From NCBI RefSeq assembly GCF_963506605.1, contig NC_083288.1, forward strand, positions 29,326,001-29,390,000: a stretch of DNA of 64,000 nt. Direction: 5' to 3'. Shown piece by piece: positions 1 to 64,000 of this stretch; the first letter of the stretch is position 1; each line of letters begins with the position of its first letter. The notes beneath the pieces were generated by a model, which saw only the letters and a program-made list of their open reading frames with translations, did not search any database and was not told where the DNA came from. This DNA comes from Zootoca vivipara. Its lineage: Eukaryota. The translations under genes were made by a program, and so were the position numbers.

Positions 1-149
1 TGGATCAATGGTCTCATTAGATAGTGAAATTCCTGTTAAATTGCTGTTTTAGTGGTTGTTTTTCATCGTCTGAAACGGATTAATCCATTTTCCATAACTT
101 TCTATGGGAAAGCAAGACTTGGTTTAAGTATGCTTGAGTTTAAGAACGG

Positions 150-405
150 AAATAAACAGTAAATTGCAAGAACTTGGGCCAGGAGGAAGATGAATTTCAA
201 GAAAATCTTCAAAAGGTTTTATTTATGTAATGATGAATTCAAATAGGAATCAATTCCAGTATGATAGGCAAATAAAAATGAATTCCAGTGAAAAAATCCC
301 AGGACAAGGCCCTGTTTCGACAATTCTTCATCAGCAATGTTTTAATGTTTTAATCAGCAAACATACTTGGTACACTCTGACCATTAAAAAATTGCTGATG
401 AAGAA
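150..405 (-). mobile_element. Probable Penelope-like terminal repeat remnant with a degenerate hammerhead core
   Basis: Minus strand 334-303: CTGATGA-AGAATTGTC-GAAAC-AGGGCCTT-GTC; downstream AATAAA; 15-bp inverted repeat 324-338 / 391-405. Confidence 0.5.
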
Positions 406-775
406 AGTGCTTTTGGCCTCATGTATGAAAACACAGCTGTGATGATGAATAAAGAAAATACAGTCAGGTGAGGAATGCAGGTAGAGAAAGTTTTATATCT
501 GCCTTGGACTGATAGGATCCTCAGCACAGCAGAAAATATGTAGCCATAAGACGCAAAGATAAATGCAAAACAAAAAGAGTCAATAAAAAACCCAATGACA
601 AAAATCAGAACTTGATTCATGTTTGTATCACTGCAAGAAATCTTTTGCAATTGAGAAATGTCACAAAAATATTGTCCAATGATATTGGTCCCACAGAAAT
701 TTAGCACGAATGTAAAACTGGTTTCCAATACTGCATGAATCAGGTTGCTTATCCAGGAAGCAGCTACCATTTGCA
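400..775 (-). pseudogene. OR fragment (TM4-TM6), truncated inverted copy of the 60547-61497 gene
   Basis: QMVAASWISNLIHAVLETSF...FSYMRPKALSS is nearly identical to ~60979-61355; both ends are fused to non-OR DNA. Confidence 0.92.
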
Positions 776-2862
776 GGAAGTCTGGAAGGGTAAACAACCA
801 AACGAAGGAGCTCCATCGATGACAACCAACTGAAGCTCACCCCAGGGTTCCTGCTGGGTCATGGCAGCAAGCAGACTTTGGATGAGATCCAGACCTGCAG
901 ATTCCTCTAACGGAATACCCTTGTACCTGGAGGGGAAACTGATGGCTGTACCTCTCTTCCACGACATCACAATAAGCCCATGCCCAAAGGCCACACGAGC
1001 CCCATGCTCGCTGCCAATACCTTCACACTTTCAATCTTCCAATCTTTCAAACCTCTAACGATCTTGTCCATCCACACATCATTTCCACCATCGGAAAGAA
1101 GCAAACCATCAGCCCGAAACAGGGCTCCCTCACTGAAGGGAATACCAGGGTGGTGTATCACTCTGCCACCCAGCGCCAACACCTTGTTTGACACTTCAGG
1201 GTCAACATGCTTTCTGGTTCTGTTGGCGGCAGCTGGGCATGAACTATTGCGCCAAACCTGATGCACCAGGAACTGCGACCAAAATATTGTGGTATCTAGG
1301 AGCGCTGCCGCCAGCTCATCCTAGTCCTTCTTAATGCAAGTCCTCAAGTTCATGCCCTTCAGCAGTGGCAAGTCATTTTCGCCCACCTGCACAACCAACG
1401 CAGAAGGCGGGCCCCAAGTGGCCACCCGAGCCTTCGCCAGCAGTAAAAATTCTTTCCAGCGCATCCCACGTTTGGACACCGATGAAATGTTGACTTGAGC
1501 AGGTATGCCGAGCTGGCGCCCCAAGCCAGATTCCACTGCTCACACACTGGGCCAATGCATGATGCTGTGACCCACGAACCACATGTGCAACTCCGGCATC
1601 ACTGAAACAAAGGAAAAGACAAAACATGTTAGGAGGTGGATTACATGCTACCGGTACTTGCTTTTCCGGATGTTTTCTTTATAGGCATTAGACCTCACCG
1701 GTCCAAGCTTTTTTTCCTGCCCACTGAAAGGCCCCAATGAACTGCTGTCGTAGCGATGCCAATCCTGAAAGAATGGGCAGTAAATTCCAGTGCTGGCAAG
1801 CCACAGGCCGTGATAGCCTTCCACACAACCCTGGTGAATAGATGCCTTGCTAAAGGGATTCCATCCTCATGAATCAAGAACGGGTGAACTCCAGGAGGCC
1901 TGATCTGTAAATACCTCCGGCTGTCTTTTACAGGGCAGGGACCTCCATATGCCGTTGCAGGCAAATTAAGCAGGGCCCCCTTATCCCCTTTGGTCTGAGT
2001 TTTACCAACTAATCCGGACCACCAATTCTGCCTCTCCCAAATATATGTCCTCTAAGTGCAGACCCCTAGGAACTCCCCCACGGACCTCCTCAAAAACAAC
2101 CTCACCCACTCTGAGCGCTCCAAAAATTGCCAAAGTATAAGCGGCAGAGAACAACCGTGCCTCATACTGGGACCAGCGAACAGATCTTAGTTTTTTGTAA
2201 ATTTTACATAATAGGTCAAAGGTGGCAGGCCTGTGACCAACACCAGAAGATGGTTGAAGTCTATGCCAGCCCTCCAGAGCCTTCCGGAGCACAAAAGCTG
2301 CACACAGATCATGAGCAAACAGGGATTTGCTGAAAAAAAGAAATGGCAGCAGAGTGAATTTTAAGAGTCTTAGCCACACGCTGAAGCTGATATAAGTGTG
2401 CCATGTATTGCAAAACCTGATCTGTAGAAGGGGGGTGATCTGCAGCGATAGATAATTTTTGCACGTGGAATGCTATATAATCAGCCCAGGCTTTCTTGTA
2501 AGCTCTAAATGTGGAGGGGGCCAAGGAAGCGACTACTCCCTGCATAACTATGTGCTTCCAAGGCTCCATAGGTACACTGGAAAAGGCTATGGCAACTGCT
2601 GTGCATCCGGTGCCAAAGATCTAAAGCGGTCCATCTGAAAGCAAGACAGAGAATCCAGGTGAATCCCCAGGAACGCACCACCACCTTTTATATGCCCCCG
2701 CAATCACACCACCAATCTCTGATTGGCAAATAGGCCATGGTGTGATCATGGGAGCATCACGTGGGCTGGGCTCAGTCTCCCACCCCCTCAAGGATAGTGG
2801 GGTGTGTGTGTCTTGGGCCCACATGCAAGGCGGACCCTCAGTTAGGAGGATCCCATTCATCT
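771..2862 (-). mobile_element. Internally deleted Ngaro/DIRS-like tyrosine-recombinase retrotransposon (family A)
   Basis: RNase H tail, YR N-terminus (SLAPSTFRAY), GALRVGE, HSFRIG; downstream SGNH-like ORF pieces WFVGHS / GMRW / VGENDL / FRADG.LLS..GN; TATA-like GCATATAAAAG near the 5' end. Confidence 0.88.
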
Positions 2863-4439
2863 AGCAATAAGCGTAAATGAATTCAGTTGAGCTTATTTTG
2901 CGCAAACATTATTTGGATTGCAGGAAAAAAGTGAACAGATCAGATTAATTTTATTTGTATCAACTCATCAGATTACCACACATCATTTTATCCAAAAAAT
3001 ATTCCAAAACATTTATTGGCATTGACAAATGTATTTTCAAAACAAAAACAAAAAACAAAAACAAAAACACACAACCCCTTCTTCTTGACTTCCCACCCCT
3101 CCTTTTCATCATTTTTTTAATTAACTTTTTTTTACAATACTGTACATATGTCTTTATTCTCTGAACTTCACTATCATTAGATCTTTCAGTAATACAATCC
3201 TGACTGCAACTTCATGTATGGGTGATACTTTGAAAGATAATCTATGATTGGCCTCAATTCCTCCTTATGCACTTCCTCATTATGTCCTCTTAGTCTGGTG
3301 GTTAATTTTTGCCATTTCATCATAGTCTATTAGTTTCATAAGCCAATTCTCCTTCCTTGGTAATCCTTCTTCTTTCCACTTCTGTGCATATAAAGTAGTA
3401 GCTGCTGTTGTTGCATATAAAAATTAAATTGGTCAGTTTTGGGGGGGACTTCCATTCCTGTTATCCTAGCAAAAATGCTTCGGTTGTTGTTGTTGTGGTT
3501 GTTTTAAAAGAAGGAATTAACAGTTTAAACATCCTTTTCAATTCATTATATATCATTTCCCAAAAACCCTTTGGCTTTTTCCCAGGACCACCACCAACTG
3601 ATAAGATGACCCTTCCTCCTGTTGGTATTTCCGGCACATATTTGGAGCATTTTAATACATTTTTTCTAACTTATCACAGTTCTAAGCACCATCTATACAT
3701 TATTTTCATATTACATGAACTAAATTTCAGATATACTTTCCAAAGTCTCTCCCATGTGGCCATTGCTCACCAGGTTTTGATTTTATACCACAGCAAGAAA
3801 ACATGTCTATAAACTCCCCATTGAGGATGCGTTCACATATCTTTGTGTGCAAGCGGATCCCAGGGGGCTGACGCATATGTTTAAAATTAGACACTAATGT
3901 GCCTCCCTGGAGTCTAAGCCCTACTCACCGCAAGGGGCTATGACACCATTGTCACGCCTGTGCCTCTTTTTTCTACTCTTCCAGACCGATTTTGGGAGAC
4001 CAGGCAATTTAGCCATTGTGATCCAGTACCCTTGATCTGGTCCTCATACTCCATGTTCAAGTAGTCATACCTACGTGAGGAATCCGATGAGTCCTGTCTG
4101 GACTTACGTCCTCTTCTCTTGGTTCTGTGGGGTCTTTCTCTCTTGCTCTGAGGCCTATGCAGTTCAGGGCTCAAAGAATTGTCAGATAGGTTAGAGGTGG
4201 AAGGAGACTTACAACTGCGCCGAGCCATCCGTGAACGGCAGTAGGGAGACCATGATCTCACTGTGCGTTTACTGTCCCTAGAGACTGAGCAGGTAGAATA
4301 TTCACTTGAATCAGAGTTATGTTTGAAGCCATGTGAAGGCCTGCTGTGATGCCATGCACCACTCTGGGGAAGAAATGCAACAGGAGTATATAGCCACCTG
4401 GTGAAGCCCAGAAAAGGCCCATTGGCTTGGCTTGGAATT

Positions 4440-4783
4440 GATAAAGGTAAAGGGACCCCTGACCATTAGGTCCAGTCGTGACTGACTCTGGGATTGCGCG
4501 CTCATCTTGCATTATTGGCCGAGGGAGCCGGCGTATAGCTTCCAGGTCATGTGGCCAGCATGACAAAGCCGCTTCTGGCAAACCAGAGCAGCACATGGAA
4601 ACGCCGTTTACCTTCCCGCTGTAGCGGTTCCTATTTATCTACTTGCATTTTGACGTGTTTTCGAACTGCTAGGTTGGCAGGAACTGGGACCAAGCAACGG
4701 GAGCTCACCCCGTCACAGGGATTCGAACCGCCGACCTTCTGATCAGCAAGCCCTAGGCTCAGTGGTTTAACCACAGCGCCACC
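4440..4783 (-). mobile_element. Sauria-type SINE, left-arm-specific
   Basis: tRNA-derived head (GGTGGCGCTGTGGTTAAAC...GGTTCGAATCC) and ACCTTT tail; TSD TGGAATT; empty site at 52728-52734. Confidence 0.92.
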
Positions 4784-6967
4784 TGGAATTAATAGTACAC
4801 TAATTAAACATTCACCATCTAACTAATTAATGTCACTCTTTAAATAATTCATTAATGAGCCACATACCCATAGCCACATTGGTTCAACTCAGTACTAAAC
4901 CAATAGGCACAAATGACTTTTTAAATACAGTACCATAATCAACTCATCCGATGTCAGCCCACCTTCCTCCTCGAGTGGGCCCTTTCCCTCCCCACCCTTG
5001 CAGCGCTTTTTTGCTCGATTCTAAGGTACCCACATTCCGCGTGGAGGGTGCCTCTGACCATACGCATAGTGCTTTCTCCGCAGAGTGCCTTGTCTTTGAC
5101 ACACAAGGCATGTGTATTAAAACCAAAACCACACCCTACATTCAAAAGACCTACTCCAAAATAAGAAAATCCAGATAACCAAAAAAACTCACCACAAAAC
5201 ACACAGCAACGCCCAAATCATAAAATACCCCCCAAAATAAATGACAACCCAAAAAATAAAATTAAACAATAATAACTTCTGCTTATATAAAAAATGTTCA
5301 TGATGCGTGTGCAGGGTCCAATGTATGGAGATACAGGAAGGAGGGGACAACACTCCCCAGGGACAACAGAGGGCTCAGACAAAAGTGCATGCTGGGAAAT
5401 AGAACCCAGAAGCCGACAGTTCCTTCTCCAAGGGTGGGGGCCAAGGTATGGAGATACAGGGGGAGGGGCCAACACTCCCCGGGGACAACAGATTGGATGC
5501 TAGGCTTGGGTAGGCCGAGACCCCTGGCATCCTACCTGGAAAGGCCGTGCAAGCCCCGAACTACCAGGGAGTCGCCCTCTGGGATCAGGGGGCTGTGTGT
5601 GACCATGCAAAGCCCCCCCCCCATTGATGTGTGGAGCAGTCATTCCTAGAATAGCCCGGCTAGCTTCCTGGTACGGGAATTGGCCATTAAGGTAACAAAA
5701 AAGGAGAGGCTCTCTGCCAGGTAGCAAATGGGTGGGGCCCCTCCTTCAACTTCCTGATAGTTAGAAATACAATGTCAAGAGTTGAGGGTGGGATAATGGG
5801 AGCTAGAAACTGGAAGAAGCAGGCTGGGAAGCTGGAAATACAGAAAGATGCTTGATTTCTGTTTATATTCAAAGCTGCAGCTATGAGAGAAGCAAGACCC
5901 TCTTGGGGTGTTAATGCTGTTAACCCTGTAATGTAGACTCAGGTTGTATATATGTTTAAATAAACCATTTAACCTATAGACCACACAGTCTCTACTACAC
6001 CTCATTCCAAGGGGAACACAAACCCTGGAACCTTTGAGATCTTGCACGGCTCAGAGATTTGGTGTGGCATGAAGCAATACATTAAACAGCCATATGTTAT
6101 TTCAAAGGTACAGATATGCGTTTTGGATAGCATTATAAGAACCTGAATGAAAAAAACCAACAAAGGAAACACAGTGAGAGCACAGTAAATGGGAGTCTCA
6201 ACACATTTAAAGGATTAAAGGCATAGCGGCCAATCATCTGATTTTCACCTCGATTTTCAGGTTTTGCACTATTTTGCTTCTGAAAAGGAATTCAAGATGC
6301 AAACTATAATTGAATATCTACTTTCCCACTCTTCAAAAACAGCTTAGCTGATTTTCTAAATTGTATTAGTTCTTGTTTTTGTATTTGTGGAGAGGCATCG
6401 TATTTTCTGCTGCCTGTAACTTAAGTGTTTTCCACCCAATTGGCAAATTCAGGAGTATTCTCTCTCAGGGCAGCATAGTTGCCAAATTCTAGATAGATTG
6501 CGTAAAAATGGAGGTGAAAAATGAAAGCAAATATGAAACTTGTGAAAAATCTCTACATTTGGTTGAGTATTATTACTTTACCTTTAAATGAGTGAGGGTG
6601 CAGTCCTTTCATTTTTCTTTATTTGAAATAAATGCACATAATCAGTGATAGGTCAAGTCCATCCTCTTTTTGTGCTGATCTTTTTTCCCTATTTTAAATG
6701 AACAAAATCTCTGCATTTAAACTGCATCCATTTTGTACACTTTCTGTACACACTGCTCTGGTAAAATACACATTTTTCAGTTCTTTGTCATGACACCCCC
6801 CTCCCCATATTAATTTTCTACATAAAAATGTTTTGTGAGCACTTCTTGCATTTGGGAACTTCATTTCCGAAGCCACGGGAGGTACATAATATGAGCAAGA
6901 GCTTCATTCTAATCTATCTATCTATATATTTTAAGATGAATTTTTAGTCCACACTATAGCATGTTCC

Positions 6968-7310
6968 GGGACGCAGGTGGCGCTGTGAGTTAAACCACTG
7001 TGCCTAGGGTTTGCCCATCAGAAGGTCGGTGGTTCGAATCCCTGCAACGGGGTGAGCTCCTGTTGCTTCGTCCCAGCTTCTGCCAACCTAGCAGTTTGAA
7101 AGCACGTCAAAGTGCAAGTAGATAAATACCTCCGGCGGGAAGGTAAACGGCGTTTCCGTGCGCTGCTCTGGTTTGCCAGAATCGGCTTAGTCATGCTCGC
7201 CACATGACCTGGCAGCTGTACGCCGGCTCCCTCGGCCAATAACGCAAGATGAGTGCCGCAACCCCAGAGTCGGTCATGACTGGACCTAATGGTCAGGGGT
7301 CCCTTTACCT
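6968..7310 (+). mobile_element. Sauria-type SINE
   Basis: Full-length head to CCTTTACCT tail; duplicated at 40266-40608 and 50236-50577. Confidence 0.92.
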
Positions 7311-7470
7311 ATGCACATTTTAACAAAGTGTAAGCTGTAAAACAGGACAAAGGCCAGCATTAAGGGACATCACACAAAAGTGGGCACTAGAAACCTGTGT
7401 AATAACCTGGAATAAGTGTGAAACACAGCTTACGCAAACATAATTGAAGACCTTTTACATTTTTCAGTAT

Positions 7471-7856
7471 TTACAGCACTGCCTCTTGGATGTTCTTGTT
7501 TCTGAAGCTATAGATAATTATGGGATTCAGTAATGGTGGCAAAACAGTATACAGTACAGAAGGGAGCAAATCTTTAGAGGAAAACACTTTAGTTTTTGTG
7601 TATGAAAACACAGCTCTGCTAATAAATAAAGAAAATAGTCAGGTGGGGGTACAGCATAGCTGCCAAGTTTTCCCTTTTCTCGCGAGGAAGCCTATTCAGC
7701 ATAAGGGAAAATCCCTTAAAATAAGGGATAACTTGGCAGCTATGGGGTACAGGTAGAGAATGCTTTATATCTACCTTGAACAGATGGGATTCCCAGCACA
7801 GCAGAGAACATGTAGCCATAGGAAACAAAGATGGACCCTCCAGAAAATGAATCTAT
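7471..7856 (-). pseudogene. Degenerate OR 3'-half fragment (TM5-TM7), interrupted by a MITE
   Basis: Similar to the 3' half of the adjacent 8081-9016 gene (DSF..G.IFVSYG...PPLLNPIIYSFRNK) with indels. Confidence 0.85.
7655..7744. mobile_element. hAT-type MITE (CATAGCTGCCAAG TIRs), left-arm-specific
   Basis: Terminal inverted repeats; 8-bp TSD GGGTACAG; absent near 39921 and 49892. Confidence 0.88.
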
Positions 7857-8080
7857 TCAGGAATACTGCACCAAGAATCTTAGGTAAAAAAAACCCATCA
7901 AAATTTGCAAAATTTGAAATGTTCCTAATATAAACATTTTAAATGCAAATCTGCCCAATACACTTCTATTTGCAACACACAATTACATAAGAAAATTCAT
8001 TTTTATCGTATTTTCACTGACATTTGCATTCTTATGCAATGCACAGGACTTGTGATGTGTATGAGACACCCTGCAAGAAA

Positions 8081-9016
8081 TCATGCTAGGAGATTTCTAA
8101 TTATTTCCGGTACATTCAACACAGCCTCTTGGATGTCTTTGTTCCTAAAGCTATAAATAACGGGATTCAGTAATGGTGGCAAAACATTATACAATACAGC
8201 AGAGAGCAAATCCATTGTTGTAGAGGAAAGCTCTTTAGGTCTCATGTATGAAAACACAGCTGTGATGATGAATAAAGAAAAGACAGTCAGGTGGGGGATG
8301 CAGGTAGAGAAAGCTTTATATCTGCCTTGAACAGATGGGATTCTCAGCACAGCAGAGAAGATGTAGCCATAGGAAACAAAGATGAACCCTCCACAAAATG
8401 AATCTACTATAATCCCAATGGCAAAAATCAAAATTTGGTTAAGCTTTGTGTCAGTACAAGAAATCTTTAGCAACTGAGGGACATCACAGAAATACTGCCC
8501 AATAATATTGGACCCACAGAAATCTAGCCTGAAAGTGATAATGGTATGTAACGATGAATGGATTGGGGTGCTTATCCAGGAAGCAGCTGCCATTTGGATG
8601 CAGGCATCCCAGTTCATGATTAGATCATACTGCAGAGGATGGCAGATTGCAACATAGCGATCATAAGCCATGATTGTGAGCAAGGCAAGCTCAGAACCTC
8701 CCAAAGTGAAAACTAAGAAAACCTGTGCGACACAGCCAGCAAAGGAAATCCTTTTGTCATCTGACAAAGAAGCAGCTATGGATTTGGGGATTGTGGTTGA
8801 GATGTAGCAAATGTCTGATAATGATAGGTTGACCAGAAAGAAGTACATAGGAGTGTGCAGTTTGTGGTTCAGGGCAACAGCAATGATGATGAGGAAATTT
8901 CCCACTAAGGCTATTAAATAAATGGAAAGAAATATCACAAGGTAAAACAGTTCTTCTTCTCGGTCACTGGAAAACCCCATCAGAAGAAATTCTGTCACTG
9001 TAGACTGGTTGGCCAT
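8081..9016 (-). CDS. Olfactory receptor, family 14-like, 311 aa
   Basis: Intact ORF with NQS glycosylation site, LHTPMYFFL, MAYDRYVAICHPLQY, FCD, KAFSTC.PHL, PPLLNPVIYSFRNK; splice acceptor near 9093. Confidence 0.96.
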   Translation of the reverse strand: MANQSTVTEFLLMGFSSDREEELFYLVIFLSIYLIALVGNFLIIIAVALNHKLHTPMYFFLVNLSLSDICYISTTIPKSIAASLSDDKRISFAGCVAQVFLVFTLGGSELALLTIMAYDRYVAICHPLQYDLIMNWDACIQMAAASWISTPIHSSLHTIITFRLDFCGSNIIGQYFCDVPQLLKISCTDTKLNQILIFAIGIIVDSFCGGFIFVSYGYIFSAVLRIPSVQGRYKAFSTCIPHLTVFSLFIITAVFSYMRPKELSSTTMDLLSAVLYNVLPPLLNPVIYSFRNKDIQEAVLNVPEIIRNLLA

Positions 9017-10519
9017 CTTAACTTTGTAATATTTCTTGAAGAGTCGCTCTGTTATTGTGTTTTAGCAGCACCAGCATAGGTGTTTGCAACACCTAAAATT
9101 AGAAAGGAATTAATGAAAGTCTCTTGGTTGAGGGAATATGCAAGCAATTGTATGTGCGGTTTGCCCCATTTCTCAATATGAGGTAATAAGTGATGACAAC
9201 AGTGATGAACTTGTATGTGTGTGTTTGTGTATGATACAATGAGTGATTGTATATGAGGTAATGAGTGATGCCAGCAGTAGACATTCAACTGACATAGTTC
9301 CTTCTCCCCAGTACAGTACTAATAGAATTTTAGAGTTGGCAGGGAGCATGAGGAGCATCTCAGCAAAGACCCATCTTGTTTCAAGTTGAATCAAGAATGA
9401 GAAAGCAGAATCAAATCCTAACTATAGCTCATAGTTAGATGTAAATAAGCAAATTCTCGTTGGTGTGGTTGCATAAAGGACCTCATCTATGATGTTTTGT
9501 TTTTGCGAACCATAATGCTTCTACTTTATTGTTAAAAAGCAAATCACACACCACCTAGCATCAATGAAAGACTGCTTTCTGTAGTGCTTCAGAGAGTTTC
9601 AGAGAGTCCCTCCTTGGAGAACATCACCATGAGGACTTGCAAATCCTGATTTACAAACAAGTGATGCAATTATCTATATTTCCTACCATTTTTTCCACTC
9701 TATCTTTAAACCCCTGACCCTTAACTTCAGTCTTATGTAAGGGATGCTTAAGAGTGAAGTGTTGATGAATGGGAAACTGATTTCAAAACCTATATGGTTG
9801 TTATATCTTTTTATTGTCCAAGATGTCAAGCTGCAACTCCAATTAAGTACTGAATCTGATTAACATAAATAAATTATTCTGACTATTCTGAGCCAGTACA
9901 GTGTAGCGCTTAGAGTGTTGGACTAGGACTAGGAAACCCAGGTTCAAACCTCTGCTCAGCCATTAAGATAACTGGGTGACTTTTCACCAATTTTCTCAGA
10001 CTAAGCTATCTTACAGAGCTATCTGTAGGTTAGACTTGGGAAGGATGCCCTTCAGCTCCGTGGAGGAAAGGTGGAATATAACGACAATAAGTAAATATTG
10101 GGAGCACAAGTTCTGAAAAAGGTCCATGGTTAAAAACTGGAGCAATATATTTGGTAAAAGAAACTTGGGAAGGATCCAAAGCAAAATGTTATGCTATGAA
10201 ATAGGATATGGGTGTGTTAGGTGTTCACACCTTGGCTGGAGATGAATTAGGAAAGGCTGAAGGACTCTAGCTGAAGTGTAGCTGGTTTGAGAAACAATAC
10301 TGCTATGGGTTTCATCTTTATTCCTAGATCCATTTCTAATCCCTGGATCTGGCAAGTCCTCACTACTTTGCCAATTGCTTCCATGATCTTTTGATGTGAA
10401 CTACCAATACAGCAATTTTATTCGACATTAAGTGAGCAGAAATTTCACATATGATAGTTTTCTGAGAAGCGTGTTCGATAATTTCAGCCCCTTCTCTCCC
10501 TCCCATCACAGGTTATTTA

Positions 10520-11040
10520 TGTTACCAATAAGCACCCACAAACGGCATAAGAGGTTTTCTGCTCTGGTCCAGTAAAACGCTTGCGCTGCGCAGACCAGAA
10601 ACAGTTCTCTTTGCAGGGCATTGAGCACAGCGGCTGGATTCTTGTTGTGGTAAAAACCTTGTAGCTTTGCAGCAGAAACGACCCACGGAATCCCAACTTT
10701 CGAAGACAGCTTTATTGCATAACATAAACACCTCCAGAGCTTTCAGAGATGACTGCTCCACACCCCACAGGCAAACAAAACAAACGCTCTCTATATACTG
10801 AGCATCTTAACAACTTAACAACTTAAATCACATGACCTTGCTAATTTGCCAGCGTCTCAGGTTTAAAGCCCTAACACCCCCTCTCGCTGGCAAAAAATAA
10901 ATAGTCCTACAAAGTTATTTCAGACCCATTTCTTCACAAAATTCTTCATGACGCTGAAACCCAAGCGGTTTTGTAAATCCATCAGCTAAATTTTCATGAC
11001 TGGGACAGTAACTTAATTTAACAATTCCAGCTATCACTAT
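10520..11040 (-). mobile_element. Ty1/copia retrotransposon 3' end: RNase H C-terminus, PPT and 3' LTR (10520-10876)
   Basis: Minus strand 11040-10915 translates as IVIAGIVKLSYCPSHENLADGFTKPLGFQRHEEFCEEMGLK*; purine tract GAGAGGGGG at 10877-10885; LTR termini TGTTA...TAACA. Confidence 0.85.
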
Positions 11041-11712
11041 TTTTAAAAAGCAAATCACACACCAACTAGCATCAATGAAAAATCATTTGGCTTTGGTGAG
11101 AGCTCAGAATTTTTGATGAGATTCCCAGAATTTTGAAACACTACTTTACTATCTCTTACCTATAAATACTACCTATTTTTTTCATAGAATAACCATGTCT
11201 TCATTAATCTCACTGCTGTATTAAACCTTTTTTCAGTCTTTTCAGAACTGAAATATGTGCCCTAGTCTGCACTGAGGATGAGCTAATAGGATTCTACTCA
11301 CCTCTGTCTTTGTCTGGAAGACGAAAGTGTCAAAATGTTGAAGTGCGGTCTTTAGTAGATGATTTATAGTTTGTGACAAAGAGGGATCAATTGAGCCTCC
11401 CTGCTTTCTGTAGTGTTTCAGAGAGTCCCTCCTTGGAGAACATCACCATGAGGATTTGCAAATCCTGATTTACAAAACAAGTGATGCAATTGTCTATATT
11501 TCCTACCATTATTTCCCCTCTATCTTTAAACCTCTGACCCTTAACTTCAGTCTTATGTAAGGGATGCTTAAGAGTGAAGTGTTGATGAATGGGAAACTGA
11601 TTTCAAAACCTACATGGTTGTTATATCTTTTTTTATTGTCCAAGATGTCAAGCTGCAACTCCAATTAAGTACTGAATCTGATTAACATAAATAAATTATT
11701 CTGACTATTCTG

Positions 11713-11920
11713 AGCCACTACAGTGTAGCGCTTAGAGTGTTGGACTAGGACTAGGGAACCCAGGTTCAAATTTCTGCTCAGCCATTAAGATAACTGGGTA
11801 GACTTTTCACCAATTTTCTCAGGCTAAGCTATCTTACAGAGCTATCTGGAGGTTAGACTTGGGAAGGATGCCCTTCAGCTCCGTGGAGGAAAGGTGGGAT
11901 ATAACAACAATAAGTAAATA
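11713..11920 (+). mobile_element. Old MIR-like tRNA-derived SINE (copies at ~9893-10095 and ~36640-36852)
   Basis: GTGTAG.G.TTAGAGTGTTGGACTAGGAC...CAGGTTCAAA head. Confidence 0.7.
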
Positions 11921-13438
11921 TTGGGAGCACACCATCTGAAACAGGTCCATGATTATAAACTGGAGCAATAGTTTTGGTAAAAGAAACTTGGGAAGGATCC
12001 AAAGCAAAATTTTATGCTATGAAATAGGATATGGGTGTGTTAGGTGTTCACACCTTGGCTGGAGATGAATTAGGAAAGGCTGAAGGACTCTAGCTGGTTT
12101 GAGAAACAATACTGCTATGGGTTTCATCTTTATTCCTAGATCCATTTCTAATCCCTGGATCTGGCAAGTGTTAAAATCTAGGCAATGATTTTCATACCTG
12201 GAATAGCCTCTGCTGTACCTCATTCCAAAGGAAACACAAGCCCTGTTCATTTTGAAACAATGAGCAATCTCTGCATTTAAACTGCACTCACTTTTTACAG
12301 TTTCTGAACACACTTCTGTAAAATACACATTTTTCAATTCTTTTCAATTCTTTACAATTAATTTCCCTATTCAATGTCCATTTTGTACATAAATACATTT
12401 TGTGAGCACTTCTTGCCTTTGGAAACCTCATTGCAAATGCCAGTGTTGGACACAACCGTGGATTGGTGTTAAATATTGAGTCGTGTTGTTGAAGTTATCG
12501 ATGGGCTTGTCGCTACTTTTTCCATTCCTCACTACTTTGCCAATTGCTTCCATGATCTTTTGATGTGAACTACCGATACAGCAATTTTATTCGACATTAA
12601 GTGAGCAGAAATATCACATATGAAAGTTTTCTGAGAAGCGTGTTCGATAATTTCAGCCCCTTCTCTCCCTCCCATCACAGGTTATTTATGTTTCCAATAA
12701 GCACCCACAAACAGCATAGGAGGTTTTGGAAGAGCATTTCACATCAGCTTTTATTTCATTCACCAACAGCTAAGGAGTCTCTTTTCTGTTTGAAGCATTA
12801 ATGGATTCTGTTTGAATCTGGCATGGAAAACTGTACTTTGACTTTCGTTGCTGGAATGGGAAGTGCAACCCATTCATATTTTTAAAGCAAAACCTGCTGT
12901 TACTAACCCAACATAGTAATGGTCAATGAATTCAAGTAACAATGACTCTGATGAATGAAACAGAATAGTTATCAAAAATTAGTTGCCAAAGGCTTTTATT
13001 TGCACTATAGTTTTTTTTAATAAAATAAGAATAATTCTGACTTTCTATCCACAGTCATAACCTTTAAGACAACTGAATTTATAGTAAATATAATGAAATA
13101 AAGGTTTAAAAAACTGTACTAGGAAGAAGTCAATAGAAATTGTATCTCTTTATCTCATTTCATACACCACACACAGCCTCAGCAGCAATAGCCAGGAAAA
13201 AAACATAAAAAAGAGCCCAGAGCATCCCTGTGGTATCAATTTCATATGCATGCTGAAATGGCATTACAGTATCTTAGCCTTACATCTAAAGTCAAGCAGA
13301 GATGAAGCCAAAAGAACCTACCAGTAACACCATTATCTAGTCTAGTTTAGTCACCAGTACACAATCTTATGTCTGAACACTTTATATATATATAAAAGTA
13401 GCAATGGGACACAGAACAGGGGTAGGTAGACTTCAAAT

Positions 13439-13718
13439 CAGGGGCGCCGACTTGCCCCCCCCCCCCACACACACATGGAGGGAGCCCGCTCACATGATTC
13501 ATCACATGATGGTGCTAGGTGGAGGCAGGATGTATGTAGGGTGATCTCTGCCCTTTGTTCATCCCAGCACCCACCTGTCTCCCAGGTGATGGCGGGAGCA
13601 CACAGAGGGCACCCATGGTGGAGGATGGTCACCCCCTCAATATTGCGGGGCTCAGCCCCCTGCCTACCAATATTGAGGGGGGCAAAGCCCCCTCTGGTCC
13701 CTATAGTTGGCGCCCCTG
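13439..13718. mobile_element. hAT-type MITE (mirror copy at 34832-35109)
   Basis: CAGGGGCGCC TIRs; 8-bp TSD CTTCAAA(T/A). Confidence 0.8.
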
Positions 13719-13769
13719 CTTCAAAACATATTGTATATTATGTGCCAGACAAAGACATCCATAACTGAC

Positions 13770-14762
13770 TCAGGGAGTAGACGTTTCTGTTTGCATGTTA
13801 TCCCACAGACCTACACAGCCACATTTTCTTTTGGTATGCTTTTTCCAGGATCTGCCATAGATTTTCCACAACACTGCTTTGATCTCCTTGTTTCTCATGC
13901 TATAAATTATTGGATTCATCAGTGGGGGAAGAACACAGTAAGCCATGGCAACTGAACTGTCCAGACCCGCCAGGGAGTTGGAAGTTGGTTTTAGGTTGGC
14001 AAAGATGCCAGTGAAAAGAAATAAGGAGACAACGCTGAGATGAGGAATGCAAGTAGAGAAGGCTTTGTCTCTACTCTGTGCAGAGGGAATTCTGAAGACT
14101 GTTTTGAAGATCTCCGCATAAGACACAACTATGAAACTGAAGCAGCCGAGTCCTAGACATGCACTGAAGCCCAGAGCCACAGCTTCAATAAGGTACAAGT
14201 CAGAACAGGAGAGCTTGAGCAGTTGAGGTATCTCACAGAAGAACTGATTGATGATGTTGGAACAGAAAGGAACAGCAAAGGTGGCCCCAGTGTGTAATGT
14301 TGCGTAAAGGAGACCACTGATCCATGTACTAGTCACCATTTGGATGCAGGCTTCCTTATTCACTACTGTCTCGTAATGCAATGGGTCACAAATGGCAACA
14401 TACCGGTCATATGCCATGACTGTGAGGAGGAAAAAGTCTGATGCCATGAAGAAAAAGAGAAAGAAGACTTGAGCGACACACTCAGAATAAGATATCAACC
14501 TGGTGTTCATGAGACAGTTAGCCATGGCTTTTAGTATTGTGACTGAGATGTATCCAAGGTCCATAACAGACAAATTTGCCAGGAAGAAGTACATGGGATT
14601 GTGAAGATGGGGATCTGTGACCACAGCCACAAGGATGAGGATGTTCCCCAGCAATGCTGCCATATAGATCAGTAGAAAGATCACAAAATATAGAAGCTGT
14701 ATCTCTCGAATTTCAGAGAATCCCAAGAGGAGGAATTCCGTAATGGTGCTTTCATTGGACAT
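13770..14762 (-). CDS. Olfactory receptor, family 14-like (second subfamily), 330 aa
   Basis: LHNPMYFFL, MAYDRYVAIC.PL.Y, KAFSTC.PHL, PPLMNPIIYSMRNK; long C-terminal tail. Confidence 0.94.
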   Translation of the reverse strand: MSNESTITEFLLLGFSEIREIQLLYFVIFLLIYMAALLGNILILVAVVTDPHLHNPMYFFLANLSVMDLGYISVTILKAMANCLMNTRLISYSECVAQVFFLFFFMASDFFLLTVMAYDRYVAICDPLHYETVVNKEACIQMVTSTWISGLLYATLHTGATFAVPFCSNIINQFFCEIPQLLKLSCSDLYLIEAVALGFSACLGLGCFSFIVVSYAEIFKTVFRIPSAQSRDKAFSTCIPHLSVVSLFLFTGIFANLKPTSNSLAGLDSSVAMAYCVLPPLMNPIIYSMRNKEIKAVLWKIYGRSWKKHTKRKCGCVGLWDNMQTETSTP

Positions 14763-16854
14763 TTTGTCCTTAATACATTTCGTCCTACAAAAAACACAGG
14801 CAGCATAACCAAAGTTAGTAAGGCAGAATTCTCTTTTTCTTACTCATATGCCCCCCCCTAAAAAGGCTACTTTTGATCTGGGGAAAAGAAAATGTCATAA
14901 TTTTGGCATGGGTGATGCCCCCTGCGACGAAAGTCCTTTACTTTCCGTCTTATAACTCTGACCTCTCAATTATTAAAAGCACTAACAGGGATTTCTGAGG
15001 TAAATCAAACCTCCCACTTATCCCTCTAGCCTTTCTTTAAACCCTCTAGCACTTGTGGGTTTTAAAAAATAAAAGAGAGTCCTCTTCCAGCCTAAACGTG
15101 ACCAGGTACCTATATAGACTTGGGGCTATAAATAAGACTGTTCCTATGTGCACTCAGATAAGGGTTTCCCTTCACTAGAAACTCCCTTACTGTAAAGCTA
15201 GCCTCCTTCCTGAGGTAACTTTATTATCGCTCAGAACCTGTCTCCTCCTTTACCCCCCCCCTTTCTTGGTGCACTCTCAGCCACAAACTAACCTTTCTCC
15301 TCTAAAAGGCAGTTTTGACAGTTTAAAAGAGTTCCCCACCACCTGGGTTCCTGGGTACCTTAGCTGGAAAATGAAATAGACGATTACTAATGTGACACTT
15401 TAAAGATGGATATTTATTGGCTTGAATCTTAATGGTTGCTTTCTGGTAACATTGGTACGAACTTAATTTCACAGGTAACGTTTCTTAGTAATCAAATAAC
15501 AGAATACCTATCAACTAAACTATTATTATTATTACTTCATCTACTCTAAGTTCTACCTTCTCCACAACCACCCAAGCTCCCACACAAAAAACCCCCAACC
15601 GCCAACTCACATAACTGTTCCCCTTTCCGTTTTACCCCATGCAGGCCACGCCTCCCATGGAATGTTGCTGTCAGTTAACCAGGAGTCTGGGTTAACCCTT
15701 CAATAGGTCGGTTGCGAAACAAAAACATAACATAACAGTTTCAAATTTGCCACACACACCCTTCCCTATTTCCTCCCCATTAACATTAACTGAATGGATT
15801 TAAAGTTTTAAGGGGTGGGGGAGAGAAAAGTTTCATCATCTCTTAACACCAGAGAACAGCGTAGAGCTGCCCCTCTCTCCCCATACCAAGCTTATCCAAT
15901 ATGCTCTTCTCTCAAATCATTAGAACTAGAATAGAATTTAAATTATTTGAATCTCATGGCACATACATAGTGCTCAGTGAAGAGCAGTTTATCATGCTGT
16001 GGTAGTATGGATTGGGGATGGACACATTAGATTAGAAGGTCCTACTTCTCCTTCCCCAGACACAGATAATTGCTATCAATTCTGATCACATATTTGGAGT
16101 AGGAGTTTAGGAACTATGTGAATCAAATGGCAACATTCATCCTGTACTAAATTTTCAGTGCCCCACCCCCCCTCTATTTTAATAGAAATGGAAAGAAATG
16201 TCAAGAAAAATACATGAACTATTTTGACTGTCAGAGCGAAAGGCACTGATTGGTTAAGTGCAGACAGGAACAAGGAAGGCAAGAATTATGAACTGCTTAA
16301 TTTTTACCTTTCAGTTGGATGACATGAGGTTGCAATATATGAATAGGTACTGAACAGGTTGAGGGAACATTCAGGTTAACCCTAATGAAATGTCACGTGT
16401 TCAATTTGCCCTGCTGAAATCCTCAGAAGCTCACTTCTCCCTCAATACAGCCTTTTAATAAATGCATTGCAGTCTAGAGATGACATCATACATTGTATCT
16501 GTGGTCCCAAGAGTGCACAAGATATTGGGAAAGAGACGACCGAACTTATTCTCAGTAGAACTGGAGGCTCTTGGGTAGTCTTTAAAGCTCATCAGGAGGG
16601 AATACATGAGGATCAAAAGGATCAGAAACTTGAAAGTAATAGTTAATGCAGATTCAGGTTGTGAAGTCAAAATTTCAGAAATTAATTCGTCTCATTTACT
16701 TGGCTGTATATTTATTTCTATTAACACATGTGCATACTGCACAAAATACTAGAACATCACCACCCCCTGCATCAGGATGTCAGCATGCCCTCTCTATATG
16801 ACCCCAGTTCAACTTCAAGAAAAGGTGTGATGAAACAGCCATATCATAATGATA

Positions 16855-17025
16855 CAGTGGTACCTCGGGTTAAGAACTTAATTCATTCTGGAAGTCTGTT
16901 CTTAACCTGAAACTGTTCTTAACCTGAGGTACCACTTTAGCTAATGGGGCCTCCTGCTGCCGCCCTGGCGCTGGAGCACAATTTCTGTTCTCATCCTGAA
17001 GCGTCTGCAACCCAAAGTACCACTG
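16855..17025. mobile_element. Tc1/mariner (Tigger-like) MITE; mirror copy at 31525-31695
   Basis: CAGTGGTAC...GTACCACTG TIRs flanked by TA. Confidence 0.85.
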
Positions 17026-17761
17026 TACGTGACATTCTCTAGTTGTGTGAAAACTTACATATCCCAAATAGTACCAACCAGGCACAGTAGGAAGATATAG
17101 TACTTTATATTATAAATTATAGAGCATGTTGTGGAAGGGCTGGGAAGAAATCCTTTGTGGTTTGGGCTGGGGCCTAGGCCTTGTCAGGAGCTGAGTAATG
17201 GGGAGCGTGGTTATTTAGATGGGCTTAATTTGATTGGCAGAAGGGACACTTCTTAAGCTAAGTTTCTTTCGCCTTTGGGCCACTCTTGCCTTGGCGTTTG
17301 AATCTCCCTCCCACCCGCTGCTTTTTCTTACAGGTTTTAGCCTGACCTTGCTTTGCCTGTCATGGGGTCGCCTGTTGAAGGGGCCCAGTAGGAATTTTGC
17401 CATTTAGCTGATTGGCTTTGCCACTTGGTTTTTGCCTACTGCTTAGCAAATCGTCACAACTTGTTAGGTTGGCGGTTAGGCTTTTGGTTATGGAATTTGG
17501 TTGAAGGAGGGGTGTGGTATCCAGATGCCTACCCCCCTTCTTAATGTTGCTCCACATAGAAGTATTTCGTTAAAGGAATCCTGGGGCTTTCGCTCTAGTC
17601 CTTACATCCCCGCCATAGGCGGGGATGGGGGGGCAATTACAGAGTACAAGCCTTGGGGAACGTTCTTGGTCGAGAGGGGTGAATATTTGGGCACAGCTAC
17701 CTCCTCTCTCCATGTGTGTTTACTTTACTTCCCTATACCCTTGGGGAAGTCGGAGCTGGTA

Positions 17762-17908
17762 CTGTCCCAAGTGGACAGATTGTGAGTCCTGTCACAAAAT
17801 GGACAGATGATCTGAGTCCTGTCCCAAGCGGGCAGATGATTTGAGTCCTGTCCCAAGGCGACAGATACTGTGAGTCCTGTCCCATGCGGGGCAGATGGAT
17901 ATGGTCCT
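17762..17908 (+). repeat. Minisatellite, ~5 units of ~29 bp (CTGTCCCA...CAGAT...GAGTC), inside a repeat-like segment ~17126-18050
   Basis: Visible tandem units. Confidence 0.85.
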
Positions 17909-18995
17909 TCCTAGAGAAGGACAAATGGTTAATCAAAAGCCTAAGCCAACACTCAAACTATAATGTATTTAAATAAAGTTGTGGCCAAAATAATGCCAAA
18001 AACCCAAACCTAAAATATTGTGTCTGTTGTAAGTTATTAGGGGGGATTTCTATCAGCATCATCACACAACTGCATCCTTGGGTTTGTAGTGTGTGTGAGA
18101 GAGAGTGAGTTTTGTAAAAGATACAGGGAGGGAGAGAAATTGGTACCAAATGCTGCCTGACTGTTGGAAGAAGAGTGGAAAACCAGAACACTGGAAGGGA
18201 TGGAATGGATATTCTGGAACAGGGCAAAGGCATGACTTGCTGGAACCCTAAATAGAAGCATTACACACAGACACACACAGAGAGAGACACACAGGCACAC
18301 ACACACTGTGTGTGTGGGTATCCCATTTATTTGTTACTGATGGTAATCTCTCTACAACAGAGAATTGTGTAACCACCAAAAACTGAATTGTTGCTTAAGT
18401 TTTCAAACGTAACAATTAAAGTTGATCACAAATAGCTTCAGGAAATTCACAGCTGGATACAGTGTGCTAAAAATGTTTGTTCGGAAATTATAGTTGACGA
18501 ACAAATTTAAATCTTGAAATTGATGTCGCTCAGAAATGCAACTGAATAATTGTCATTAACCAAGTAAAACATTTTATCTTGAGGTTTCATTTTCTTCATC
18601 TGAGACTCACGCAATAGAGTTTTCAGGTCATTCGCAGCCTCATCATTATCACAATTAGTAAGAACAGCTATACGCCCCTTTTCACAGGAACTCAAAAAGT
18701 CAAAAAAGTGGATTATAATGTTACGGTTTTCAAACCAACTCTCTGAGGTAGCTGAGGCTGTAAGACAGTAGCTGTTCAAAGACTGTCCTGTGAGATTCAT
18801 CACTGAGTAAATTTTTATATGAATATCTCCTCACTGAAAGCCAGAAGCTCCACCACGCCACATGTGTTAGAGATTTCGAACAGTAACAAAGATTACATGT
18901 TCCCCAGGAAAATGATCTCACATCTAGAATATTCAGCTGAACCATTGTTCCAGTCTTGATGTGTGTACACCTTCCCACCAACCTCCCCACCTTCA

Positions 18996-19997
18996 TCAAC
19001 TTCCATTATTCAATACTACACAGTGCATAGGCCCCTTTTCCTGTTTCAGAAATCTGAGCTTAATGAAGGGGGAAGTCTTTCTCCTGGCAAGATGTTTCAG
19101 GGCCTCCTTGACTTGCTTGTTTCTCAGACTATAAATGAAAGGGTTCAGCAATGGAGTTATCACTGTGTTCAGTATGCTGACTACCTTGTTCAGGTCCAAA
19201 GAGTGATTTTTTTGTGGCTGTACATACATGAAAATGCAACTCCCATAGTAGAGTGTCACCACAATTAGGTGAGAGGCACACGTAGAGAATGCTTTCTGTC
19301 GTCCTTTGGCTGCAGGGATCCTCAGCACTGTTCCAATGATGAAGATATAGGACACACTTGTCAGCAGTAATGAACCCAGAAGGAGCAAGGCTGCACTTAC
19401 AAAATTAATCATTTCAATTTTCCTTACATCAAAGCAGGCCAGCTTGAGTAAGGGGTCAACATCACAAAAGAAATGTTTAATGACATTGGGTCCACAAAAT
19501 GGCAGCTGGCCTACCAGGACTGTAGGTGGTAGGACTGCAAAGAAGCCCCACATCCAGGAGGCAGCAATAAGCTGGAGGCAAAGGCGCATGGTCATGATGG
19601 CTGCATATCTCAGTGGGTTACAAATGGCAAGATAGCGGTCAAACGACATGACAGCCAAAAGGAAGAACTCACTGGAACCTGCTGAGAAGAAAATGTAGGC
19701 TTGCAAGATACAGCTATGGAAGGAGATGGATTTTCTCTGACTCATGAAGTTGACTAGCATTTTGGGGATAACAGTGGTGGTGTAGAGAGCCTCCAAAATA
19801 GACAAGTTGGCAATAAACATGTACATTGGGCTGTGAAGGCTGTTTTCACAGCACACCAAGGTAATAATGATAAAGTTGCCTACCATAGCAACAGTGTAGG
19901 TGATGAAGAATAAAGTGAAGAGCACTGGTTCATCCCCCTTAGTCTCAGAGAAACCTAAGAGGATGAATTCTGTTACAACCCTTGTCTGGTTCCTCAT
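18996..19997 (-). CDS. Olfactory receptor, family 6-like
   Basis: True start likely ATG at 19997 (MRNQT), just after a TTTCAG acceptor; [45 protein letters not shown]. Confidence 0.95.
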   Translation of the reverse strand: MRNQTRVVTEFILLGFSETKGDEPVLFTLFFITYTVAMVGNFIIITLVCCENSLHSPMYMFIANLSILEALYTTTVIPKMLVNFMSQRKSISFHSCILQAYIFFSAGSSEFFLLAVMSFDRYLAICNPLRYAAIMTMRLCLQLIAASWMWGFFAVLPPTVLVGQLPFCGPNVIKHFFCDVDPLLKLACFDVRKIEMINFVSAALLLLGSLLLTSVSYIFIIGTVLRIPAAKGRQKAFSTCASHLIVVTLYYGSCIFMYVQPQKNHSLDLNKVVSILNTVITPLLNPFIYSLRNKQVKEALKHLARRKTSPFIKLRFLKQEKGPMHCVVLNNGS

Positions 19998-21076
19998 TGT
20001 GGTGTGTGCTGAAACAGTCACTTGCGGAAATGGAGAGATGGGTAGCAGCTGGGCAGACTAATTCTTTTTCCACTCTGAAATTTTTAGATAAGTGAAGACA
20101 GGAATGAAAAATGTTAGAGAAGTTAGAGAAGCATGGAAGATTCCATATGGCATTCCCTGTCAGACCATGAATGGAGAAACATCAGTTATGCTTGCTTAAA
20201 CCAAGGGAAAGAAGGGAAGAGGAAGTATTGAAAGAACCAAGACTGGAATACTACAGCATTTTTCATGAATACAAAACATTTGCCCTTTATTAAATTCCAC
20301 AAGAGAATTGTGCAATAAGGCCAACATTTAATTTTTAAACATAAATAAATAAAATAAAACAGTTTAGAGAGTGTTAAGCATGTTTATCACCCATTCATTT
20401 CAAATGCAAGACATGTGAGTGATAGCCTAAATGTTCCAGTTTAAAATCAATGGCACTGAAAAGCACTCATTGATAACCTGACTCTTATTATATAATTCAT
20501 CCAACATGCTCCCCTGCTTCTGTTTTAAACTCTTGCTGTTTGAATATTTTAATAAAATAAATATACATATTGTTATCTCCGTATGTTTTACTTCTTCTAC
20601 CAGTAGTGACACTGCTGGAGTGAATTTTAGGACAGAACAAGGAGAATAAGCAAACATAGAAAAAATGTGGATGCCACATGAGCAGTGATGGCAAGAGAAG
20701 CAGAAGAGAAAATAGAACCATTCTCACCTCTCTCAGGTCTTCAGCAATAAGCCTTCATCTCTTTTTCTCTACAGATGTATCTTGCACCCATAGAGTGCCA
20801 ATGAAACCCCAATGTTCATTATCTGTTTTCCCTTCTTATTTTCATTGATCTGTTTGTCAAAATAAAAGGTAATTCATCAAGGATAGTCCAATCAAGCTAC
20901 ATTTTTTCTGCCTTGCCTCTTTCAGAGAGCTGCAGGGATAAAACCCAAAACAAACATATATTTCAAAATTGTCAGACGTAAGCAATCTTTGGCCATATTA
21001 ATGCTTTTTCAAGCTTCTTTCATGTTTTCATTGTCTTAGATTCTTCCCATCTTCACAGGAGAGAACTGGTTGAATG

Positions 21077-21078
<2 letters not shown>

Positions 21079-21128
<50 letters not shown>
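21079..21128. repeat. (AG)n microsatellite
   Basis: Direct observation. Confidence 0.95.
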
Positions 21129-21132
<4 letters not shown>

Positions 21133-22057
21133 CTTAATACTGTTTTAAAAGTTTCAGTGTTAATATTAGGTGAATGAAGAAGGCAACGGCCTAGAACATT
21201 ATGGTCCATTATCCTTTTCTTCATGATAGAAACTAAATGAACAATGTTGTTTACTACAGGTTATGTGGAAAAAGTTATTCATCAAAGGATAGGTATGTAT
21301 CCCCAAGGAACAAATTATATCAGGCCTACCAATATATCCCTGAACCAGTTCCAAAGCACATATTTGCAGAAATTTAAAATACAGAATGAATAATGAAATA
21401 TTTTGTTTCTCTGATCACTGATTTTTTCACTGCTACAATAGGTGTATTTACACACTGAATTCAAGGAGTTTAGAATATGTGTATATAACAGGTGAGCTAT
21501 ACACCTGTACAATTATTCACATGTAATGTTTAATGAGTGTTGAGTCTATATACATATTTACAAAAAACACTGTAGGGAGACAACTTGTGCCTTGGTTCAG
21601 TGTAATGTGCGAACAAGCCTATTGTCATATGGTATGTTTCATTGGATTTGTGTTGGGTGTTGAACCTTTGTGGAGTTATCAACAAAATGTCTTCTAGATT
21701 CATATTTGTGTGAATTTGAATGTCTCTCCTCAGGTGAAACATTTGAGGAATTTTGAGGAAAGCAGAAAAAGTATTTCATTACAGATAAGAAGATTTCTTC
21801 GGGTAGATTACATAAACTACACTTTGTGGTAGAATATGGCAGTTTAAGGACACTTTCCCAGACTTATTCATAGCAGTTAGCAAAAAGATAAAACAATAGG
21901 ATCATGGAAAAAAACTAGAGCCATGCTTTGAAACATGCAAAGGTTAAAATACTAAAATAGTTCAAAATTGCCTCAGCTTCCTAAGCATCTGGGTAGACTT
22001 TTCTGAACTAAAATGTTTTTAGCTGGCACAAAAAATAGTACAGTGAATGCACCTGCT

Positions 22058-22160
22058 CAGGGCCGTCTTAAGCATATCTGGCGCCGTGGTGCGAAGATCC
22101 CTTGGCAGTCCAGCGTCCTGGTGCCCTGCGCCACCCAACCTTGCTGTAGGGCCGGCCCTG
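22058..22160. mobile_element. hAT-type MITE
   Basis: CAGGGCCG...CGGCCCTG termini; perfect 8-bp TSD CACCTGCT. Confidence 0.82.
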
Positions 22161-23114
22161 CACCTGCTCCTCAATAGGCAGGGAGTTCCAAACTGTAGGC
22201 ACTGCTACATTAAATGATCAAGTTTTTTATGGCACTTGTAGTATTGTCGATTTTGCCAATCAAAGTGGTTCAGTGGGTGCATGTGGGGTAAACCAATCTC
22301 ATGGGCAAACTGGTCCCAAGTTATTAATGGCTTTATATACTAAAAGTAACAGCTTGAACATGGATCAATAGAAAATTGTCCACCAGTGCAGATCTCTGAG
22401 CACATGGTCCCCACTTCTGCCAGTAATCCTACTGCAGCATTATGCGCTAAATGCAGCTTTCAGATCTAATGTTATTCATAGAATTTTAAAATTAATGACC
22501 CATTAAAATCAACGGACATGACTAACATATGTTCATTAATTCCAATAGGTCTACTCTCAGTAGAATTTAATAGGCTACACCCCTTACTGGGGATAGTGTA
22601 CGTAGAAGTGACAATATTCTAGAGTTTCTAAATGCCTCTGAAAAAGCATTTAACAACTTTAACAAGTTTAAAAACTCTTATGTTATTTTTTCCCCAGAGC
22701 AATACATGCAGGGCGAGTAACTGTGATGGTAAAAGATGGTAAATTCTTTCTGCAGAGTTTCTGGCATTCAGAGTAGACTATATTAAACTAGATGGATAAA
22801 CATAAGATCATAGGAGGGCATAGGAAGGCACTGCCGAATCAGGCTCATGGCCTATCAAGCCCAGTATTCTGCTTTCCAGTCACAGCAGCCAAGCAGGTGC
22901 CTATAGGAAGTCCAAAAGCAGGACATAGATAAGATTTTTTAAGACCAAATTTAAATTCCTGATTTTTTCACGAAGTAAAATGATCAAAAATAGAATCACC
23001 CTTGTGCTTTGAACATTGCAAAGAAATAAACTGATAACCAAACGAAAATGTGGAGAAAATGAAATATATTTTTTTTTATTTCCTCCCTCCAGATATTTGT
23101 CACAAGTCTACAGA

Positions 23115-24065
23115 ATGGCAGTGGATAACTTCACAAGCAGAGTTACAGAATTTGTATTTGTAGGAATGTCACAAAATTCAGAATTTGAACAGTTTTTATT
23201 TTTTCTGTTCCTGATAGTTTATATAGCTACTTGGTTAGGGAATGTCACCATTATAATCACTGTAATATCAGACCACCATCTTCACATGCCCTTATATTTT
23301 TTACTGGCCAACTTGGCTTTTCTGGATGTTAGTGAATCTACAGTAACTGCACCTAAATTGCTGCAAGTGCTCTTTTCCCAGAACAAAACCATCTCCTTCC
23401 ATGGATGTTTGACACAGATTTTCTTTTTTCACTTCCTTGGGGGTGCTGTCGTTTTCTCTCTTATAATGATGGCAGTTGATCGATATCTAGCTATTCACAA
23501 GCCATTGCAATACATGATCATCATGAACAAGAAAACCTGCTTTGTGATCATTTTGTGTGCATGGCTAAGTGGCTCCATTCACTCCATAGTCCACGTAGCA
23601 CTGATCCTGCAGTTACCATTCTGCGGTCCCAACATATTGGATAATTTCTACTGTGATGTTCCACAGGTGGTCAAATTGGCCTGCACAGACATCTATACTG
23701 TTGAACTGCTTATGATCTCCAACAATGGACTTATTGCAACAGGAACCTTCATTGCTTTGCTCATTTCATACAGCATCATCTTGTTCAAGATAAGAAATCA
23801 TGTCTCAGAAGGGAAGCACAAAGCTCTTTCAACATGTGCAGCCCAGATCACAGTAGTGAGTTTACACTTCATCCCATCTCTCTACATTTATGACCGGCCC
23901 TTCAAGGAATTTTCAGCAGATAAGGTGGTCTCCATCCTCTATACAGTTATCAGCCCAGTGCTGAATCCAATCATTTACACATTAAGAAATACAGAGATGA
24001 AAAATGCTATAAGGAGGCTAGTGGGGAAAGTGCTGAGGTTTTATCAGAATGATTCAAAACTGTAA
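23115..24065 (+). CDS. Olfactory receptor, family 4-like
   Basis: ATG at 23115 (MAVDNFT) follows a pyrimidine tract/CAG acceptor ending at 23092; MAVDRYLAIHKPLQY, DNFYCDVPQVVKLAC, KALSTC, LNPIIYTLRN. Confidence 0.93.
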   Translation: MAVDNFTSRVTEFVFVGMSQNSEFEQFLFFLFLIVYIATWLGNVTIIITVISDHHLHMPLYFLLANLAFLDVSESTVTAPKLLQVLFSQNKTISFHGCLTQIFFFHFLGGAVVFSLIMMAVDRYLAIHKPLQYMIIMNKKTCFVIILCAWLSGSIHSIVHVALILQLPFCGPNILDNFYCDVPQVVKLACTDIYTVELLMISNNGLIATGTFIALLISYSIILFKIRNHVSEGKHKALSTCAAQITVVSLHFIPSLYIYDRPFKEFSADKVVSILYTVISPVLNPIIYTLRNTEMKNAIRRLVGKVLRFYQNDSKL

Positions 24066-24240
24066 TGACCGCTCCCCACATCAAATGGGGGGTGACTTTT
24101 GCATGGTCGTGCGCAGCCGCCTGGACCCCAGTGCGGCTCCTGGTAGTTCGGGCTGGCTTCATCCTCCCCAGGCTGGATACCTCAGTCATCCACCCAATCC
24201 TGCCTGGAAGAGGCATTGCCAGGGGATTGGCCAGGTAAGG
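24061..24240 (+). mobile_element. LTR-like repeat fragment (relatives at ~62068-62186, ~51855-51995, ~5500-5645)
   Basis: Shared AATGAC..CTCC.CACATCAA.TGGGGG..TTTGCATGGT start; begins TGT here. Confidence 0.5.
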
Positions 24241-24518
24241 TGAGGGACTGCCCAGCCCACACAACTGAAGGTGAAGATTACCTGCGAAGCAGCAGTCAGA
24301 ACTGTAAATGTTATTTATATGCATATTGATTCTTATTTAAACGTCCTTGTATATTGCTTTAAACCTATTTAGTGATGAAATTACAAAACAATAGAAAATA
24401 GATTATTATATTATATTATATTATTAGTTTCTGCCTAAATGCCCAGGAAAAAAAGAACTGCATTGACCTGGCATTGAAATGATGAGAAGTGGGATTTTCT
24501 GGGGAATGCATTTTTTAA

Positions 24519-24562
<44 letters not shown>

Positions 24563-24821
24563 AATATGACTACAAAAAATGGCCTGATCTCTTGTCACCA
24601 CCTTCTGGACCTCCCTCAATGATGGCACAAAGAGAAGGGTTTATCATGATGATGTCACATTCCCAGTAGTTTTTCATAGGGAAAGTCAGTCCTTGGGGTC
24701 CTGGGCCACTGAAGGCTTTTAATATCTAAACACCTCAAATTTGGCATGAAAACAAATGGGCTGCCAGTGTATAGTCAGGCCTTAAACTCTATTTACAGTT
24801 AAGGACATGATGAGTTGGACT

Positions 24822-24822
<1 letters not shown>

Positions 24823-24877
<55 letters not shown>
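24823..24877. repeat. (AAT)n microsatellite (another at ~24519-24560)
   Basis: Direct observation. Confidence 0.95.
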
Positions 24878-25468
24878 TTATATCCCGCCCTCCCTGGCCA
24901 GGTCCAGGCTCAGGGCGGCTAACATCGGAGTATATAATACATTAAAACATAATGTACCAGGTAGGCCATTTCAGGAAGTTAAAAATAGTTGAATGAGTAG
25001 TTCTTATAACAAAATTGAAATTAGCAACGCCTGAAGGTGCAGCTTCAGGGTGTAGAACAATAAAACAAGAAAGTCTCACTGTGTTCTATATAAGAATTAA
25101 TGCATGGGTACTCATCTAAAGTACTGATCGGCCCCTTGTCACTATAGCAGTGTTAGTTTTGATGTTTTATTCTGTTTTTTCGTTTTTTGCTGATTTCATT
25201 TTAAAAAATGTTTTCAATAGGTCTTTTAAATTCTTTTTACTGTTGATTTTATTGTTTTATTCTCTTCATAAACTGCTTTTTACAACCAAGTGGTGCATGA
25301 ATTTGTCCCCATGAAAGAGGCAGGGTGCCACTGGGTCATGTGGGCCTTCTTCAAAAGGCTACTCAAGTCATAAGCCTCAAAGGATTGCATGATCTAATAG
25401 GGCTATAGTAAAGGTATTGCTCTTTGACCTTTAGAAAAGTCCTATTTGCACTTGTAGTGGTGTGGAGG

Positions 25469-25570
25469 GGTAAAAGGTAATGGTAAAGGGACCCCTTTAC
25501 CTCTCCTGTCACGGACTCTGGGGTCGCAGCACTCATCTCGCTTTATTGGTCGAGGGAGCCGGCGTACACA
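25469..25570 (-). mobile_element. Sauria-type SINE 3' fragment
   Basis: GGTAAAGGGACCCCT...GAGGGAGCCGGCGTACA. Confidence 0.75.
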
Positions 25571-26122
25571 GGGGCGTCGCAATGGGGTGTGATGGGTGTG
25601 AGCTGAGAGGGTTAATAGCTCAGCAATCGTCCTGTATCACGGGGCCCTGTGACGTGGCCATGTAAACAGGAAGTACCTGTGTGCTTTTGTATCTGTTACT
25701 TGAGATGCTGTATGTTTTTCTTCTGTCTGTCATGATGCAGCTTTCAGCCAAGACGGAGTTGAACTCTCCAGGCTAAGCTGCCTTAAGCAATAAATCTTCT
25801 TTGTTTTAACGAACCAAGAAGTCGACATGAGTTATTTCACAGGCACAGAAAAGTTGGATAAAGCTTTCACTGCTACGGAATGTGATCTGAACTTGAAAGG
25901 AAAAGTTTATGGATTTTTTAAAGCAGAGGCTTGAAATTGTGACAGAGCGTACCGGGCGAGTGTTATGCAACGTCTGCTACGCAGCTAGGATTGTTCGTAG
26001 GCAGATAGGTTTCTTTACTATCTACTGTCTCAGAAAGCTGCGTTATTGATAATTAGCCAATTAGGCAATTATCTCACAATGGAGGCAGTTCGTGACTCCC
26101 AAGACTAGCCTCCAGCCTGGAG

Positions 26123-26400
26123 CATAGCTGCCAAGTCTCCCATTTTTCGTGGGAAACCCCCATATTTAAACCCATTTCCCGCTGTTATCCCGAATAGAGA
26201 AAAATCCCATAAATCCCCTGGATTTCCTACCTGCCAGGGAGTCTCCTTCTGCGCATGTCTGAACATGCACAGTACTGATTTTGGGTGCCTCTCTGCCCAT
26301 GTCTGGGCACTGGAAATCGGGCAGCGCCGGCACTGGAAGTTGCTTCTACGCATGTCCAGACATGCGTAGAAGTGACTTCCGGTGCCGCGCCACTGCAGAT
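26123..26400. mobile_element. Truncated element of the same CATAGCTGCCAAG family
   Basis: One TIR plus internal GGAAGTCGCTTC-like repeats similar to 55649-56079. Confidence 0.6.
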
Positions 26401-28130
26401 CCCAGATTTTTCTTACTGGGAGTTGGAGGGTATGAGCTGGAGACACACTGGCCCCCTAGAGTTGGCACATCTGTTAGTCGTAATGAAATACCTGGAACTT
26501 CCCTCAAAGTTCCTCAGATGTTTCACCTGAGGAGAGACATCCGAATTCCACAAAAGGTGTCATGTTGGAGGTTACCCAGCAAATGGGCAGCACCCAATAC
26601 TAGCCCAGTAATGCATGCCACATGACAATAGGCTTGTGGACAGGTTGTCTCTACAGTATACCACATTGTGCCATTGTTGATTTATATGGCTCAACAATTG
26701 TCAGGACAGGCTCTACACTCAATAAGCCTTACATGAGAATAACAGAACAAGTGAACAACTCAAATTTATGTTCCACACACATTGAATGTAATATGAGATC
26801 AGCCCGATTTTAAGCAATGGGAGGAACATTATACTTTATGTTAGGAAACTGAATATGAAGTCAGAGAACTCTGAGTTTCAAAGTTCTGCATATATGTGCT
26901 TTGGAATTAACTCAGGAAAGTGTTGCCATAGTTGGATCCTTTGGGATGCATATCTGCTGAATGATGAACAATTTTTCCATATATTCTGAACAGAGTTGTG
27001 CTGGTTCAGTCTCTGTCATTAAGAAAAGAAGAGTGGGGCATGGCACAGGTTGGTGGCTGCTTAATTCTTATAATATTTAATCTGCAACTTTTTGAAAATT
27101 AAAAGGATATTAAGTATTATCCTCCTCCAACTGCTTCAAATATTACAATGACGGTATGAAGTTAGAAAAGAAACTTGGAAACAGCAATATGCTCCTGAAT
27201 GAACAAATTACTTATTGCTGTCAAACTGGAAATATGACTGTGAGGGGTGTGACTCCAGTATGAATCTCTATAGCTTTCTGAATGAGGCAAGACAGATAAA
27301 AATAATGTATCTCCATGAGACCATCCATGTTAATTTGATTTAATTCTTACTTTAACAAACAAATCAAGGAGGATAAGAGGGAGCAAAGGATAAGGATGGG
27401 AAATTTAGGGTTCCAGGAGACTATTTGCAAAGAGAGAGGGTAGCAGAATGGTTCTCTTTTCTCTCCTAATTCTCTTGCTCTTTCTACTAATGTGCCATCC
27501 ACTTTCTGCTGCACATTTTATTTTTCTGTTTTGCTTAAAAGGTATTGCAGCAATACCACTGCTGCCAAAAGAAGGGGGGAAAAAATCTCAAACTGGGGAG
27601 GGGAGCCTGTTCCATAACAATATATATAAATATAGGGTTTTGAGTAATGCTTCATGTAGGGAGTTGCATTTGAACAACTGAACTTTCATTCCTGTCTTAT
27701 CTGTGTACTCTTAAAATCTGCTCCAACGGGTCTTCCTCCTCTCTGGAGCAGATATTGAGGATGCAGGAGAGACTACAGAGGAGAGGAGGAGAAGGTTCTA
27801 TAGCTTTAGTGGAAGTCTCAGTGCTGCCAAAGCATCAGGATCAGATATGGTTCATTATTTATTAAAATATTTCAAACAGTAACAATTTCAAACAGTTAAA
27901 TTAAACATTAAGCTTGAAGGTAATAACTTGTTTCAAGTTGTACTACTTGAAGGTGTACTACTTGTTTCAAACTTATTTAGGAGGTTGCTTATGCTACGCC
28001 CTTTTGAAATTTGTAGGAGATAAACATTTTTTTATTGTCTAAAAGGTTTTTTAAAAAGTTTTTAAATGAAACTTTTCTTTATTGCCTCATTTATTTAGTT
28101 TAGTATGAGAAAGGGCTATGAAAAGTAGAA

Positions 28131-28489
28131 AAAAGGTAAAGGTACCCCTGACCATTAGGTCCAGTCACAGACGACTCTGGGGTTGCACACTCATCTCGCT
28201 CTATAGGCCGAGGGAGCCGGTGTTTGTCCGCAGACAGCTTCCGGGTGATGTGGCCAGCATGAGTAAGCCGCTTCTGGCAAACCAGGGCGGCACGGAAATG
28301 CCGTTTACCTTCCCACCAGAGCAGTACCTATTTATCTACTTGCACTTGATGTGCTTTCGAACTGCTAGGTTGGCAGGAGCAGGGACCGAACAACGGGAGC
28401 TCAACCCGTCGCGTGGATTCAAACTGCTGACCTTCTGATCGGCAAGCCCTAGGCTCTGTGGTTTAGACCACAGCACCACCCGCGTCCCC
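28131..28489 (-). mobile_element. Sauria-type SINE in the putative OR6 5'-UTR intron
   Basis: Full length; flanked by ATGAAAA repeats. Confidence 0.9.
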
Positions 28490-28761
28490 ATGAAAAATAG
28501 TACATCAGTCCTAATATCTTGTAATTTTTTTTCAGTTTCTCGTGGTCCATTTCTTCCCTTGATTTAAACAAAAACAGCTGATGTTTCTCATTCATAACTC
28601 CATGCATTATCTCACAGAAACAGGCATGTGGGATGTTTTGTCCTTCTCTGGCTTATGGTTTCTATACCTTTCTTACATCGTCCAGAATTATCAGAGCAGA
28701 AGAAGAATTGGTCTGACCAATACCTGTATCTCCATTATCCCATTATCAGCTGCACATTACA

Positions 28762-29754
28762 ATGAGGAACCAGACAAGGAATGTGACTGAATTCATCCTA
28801 TTAGGATTCATTGGAACTAAAAGGGTTGAACTTGTACTCTTCACTTTATTCTTCATCAGCTATGCTTTTGCTTTGGTAGGCAACTTTATCATTATTGCTC
28901 TGGTGTGGTGTGAGAGGACTCTTCACAGTCCAATGTACATGTTTATTGCTAACCTGTCATTTTTAGAGACTCTGTACACCACCGCGGTTATCCCCAAAAT
29001 GCTATTCAACTTCATGAGTCAGAGAAAATCTATTGCCTTCCATAGTTGCATCTTGCAGGTCTACATCTATTTCTCAGCAGGTTCCAGTGAGTTCTTCCTT
29101 CTGGCTGTCATGTCATTTGACCGCTATCTTGCCATTTGCAACCCACTGAGATATACAGCCATCATGACCTTGAGACTTTGCCTCCTGCTTATTGCTGCCT
29201 CCTGGATGTGGGGCTTCTTTGCAGTCCTACCACCTACAATCCTGGTAAGCCAGCTGCCATTTTGTGGACCCAATTCTATCAACCATTTCTTTTGTGATGT
29301 TGACCCAATTCTCAAGCTGGCCTGCTCTGATGTAAGGAAAATTGAAATGATTAATTTTATCAATTCAGCTTTGCTCCTCCTAGGCTCATTGCTGTTGACA
29401 AGTGTGTCCTATATATGCATTATTGCAACAGTGCTTAGGATCCCCTCAGCCAAAGGACGACAGAAAGCGTTCTCTACATGTGCCTCTCACCTAATTGTGG
29501 TGACACTGTTCTATGGGAGTTCTATTTTCATTTATGTTCAACCAGAAAAAAACCACTCATTGGACCTCAACAAGGTAGCCAGCATACTGAACACAGTGAT
29601 AACTCCATTGCTGAATCCTTTCATTTATAGTCTGAGAAACAAGAAAGTGAAAGAGGCCCTGCAACATTTAACCAGAAGAAAGATTTTCCCTTTTATTAAC
29701 TTCAGAGTCCTGGAAACAGGGAAAAGTTTCCCCACACTGTGTAGTATTAAATAA
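28762..29754 (+). CDS. Olfactory receptor, family 6-like; older inverted paralogue of 18996-19997
   Basis: Intact 330-aa ORF with the same OR motifs and many substitutions versus 18996-19997. Confidence 0.95.
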   Translation: MRNQTRNVTEFILLGFIGTKRVELVLFTLFFISYAFALVGNFIIIALVWCERTLHSPMYMFIANLSFLETLYTTAVIPKMLFNFMSQRKSIAFHSCILQVYIYFSAGSSEFFLLAVMSFDRYLAICNPLRYTAIMTLRLCLLLIAASWMWGFFAVLPPTILVSQLPFCGPNSINHFFCDVDPILKLACSDVRKIEMINFINSALLLLGSLLLTSVSYICIIATVLRIPSAKGRQKAFSTCASHLIVVTLFYGSSIFIYVQPEKNHSLDLNKVASILNTVITPLLNPFIYSLRNKKVKEALQHLTRRKIFPFINFRVLETGKSFPTLCSIK

Positions 29755-30003
29755 CAATCAAAGTAAATTGGGACTATTGGTAAAAAAATAAATCTTTATT
29801 ACAGCTTTAAGACTCTTAGTAGTGGGTGGGGTTGAGTTTGTAGTTTTTACTGCGAAGACCAGAGTTAATATTCACACCCAGGGTCACACATTCTCACAAT
29901 TTTGTGGTTTCCTGAGCTCCTTTGGAAAGCAGCAGAAAACCAATATCATTGTTATTAATAGAATATATCTCGACAAACCTGAAAACAAACTGAAAATTAT
30001 TCT

Positions 30004-30200
30004 TTCAGTAGCACCTTAAAGACCAACTAAGTTTTTATTTTGGTATGAGCTTTCGTGTACATGCACACTTCTTCATCTGAAGAAGTGTGCATGCACACGA
30101 AAGCTCATACCAAAATAAGAACTTAGTTGGTGTTAAAGGTGCTACTGAAGGAATTTTTTTTATTTTGCTTCGACTCAGACCAACACGGCTACCTACCAGT
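30004..30200. mobile_element. Penelope-like element remnant: 72-bp inverted repeat with a hammerhead ribozyme core
   Basis: Arms 30004-30075 / 30078-30149; CTGAAGA-A-GTGTGCATGCACAC-GAAAGCTC; 16-bp direct repeat AACTGAAAATTATTCT at 29988-30003 and 30201-30216. Confidence 0.82.
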
Positions 30201-32811
30201 AACTGAAAATTATTCTGTGAGTGTCAGATGTGGAAAAAAAATCCTCAAAGACACTGTTTCACTTGCCTAATTACAATGTAGTTGCATTTCTGCGTTTTGC
30301 TTAGTGTATTGACTGGTACTTTATATTTGAATTTATAGTTCTCCAGCAGCAATATATTCCACAAATATTTTCTGGTTGTTGTTTTTTTTTTTTGTCATGC
30401 TGAAGCCAGTTGTGAAATACTTGAAGTTATTTATGATGATTTCTAAATGCAAATTTTGAAGAATAAAGCAACAATTTCCTTTTGTATAGTCAACTAGTAC
30501 TCTGTTGTAGAGAGACAGCCATTTGTCTCTATTAAATGTAATCTGCAGCAATATATTTTGGTGTGGAATGTTCCTGTTTAAGGTGCCAGCCAGCCAGCCA
30601 GCCAGCCAGATCCCATTCCAGGGTACTCCATTACATCCCTTCTAGTTTTGTGGTTTCCAACCTCAACTCCCACCCCAAAATTGACCCAGCAATTGAGCAG
30701 TCAATCTGGTGTGGATGTGCCATGCTCCACAATAAGCCTTATTTTAGGAAAGTCATTGCCAAGACCTCACCCAGAACCTGAAAGATTGCCCTTTCCCCTC
30801 CACAGCTGTTGATCCGGGGGTGGGTGAGTGAGGAAAGCCAATTTCAGAGTGTCATCTGGATCCTGCAAGATTACAGCTGTTATGCAGAGTGAGCAAACCT
30901 TGGTGGTGTGTGTGTGGGCTTCACATGTGCCTATGGCGGGGATGTAAGGACTAGAGCGAAAGCCCCAGGATTCCTTTAACAAAATACTTCTATGTGGAGC
31001 AACATTAAGAAGGGGGGTAGGCATCTGGATACCAAACCTTCCTTCAACCAAATTCCATAACCAAAAGCCTAACCGCCAACCTAACAAGTTGTGACGATTT
31101 GCTAAGCAGTAGGCAAAAACCAAGTGGCAAAGCCAATCAGCTAAATGGCAAAAATCCTACTGGGCCCCTTCAACAGGCGACCCCATGACAGGCAAAGCAA
31201 GGTCAGGCTAAAACCTGTAAGAAAAAGCAGCGGGTGGGAGGGAGATTCAAACGCCAAGGCAAGAGTGGCCCAAAGGCGAAAGAAACTTAGCTTAAGAAGT
31301 GTCCCTTCTGCCAATCAAATTAAGCCCATCTAAATAACCACGCCCCCCCCATTACTCAGCTCCTGACAAGGCCTAGGCCCCAGCCCAAACCACAAAGGAT
31401 TTCTTCCCAGCCCTTCCACGACGCGCTCTATATTTTATAATATAAAGTACTATATCTTCCTACTGTTCCTGGTTGGTACTATTTGGGATATGTAAGTTTT
31501 CACACAACTAGAGAATGTCACGTACAGTAGTACTTTGGGTTACAGACGCTTCAGGATGAGAACAGAAATTGTGCTCCAACGCCACGGCGGCAGCAGGAGG
31601 CCCCATTAGCTAAAGTGGTACCTCAGGTTAAGAACAATTTCAGGTTAAGAACAGACTTCCAGAATGAATTAAGTTCTTAACCCGAGGTACCACTGTATCA
31701 TTATGATATGGCTGTTTCATCGCCCCTTTTCTTGAAGTTGAACTGGGGTCATATAGAGAGGGCATGCTGACATCCTGATGCATGGGGTGGTGATGTTCTA
31801 GTATTTTGTGCAGTATGCACATGTGTTAATAGAAATAAATATACAGCCAAGTAAATGAGACGAATTAATTTCTGAAATTTTGACTTCACAACCTGAATCT
31901 GCATTAACTATTACTTTCAAGTTTCTGATCCTTTTGATCCTCATGTATTCCCTCCTGATGAGCTTTAAAGACTACCCAAGAGCCTCCAGTTCTACTGAGA
32001 ATAAGTTCGGTCGTCTCTTTCCCAATATCTTGTGCACTCTTGGGACCACAGATACAATGTATGATGTCATCTCTAGACTGCAATGCATTTATTAAAAGGC
32101 TCTGTTGAGGGAGAAGTGAGCTTCTGAGGATTTCAGCAGGGCAAATTGATCACGTGACATTTCATTAGGGTTAACCTGAATGTTCCCTCAACCTGTTCAG
32201 TACCTATTCATATTTTGCAACCTCATGTCATCCAACTGAAAGGTAAAAATTAAGCAGTTCATAATTCTTGCCTTCCTTGTTCCTGTCTGCACTTAACCAA
32301 TCAGTGCCTTTCGCTCTCACAGTCAAAATAGTTCATGTATTTTTCTTGACATTTCTTGACATTTCTATTAAAATAGAGGGGGGTGGGGCACTGAAAATTT
32401 AGTATAGGATGAATGTTGCCATTTGATTCACATAGTTCCTAAACTCCTACTCCAAATATGTGATCAGAATTGATAGCAATTATCTGTGTCTGGGGAAGGA
32501 GAAGTAGGACCTTCTAATCTAATGTGTCCATCCCCAATCCATACTACCACAGCATGATAAACTGCTCTTCACTGAGCACTATGTATGTGCCATGAGATTC
32601 AAATAATTTAAATTCTATTCTAGTTCTAATGATTTGAGAGAAGAGCATATTGGATAAGCTTGGTATGGGGAGAGAGGGGCAGCTCTATGCTGTTCTCTGG
32701 TGTTAAGATATGATGAAACTTTTCTCTCCCCCACCCCTTAAAACTTTAAATCCATTCAGTTAATGTTAATGGGGAGGAAATAGGGAAGGGTGTGTGTGGC
32801 GAATTTGAAAC

Positions 32812-33600
32812 TGTTATGTTATGTTTTTGTTTCGCAACCGACCTATTGAAGGGTTAACCCAGACTCCTGGTTAACTGACAGCAACATTCCATGGGAGGCG
32901 TGGCCTGCATGGGGTAAAACGGAAAGGGGAACAGTTATGTGAGTTGGCGGTTGGGGTTTTTTTTGTGTGGGAGCTTGGGTGGTTGTGGAGAAGGTAGAAC
33001 TTAGAGTAGATGAAGTAATAATAATAATAGTTTAGTTGATAGGTATTCTGTTATTTGTTTACTAAGAAACGTTACCTGTGAAATTAAGTTCGTACCAATG
33101 TTACCAGAAAGCAACCATTAAGATTCAAGCCAATAAATATCCATCTTTAAAGTGTCACATTAGTAATCGTCTATTTCATTTTCCAGCTAAGGTACCCAGG
33201 AACCCAGGTGGTGGGGAACTCTTTTAAACTGTCAAAACTGCCCTTTAGAGGAGAAAGGTTAGTTTGTGGCTGAGAGTGCACCAAGAAAGGGGGGGGCTAA
33301 AGGAGGAGACAGGTTCTGAGCGATAATAAAGTTACCTCAGGAAGGAGGCTAGCTTTACAGTAAGGGAGTTTCTAGTGAAGGGAAACCCTTATCTGAGTGC
33401 ACATAGGAACAGTCTTATTTATAGCCCCAAGTCTATATAGGTACCTGGTCACGTTTAGGCTGGAAGAGGACTCTCTTTTATTTTTTAAAACCCACAAGTG
33501 CTAGAGGGTTTAAAGAAAGGCTAGAGGGATAAGTGGGAGGTTTGATTTACCTCAGAAATCCCTGTTAGTGCTTTTAATAATTGAGAGGTCAGAGTTATAA
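32812..33600 (+). mobile_element. LTR-like element upstream of the OR (mirror copy at ~14950-15737)
   Basis: TGTTATG start, internal AATAAA and a compositional shift; no clear TSD. Confidence 0.35.
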
Positions 33601-33787
33601 GACGGAAAGTAAAGGACTTTCGTCGCAGGGGGCATCACCCATGCCAAAATTATGACATTTTCTTTTCCCCAGATCAAAAGTAGCCTTTTTAGGGGGGGGC
33701 ATATGAGTAAGAAAAAGAGAATTCTGCCTTACTAACTTTGGTTATGCTGCCTGTGTTTTTTGTAGGACGAAATGTATTAAGGACAAA

Positions 33788-34780
33788 ATGTCCAATGAAA
33801 GCACCATTACGGAATTCCTCCTCTTGGGATTCTCTGAAATTCGAGAGATACAGCTTCTATATTTTGTGATCTTTCTACTGATCTATATGACAGCATTGCT
33901 GGGGAACATCCTCATCCTTGTGGCTGTGGTCACAGATCCCCATCTTCACAATCCCATGTACTTCTTCCTGGCAAATTTGTCTGTTATGGACCTTGGATAC
34001 ATCTCAGTCACAATACTAAAAGCCATGGCTAACTGTCTCATGAACACCAGGTTGATATCTTATTCTGAGTGTGTCGCTCAAGTCTTCTTTCTCTTTTTCT
34101 TCATGGCATCAGACTTTTTCCTCCTCACAGTCATGGCATATGACCGGTATGTTGCCATTTGTGACCCATTGCATTACGAGACAGTAGTGAATAAGGAAGC
34201 CTGCATCCAAATGGTGACTAGTACATGGATCAGTGGTCTCCTTTACGCAACATTACACACTGGGGCCACCTTTGCTGTTCCTTTCTGTTCCAACATCATC
34301 AATCAGTTCTTCTGTGAGATACCTCAACTGCTCAAGCTCTCCTGTTCTGACTTGTACCTTATTGAAGCTGTGGCTCTGGGCTTCAGTGCGTGTCTAGGAC
34401 TCAGCTGCTTCAGTTTCATAGTTGTGTCTTATGTGGAGATCTTCAAAACAGTCTTCAGAATTCCTTGTGCACAGAGTAGAGACAAAGCCTTCTCTACTTG
34501 CATTCCTCATCTCAGCGTTGTCCCCTTATTTCTTTTCACTGGCATCTTTGCCAACCTAAAACCAACTTCCAACTCCCTGGCGGGTCTGGACAGTTCAGTT
34601 GCCATGGCTTACTGTGTTCTTCCCCCACTGATGAATCCAATAATTTATAGCATGAGAAACAAGGAGATCAAAGCAGTGTTGTGGAAAATCTATGGCAGAT
34701 CCTGGAAAAAGCATACCAAAAGAAAATGTGGCTGTGTAGGTCTGTGGGATAACATGCAAACAGAAACGTCTACTCCCTGA
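33788..34780 (+). CDS. Olfactory receptor, family 14-like; young inverted copy of 13770-14762
   Basis: 330 aa; 5 amino-acid differences from 13770-14762 seen in the translations. Confidence 0.93.
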   Translation: MSNESTITEFLLLGFSEIREIQLLYFVIFLLIYMTALLGNILILVAVVTDPHLHNPMYFFLANLSVMDLGYISVTILKAMANCLMNTRLISYSECVAQVFFLFFFMASDFFLLTVMAYDRYVAICDPLHYETVVNKEACIQMVTSTWISGLLYATLHTGATFAVPFCSNIINQFFCEIPQLLKLSCSDLYLIEAVALGFSACLGLSCFSFIVVSYVEIFKTVFRIPCAQSRDKAFSTCIPHLSVVPLFLFTGIFANLKPTSNSLAGLDSSVAMAYCVLPPLMNPIIYSMRNKEIKAVLWKIYGRSWKKHTKRKCGCVGLWDNMQTETSTP

Positions 34781-37119
34781 GTCAGATATGGATGTCTTTG
34801 TCTGGCACATAATATACAATATGTTTTGAAGCAGGGGCGCCAACTATAGGGACCAGAGGGGGCTTTGCCCCCCTCAATATTGGTAGGCAGGGGGCTGAGC
34901 CCCGCAATATTGAGGGGGTGACCATCCTCCACCATGGGTGCCCTCTGTGTGCTCCCATCATCACCTGGGAGACAGGTGGGTGCTGGGATGAACAAAGGGC
35001 AGAGATCACCCTACATACATCCTGCCTCCACCTAGCACCATCATGTGATGAATCATGTGAGCGGGCTCCCTCCATGTGTGTGTGGGGGGGGGGGAAGTCG
35101 GCGCCCCTGATTTGAAGCCTACCTACCCCTGTTCTGTGTCCCATTGCTACTTTTATATATATATAAAGTGTTCAGACATAAGATTGTGTACTGGTGACTA
35201 AACTAGACTAGATAATGGTGTTACTGGTAGGTTCTTTTGGCTTCATCTCTGCTTGACTTTAGATGTAAGGCTAAGATACTGTAATGCCATTTCAGCATGC
35301 ATATGAAATTGATACCGCAGGGATGCTCTGGGCTCTTTTTTATGTTTTTTTCCTGGCTATTGCTGCTGAGGCTGTGTGTGGTGTATGAAAAGAGATAAAG
35401 AGATACAATTTCTATTGACTTCTTCCTAGTACAGTTTTTTTAAACCTTTATTTCATTATATTTACTATAAATTCAGTTGTCTTGAAGGTTATGACTGTGG
35501 ATAGAAAGTCAGAATTATCCTTATTTCATAAAAAAACCTATAGTGCAAATAAAAGCCTTTGGCAACTAATTTTTGATAACTATTCTGATTCATTCATCAG
35601 AGTCATTGTTACTTGAATTCATTGACCATTACTATGTTGGGTTAGTAACAGCACGTTTTGCTTTAAAAATATGAATGGGTTGCACTTCCCATTCCAGCAA
35701 CGAAAGTCAAAGTATAGTTTTCCATGCCAGATTCAAACAGAATCCATTAATGCTTCAAACAGAAAAGAAACTCCTTAGCTGTTGGTGAATGAAATAAAAG
35801 CTGATGTGAAATGCTCTTCCAAAACCTCCTATGCTGTTTGTGGGTGCTTATTGGTATCATAAATAACCTGTGATGGGAGGGTGAGAAGGGGCTGAAATTA
35901 TCCAACACACTTCTCAGAAAACTATCATATGTGAAATTTCTGCTCACTTAATGTCGAATAAAATTGCTGTATTGGTAGTTCACATCAAAAGATCATGGAA
36001 ACAATTGGCAAAGTAGTGAGGACTGGAAAAAGTAGCGGCAAGCCCATTGATAACTTCAACAACGTGACTCAATATTTAACACCAATCCACGGTTGTGTCC
36101 AACACTGGCATTTGCAATAAGGTTTCCAAAGGCAAGAAGTGCTCACAAAACGCATTTATGTATAAAATGGACATTTAATAGGGAAATTAATTGTAAATAA
36201 TAGAAAATGTAAAGAATTGAAAAGAATTGAAAAATGTGTATTTTACAGAAGTGTGTTCAGAAACTGTAAAAAGTGGGTGCAGTTTAAATGCAGAGATTGC
36301 TCATTGTTTCAAAATGAACAGGGCTTGTGTTTCCTTTGGAATGAGGTACAGCAGAGGCTATTCCAGGTATGGAAATCATTGCTTAGATTTTAACACTTGC
36401 CAGATCCAGGGATTAGAAATGGATCTAGGAATAAAGATGAAACCCATAGCAGTATTGTTTCTCAAACCAGCTACACTTCAACTAGAGTCCTTCAGCCTTT
36501 CCTAATTCATCTCCAGCCAAGGTGTGAACACCTAACACACCCATATCCTATTTCATAGCATAAAATTTTGCTTCCCAAGTTTCTTTTACCAAATCTATTG
36601 CTCCAGTTTATAATCATGGACCTGTTTCAGATGGTGTGCTCCCAATATTTACTTATTGTCGTTATATTCCACCTTTACTCCACAGAGCTGAAAGGCATCC
36701 TTCCCAAGTCTAACCTCCAGATAGCTCTGTAAGATAGTTTAGCCTGAGAAAATTGGTGAAAAGTCACCCAGTTATCTTAATGGCTGAGCAGAGATTTGAA
36801 CCTGGGTTCCCTAGTCCTAGTCCAGCACTCTAAGCGCTACACTGTAGTGGCTCAGAATAGTCAGAATAATTTATTCAGTTAATCAGATTCAATACTTAAT
36901 TTGAGTTGCAGCTTGACATCTTGGACAATAAAAAAGATATAACAACTATGTAGGTTTTGAAATCAGTTTCCCATTCATCAACACTTCACTCTTGAGCATC
37001 CCTTACATACGACTGAAGTTAAGGGTCAGGGGTTTAAAGATAGAGGGAAAATAATGGTAGGAAATATAGACAATTGCATCACTTGTTTTGTAAATCAGGA
37101 TTTGCAAATCCTCATGGTC

Positions 37120-37267
37120 ATGTTCTCCAAGGAGGGACTCTCTGAAACACTACAGAAAGCACTGAGGTGCAATTGATCCTTCTTTGTCACAAACTATAAA
37201 TCATCTACTAAAGACCGCACTTCAACATTTTGACACTTTCGTCTTCCAGACAAAGACAGAGGTGAGT
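37120..37267 (+). promoter_or_regulatory. Putative OR promoter and non-coding exon 1 for 38141-39073
   Basis: EBF(O/E)-like TTCTCCAAGGAG at 37123-37134, TATAAA at 37195-37200, AG|GTGAGT donor at 37262, matching acceptor TTTTAG at 38051; copies at ~11296-11445 (-), ~45670-45820 and ~47145-47338. Confidence 0.55.
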
Positions 37268-37603
37268 AGAATCCTATTAGCTCATCCTCAGTGCAGACTA
37301 GGGCATATATTTCAGTCCTTAAAAGACTGAAAAAAGGTTTAATACAGCGGTGGGATTAATGAAGACATGGTTATTCTATGAAAAAATAGGTAGCATTCAT
37401 AGGTAAGAGATAGTAAAGTTGTGTTTCAAAATTCTGGGAATCTCATAAAAAATCTGAGCTCTCACCAAAGCCAAATGATTTTTCATTGATGCTAGATGGT
37501 GTGTATTTTGCTTTTCATAAATAAAGTAGAAGCATTATGGTTCACAAAAAGAAAACATCATAGATAAGGTTCTTTATGCAACCACACCAATGAGAATTTG
37601 CTT

Positions 37604-37673
37604 GTTGTTGTTGTTTGTTTAGTCGTTTAGTCGTGTACGACTCTTCGTGACCCCATGGACCATATCACGCCAG
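37604..37673 (-). mobile_element. Very short BovB 3'-end insertion
   Basis: (CAA)n tail plus ~50 nt matching 58010-58062; absent at the paralogous site ~46150. Confidence 0.85.
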
Positions 37674-38140
37674 TAATTTGCTTATCTATATCTAATATTT
37701 GCTTATTTATATCTAATATTTGCTTATTTATATCTAATATTTATATCTAAGAATTTGCTTATTTATATCTAATAGCAAGGTTGCCCTTATGAGCTATAGT
37801 TAGGATTTGATTCTGCTTTCTCATTATTGATTCAACATGAAACCAAGATGTGTCTTTGCTGAGATGCTCCCCATGCTCCCTGCCAACTCTAAAATTCTAT
37901 GAGTACTGTACTGGGGAGAATGAATGATGTCAGTTGAATGTCTACTGCTGGCATCACTCATTTCCTCATATTGAGAAAGGGGGCAAACCCCACATACAGT
38001 TGCCTGCATATTCCCTCAACCAACAGATTTCATTCTCATTTCTAATTTTAGGTGTTACAAACACCTCTTCTGGTGCTGCTAAAACACAATAAAAAAGCTA
38101 CTCTTCAAGAAACTGTTTGTGGAAATATTAAAGAATTAAT

Positions 38141-39073
38141 ATGGCCAACCAGTCTACAGTGACAGAATTTCTTCTGATGGGGTTTTCCAGTGACCGAGAA
38201 GAACTGTTTTACCCTGTGATATTTCTTTCCATTTATTTAATAGCCTTAGTGGGAAATTTCCTCATCATCATTGCTGTTGCTCTGAACCACAAACTGCACA
38301 CTCCTATGTACTTCTTTCTGGTCAACCTATCATTATCAGACATTTGCTGCATCTCAACCACAATCCCCAAATCCATAGCTGCTTCTTTGTCAGATGACAA
38401 AATGATTTCTTTTGCTGGCTGTGTCGCACAGGTTTTCTTAGTTTTGACTTTTACAGGTTCTGAGCTTGCCTTGCTCACGATCATGGCTTATGATCGCTAT
38501 GTTGCAATCTGCCATCCTCTGCAGTATGAGCTAATCATGAACTGGGATGCCTGCATCCAAATGGCAGCTGCTTCCTGGATAAGCACCCCAATCCATTCAT
38601 CGTTACATACCATTATCACTTTCAGGCTACATTTCTGTGGGTCCAATATTATTGGGCAGTATTTCTGTGATATTCCTCAGCTGCTAAAGATTTCTTGTAC
38701 TGACACAAAGCTTAACCAAATTTTGATTTTTGCCATTGGGATTATAGTAGATTCATTTTGTGGAGGGTTCATCTTTGTTTCCTATGGCTACATCTTCTCT
38801 GCTGTGCTGAGAATCCCATCTGTTCAAGGCAGATATAAAGCTTTCTCTACCTGCATTCCTCACCTGACTGTCTTTTCTTTATTCGTCATCACAGCTGTGT
38901 TTTCATACATGAGACCTGAAGAACTTTCTTCTACAATGATGGATTTGCTCTCTGCCGTATTGTATAATGTTTTGCCACCACTACTGAATCCCATTATTTA
39001 TAGCTTTCGGAACAAAGACATCCAAGAGGCCGTGTTGAAAATACCAAAAAGAATTAGATCTCTCCTAGCATGA
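38141..39073 (+). CDS. Olfactory receptor, family 14-like, 310 aa; paralogue of 8081-9016
   Basis: Intact ORF with OR motifs; one-codon deletion in the EEE run. Confidence 0.95.
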   Translation: MANQSTVTEFLLMGFSSDREELFYPVIFLSIYLIALVGNFLIIIAVALNHKLHTPMYFFLVNLSLSDICCISTTIPKSIAASLSDDKMISFAGCVAQVFLVLTFTGSELALLTIMAYDRYVAICHPLQYELIMNWDACIQMAAASWISTPIHSSLHTIITFRLHFCGSNIIGQYFCDIPQLLKISCTDTKLNQILIFAIGIIVDSFCGGFIFVSYGYIFSAVLRIPSVQGRYKAFSTCIPHLTVFSLFVITAVFSYMRPEELSSTMMDLLSAVLYNVLPPLLNPIIYSFRNKDIQEAVLKIPKRIRSLLA

Positions 39074-39816
39074 TTTCTTGCAGGGTGTCTCATACACATC
39101 ATCAGTCCTGTGCATTGCATAAAAATGCAAATGTCAGTGAAAATACCTTAAAATGCATTTTTTTGTGTAATTGTGTGTTGCAAATAGAAGTGTAATGGTA
39201 AGATTTGCATTTAAAATTTTTATATTAGGAACGTTTCAATACACAAAAAGCCTGATGAGTTTTCATTAGGACATTACACACACACACACACACACAGTAT
39301 GACAATGTGGAAATGTGAGGAACTGGATCGAATGTTAAGAAACTAAAAGAAAATGAAATTGACACATTCAACCTTGCTACTCCCAGCCTGCTAAATTGGG
39401 TTTCTTTTTGAGTGGGGGTGTTAGGTGGGAGGAAGGGTAGAATAAGTCTTTGCACAAGTGATGATGTCTCTGGACCACATTTGAATCCAATACTCTGTCC
39501 TGAGTTTCTCACATAACTGTGGCCCCTCCTCCTTCACTGTTTTAGAGGTGTGTTATTCTAGCACCATACTTACTAGGTCATGCATGTCGGTGTGAATGGT
39601 TAATTTTATTGGCATTTCTTTCTTAAAAGAGCTATATCAGTTCAGTTCAATGAGTATCGGAATACTTAATGTGTTTATTAGTAGTAGCTGTTTTGAGTCC
39701 GTATCATACACAAACACACACATACAAGTTCACTTTGGTTGCTTTATGTTGGCTTGAGGATTAGGTGCAAATTTTGATGGGTTTTTTACCTAAGATTCTT
39801 GGTGCATTATTCCTGA

Positions 39817-40104
39817 ATAGATTCATTTTGTGGAGGGTCCATCTTTGTTTCCTATGGCTACATGTTCTCTGCTGTGCTGGGAATCCCATCTGTTCAAGGT
39901 AGATATAAAGCATTCTCTTCCTGTACCCCCACCTGACTATTTTCTTTATTTATTAGCAGAGCTGTGTTTTCATACATAAAAACTAAAGTGATTCCCTCTG
40001 CAGATTTGCTCCCTTCTGTACTGTATACTCTTTTGCCACCATTACTGAATCCCATAATTATCTATAGCTTCAGAAACAAGAACATCCAAGAGGCAGTGCT
40101 GTAA
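39817..40104 (+). pseudogene. Degenerate OR 3'-half fragment (copy of 7471-7856 without the MITE)
   Basis: Direct sequence similarity to 38746-39035. Confidence 0.85.
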
Positions 40105-40265
40105 ATACCAGAAAAGGTAAAAGGTCTTCAATTATGTTTGTGTAAGCTGTGTCTCACACTTATTCCAGGTTATTACACAGGTTTCTAGCGCCCACTTTTG
40201 TGTGATGTCCCTTAATTCTGGCCTTTGTCCTGTTTTACAGCTTACACTTTTTTTAAAATGTGCAT

Positions 40266-40608
40266 AGGTAAAGGGACCCCTGACCATTAGGTCCAGTCAT
40301 GACCGACTCTGGGGTTGCGGCACTTATCTCGCGTTATTGGCCGAGGGAGCCAGCGTACAGCTTCCAGGTCATGTGGCCAGCATGACTAAGCCGTTTCTGG
40401 CAAACCAGAGCAGCGCACAGAAACGCCGTTTACCTTCCCGCCGGAGGTATTTATCTGCTTGCACTTTGATGTGCTTTCAAACTGCTAGGTTGGCAGGAGC
40501 TGGGACCAAGCAACAGAAGCTCACCCCATCGCAGGGATTCGAACCACCGACCTACTGATGGGCAAGCCCTAGGCACAGTGGTTTAACTCACGGAGCCACC
40601 TGCGTCCC
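40266..40608 (-). mobile_element. Sauria-type SINE (segmental copy of 6968-7310)
   Basis: Same sequence and flanks. Confidence 0.92.
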
Positions 40609-41654
40609 GGAACATGCTATAGTGTGGGCTAAAAATTCATCTTAAAATATATAGATAGATAGATAGATTAGAATGAAGCTCTTGCTCATATTATGTACCT
40701 CCCTTGGCTTCAGAAATGAAGTTCCCAAATGCAAGAAGTGCTCACAAAACATTTTTATGTACAAAACTAATATGGGAGGGGGTGAGTCATGACAAAGAAC
40801 TGAAAAATGTGTATTTTACCAGAGCAGTGTGTACAGAAAGTGTACAAAATGGATGCAATTTAAATGCAGAGATTTTGTTCATTTAAAAAAGGGGGGAAGA
40901 TCAGCACAAAAAGAGGATGGACTTGACCTATCACTGATTATGTGCATTTATTTCAAATAAAGAAAAATGAAAGGACTGCACCCTCACTCATTTAAAGGTA
41001 GAGTAATAATACTCAACCAAATGTAGAGATTCTTCACAAGTTTCATATTTGCTTTCATTTTTCACCTCCATTTTTACGCAATCTATCTAGAATTTGGCAA
41101 CTATGCTGCCCAGAGAGAGAATACTCCTGAATTTGCCAATTGGGTGGAAAACACTTAAGTTACAGGCAGCAGAAAACACGATGGCTCTCCACAAATACAA
41201 AAACAAGAGCTAATACAATTTAGAAAATCAGCTAAGCTGTTTTTGAAGAGTGGGAAAGTAGATATTCAATTTTAGTTTGCATCTTGAATTCCTTTTCAGA
41301 AGCAAAATAGTGCAAAAACTGGTGAAAATCAGATGATTGGCCGCTATGCCTTTAAATCCTTTAAATGTGTTGAGACTCCCATTTACTGTGCACTCATTGT
41401 GTTTCCTTTGTTGGTTTTTTTAAAATTCAGGTTCTTATAATGCTATCCAAAACACATATCTCTGTACCTTTGAAATAACATATGGCTGTTTAATGTATTG
41501 CTTCATGCCACCCCAAATATCTGAGCCGTGCAAGATCTCAAAGGTTCCAGGGTTTGTGTTTCCCTTGGAATGAGGTGTAGTAGAGACTGTGTTTTCTATA
41601 GGTTAAATGGTTTATTTAAACATATATACAACCTGAGTCTACATTGCAGGGTTC

Positions 41655-44600
41655 CCACGGCCGCATTCTTCAATGGCAGGTGCTCCGCGAAGCCCAGCTG
41701 GTCAGCGGGCGTCCAGGAGAAGGCCGCGATGCGGCCTGCGGCAGCGGTGGCCTGTGGGGGGGCGGCAGGGCCTCCCCCGGCCGCAGTGTCATATTTTTTT
41801 TAAAAAAACAGGCTTTGATAGGGCCCATTTCGGCGGCGGCCGCTCCAACAAGAGAAGGCCTAACAAATAAGGCTTTAAAAATAAATAAATAAATATCCAT
41901 CCTCTTTTGCAATAAATAAATAAATAATTTAAAAATAAAATAAAAATAAAAATTGTCAAGCCGCTTTTGCACCTGCTCTTTGCTATTGCTGCTGTCAATG
42001 GACAGCCTCAGCTTACAGTAGCCCAGCTGGGCTGCGTGTGTCGTGCTTTGCATTGCATTGTGAGGGTTGGACTAGATGACCTCCGGGGTCCCTTCCGACT
42101 CCAGGCCCGATGGGCTCATGTGGTGTGTTCCTTGATTTCAGTCGGCATGTATTAATCTTCATTTTCTTCACACAGTTTAGCGTGTGTGTGCGCAGTGAGG
42201 TTGGTTGGTTCTGTCCTGAGTTTATGTTCTTTAGCAGGCAAAACAAACAAACAAATAAACCAACAAACAGCTAATTCAATAGGGGTAATAAATTTAATCA
42301 GCCTGAAATTCAAGAGTGACTGTAGCAGTGGTAGTCGTCCTTGGATCACAAGTGGTAGTCGCTTTAGATCACAAGTCATGGCCACCGGTCAAAAAGAAAG
42401 CTCCCCTCCCCGTGTGGTTGGGGGTGCACCCAAAGCCACAGCAAGGGGCACCCTGAGTAATGCGGTTAAGGCAGCCAAGCGAATAACAAAAAAGGGCTTT
42501 ATCTTCGGGGAGGAAGGTTCCTCCCATGAAACTGGTACTCAGCAAGAAAAAGGTGAGGGAGGATCAATTGGTAGGCCCCTCCACTTCTGAGGCTAGGCCC
42601 TACAGGGCCTCCCCTAAGGGAAAATGACCCATTTCCCCAGTTGAGTCGCTTTCAGACAGCAACTCCTCATTGGCTCGCCTGGCACGCCTGACAGCCGGGG
42701 GGTAGCCCCCCATCATCACATAAGGGTGACAAAGCAGAAAAAGGAGGATATAAAGATTTGGATCACATTCCTGCAGGAGTATAATGGGGTCTCATTCTGG
42801 CAAGAAGTTGTTGACCCAGGGGTGGAACTCCAGGTCCATTCGGATGCCTCTGGCCGCCATGGCTTCGGTGTGTTCTTCAGGGGCCGCTGGTGTGCGCACC
42901 CGTGGCCGCCTGCCTGGCATACAGCGGGCATCACTCGCGATCAAACGTTTCTTGAGTTCTTCCCTATTCTAGTTGCCATACGCCTCTGGGGAACCCGTTT
43001 CGCAAATTCCAGGGTATGTTTCTGGTCTGACAATCAAGCGGTGGTAAGAATCATATCCCGGCAGTCCCCTAAGTCTGCCCGGGCTATCAGGCTGCTGCGC
43101 CTATTTGTGCTTGAGTGCCTGAGGCACAATATTTCCTTCACAGCCCGCTTCATACCTTGTCTCAATAACAACATTGCTGACGCATTATCTCGTTTCAAGA
43201 TGGAGCATTTCCACAAGCTGGCACCAGATGCAGCCCAGACCCCGGACGCCTTTCCAGATGAGCTGTGGGAGATTGGAAGCGAGAAGGGAACCAGGGAGTA
43301 TTGTCAGCCTTAGCCCCATCCAGTAGACGTTCCTATTCCAGGGCCTGGGACGCCTTTGGGCGTTTTCGTGGCTCCAAAACACGGCGCGCAACCGAGCGGG
43401 AATGTCACAGGCGCGGTAGCGGCTACTCTAGAGTAAAGACTCCTCATGACATTGCCTTTTCATGCTTTTATTCACTGCAAGCTATTTACAGTGCAGAGTC
43501 AGTACTATGTACATGTTGTCAGTCTTGGTCAGAACCTCTGAATGGAGATTCCCGTGTTTTCCTCCAACAAAGTAGCCTGGGAACATTGAATCTCCGCCCC
43601 CGGCGCTTCTTGTGCAATTCCGGGGTCGGCGGGAGCGGTCTTCTGGTTGCTCTTTCCCTGCTTCCACAGGGAAGTACTTCAATTCCTAGTTCTCCTGAAG
43701 CACAGGGGCCTGGCCATAAAAACTCTAATGCTTTATAGGGCAGCTATATCCTTCTTTTGCAAATTCCTTTGTTGGCCGGATCCATGCAACACATTTCACG
43801 TCAAGAAGTTGCTGGCGGGCTGGCGTCACATCATCCCTCCGCGCCAGGATGGCAGAAAGCCCATTACCATCGACATCCTGAATTTAATTTGGTAAAAAAA
43901 TTACCAGAGATTTGATGGTCAAATTTGGGGACATGTCTCTTTCGAGCAGCATTCTGCCTGGCCTTCTTTGGGCCTATGCGTATCGGAGAGTGTTTGGCAA
44001 CCGGGGCACGTCAAGCAGGGTTGAGTGATTCAGATGTCAAGTTCTCCGGGGACACTGTCAATATCAAAATTCGGTCCTCCAAAACAGATCAGCTGTGAAA
44101 AAGTTGATGCTCACTCCAACAGGACAAGAGGGTCCCTGCCCCTATAGGGACTCTCGCAGTTTTTACAGGGTCCGGCCAGAATGCAGGGGGCCTTTCTTCA
44201 TTCATGCTAACATGTGGCCTTTATCGCGGTTTCAATTTACAGCAGTCTTACGCAAAGTCCTAGCAGCCTGTGGAGCAGATCCCCAAGGATACTCTGGACA
44301 TTCCTTCCGAATCGGGGCTGCCACTTCAGCAGCAGTCCAGGGTTGGTACCCAGCCCGCATCAAGACATTAGGGCATTGGCGCTCAGCTGCGTACAAGAGC
44401 TACATTCGCCCTGGCTCCTCTTCCTTAACGCTTACAATTTAACTTTTTTGCAGGTTTGCCCTTCATGAAGATCTGGGTGGTTGGGCACAGCTTCGTTCAT
44501 TGGGTGGCGGAACATGCCCCGCCACAAAAAGGGGGTCTTCACCTCAACATTCACCCCAATATACGCATTTATCGGATGGGCCACCGGGGCATGCGGTGGT

Positions 44601-45600
44601 CAGGCATGATGCCCTCGTTTAGTAAGGCCGCAGCGATGCCTGCCCCCCCGGGAGTACTGGTGGTACACCTGGGAATAATGATTGGTTGAGCAAAAAGGCA
44701 TTGCCCTTACCCCTGCGGCTAGGGCAGATATAGAGAAGCTGCACACCTTATACCCAACAATGGCAATAGGCTGGTCCAATCTAATCCCCCGCCTGTGTTG
44801 AAGGGGGGTTTCCAATCCTTCTCGCATTAACTACGCGATGCAAAAAATCAACAGGGCTATGCACAACACCATGAGGAAAATTGGGGGATTCTTTATCCCA
44901 CACCCCACCATTAGGGCGGATGCGGCGGGCATGTTCAGAGCTGATGGGGTGCATCTGACACCACTTGGGAATGACCTCTGGCTAAATGATGTGTGGCAGG
45001 CCCATCATGTTCTGATGTCAGAGTACGGATCATGGTCACTTGGTCGTGGGGCTTGGCGGCGAGGCCCTTAAGGGCCTCGGGTGGCAGTTTTAGACCTTGG
45101 GAAGGTTTCCTTTGGTCTATCTTCAAGTTGGGTGGGATGCAATCAGGCTCCCTTCCTATGCGGCGGCGTTGCAGGGGCCCATTTAAAAGGGCAAAATCGG
45201 GAGTCCCTGGCCCTGGAGCGGCGGCTTGTAGGTCAAACTCACGGATGGGGTTAGTGGAAGGGCATGGTCTGTAAGTTTGCGCTTTACAGTCCCCTCTCAC
45301 TGGCCTCATCAACCTGCATATCCTCAGACAGAGGGACTGAGAGGGTTACCTGCCAAGGCCTGGGCCAGGTTTCCCACTTCCTGAATTCCTGACTCTTGAC
45401 TCTTTATTGGGGAAGGGGGTAGGCACCACAGACAGGACTTAGTGTGTGTGTACGAAATATCCGCCCTCCCCTCAGGTGGGTGAGGTTTGTGACACCGTGC
45501 GGGGCTTACCTGGCTGGGGCCACCCACCTGAGCGCCTTGGCCTATGACCCACCACCTGGCCAGGTAGGACAAAGGATGCCTGGCCGGAGGGGGCGGAGTA
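41655..45600 (+). mobile_element. Degenerate Ngaro/DIRS-like retrotransposon (family B): RNase H, tyrosine recombinase and SGNH-hydrolase-like ORF; RT absent
   Basis: 42726-43313 DIRS-type RNase H (SDASG..GFG, FLEFFPI, SDNQAVV, NNIADALSR); YR motifs SLAPSS/ALAPSS, SKTDQ, GHSFRIGAAT, LGHWRS.AY..YIR; 44456-45071 WVVGHS, GMRW, VHLG, DGVHL. Confidence 0.9.
43403..43668 (-). mobile_element. Solo LTR inserted in the recombinase ORF
   Basis: TGT...ACA termini; 5-bp TSD GGGAA (43398-43402 / 43669-43673); removal restores the YR frame (TERE-VLQFL). Confidence 0.8.
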
Positions 45601-48087
45601 GGGAAATAATGGTAATATATAGACAATTGCATCACTTGTTTTGTAAATCAGGATTTGCAAATCCTCATGGTGATGTTCTCCAAGGAGGGACTCTCTGAAA
45701 CACTACAGAAAGCAGGAAGGCTCAATTGATCCCTCTTTGTCACAAACTATAAATCATCTACTAAAGACTGCACTTCAACATTTTGACACTTTCGTCTTCC
45801 AGACAAAGACAGAGGTGAGTAGAATCCTATTAGCTCATCCTAAGTGCAGACTAGGGCATATATTTCAGTCCTTAAAAGACTGAAAAAAGGTTTAATACAG
45901 CGGTGGGATTAATGAAGACATGGTTATTCTATGAAACAAATAGGTAGTATTTATAGGTAAGAGATAATAAAGTGGTGTTTCATAATTCTGGGAATCTAAT
46001 CAATAATTCTGAGCTCTCACCAAAGCCAAATGATTTTTCATTGATGCTAGGTAGTGTGTGATTTGCTTTTTAAAAATAAAGTAGAAGCATTATGGTTCGC
46101 AAAAACAAAACATCATAGATAAGGTCCTTTATGCAACCACACCAACGAGAATTTGCTTATTTACATCTAATAGCAAGGTTGCCCTTATGAGCTATAGTTA
46201 GGATTTGATTCTGCTTTCTCATTCTTGATTCAACATGAAACCAATATTTGCACTTCATGGTGGTTTACCTTTTCATTGTTTTGCTAACATTACCATGTTG
46301 TCTGTTTGTTGCTATTTACATCTAATAGCAAGGTTGCCCTTATGATCTATGGATCTAGGATTTGATTCTGCTTTCTCATTCTTGATTCAACATGAAACCA
46401 AGATAGGTCTTTGCTGAGATGCTCCCCATGCTCCCTGCCAACTCTAAAATTCTATTAGTACTGTACTGGGGAGAATGAATGATGTCAGTTGAATGTCAGT
46501 TGAATGTCTACTGCTGGCATCACTCATTACCTCATATACAATCACTCATTCTATAATACACAAACACACACATACAAGTTCACTTTGGTTGCTTTATGTT
46601 GGCTTGAGGATTAGGTGCAAATTTTGATGGATTTTTTTACCTAGGATACTTGGTGCAGTATTCCTAAATAGATTCATTTTGTGGAGGGTCCATCTTTGTT
46701 TCCTATGGCTACATGTTCTCTGCTGTACTGGGAATCCTTGCCATTGTATTTCTAACTATCAGGAAATTGAAAAAGGGGCCCCCTCCATTTGCTGCCTGGC
46801 AGAGAGCCACTCATTTTTTGTTACCTTAATGGCCAATTACCTTACCAGGAAGCTATCCAGGCTATTCTAGGGATTTGCATCCTTGCTTAGATTTTAACAC
46901 ATTTCCTCCAAGGAACAGAGGGTGGCATTCACAGTTCATCTTTCCCAATTTTAACCTCATGACAGTCCTGTAAAGTAGCTTAGCCTGATAGAACTGGTGC
47001 TTGACCATTGAGTAGGGATTTCAACCTGTATTGCCTAGTCCTAGTCCAACACTCTAACCACTACAATAAATACAATAGTTTATTATTATATAGACAATTG
47101 CATCACTTGTGGTTTAAATTAGGACTTGCAAATCATTAAAGTGAGGTTCTCCTAAGGAGTGACTCTCTGAAACACTACAGAAATTTAATGATATTCTCCA
47201 AGGGGTGACTCTCTGAAACACTACAGACAGCAGAGAAGCTCATTTTTTTCCCTTCTTGTCATAAAGTATATATATTCAAATAAAGACTGCACTCCAGAAT
47301 TCTGGCCCTTCTTCTTCCAGACTAAAATAGAGGTGAGTGGAAACCCATTTGTTCATCCTCAGAGCATACTAGAACTTGGAAGGTACTTATATTTCAGTTC
47401 TGAAAAGACCTCAAAATGTTTAATACAGTAGTAAGATTAATGTAGACATTATTATTCTGTGATAAAAATAGATAACATTTATAGGTAACAGAGGATAATA
47501 ACGTGATGTTTCAAAATTCTTGTATTTGGACTTACCGGTAAACCATGAGCTCTCATAAAAGCCACATGATATTTCAAAAATGCTAGGTGGTGTGAGATCT
47601 GCATTTTAAAAAATAAAGTAAAAGCATTATGGTTCACAAAACAACAACCTAGTTAAGTTCCTTTACGTAACCATACCCCAGGGAGGATATTATTTTATTG
47701 TACATCTAATAACAAGGTTGCTCTTAAGAGCTATACTGTAGTTAGGAGTTGATTCTGCTTTCTCATTCTTGATTCAACATGAAAGCAAGATGGGTCTTTG
47801 CTGAGTTGCACCTCATGCTCCCTTTCCAAGTATAAAATTGTATGAGTACTGTACTGGGGAGAATGAATGATGTCAGTTGAATGTCTACTGCTGGCATCAC
47901 TCATTGCCTCATATTGAGAAAGGGGGCAAACCCCACATACAATTGCCTGCATATTCCCTCAGCCACCAGACTTTCATTAACTCCTTTCTAATTTTAGGTG
48001 TTACAAACACCTCTGCTGGAGCGGCTAAAACACAATAACAGAACTACTCTTCAAGAAATTGTTTGATGGAAATATTAAAGAATTAAG

Positions 48088-49023
48088 ATGGCCAACCAGT
48101 CTACAGTGACAGAATTTCTTCTGATGGGGTTTTCCAGTGACCGAGAAGAAGAACTGTTTTACCTTGTGATATTTCTCTCTATTTATTTAATAGCCTTAGT
48201 GGGAAATTTCCTCATCATCATTGCTGTTGCCCTGAACCACAAACTGCACACTCCTATGTACTTCTTTCTGGTCAACCTATCATTATCAGACATTTGCTAC
48301 ATCTCAACCACAATCCCCAAATCCATAGCTGCTTCTTTGTCAGATGACAAAAGGATTTCTTTTGCTGGCTGTGTCGCACAGGTTTTCTTAGTTTTCACTT
48401 TTGCAGGTTCTGAGCTTGCCTTGCTCACAATCATGGCTTATGATCGCTATGTTGCAATCTGCCATCCTCTGCAGTATAAGTTAATCATGACCTGGGATGC
48501 CTGCATCCAAATGGCAGCTGCTTCCTGGATAAGCAACCTAATTCATTCGTCATTACAGGCCATTATCACTTTCAGGCTACATTTCTGTGGGTCCAATATT
48601 ATTGGGCAGTATTTCTGTGATGTCCCTCAGCTGCTAAAGATTTCTTGTACTGACACAAAGCTTAACCAAATTTTGATTTTTGCCATTGGGATTATAGTAG
48701 ATTCATTTTGTGTAGGGTTCATCTTTGTTTCCTATGGCTACATCTTCTCTGCTGTGCTGAGAATCCCTTCTGTTCATGGCAGATATAAAGCTTTCTCTAC
48801 CTGTATTCCTCACCTGACTGTCTTTTCTTTATTTATGAGCACAGCTGTGTTTTCATACATCAGACCTGAAGAGCTTTCTTCTACAATGATGGATTTGCTC
48901 TCTGCTGTATTGTATAATGTTTTGCCACCACTACTGAATCCCATTATTTATAGCTTTCGGAACAAAGACATCCAAGAGGCCGTGTTGAAAATACCAAAAA
49001 GAATTAGAAATCTCCTAGCATGA
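48088..49023 (+). CDS. Olfactory receptor, family 14-like, 311 aa; tandem paralogue of 38141-39073
   Basis: Intact ORF with OR motifs. Confidence 0.96.
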   Translation: MANQSTVTEFLLMGFSSDREEELFYLVIFLSIYLIALVGNFLIIIAVALNHKLHTPMYFFLVNLSLSDICYISTTIPKSIAASLSDDKRISFAGCVAQVFLVFTFAGSELALLTIMAYDRYVAICHPLQYKLIMTWDACIQMAAASWISNLIHSSLQAIITFRLHFCGSNIIGQYFCDVPQLLKISCTDTKLNQILIFAIGIIVDSFCVGFIFVSYGYIFSAVLRIPSVHGRYKAFSTCIPHLTVFSLFMSTAVFSYIRPEELSSTMMDLLSAVLYNVLPPLLNPIIYSFRNKDIQEAVLKIPKRIRNLLA

Positions 49024-49220
49024 TTTCTTGCACGTTGTCTCATACACATCACAAGTCCTGTGCATTGCATAAAAATGCAAATGTCAGTGAAAATACCTTA
49101 AAATGCATTTTTTAATGTAATTGTGTGTTGCAAATAGAAGTGTAATGGTCAGATTTACATTTAAAATTTTTATATTAGGAACGTTTCACACAAAAAGCCT
49201 GATGAGTTTTCATTAGGACA

Positions 49221-49221
<1 letters not shown>

Positions 49222-49267
<46 letters not shown>
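49222..49267. repeat. (AC)n microsatellite (shorter paralogous allele at ~39276-39296)
   Basis: Direct observation. Confidence 0.95.
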
Positions 49268-49271
<4 letters not shown>

Positions 49272-49787
49272 GACAATGTGAAAATGTGAGGAACTGGATC
49301 GAATGCTAAGAAACTGAAAGAAAATGAAATTGACACATTCAACCTTGCTACTCCCAGCCTGCTAAATTGGGTTTCTTTTTGAGTGGGGGTGTTAGGTGGG
49401 AGGAAGGGTAGAATAAGTCTTTGCACAAGTGATGAGGTCTCTGGACCACATTTGAATCCAATACTCTGTCCTGAGTTTCTCACATAACTGTGGCCCTCCT
49501 CCTTCACTGTTTTAGAGGTGCGTTATTCTAGCACCATACTTACTAGGTCATGCATGTCGGTGTGCATGGTTAATTTTATTGGCATTTCTTTTTTAAAAGA
49601 GCTATATCACTTCAGTTCAATGAGTATCGGAATACTTAATGTGTTTATTAGTAGTAGCTGTTTTGAGTCTGTATAATACACAAACACACACATAGAAGTT
49701 TACTTTCGTTGCTTTATGTTGGCTTGAGCATTAGGTGCAAATTTTGGTGGGTTATTTTACCTAGGATTCTTGGTGCAGTATTCCTAA

Positions 49788-50074
49788 ATAGATTCATTTT
49801 GTGGGGGGTCCATCTTTGTTTCCTATGGCTACATGTTCTCTGCTGTGCTGGGAATCCCATCTGTTCAAGGTAGATATAAAGCATTCTCTACCTGTACCCC
49901 CACCTGACTATATTCTTTATTTATTAGCAGAGCTGTGTTTTCATACACAAAAACTAAAGTGATTTTCTCTACAAATTTGCTCCCTTCTGTATTGTATACT
50001 GTTTTGCCACCATTACTGAATCCCATAATTATCTATAGCTTCAGAAACAAGAACATCCAAGAGGCAGTGCTGTA
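49788..50074 (+). pseudogene. Degenerate OR 3'-half fragment (third copy)
   Basis: Near-identical to 39817-40104; a shorter piece also lies at ~46667-46736. Confidence 0.85.
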
Positions 50075-50235
50075 AATTCCGAAAAAGGTAAAAGGTCTTC
50101 AATTATGTTTGCGTAAGCTGTGTCTCACACTTATTCCAGGTTATTACACAGGTTTCTAGCGCCCACTTTTGTGTGATGTCCCTTAATTCTGGCCTTTGTC
50201 CTGTTTTACAGCTTACACTTTGTTAAAATGTGCAT

Positions 50236-50577
50236 AGGTAAAGGGACCCCTGACCATTAGGTCCAGTCATGACCGACTCTGGGGTTGCGGCACTTATCTC
50301 GCGTTATTGGCCGAGGGAGCCGGCATACAGCTTCCAGGTCATGTGGCCAGCATGACAAGCTGTTTCTGGCGAACCAGGGCAGCGCACGGAAACGCTGTTT
50401 ACCTTCCCGCCGGAGGTATTTATCTACTTGCACTTCGATGTGCTTTCAAACTGCTAGGTTGGCAGGAGCTGGGACCAAGCAACAGGAGCTCACCCCGTCG
50501 CAGGAATTCGAACCACCGACCTTTTGATGGGCAAGCCCTAGGCACAGTGGTTTAACTCACGGAGCCACCTGCGTCCC
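50236..50577 (-). mobile_element. Sauria-type SINE (segmental copy)
   Basis: Same sequence and flanks as 40266-40608. Confidence 0.92.
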
Positions 50578-53429
50578 GGAACATGCTATAGTGTGGGCTA
50601 AAAATTCATCTTAAAATATATAGATAGATTAGAATGAAGCTCTTGCTCATATTATGTACCTCCTGTGGCTTCGGAAATGAAAGAAGTGCTCACAAAACAT
50701 TTTTATGTACAAAACTAATAGGGGGTGAGTCATGACAAAGAACTGAAAAATGTGTATTTTACCAGAGCAGTGTGTACAGAAAGTATACAAAATGGATGCA
50801 ATTTAAATGCAGAGATTTTGTTCATTTAAAATAGGAAAAAAAGAGGATGGACTTGACCTATCACTGATTATGTGCATTTATTTCAAATAAAGAAAAATGA
50901 AAGGACTGCACCCTCACTCATTTAAAGGTAAAGTAATAATACTCAACCAAATGTAGAGATTTTTCACAAGTTTCATATTTGCTTTCATTTTTCACCTTCA
51001 TTTTTACGCAATCTATCTAGAATTTGGCAACTATGCTGCCCTGTGAGAGAATACTCCTGAATTTGCCAATTGGGTGGAAAACACTTAAGTTACAGGCAGC
51101 AGAAAACACGATGGCTCTCCACAAATACAAAAACAAGAGCTAATACAATTTAGAAAATCAGCTAAGCTGTTTTTGAAGAGTGGGAAAGTAGATATTCAAT
51201 TTTCGTTTGCATCTTGAATTCCTTTTCACAAGCAAAATAGTGCAAAAACTGGTGAAAATCAGATGATTGGCCGCTATGTCTTTAAATCCTATAAATGTGT
51301 TGAGACTCCCATTTACTGTGCACTCACTGTGTTTCCTTTGTTGGTTTTTTTAATTCAGGTTCTTATAATGCTATCCAAAACACATATCTGTACCTTTGAA
51401 ATAACATATGGCTGTTTTATGTATTGCTTCATGCCACCCAAAAGCTCTGAGCCGTGCAAGATCTCAAAGGTTCCAGGGTTTGTTTTTCTCTTGGAATGAG
51501 GTGTAGTAGAGACTGTGTGGTCTATAGGCTATATGGTTTATTTAAACATATATACAACCTGAGTCTACATTGCAGGGTTCACAGCATTATCACCCCAAGA
51601 GGGTCTTGCTTCTCTCATAGCTGCAGCTTTGAATATAAACAGAAATCAAGCATCTTTCTGTATTTCCAGCTTCCCAGCCTGCTTCATCCAGTTTCCAGCT
51701 CCAATTATCCCACCCTCAACTCTTGCCATTGTATTTCTAACTATCAGGAAGTTGAAGGAGGGGCCCCACCCATTTGCTACCCGGCAGAGAGCCTCTCCTT
51801 TTTTGTTACCTTAATGGCCAATTCCCATACCAGGGAGCTAGCCGGGCTATTCTAGGAATGCTCCACACATCAATGGGGGGGGAATTTTGCATGGTCACAC
51901 ACAGCCCCCTGACCCCAGAGGGCGACTCCGTGGTAGTTCGGTGCTGGCACCGCCTTCCCAGGTAGGATGCCAGGGGTCTCGGCCTGCCCAAGCCTAGCAT
52001 CCAATCTGTTGTCCCTGGGGAGTGTTGGCCCTTCCCCCATGTATCTCCATTCCTTGGCCCCCACCCTTGGAGAAGGAACTGTCAGCTTCTGGGTTCTATT
52101 TCCCAGCATGCTCTTTTGTCTGAGCCCTCTGTTGTCCCTGGGGAGTGTTGTCCCCTCCTTCCTGTATCTCCATACATTGGACCCTGCGCGTGCATCATGA
52201 ACATTTTTTATATAAGCAGAAGTTATTATTGTTTAATTTCATTTTTTGGGTTGTCATTTATTTTGGTGGGTATTGTATGACTTGGGCGTTGATGTGTGTT
52301 TTGTGGTGGTTTTTTGGTTATCTGGATTTTCTAATTTTGGAGTAGGTGTTTTGAATGTAGGGTGTGGTTTTGGTTTTAACACACATGCCTTTCTCAGACG
52401 GGCAATAGTGTGTTAAAGAGAAGGCACTCTGCGGAGAAGGCACTTTGCGTATGGTCAGAGGCACCCTCCACGCGGAATGTGGGTACCTTAGAATCGAGCA
52501 AAAAAGAAAAAGTGCTGCAAGGGTGGGGAGGGAAAGGTCCCAATCGAGGAGGAAGGTGGGCTGACATCGGATGAGTTGATTATGGTACTGTATTTAAAAA
52601 GTCATTTGTGCCTATTGGTTTAGTACTGAGTTGAACCAATGTGGCTATGGGTATATGGCTCATTAATAAATTATTTAAAGAGCATCGTTAATTAGTTAGA
52701 TGGTGAATGTTTAATTAGTGTACTATTAATTCCAAGCCAAGCCAATGGGCCTTTTCTGGGCTTTGCCAGGTGGCTATATACTCCTGTTGCATTTCTTCCC
52801 CAGAGTGGTGCATGGCATCACAGCAGGCCTCCACATGGCTTCAAACATAACTCTGATTCAAGTGAATATTCTACCTGCTCAGTCTCTAGGAACAGTAGGG
52901 AAAGAACTATTGCCTGCCTGAGAAAGAGTCAAGAGCGGGTCGAGAAACGCACAGTGAGATCATGGTCTCCCTACTGCTGTTCACGGATGGCTCGGCGCAG
53001 TTGTAGGTCTCCTTCCACCTCTAACCTATCTGACAATTCTTTGAGCCCTGAACTGCATAGGCCTCAGAGCAAGAGAGAAAGACCCCACAGAACCAAGAGA
53101 AGAGGACGTAAGTCTAGACAGGACTCATCGGATTCCTCACGTAGGTCTGACTACTTGAACATGGAGTGTGAGGACCAGATCAAGGGTACTGGATCACAAT
53201 GGCTAAATTGTCTGGTCTCCCAAAATGGGACGGGAAAAGTAGAAAAAAGAGGCACAGGCGTGACAATGGTTTTCATAGCCCCTTGCGGTGAGGAGGGCTT
53301 AGACTCCAGGGAGGCACATTAGTGTCTAATTTTAAACATATGTGTCAGCCCCCTGGGATCCGCTTGCACACAAAGATATGTGAGCGCATCCTCAATGGGG
53401 AGTTTATAGACATGTTTTCTTGCTGTGGT

Positions 53430-53960
53430 ATAAAATCAAAACCTGGTAAGCAATGACCACATGGGAGAGACTTTGGAAAGTATATCTGAAATTTAGTTCA
53501 TGTTATATGAAAATAATGTATAGATGGTGCTTAAAACTGTAATAAGTTAGCAAAAATGTATTAAAAGGCTCCAAATATGTGCCGGAAATACCAACAGGAG
53601 GAAGGGTCATCTTATCACATGTTGGTGGTCCTGGGAAAAAGCCAAAGGGTTTTTGGGAAATGATATATAATGAATTGAAAAGGATGTTTAAACTGTTAAT
53701 GCCTTTAAAAAAAAAAAACCACAACAACAACAATCGAAGCATTTTTGCTACGATAACAGGAATGGAAGTCCCCCCAAAAACTGACAAATTTATTTCCATA
53801 TGCAACAACAGCAGCTACAACTTTATATGCACAGAAGTGGAAAAAAGAAGGATTACCAAGGAAGGAGAATTGGCTTATGAAACTAATAGACTATGATGAA
53901 ATGGCAAAAATTTACCACCAGACTAAGAGGACATAATGAGGAAGTGCATAAGGAGGAATT
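53430..53960 (+). mobile_element. L1-type LINE ORF2 3' fragment (mirror copy at ~3260-3800, minus strand)
   Basis: Degenerate cysteine-rich C-terminal region (..HM.WS...KGFWEMIYNEL..). Confidence 0.65.
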
Positions 53961-54354
53961 GAGGCAAATCATAGATTATCTTTCAAAGTATCACCCATAC
54001 ATGAAGTTGCAGACAGGATTGGATTACTGAAAGATCTAATGATAGTGAAGTTCAGACAATAAAGACATATGTACTGTAAAAAAAAGTTAATTAAAAAATC
54101 ATGAAAAGGAGGGGTGGGAAGTCAAGAAGAAGGGGTTGTGTCTTTTTTGTGTTTTTGTTGTTTTTTGTTGTTGTTGTTTTGAAAATACATTTGTCAATGC
54201 CAATAAATGTTTTGGAATATTTTCGGATAAAATGATGTGTGGTAATCTGATGAGTTGATACAAATAAAATTAATCTGATCTGTTCGCTTTTTTCCTGCAA
54301 TCCAAATAATGTTTGCACAAAATAAGCTCAAGTGAATTCATTTACGCTTATTGC

Positions 54355-56500
54355 TAGATAAATGGGATAATGGGATCCTCCTAACTGAGGGTCCGCCTTG
54401 CATGTGGGCCCAAGGCACCCCCCCACACTATCCTTGAGGGGGTGGGAGACTGAGCCCAGCCCACGTGATGCTCCCATGATCACGCCATGGCCTATTGGCC
54501 AATCAGGGATCGGTGGTGTGATTGCGGGGGCATATAAAAGGTGGTGGTGCGTTTCTGGGGATTCACCTGGATTCTCTGTCTAGGGCCGGCGCGCTCACTT
54601 AGGCTCAATCCCTGTTTGCCCATGATCTGTGTGCAGCTTTTGTGCTCCGGAAGGCTCTGGAGGGCTGGCATAGACTTCAACCATCTTCTGGTGTTGGCCA
54701 CAGGCCTGCTACCTTTGACCTTTTATGTAAAATTTACAAAAAACTAAGATCTGTTTGCTGGTCCCAGTATGAGGCACGGTTGTTCTCTGCCGCTTATTCT
54801 ATGGCAATTTTTGGAGCTCAGAGTGGGTGAGGTTGTTTTTGAGGAGGTCCGTGGAGGAGTTCCTAGGGGTCTGCACTTAGAGGACATATATTTGGGAGAG
54901 GCAGAATTGGTGGTCCGGATTAGTTGGTAAAACTCAGACCAAAGGGGATAAGGGGGCCCTGCTTAATTTGTCTGCAACGGCGTATGGAGGTCCCTGCCCT
55001 GTAAAAGACAGCCGGAGGTATTTACAGATCAGGCCTCCTGGAGTTCACCCGTTCTTGATTCATGAGGACGGAAACCCTTTAGCAAGGCATCTATTCACCA
55101 GGGTTGTGTGGAAGGCTATCACGGCCTGTGGCTTGCCAGCACTGGAATTTACTGCCCATTCTTTCAGGATTGGCGCCGCTACGACAGCAGTTCATTGGGG
55201 CCTTTCAGTGGGCAGGAAAAAAAACTTGGGCCGGTGAGATCCAATGCCTATAAAGAAAACATCCGGAAAAGCAAGTGCCGGTAGCATGTAATCCACCTCC
55301 TAACATGTTTTGTCTTTTCCTTTGTTTCAGTGCTGCCGGAGTTGCACATGTGGTTTGTGGGTCACAGCATCATGAATTGGCCCGGTGTGTGTTTTGGTCG
55401 CAGTTCCTGGTGCATCAGATGTGGCGCAATAGTTCATGCCCAGCTGCTGCCAACAGAACCAGGAAGCATGTTGACCCTGAAGTGTCAAACAAGGTGTTGG
55501 CACTGGGTGGCAGAGTAAAACACCACCCTGGTATTCCCTTCAGTGATGGAGCCCTGTTTCGGGCTGATGGTTTGCATCTTTCCGATGGCGGAAATGATGT
55601 GTGGATGGACAAGATCGTTAGAGGTTTGAAAGATTGGAAGATTGGAAGCATAGCTGCCAAGTTCGGATCGTAAAGATCCGGGATCGGCAGCGCGTGACGC
55701 AACTTCCGGTGGCGCTTCGCCCTTCTATGGGCACCAGAAAATGGTGGCGCCAGCGCCGGAAGTCGCTTCCGCGCATGACCGGAAACACGTAAAAGCGACT
55801 TCCAACGCCGGCGCCGCCATTTTCTGATGCCCATAGAAGGGCAAACCGCAACCGGAAGTCGCGTCACGCAACTTCCGGTCATGCGCGGAAGCGACTTCCG
55901 GCGCCGGCGCCGCCATTTTCTGATGCCCATAGAAGGGCAAAGCGGCACCAGAAAAATGGCCGCCGGGAAGAAGCAAATTAAAGGGACAATGCCGGGATTT
56001 TCTGCCAAACGGGAGACCGCCGGGAAAGGGTAAGAAAAAAGGGGTTTTCCCGGCGGATACGGGATACTTGGCAGCTATGATTGGAAGTGTGAGGGTATTG
56101 GCAGCGAGCATGGGGCTCGTGTGGTGGTTGGGCATGGGCTTATTGTGATGTCGTGGAAGAGACCTCAGCTTCCCCTCCAGGTACAAAGGTATTCCATTAG
56201 AGGAATCTGCAGGTCTGGATCTCATCCAAAGTCTGCTTGCTGCCATAACCCAGCAGGAACCCTGGGGTGAACTTCAGTTGGTTGTCATCGACGGAGCTCC
56301 TTCGTTTGGTTGTTTACCCTTCCAGACTTCCTGCAAGGTGGGCAGGAGTCCGATATAGTTATTGCCAATGACTAAGCCAATACCACTCACAGTGCTGTAA
56401 TCAATAAAGTTTTGGCCTACATTTTTGCCCATTAACCTTAAACTAAAATTCTGTGTCCGTGTGTATTTATTTATCCTTGGGTGTGCGCCAGGGTCTTGAC
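54355..56500 (+). mobile_element. Ngaro/DIRS-like element family A, right-arm copy with different deletions
   Basis: HSFRIGAAT, WFVGHS, FRADGLHLS; AATAAA near 56403; mirror of 771-2862. Confidence 0.87.
55649..56079. mobile_element. CpG-rich hAT-type non-autonomous element (CATAGCTGCCAAG TIRs), right-arm-specific
   Basis: TIRs; 8-bp TSD ATTGGAAG; internal inverted and tandem repeats; absent near 1035. Confidence 0.88.
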
Positions 56501-57699
56501 ATACAATTGGGATTAAATGGAAGCCTGAAGATAACTTCCTTTTGAGTTCCTAGCAGAACTGGCCATTATTGGATTATCCTTCGTAAACAGCAGTGTGAGC
56601 GAGCAGAGCTCAGGTGTATGCCAGCACCCCATTATGCTGTCCGCTACTGGCTGGTGTCTAAGTTTGAGCAGGCCATGTTACCTGTCAATCACCTGATCTT
56701 TTAATTTAAATTATTATCAGTTTGTCTGTGAGAGTTTCCAGGACAAATACAACTAAAGAACGCTTTTCAAGTGCAGGCTTCTTAACTCCTGCTAAGCAGC
56801 AGTGATGCAAGTGAGTTTAGGTCAATTGAGAGCCACTACACTACCATAATGTCTGCTACTGCCATTGGGTGCACCCAGTTCCCCAACCTTTGTACGTAAG
56901 CTCTAATGCACATGATGGAAAAGCATACTTCATATGAAGGGGAACCTAAGCTCCTTCAGCTAAACACTTATGGAAGCTCAAAGTAGAAGTTCATGATCAG
57001 AAAGAATGTGCCAGTGTTGCAAACAGATGAGGTGGGGGGAGAGGACAATAAAAATAGTTGTGATGTTATATGAAATTTAGGTATGCTTTACAAGAAAACA
57101 AAATGAAAAAGTATCCTTGCATACTAGAAGTCAATTAATGTTTGGAACCTTTTTCATCTTCTTTGTACAATAGTGTGTCTCAATGGGCATTCTTCAGCAA
57201 ATATGAATTAATTCCAATGGCAACAACATGGGGAGAGCACAAATTTCCCTGGAGCAAAGATTCTCAAGAGATTTTGCAATGGCATCTTTGTTTGCATATC
57301 TGAGAACAAGTAAATATGGGGAATGCAATTTGCTGATATTATATTGGTGTGTGTATTTTGGATTTTTGTTGTCCATGAAACATTGTTGCTTCTTTTCATT
57401 TACACATTGTGTACATTTCAGTGGCAGAAATGGATGAATGAGACAACCTTTGCATACCAGGATTGGGTGGAAATACTCTCATGTGATATTACTCTTCTCC
57501 TGGTCGTCTTGCTTTTCACATATATTGAGGAGCAACTGGGGCAGAACTGGGCTGGCTACCTTGAGTCTTTCTCCTCTTCAGCTCCCTTTGTGTCTTTCAC
57601 TTTCTGGATTGATCAAGCAGGCTCTTATATTTTTATGCATATTAAAAGAACTAGTAGGGAAATGGACAACATTTGTTTTGCACAGCATCATGGGACTGG

Positions 57700-57849
57700 T
57701 ATGTTCTCCCAAGAGAGACCCTGAAATAGCACCAGAAAGGAGAATGACATCACCTCCTTCACCTCCGCCTGGCAACCCATGTGCCTTCAAATAAATATCC
57801 CCGTCAAGCACATTGGCAGTCTAATCTTCTGAGAGAAAGAGGGGTGAGT
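57700..57849 (+). promoter_or_regulatory. Putative promoter and exon 1 of the 60547 OR; BovB lies in its intron
   Basis: ATGTTCTCCCAAGAGAGAC (O/E-like, resembles the 37120 motif), ATAAATA near 57791, GTGAGT at 57844. Confidence 0.5.
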
Positions 57850-58005
57850 ATAATTATTCTTGATCATCTGAAATGATTTTAATGATTCAGTGTGCAGTCT
57901 TCATCTGCTTATTAGATATGAAATTTCAGATCGACTTTCTAGAATGGTGGTTCCTTTACCCTCTTTAGTTAATTCAGTGTGGTCTCTCCCTCTCATCCAA
58001 ATGTT

Positions 58006-60000
58006 TTGTTGTCGTTTAGGCGTGTCCGACTCTTCGTGACCCCATGGACCATAGCACGCCAGGCACTCCTGTCTTGCACTGCCTCCCGCAGTTTGGTCAA
58101 ACTCATGTTCGTAGCTTCGAGAACACTGTCCAACCATCTCGTCCTCTGCCATCCCCTTCTCCTAGTGCCCTCCATCTTTCCCAACAGCAGGGTCTTTTCC
58201 AAGGATTCTTCTCTTCTCATGAGGTGGCCAAAGTATTGGAGCCTCAGCTTCAGGATCTGTCCTTCCAGTGAGCACTCGGGGCTGATTTCCTTAAGAATGG
58301 ATAGGTTTGATCTTCTTGCAGTCCATGCGACTCTGAAGAGTCTCCTCCAGCACCAAAATTCAAAAGCATTAATTCTTCGGCAATCAGCCTTCTTTATGGT
58401 CCAGCTCTCACTTCCATACATCACTGCTGGGAAAACCATAGCTTTAACTATACGGACCTTTGTTGGCAAGGTGATGTCTCTGCTTTTTAAGATATTGTCT
58501 AGGTTTGTCATTGCTTTTCTCCCAAGAAGCAGGCGTCTTTTAATTTCGTGACTGCTGTCACCATCTGCAGTGATCAAGGAGCCCAGGAAAGTAAAATCTC
58601 TCACTGCCTCCATTTCCTCCCCTTCTATTTGCCTGGAGGCGATGGGACCAGTGGCTATGATCTTGGTTTTTTTGATGTTGAGCTTCACACCATATTTTGT
58701 GCTCTCCCCTTTCACCCTCATTAGAAGGTTCTTTAATTCTTCCTCACTTTCTGCCATCAAGGTTGTGTCATCTGCATATCTGAGGTTGTTGATATTTCTT
58801 CCGGCAATCTTAATTCCGGTTTGGGATTCATCTAGTCCACCCTTTCGCATGATGAATTCTGCGTATAAGTTAAATAAGCAGGGAGACAATATACAACCTT
58901 GTCGTACTCCTTTCCCAATTTTGAACCAGTCAGTTGTTCCATATCCAGTTCTAACTGTAGCTTCTTGTCCCACATAGAGATTTCTCAGGAGATAGATGAG
59001 GTGATCAGGCACTCCCATTTCTTTAAGAACTTGCCATAGTTTGCTGTGGTCGACACAGTCAAAGGCTTTTGCATAGTCGATGAAGCAGAAGTATATGTCT
59101 TTCTGGAACTCTGTAGCTTTCTCCAGTGCATGTTTGCTATTTGGTCTCTAGTTCCTCTGCCCCTTCGAAATCCACCTTGCACTTCTGGAAGGTTTCAGTC
59201 CATATACTGCTGAAGCTTGCCTTGTAGAATTTTAAGCATAACCTTGCTAGCGTGTGAAATGAGTGCAATTGTGCGGTAGTTGGAGTATTCTTTGGCACTG
59301 CCCTTCTTTGGGATTGGGATGTAGACTGATCTTCCCCAACCCTCTGGCCATTGCTGAGTTTTCCAAACTTGCAGGCATATTGAGTGTAGCACCTTAACAG
59401 CATCATCTTTTAAAATTTTAAATAGTTCAGCTGGAATATCATCACTTCCACTGGCCTTGTTATTAGCAGTGCTTTCTAAGGCCCATTTGACTTCACTCTC
59501 CAAGATGTCTGGCTCAAGGTCAGCAACCACACTACCTGGGGTGTACGAGACCTCCATATATTTCTGGTATGATTCCTCTGTGTATTCTTGCCACCTCTTC
59601 TTGATGTCTTCTGCTTCTGTAGGTCCTTACCACTTCTGTCCTTTATTATGATAATCTTTGTACAAAATGTTCCTTTCATATCTCCAATTTTCTTGAACAG
59701 ATCTCTGGTTTTCCCCATTCTATTGTTTTCCTCTATTTCTTTGCATTGCTCGTTTAAGAAGGCCCTCTTGTCTCTCCTTGCTATTTTTTGAAAATCTGCA
59801 TTCAGTTTCCTGTATCTTTCCCTATCTCCCTCGCATTTTGCTTGACTCCTCTCCCCCGCTGTTTGTAAGGCTTCGTGGCGAAGGGGCTTAATTAACTTAG
59901 AGAAGTTATGTTTTGACCAAATGTGATCCACCTGGAGAAGGAACAGGCAAGCCACTCCAGTATCCCTGCCAAGAAAACTCCATGGACAAAGACGACAGGT
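58006..60000 (-). mobile_element. BovB (RTE-clade) LINE, 5'-truncated, with an inverted 5' piece (~59870-60000)
   Basis: RT motifs GVRQGCILSP and LRYADD; typical BovB C-terminus and CAA tail; frameshifts; 11-bp TSD ATCCAAATGTT (57995-58005 / 60001-60011). Confidence 0.95.
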
Positions 60001-60197
60001 ATCCAAATGTTACATGTTTCTTAAAATGCTTTATGTACGTGTTATGGCTCAATCGGAGATTTCTGTAAAAACTTTACCATTTACATAATGTGGCACATGG
60101 CTTAGAAAGTATGTGTATGCACCCAGTCTGTGTTGTCTTTGAGCCAGGATAAATAATATTAGCTGAAAATATGTGAGTGCAAATACAGACTTTATAT

Positions 60198-60360
60198 CAG
60201 GCACCCCAGGAGGTTCCATTAGCCCAGGCATCCCCAAACTTCGGCCCTCCAGATGTTTTGGCCTACAACTCCCATGATCCCTAGCTAACAGGACCAGTGG
60301 TCAGCGATGATGGGAATTGTAGTCCAAAACATCTGGAGGGCTGAAGTTTGGGGGTGCCTG
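60198..60360. mobile_element. Palindromic hAT-type MITE with a duplicated left terminus
   Basis: CAGGCACCCC/GGGGTGCCTG termini; TSD CTTTATAT at 60190-60197 and 60361-60368; second left terminus at 60225. Confidence 0.8.
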
Positions 60361-60546
60361 CTTTATATCATACCAGGATGAAAGCACACATCAAAAATTG
60401 ATAGTGTGCATACTTGGTTCTTGATTCGGATAGATGTGTAGTTGTGAACTAGCGCAATATATAAGATGATCTTTTTTAAAAAACAGAATGTTCAAAATTT
60501 ATAAGCTCCACTAACTCAAAACTATTTAACTTCTATCTGCAGAACA

Positions 60547-61497
60547 ATGGAAATGAGAGAAATGGCTAACCAATCTACTCCAACAGGGTACCTTCTCATG
60601 GGGTTTTCTGAAGCCCGTGATTTGCAGATTTTGCATTCTGCAATGTTTCTCTTCATTTACTTAACAGCTTTAGTGGGAAATTCTCTCATCACCACAGCTG
60701 TGGCCCTAGACCACCACCTTCACAGCCCGATGTACTTCTTTTTGATTAACCTGTCATTGTTTGATGTCTGCTCCATCTCCACTACTGTGCCCAAATCCAT
60801 TGCCATTTCATTGACAAACAACACCATGATTTCTTTTGCTGGATGTGTCACACAGGTCTTCTTAGTGGTGACATTTGTTGGTGGTGAGCTTGCTTTGCTC
60901 ACTGTTATGGCTTATGACCGTTTTGTAGCCATCTGTCACCCACTACAATATGCCTTCATCATGAATTGGAATGCCTGCATGCAAATGGTAGCTGCTTCCT
61001 GGATAAGCAACCTGATCCATGCAGTATTGGAAACCAGTTTTACTTTCATGCTAAATTTCTGTGGGACCAATATCATTGGACAATATTTTTGTGACATTCC
61101 TCAATTGCAAAAGATTTCTTGCAGTGATACAAACATGAATCAAATTCTGATTTTTGTCCTTGGGTTTTTTATTGACTCTTTTTGTTTTGCATTTATCTTT
61201 GCGTCTTATGGCTACATATTTTCTGCTGTGCTGAGGATCCCATCAGTCCAAAGCAGATATAAAGCTTTCTCTACCTGCATTCCTCACCTGACTGTCTTTT
61301 CTTTATTCATCATCACAACTGTGTTTTCATACATGAGGCCAAAAGCACTTTCTTCCCCCACCGTGGACTTGGTTTCTGCTGTATTATATACAGTTTTACC
61401 ACCGGTTCTTAATCCCATTATTTATAGTCTCAGGAACAAGGACATCCAACTGGCAGTCTGGAAAATACCCAGAAAACTGAAACAACTCATTAGATGA
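60547..61497 (+). CDS. Olfactory receptor, family 14-like (third subfamily)
   Basis: Intact ORF (start 60547 or 60562, MANQS); LHSPMYFFL, MAYDRFVAICHPLQY, KAFSTCIPHL, PPVLNPIIYSLRNK; acceptor CTGCAG ends at 60542. Confidence 0.95.
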   Translation: MEMREMANQSTPTGYLLMGFSEARDLQILHSAMFLFIYLTALVGNSLITTAVALDHHLHSPMYFFLINLSLFDVCSISTTVPKSIAISLTNNTMISFAGCVTQVFLVVTFVGGELALLTVMAYDRFVAICHPLQYAFIMNWNACMQMVAASWISNLIHAVLETSFTFMLNFCGTNIIGQYFCDIPQLQKISCSDTNMNQILIFVLGFFIDSFCFAFIFASYGYIFSAVLRIPSVQSRYKAFSTCIPHLTVFSLFIITTVFSYMRPKALSSPTVDLVSAVLYTVLPPVLNPIIYSLRNKDIQLAVWKIPRKLKQLIR

Positions 61498-62317
61498 TTC
61501 ATCAGTTCCAGATTTTTGGAAAACATGGAAACACTTAATGTATATCTGAGGTTGAACTTAGGAAATTTCTTTTTTCACCTTTGAAATAGAGGATTTCATA
61601 ATATTAACTATATCATATTAAAAGGCTCCTTGCCATTTTCACAGATTTAGTGACAGAGAATATGTTGATCCTGTTATTTCTTCTGTTATGGGCCATAATT
61701 GTTGCAGACACTGTTGCAGAGAACTATCTTGATTGTATCTTATGTAGACATTTCCGAAAGAATTGTTTTTGTGTTGTTACTTACAAATCTGACTCTTAAA
61801 ATTGAAGGCCTTGTATTTGCTTTAAGATATGTTAGTCTAGTTTCTCGTTAAACATAGTGAATGTATGACAGAGGGTGCTGTATATTAACAATACAAATAA
61901 TAAATAGTTGTTGGGTGAAACCTGTTCCCCTTACAAAGCTGCAACATCCAGATTTCTTGGGGAGGAGGTTGAATGTTATAGCACTTTGGGAATGCCAAGG
62001 TGGGAGTGGAAGGAACAGAAGGATCTGTGATTCTCCATCTGCTATATATGCATGTGGGGGTGTTGGGAATGACCACTCCCCACATCAAATGGGGGACGGC
62101 TTTTGCATGGTTGTGTGCAGCTCCCTGGATCCCTGTGCGGCTCCTGGTAGTTAAGGACTGGCTTCATCCTCCCTAGACAGGATACCTATGGTCTCCACAT
62201 ACCTGCGGTACCTTGGTTTATGAACTTAATCCATTCCAGAAGTCCGTTCTTAAACCCAGAAATAAACAGTAAATTGCAAGAACTCGGGCCAGGAGGAAGA
62301 TGAATTTCAAGTAAGGT

Positions 62318-63074
62318 ATGGTAGGCAACTTTATCATTATTACCTTGGTGTGCTGTGAAAACAGCCTTCACTCCCCAATGTACATGTTTATTGCCAACTT
62401 GTCTATTTTGGAGGCTCTCTACACCACCACAGTTATCCCCAAAATGCTAGTCAACTTCATGAGTCAGAGAAAATCCATCTCCTTCCATAGTTGTATCTTG
62501 CAAGCCTACATTTTCTTCTCAGCAGGTTCCAGTGAGTTCTTCCTTTTGGCTGTCATGTCGTTTGACCGCTATCTTGCCATTTGTAACCCACTGAGATATG
62601 CAGCCATCATGACCATTGCCTCCAGCTTATTGCTGCTTCCTGGATGTGGGGCTTCTTTGCAGTCCTACCACCTACAGTCCTGGTAGGCCAGCTGCCATTT
62701 TGTGGACCCAATGTCATTAAACATTTCTTTTGTGATGTTGACCCCTTACTCAAGCTGGCCTGCTTTGATGTAAGGAAAATTGAAATGATTAATTTTGTAA
62801 GTGCAGCCTTGCTCCTTCTGGGTTCATTACTGGTGACAAGTGTGTCCTATATCTTCATCATTGGAACAGTGCTGAGGATCCCTGCAGCCAAAGGACGACA
62901 GAAAGCATTCTCTACGTGTGCCTCTCACCTAATTGTGGTGACACTCTACTATGGGAGTTGCATTTTCATGTATGTACAGCCACAAAAAAATCACTCTTTG
63001 GACCTGAACAAGGTAGTCAGCATACTGAACACAGTCATAACTCCATTGCTGAACCCTTTCATTTATAGTCTGAG
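62318..63074 (+). pseudogene. OR6-like pseudogene, near-identical inverted partial copy of 18996-19997
   Basis: Lacks the N-terminus and most of TM1, has a 7-bp frameshifting deletion (GCGCCTT) near 62616, and is truncated after IYSLR. Confidence 0.93.
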
Positions 63075-63822
63075 ACAAAGCTACCCCCCCCCCCCCGGAA
63101 CCCCTTTAACGGGATTAAATCTCCAAATTCTGGGCAGACAATGACGTGATCTGCCCCCCTTTTTCTTTTATTCAAATTTGCTCCAAGAACTTCCTCGATG
63201 CACGCTACCAGGGCCTCGCAGATTTTATCCATTCAAGGCTAAAACCTTTCTGGCCACTGCCAGATCCAAAAACTTCATTGATTTATTGATAGCAGTGGGG
63301 GTGTTAAAGTAGCACCAAAATGCGTCTCTCTAGCCGAGAAGACCAAAGGATTTTGCAAGGCGGCCCTGGGCCTTTACAGCTGGGAGGAGCTCGCCCCAGC
63401 ACATCCATCTCCTTGTAAACCGGGAAACTCTGATCCGTGGGGGTCGCCCCAAATTTGTTTTTGTTTATGTATTTATTTGTATTTGTTTATGTATTTATTT
63501 ATTCATCTTATAATTGGAACAATCAGCACATGTGTGGTTTAGTAAAGCATATACAGTACTGTCACCATTTGCACAAGTTGCACAAGTTAAAGCAGACTTG
63601 CTTTCCCACATGGAAATTGAACCTGCAACCTTGGGGTTATCAGCACTAATATCCTATCAACCCAGAAATAATACCTCAAAGTTCCCGGGTTGGTCATCTA
63701 TGGAACCTGCCACTTAGGCGTTATCAACACTAGGATGAGACCTTGGTGGTCGCCTATTCCCAACCCTTGTAATGAATAATATGCACCTATCCCATAATGA
63801 ATAATATGCACCTATCCCACCT

Positions 63823-64000
63823 GGGACCCAGGTGGCACTGTGGTTAAACCACTGAGCCTAGGGCTTGCTGATCAGAAGGTCGGCGGTTCGAATCCCTGTG
63901 ACGGGGTGAGCTCCCGTTGCTTGGTCCTAGCTCCTGCCAACCTAGCAGTTCGAAAGCACCTCAAATTGCAAGTAGATAAATAGGAACCGCTACAGCGGGA
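63823..64000 (+). mobile_element. Sauria-type SINE running off the window end
   Basis: GGGACCCAGGTGGCACTGTGGTTAAACC head; preceded by a 25-bp tandem duplication at 63770-63819. Confidence 0.9.

Follow-up and report, generated by a model that had tools for sequence, protein, structure and literature searches.

How does a retrotransposon express genes that stand behind its reverse transcriptase and have no conserved start codon? The question arises in a window of 64,000 nucleotides from the 1.44-Gb genome of the lizard Zootoca vivipara (contig NC_083288.1, positions 29,326,001 to 29,390,000), an olfactory-receptor cluster with nested inverted segmental duplications. Six ORFs from the window were scanned, and all matched PF13853 (olfactory receptor); the duplications (1-64000) also copied a retrotransposon, here called family A. 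In this family and in a second one, family B, an SGNH hydrolase gene follows the tyrosine recombinase gene.

Element Class and Copies in the Window

Young copies of these elements have the order terminal repeat A1, leader, ORF1 (~490 to 640 aa), ORF2 (reverse transcriptase and RNase H), tyrosine recombinase, SGNH ORF, and repeats B1, A2, and, after a spacer, B2. In locus L041, A1 (123-341) is 100% identical to A2 (7882-8100), and B1 (7508-7879) is 100% identical to B2 (8399-8770). The reverse transcriptase matches PF00078 (E = 9e-11), and the RNase H end motif ADALSR is present in 35 of 35 elements; the Pfam scan returned no RNase H match. The recombinase carries an HSFRIG motif and matches two Pfam families slightly short of their curated cut-offs, PF00589 (E = 5e-5) and PF13495 (E = 3e-5). 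A Cys/His cluster is visible at the C terminus of ORF1, and Pfam zf-CCCH_10 reached an E of only 0.011, in one of two ORF1s. The four ORFs of L043 gave no methyltransferase family in the Pfam scan, and the SGNH ORF follows the recombinase. These elements belong to the Ngaro superfamily (order DIRS), with the layout of Xenopus DIRS-53_XT.

One decayed family B element lies at ~41680-45600 of the window. Its remains, all on the plus strand, begin with an acceptor in the 5' leader, upstream of ORF1 (42131-42175, AG ending at 42175; identified from sequence and shared by the young copies L043 and L046), and a 5' remnant of ORF1 (42378-42672). The remainder of ORF1, with the conserved donor described below, and most of the reverse transcriptase were lost in a deletion at ~42672. 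There follow the 3' part of ORF2, with the reverse transcriptase end and RNase H (42673-43289; 89% by tblastn to residues 443-638 of L043 ORF2), a broken recombinase ORF (43200-44442, stop at 44440-44442), the predicted SGNH 3' splice site (44420-44453) and terminal exon (44454-45071), and split direct repeats (45088-45601) comprising B1 (45088-45458) and a partial A2, recognized by blastn to L054 and L046. The SGNH exon is frameshifted near 44677 and has a premature stop; its 211-aa frame is intact in young copies. An insertion of ~266 bp (43403-43668) interrupts the recombinase.

Family A is represented by two duplicated copies of a single decayed element, with a third copy (L134) just outside the window. 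The three stem from segmental duplication of one decayed insertion. The plus-strand copy retains remnants of ORF1 (52921-53444, by tblastn) and the recombinase (54624-55237), the SGNH 3' splice site (55295-55330), and an exon remnant (55331-55673) with an internal deletion at 55391/55392. Its mirror copy occupies 1040-4082 on the minus strand, with the donor position at 4075|4074, the acceptor AG ending at 1602, the SGNH exon from 1601, and an ATG at 1599-1597. The SGNH gene is frameshifted or deleted in every copy in the window, and these copies are dead.

The family B leader has features of its own. It contains GC-rich tandem arrays with long open frames (L043:809-2058; L046, oriented, 856-2340) that differ completely between subfamilies, a strong donor at L043:490|491, and two acceptor-like sites before the ORF1 ATG (window 42131-42175; L043:2650-2681 and 2860-2881). 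Together, the leader donor and the acceptor-like sites point to an intron in the 5' UTR whose splicing would take out the tandem array.

An Acceptor of Fixed Phase before the SGNH Gene

The original prediction started from the observation that both SGNH ORFs begin directly behind a splice acceptor of the same phase, and this stands. Family B has the word TTTAAC (44438-44443), a T-tract, and a CAG ending at 44453, followed by GT TTG CCC and, farther on, GGG CAC AGC; family A has CCTAAC, a pyrimidine tract, and a CAG ending at 55330, followed by TG CTG CCG. In both, two nucleotides precede the first full codon, which places the acceptors in phase 1.

Conservation of the acceptor among families had been named as a critical check. 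We examined 40 loci (L090 to L129) chosen across families from a protein search in which 150 of 903 candidates were scored. In 39 of these the start motif could be placed, which yielded 40 SGNH starts; each of the 40 is preceded by an AG that lies 29 or 26 nt from the GHS glycine, always in the same phase. A genome-wide search with the tight pattern IWxxGHSxxHW returned 423 matches, with AG at -29 in 325 and at -26 in 72; up to 397 of the 423 starts therefore have an AG at one of these positions, the two lists showing no overlap among the 200 contexts listed. Reversed-pattern controls gave 0 to 1 matches. Since SGNH copies are related and not independent of one another, it is divergence at the family level that matters for acceptor conservation, and the 14 family proteins are 34 to 47% identical to the first.

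The pyrimidine fraction before the SGNH AG is 0.81 (46 elements), compared with 0.515 upstream of 3824 other internal YAG sites, with family B having the weakest tract (0.59 to 0.71). The branch-like site, noted together with the tract in both families of the window, is less widespread: a YTRAY word occurs in just 32 of 46 elements.

Behind the AG, the frame is open for 182 to 211 aa (46 elements). Ser12, Gly45, Asn75, Asp164, and His167 are invariant in 14 of 14 family proteins and correspond to SGNH blocks I (Ser), II (Gly), III (Asn), and V (Asp-x-x-His). The match to PF13472 (E = 3e-4) is below the curated cut-off, and among solved structures the Ngaro SGNH profile matches PDB 4c1b, the esterase of ZfL2-1 ORF1p, best (E = 9e-6). 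With dN/dS of 0.07 to 0.21 in 14 of 14 pairs, the exon is under purifying selection. Short nonautonomous derivatives consist of A1, the SGNH exon, and B1 (L056:5005-6161; L133:4474-5679), and the one in L056 retains the branch region and acceptor after its internal deletion.

A Conserved Donor within ORF1

If the SGNH exon is spliced onto ORF1, an in-frame phase-1 donor is expected there, as had been predicted; one is found at a single aligned position across families, ~3.4 kb upstream. In a scan with a donor matrix, on which all donor scores rest, phase-1 matches cluster ~3.43 kb before the GHS motif. One alignment column reads G|GT in 34 of 37 intact ORF1s, and the remaining 3 have CAG|GTTCGT two codons downstream with the phase unchanged. 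The donor-acceptor distance is 3396 to 3432 nt in 34 of 35 elements. The glycine codon at the donor is GGT in all 15 family representatives that have glycine at this position; across 17 other conserved glycine columns of ORF1, GGT accounts for 61 of 252 codons (24%), and none of those columns is invariant. Among 26 additional stretches, inspected once the donor had been predicted, the region is present in 16, of which 13 read G|GT and 3 read C|GT; the latter are the local family A copies, one duplicated dead insertion, in which the donor position on the plus strand is CAC|GTAGGT (53138-53146; the intron would start at 53141), with C at -1 where other families have G. Several donors are weak by this matrix, such as CAG|GTACTT (5.8) and CAG|GTTCGT (4.8). 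The donor follows a Lys/Arg tract (6 to 13 Lys or Arg among the preceding 30 residues, 35 elements) and precedes the conserved ORF1 core.

Three other candidates were considered and set aside. An ORF0 in the GC-rich leader repeats was dropped as an upstream exon because its donor is not common to the families; the same is true of a strong CGG|GTGAGT site in the reverse transcriptase, and an ATG in repeat A1 does not have a conserved frame as a start.

Annotated Proteins with the Junction

The predicted junction is present in annotated proteins. RefSeq isoform X2 of a Z. vivipara protein (P0015) agrees at every position with locus L100 over residues 1-207 and 209-397, and residue 208 is a glutamate composed of the G of the donor codon and the AA that follows the acceptor, across a 3421-nt intron. 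This glutamate arises only via the splice; the two L100 blocks are joined at the ORF1 donor and the SGNH acceptor. In Podarcis muralis, P0006 has the same junction in a relative of family B and reads SSDLS-G-LPTMKIWVVGHS. These and the other RefSeq proteins are gene models; RefSeq alternative isoforms usually rest on transcript alignments.

An ORF1-type N terminus is fused at the donor point in 8 of 12 longer homologues; the other 4 are a ZNF638-like host fusion and 3 frog models with low-complexity N termini. Among the best 150 of 2980 representatives, the ORF1 core occurs in 1, and pieces of recombinase or reverse transcriptase are joined to the SGNH exon in 11, which indicates that gene models sometimes take other donors. 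Models resembling host genes (P0022, P0025 to P0029, P0035, and P0037) also carry the exon: a ZNF638-like protein has one, and proteins of 1300 to 3100 aa have 2 to 6 SGNH repeats. These are possible cases of domestication.

Recombinase and ORF2

The recombinase presents a similar case. The Gln codon of the RNase H motif ADALSRFQ is CAG, after a T/C-rich run, in 35 of 35 elements examined; the corresponding site in the window copy of family B (43176-43199, plus strand) reads AAG. As an acceptor, this site is in phase 1 and open into the recombinase in 31 of 35 elements, and the recombinase frame is broken in the other 4. The first Met of the family B recombinase is residue 255 of 331. The site sits in a constrained coding motif, which makes it a weaker test of splice-site conservation. 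The ORF1 donor probably serves the recombinase too, through this acceptor within the RNase H end, a role absent from the original prediction.

No acceptor is evident for the reverse transcriptase. ORF2 lies in the +1 frame relative to ORF1 in 19 of 21 elements, with an overlap of 125 to 422 nt and no fixed Met (e.g., L043:4043-4350), making the overlap a candidate for Gag-Pol frameshifting.

RNA and Processed Copies

RNA reads were aligned from ~6% of each raw run, giving a depth of less than about 8 near the predicted sites. In this shallow sample, family B (L043; runs X9, X10, X11, and X1) had no splice joints, and the L162 family (runs X11, X9, X1, and X2) had four, none at the predicted sites. 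Sense depth in X11 on the L162 family was 3.6 to 7.4 over the SGNH exon versus 0 to 1.9 over the recombinase. An unspliced contig crosses the SGNH acceptor of a sister subfamily; contig ends near splice sites were excluded as evidence. The B1 terminal repeat of L162 (8821-9320) had a sense depth of 59 to 153 in X9 versus ~3 or less for the ORFs, an excess that points to host transcripts containing solo repeats or to short RNAs of the element.

Processed ORF1-SGNH copies were not found by a junction peptide search in which 150 of 568 candidates were scored, by two patterns covering some families, or among 45 loci screened. Two loci do bear on the acceptor. In L131, 258 nt of A1 plus leader are joined exactly to the acceptor, and L140 has a leader joined there whose final TTGAG resembles the donors of L046 and L054; both loci lack the pyrimidine tract. 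Four B-clade copies have leader donors at +261 to +271. L131 and L140 support use of the acceptor, though with a leader donor; they could also be deletions at a shared AGGT, the unspliced parents of both being absent from the loci sampled.

Other Routes to the Esterase

These loci raise the possibility that the acceptor is used mainly with a 5' leader donor or with host exons, so that the esterase would begin with a short leader-encoded stretch instead of being an ORF1 fusion. L131, the four B-clade donors, and host-gene-like models such as P0022 fit such a route, as does the in-frame ATG in L131 and L043. However, L041, L046, and L048 have no in-frame ATG, the corresponding leader window of 12 of 27 elements contains no donor with a score of at least 5.5, and the invariant ORF1 donor and P0015 would be left unexplained; we regard this route as unlikely. 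It is less probable still that the esterase comes from unspliced RNA, by its own ATG, reinitiation, or recombinase frameshift or readthrough, and that the AG is incidental. The original prediction had named translation from the nearby ATG as the result that would overturn it. That reading fails. Of the 46 elements, 7 have an in-frame ATG between the AG and the catalytic Ser, 10 have one in the open frame but only ahead of the AG, and the other 29 lack any in-frame Met up to the catalytic Ser; where family B has its ATG near the acceptor, the youngest copies carry ACG. Xenopus ORFs of this kind are described as overlapping in the available text of PMC9210276, and unspliced RNA does exist across the sister-subfamily acceptor. 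Against these stands the geometry of the site: the recombinase stop and the AG are 11 to 61 nt apart, and the SGNH frame falls in all three frames relative to the recombinase (15, 20, and 11 of 46), yet the frame behind the AG remains open. Sequence upstream of the AG thus tolerates indels and sequence downstream does not, which resembles the end of an intron.

Lastly, the sites might be kept for control at the RNA level (U1 protection, export, or decay), with the fusion protein irrelevant. The samples searched did yield neither a spliced read at these sites nor an ORF1-SGNH processed copy, but RNA-level control does not account for the phase match at both ends, for invariant catalytic residues, or for purifying selection on a gene without a conserved start, and we consider it the most improbable of the three.

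Proposed Expression Model

Our preferred reading is that the Ngaro element splices the esterase, and probably the recombinase as well, onto the front half of ORF1, and that unspliced RNA provides Gag, reverse transcriptase, and the genome; we hold this to be very probable. The phase-1 ORF1 donor would join the phase-1 SGNH acceptor, with the 3.4-kb stretch between them removed. The same donor would join the acceptor at the RNase H end for expression of the recombinase, and RNA left unspliced would supply the full ORF1 product and reverse transcriptase. That the ORF1-SGNH splice occurs in cells we infer from the two sites, their phase and conservation, the selection on the exon and its catalytic residues, and the annotated proteins with the junction. 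The central proposal of the original prediction, a hydrolase encoded by a terminal exon spliced onto a gag-like ORF, skipping reverse transcriptase, RNase H, and recombinase, thus gains support from the donor, the phase, and the annotated proteins.

The predicted fusion would be ~380 to 540 aa long: a low-complexity region with the Lys/Arg tract at its end would lead into the esterase, and neither Gag core nor zinc finger would be included. By analogy with ZfL2-1 ORF1p, we speculate that the basic tract serves in binding to RNA or the particle, and the predicted esterase in targeting the fusion to membranes.

Comparison with Other Elements

The env gene of retroviruses and gypsy elements is a 3' ORF whose message is a subgenomic RNA, spliced once so that pol is skipped. 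The Ngaro arrangement had been called env-like; this applies to the predicted expression route and not to the product, which lacks the anchor of an Env protein: 12 of 12 fusion models have no transmembrane segment, the highest 19-residue Kyte-Doolittle mean being 0.78 to 1.34. A spliced gag message is described for Ty1/Copia elements in the text available of PMC5580714 and PMC7197481. Unlike env and Copia messages, the Ngaro message would use a donor deep in ORF1, keeping ~190 to 350 codons, and the recombinase probably shares that donor.

Amphibian Ngaro-like elements resemble the lizard ones in having a gag-like ORF, reverse transcriptase and RNase H, a recombinase, an SGNH ORF, and split repeats A1...B1 A2 B2, and the hydrolase of Xenopus DIRS-53_XT and DIRS-54_XT is credited with "no proven function" (PMC9210276, available text). 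The lizard elements differ in that SGNH is a start-less terminal exon accompanied by a conserved ORF1 donor; the main text of PMC9210276 has 0 matches for "splic" or "intron." In the non-LTR element ZfL2-1, the ORF1p esterase is a phospholipid-binding domain that comes after an Arg-rich motif and a coiled coil, according to the portion of PMC3905857 available, so that an Arg-rich motif stands upstream of an SGNH domain as in the predicted Ngaro fusion. ZfL2-1 has one continuous ORF1 in which the esterase replaces other RNA-binding domains (same source), whereas in Ngaro this layout would come from splicing, beside a full Gag-like ORF1.

Capture by host genes has a precedent in the LAP2alpha exons of TMPO and ZNF451, which derive from DIRS1 ORF1 (PMC4495291, available text). 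There, an ORF of a tyrosine recombinase element with an inferred built-in acceptor was captured as a terminal host exon, and SGNH models of the P0022 type suggest likewise. The case differs in superfamily and ORF and in being host co-option rather than the element's own expression.

A full-text literature search, with older reviews, supplements, and Repbase notes outside its reach, found no description of an ORF1-SGNH splice, nor does one appear in the available text of PMC9210276, PMC3905857, PMC4495291, PMC7192593, PMC9341512, and PMC8547959. The element type and the hydrolase ORF were already known; the proposed ORF1-SGNH splice arrangement is new, as far as searched.

Implications

One tentative extension, which we think possible but rather doubtful, is an alternative-splicing programme in which Gag core, recombinase, and esterase would each receive the same ORF1 front half, such that the three might coassemble by a shared module. 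The esterase form might then tie the particle to membranes or vesicles as an envelope-free analogue of Env, converging on the layout of ZfL2-1 ORF1p.

The arrangement proposed here offers an expression route for hydrolase and recombinase ORFs that have no conserved start codon, and it would define the actual protein behind an enzyme described as having no proven function. Annotation of such elements as sets of overlapping ORFs would miss their products. The built-in acceptor would also account for the ease with which host genes capture the SGNH exon.
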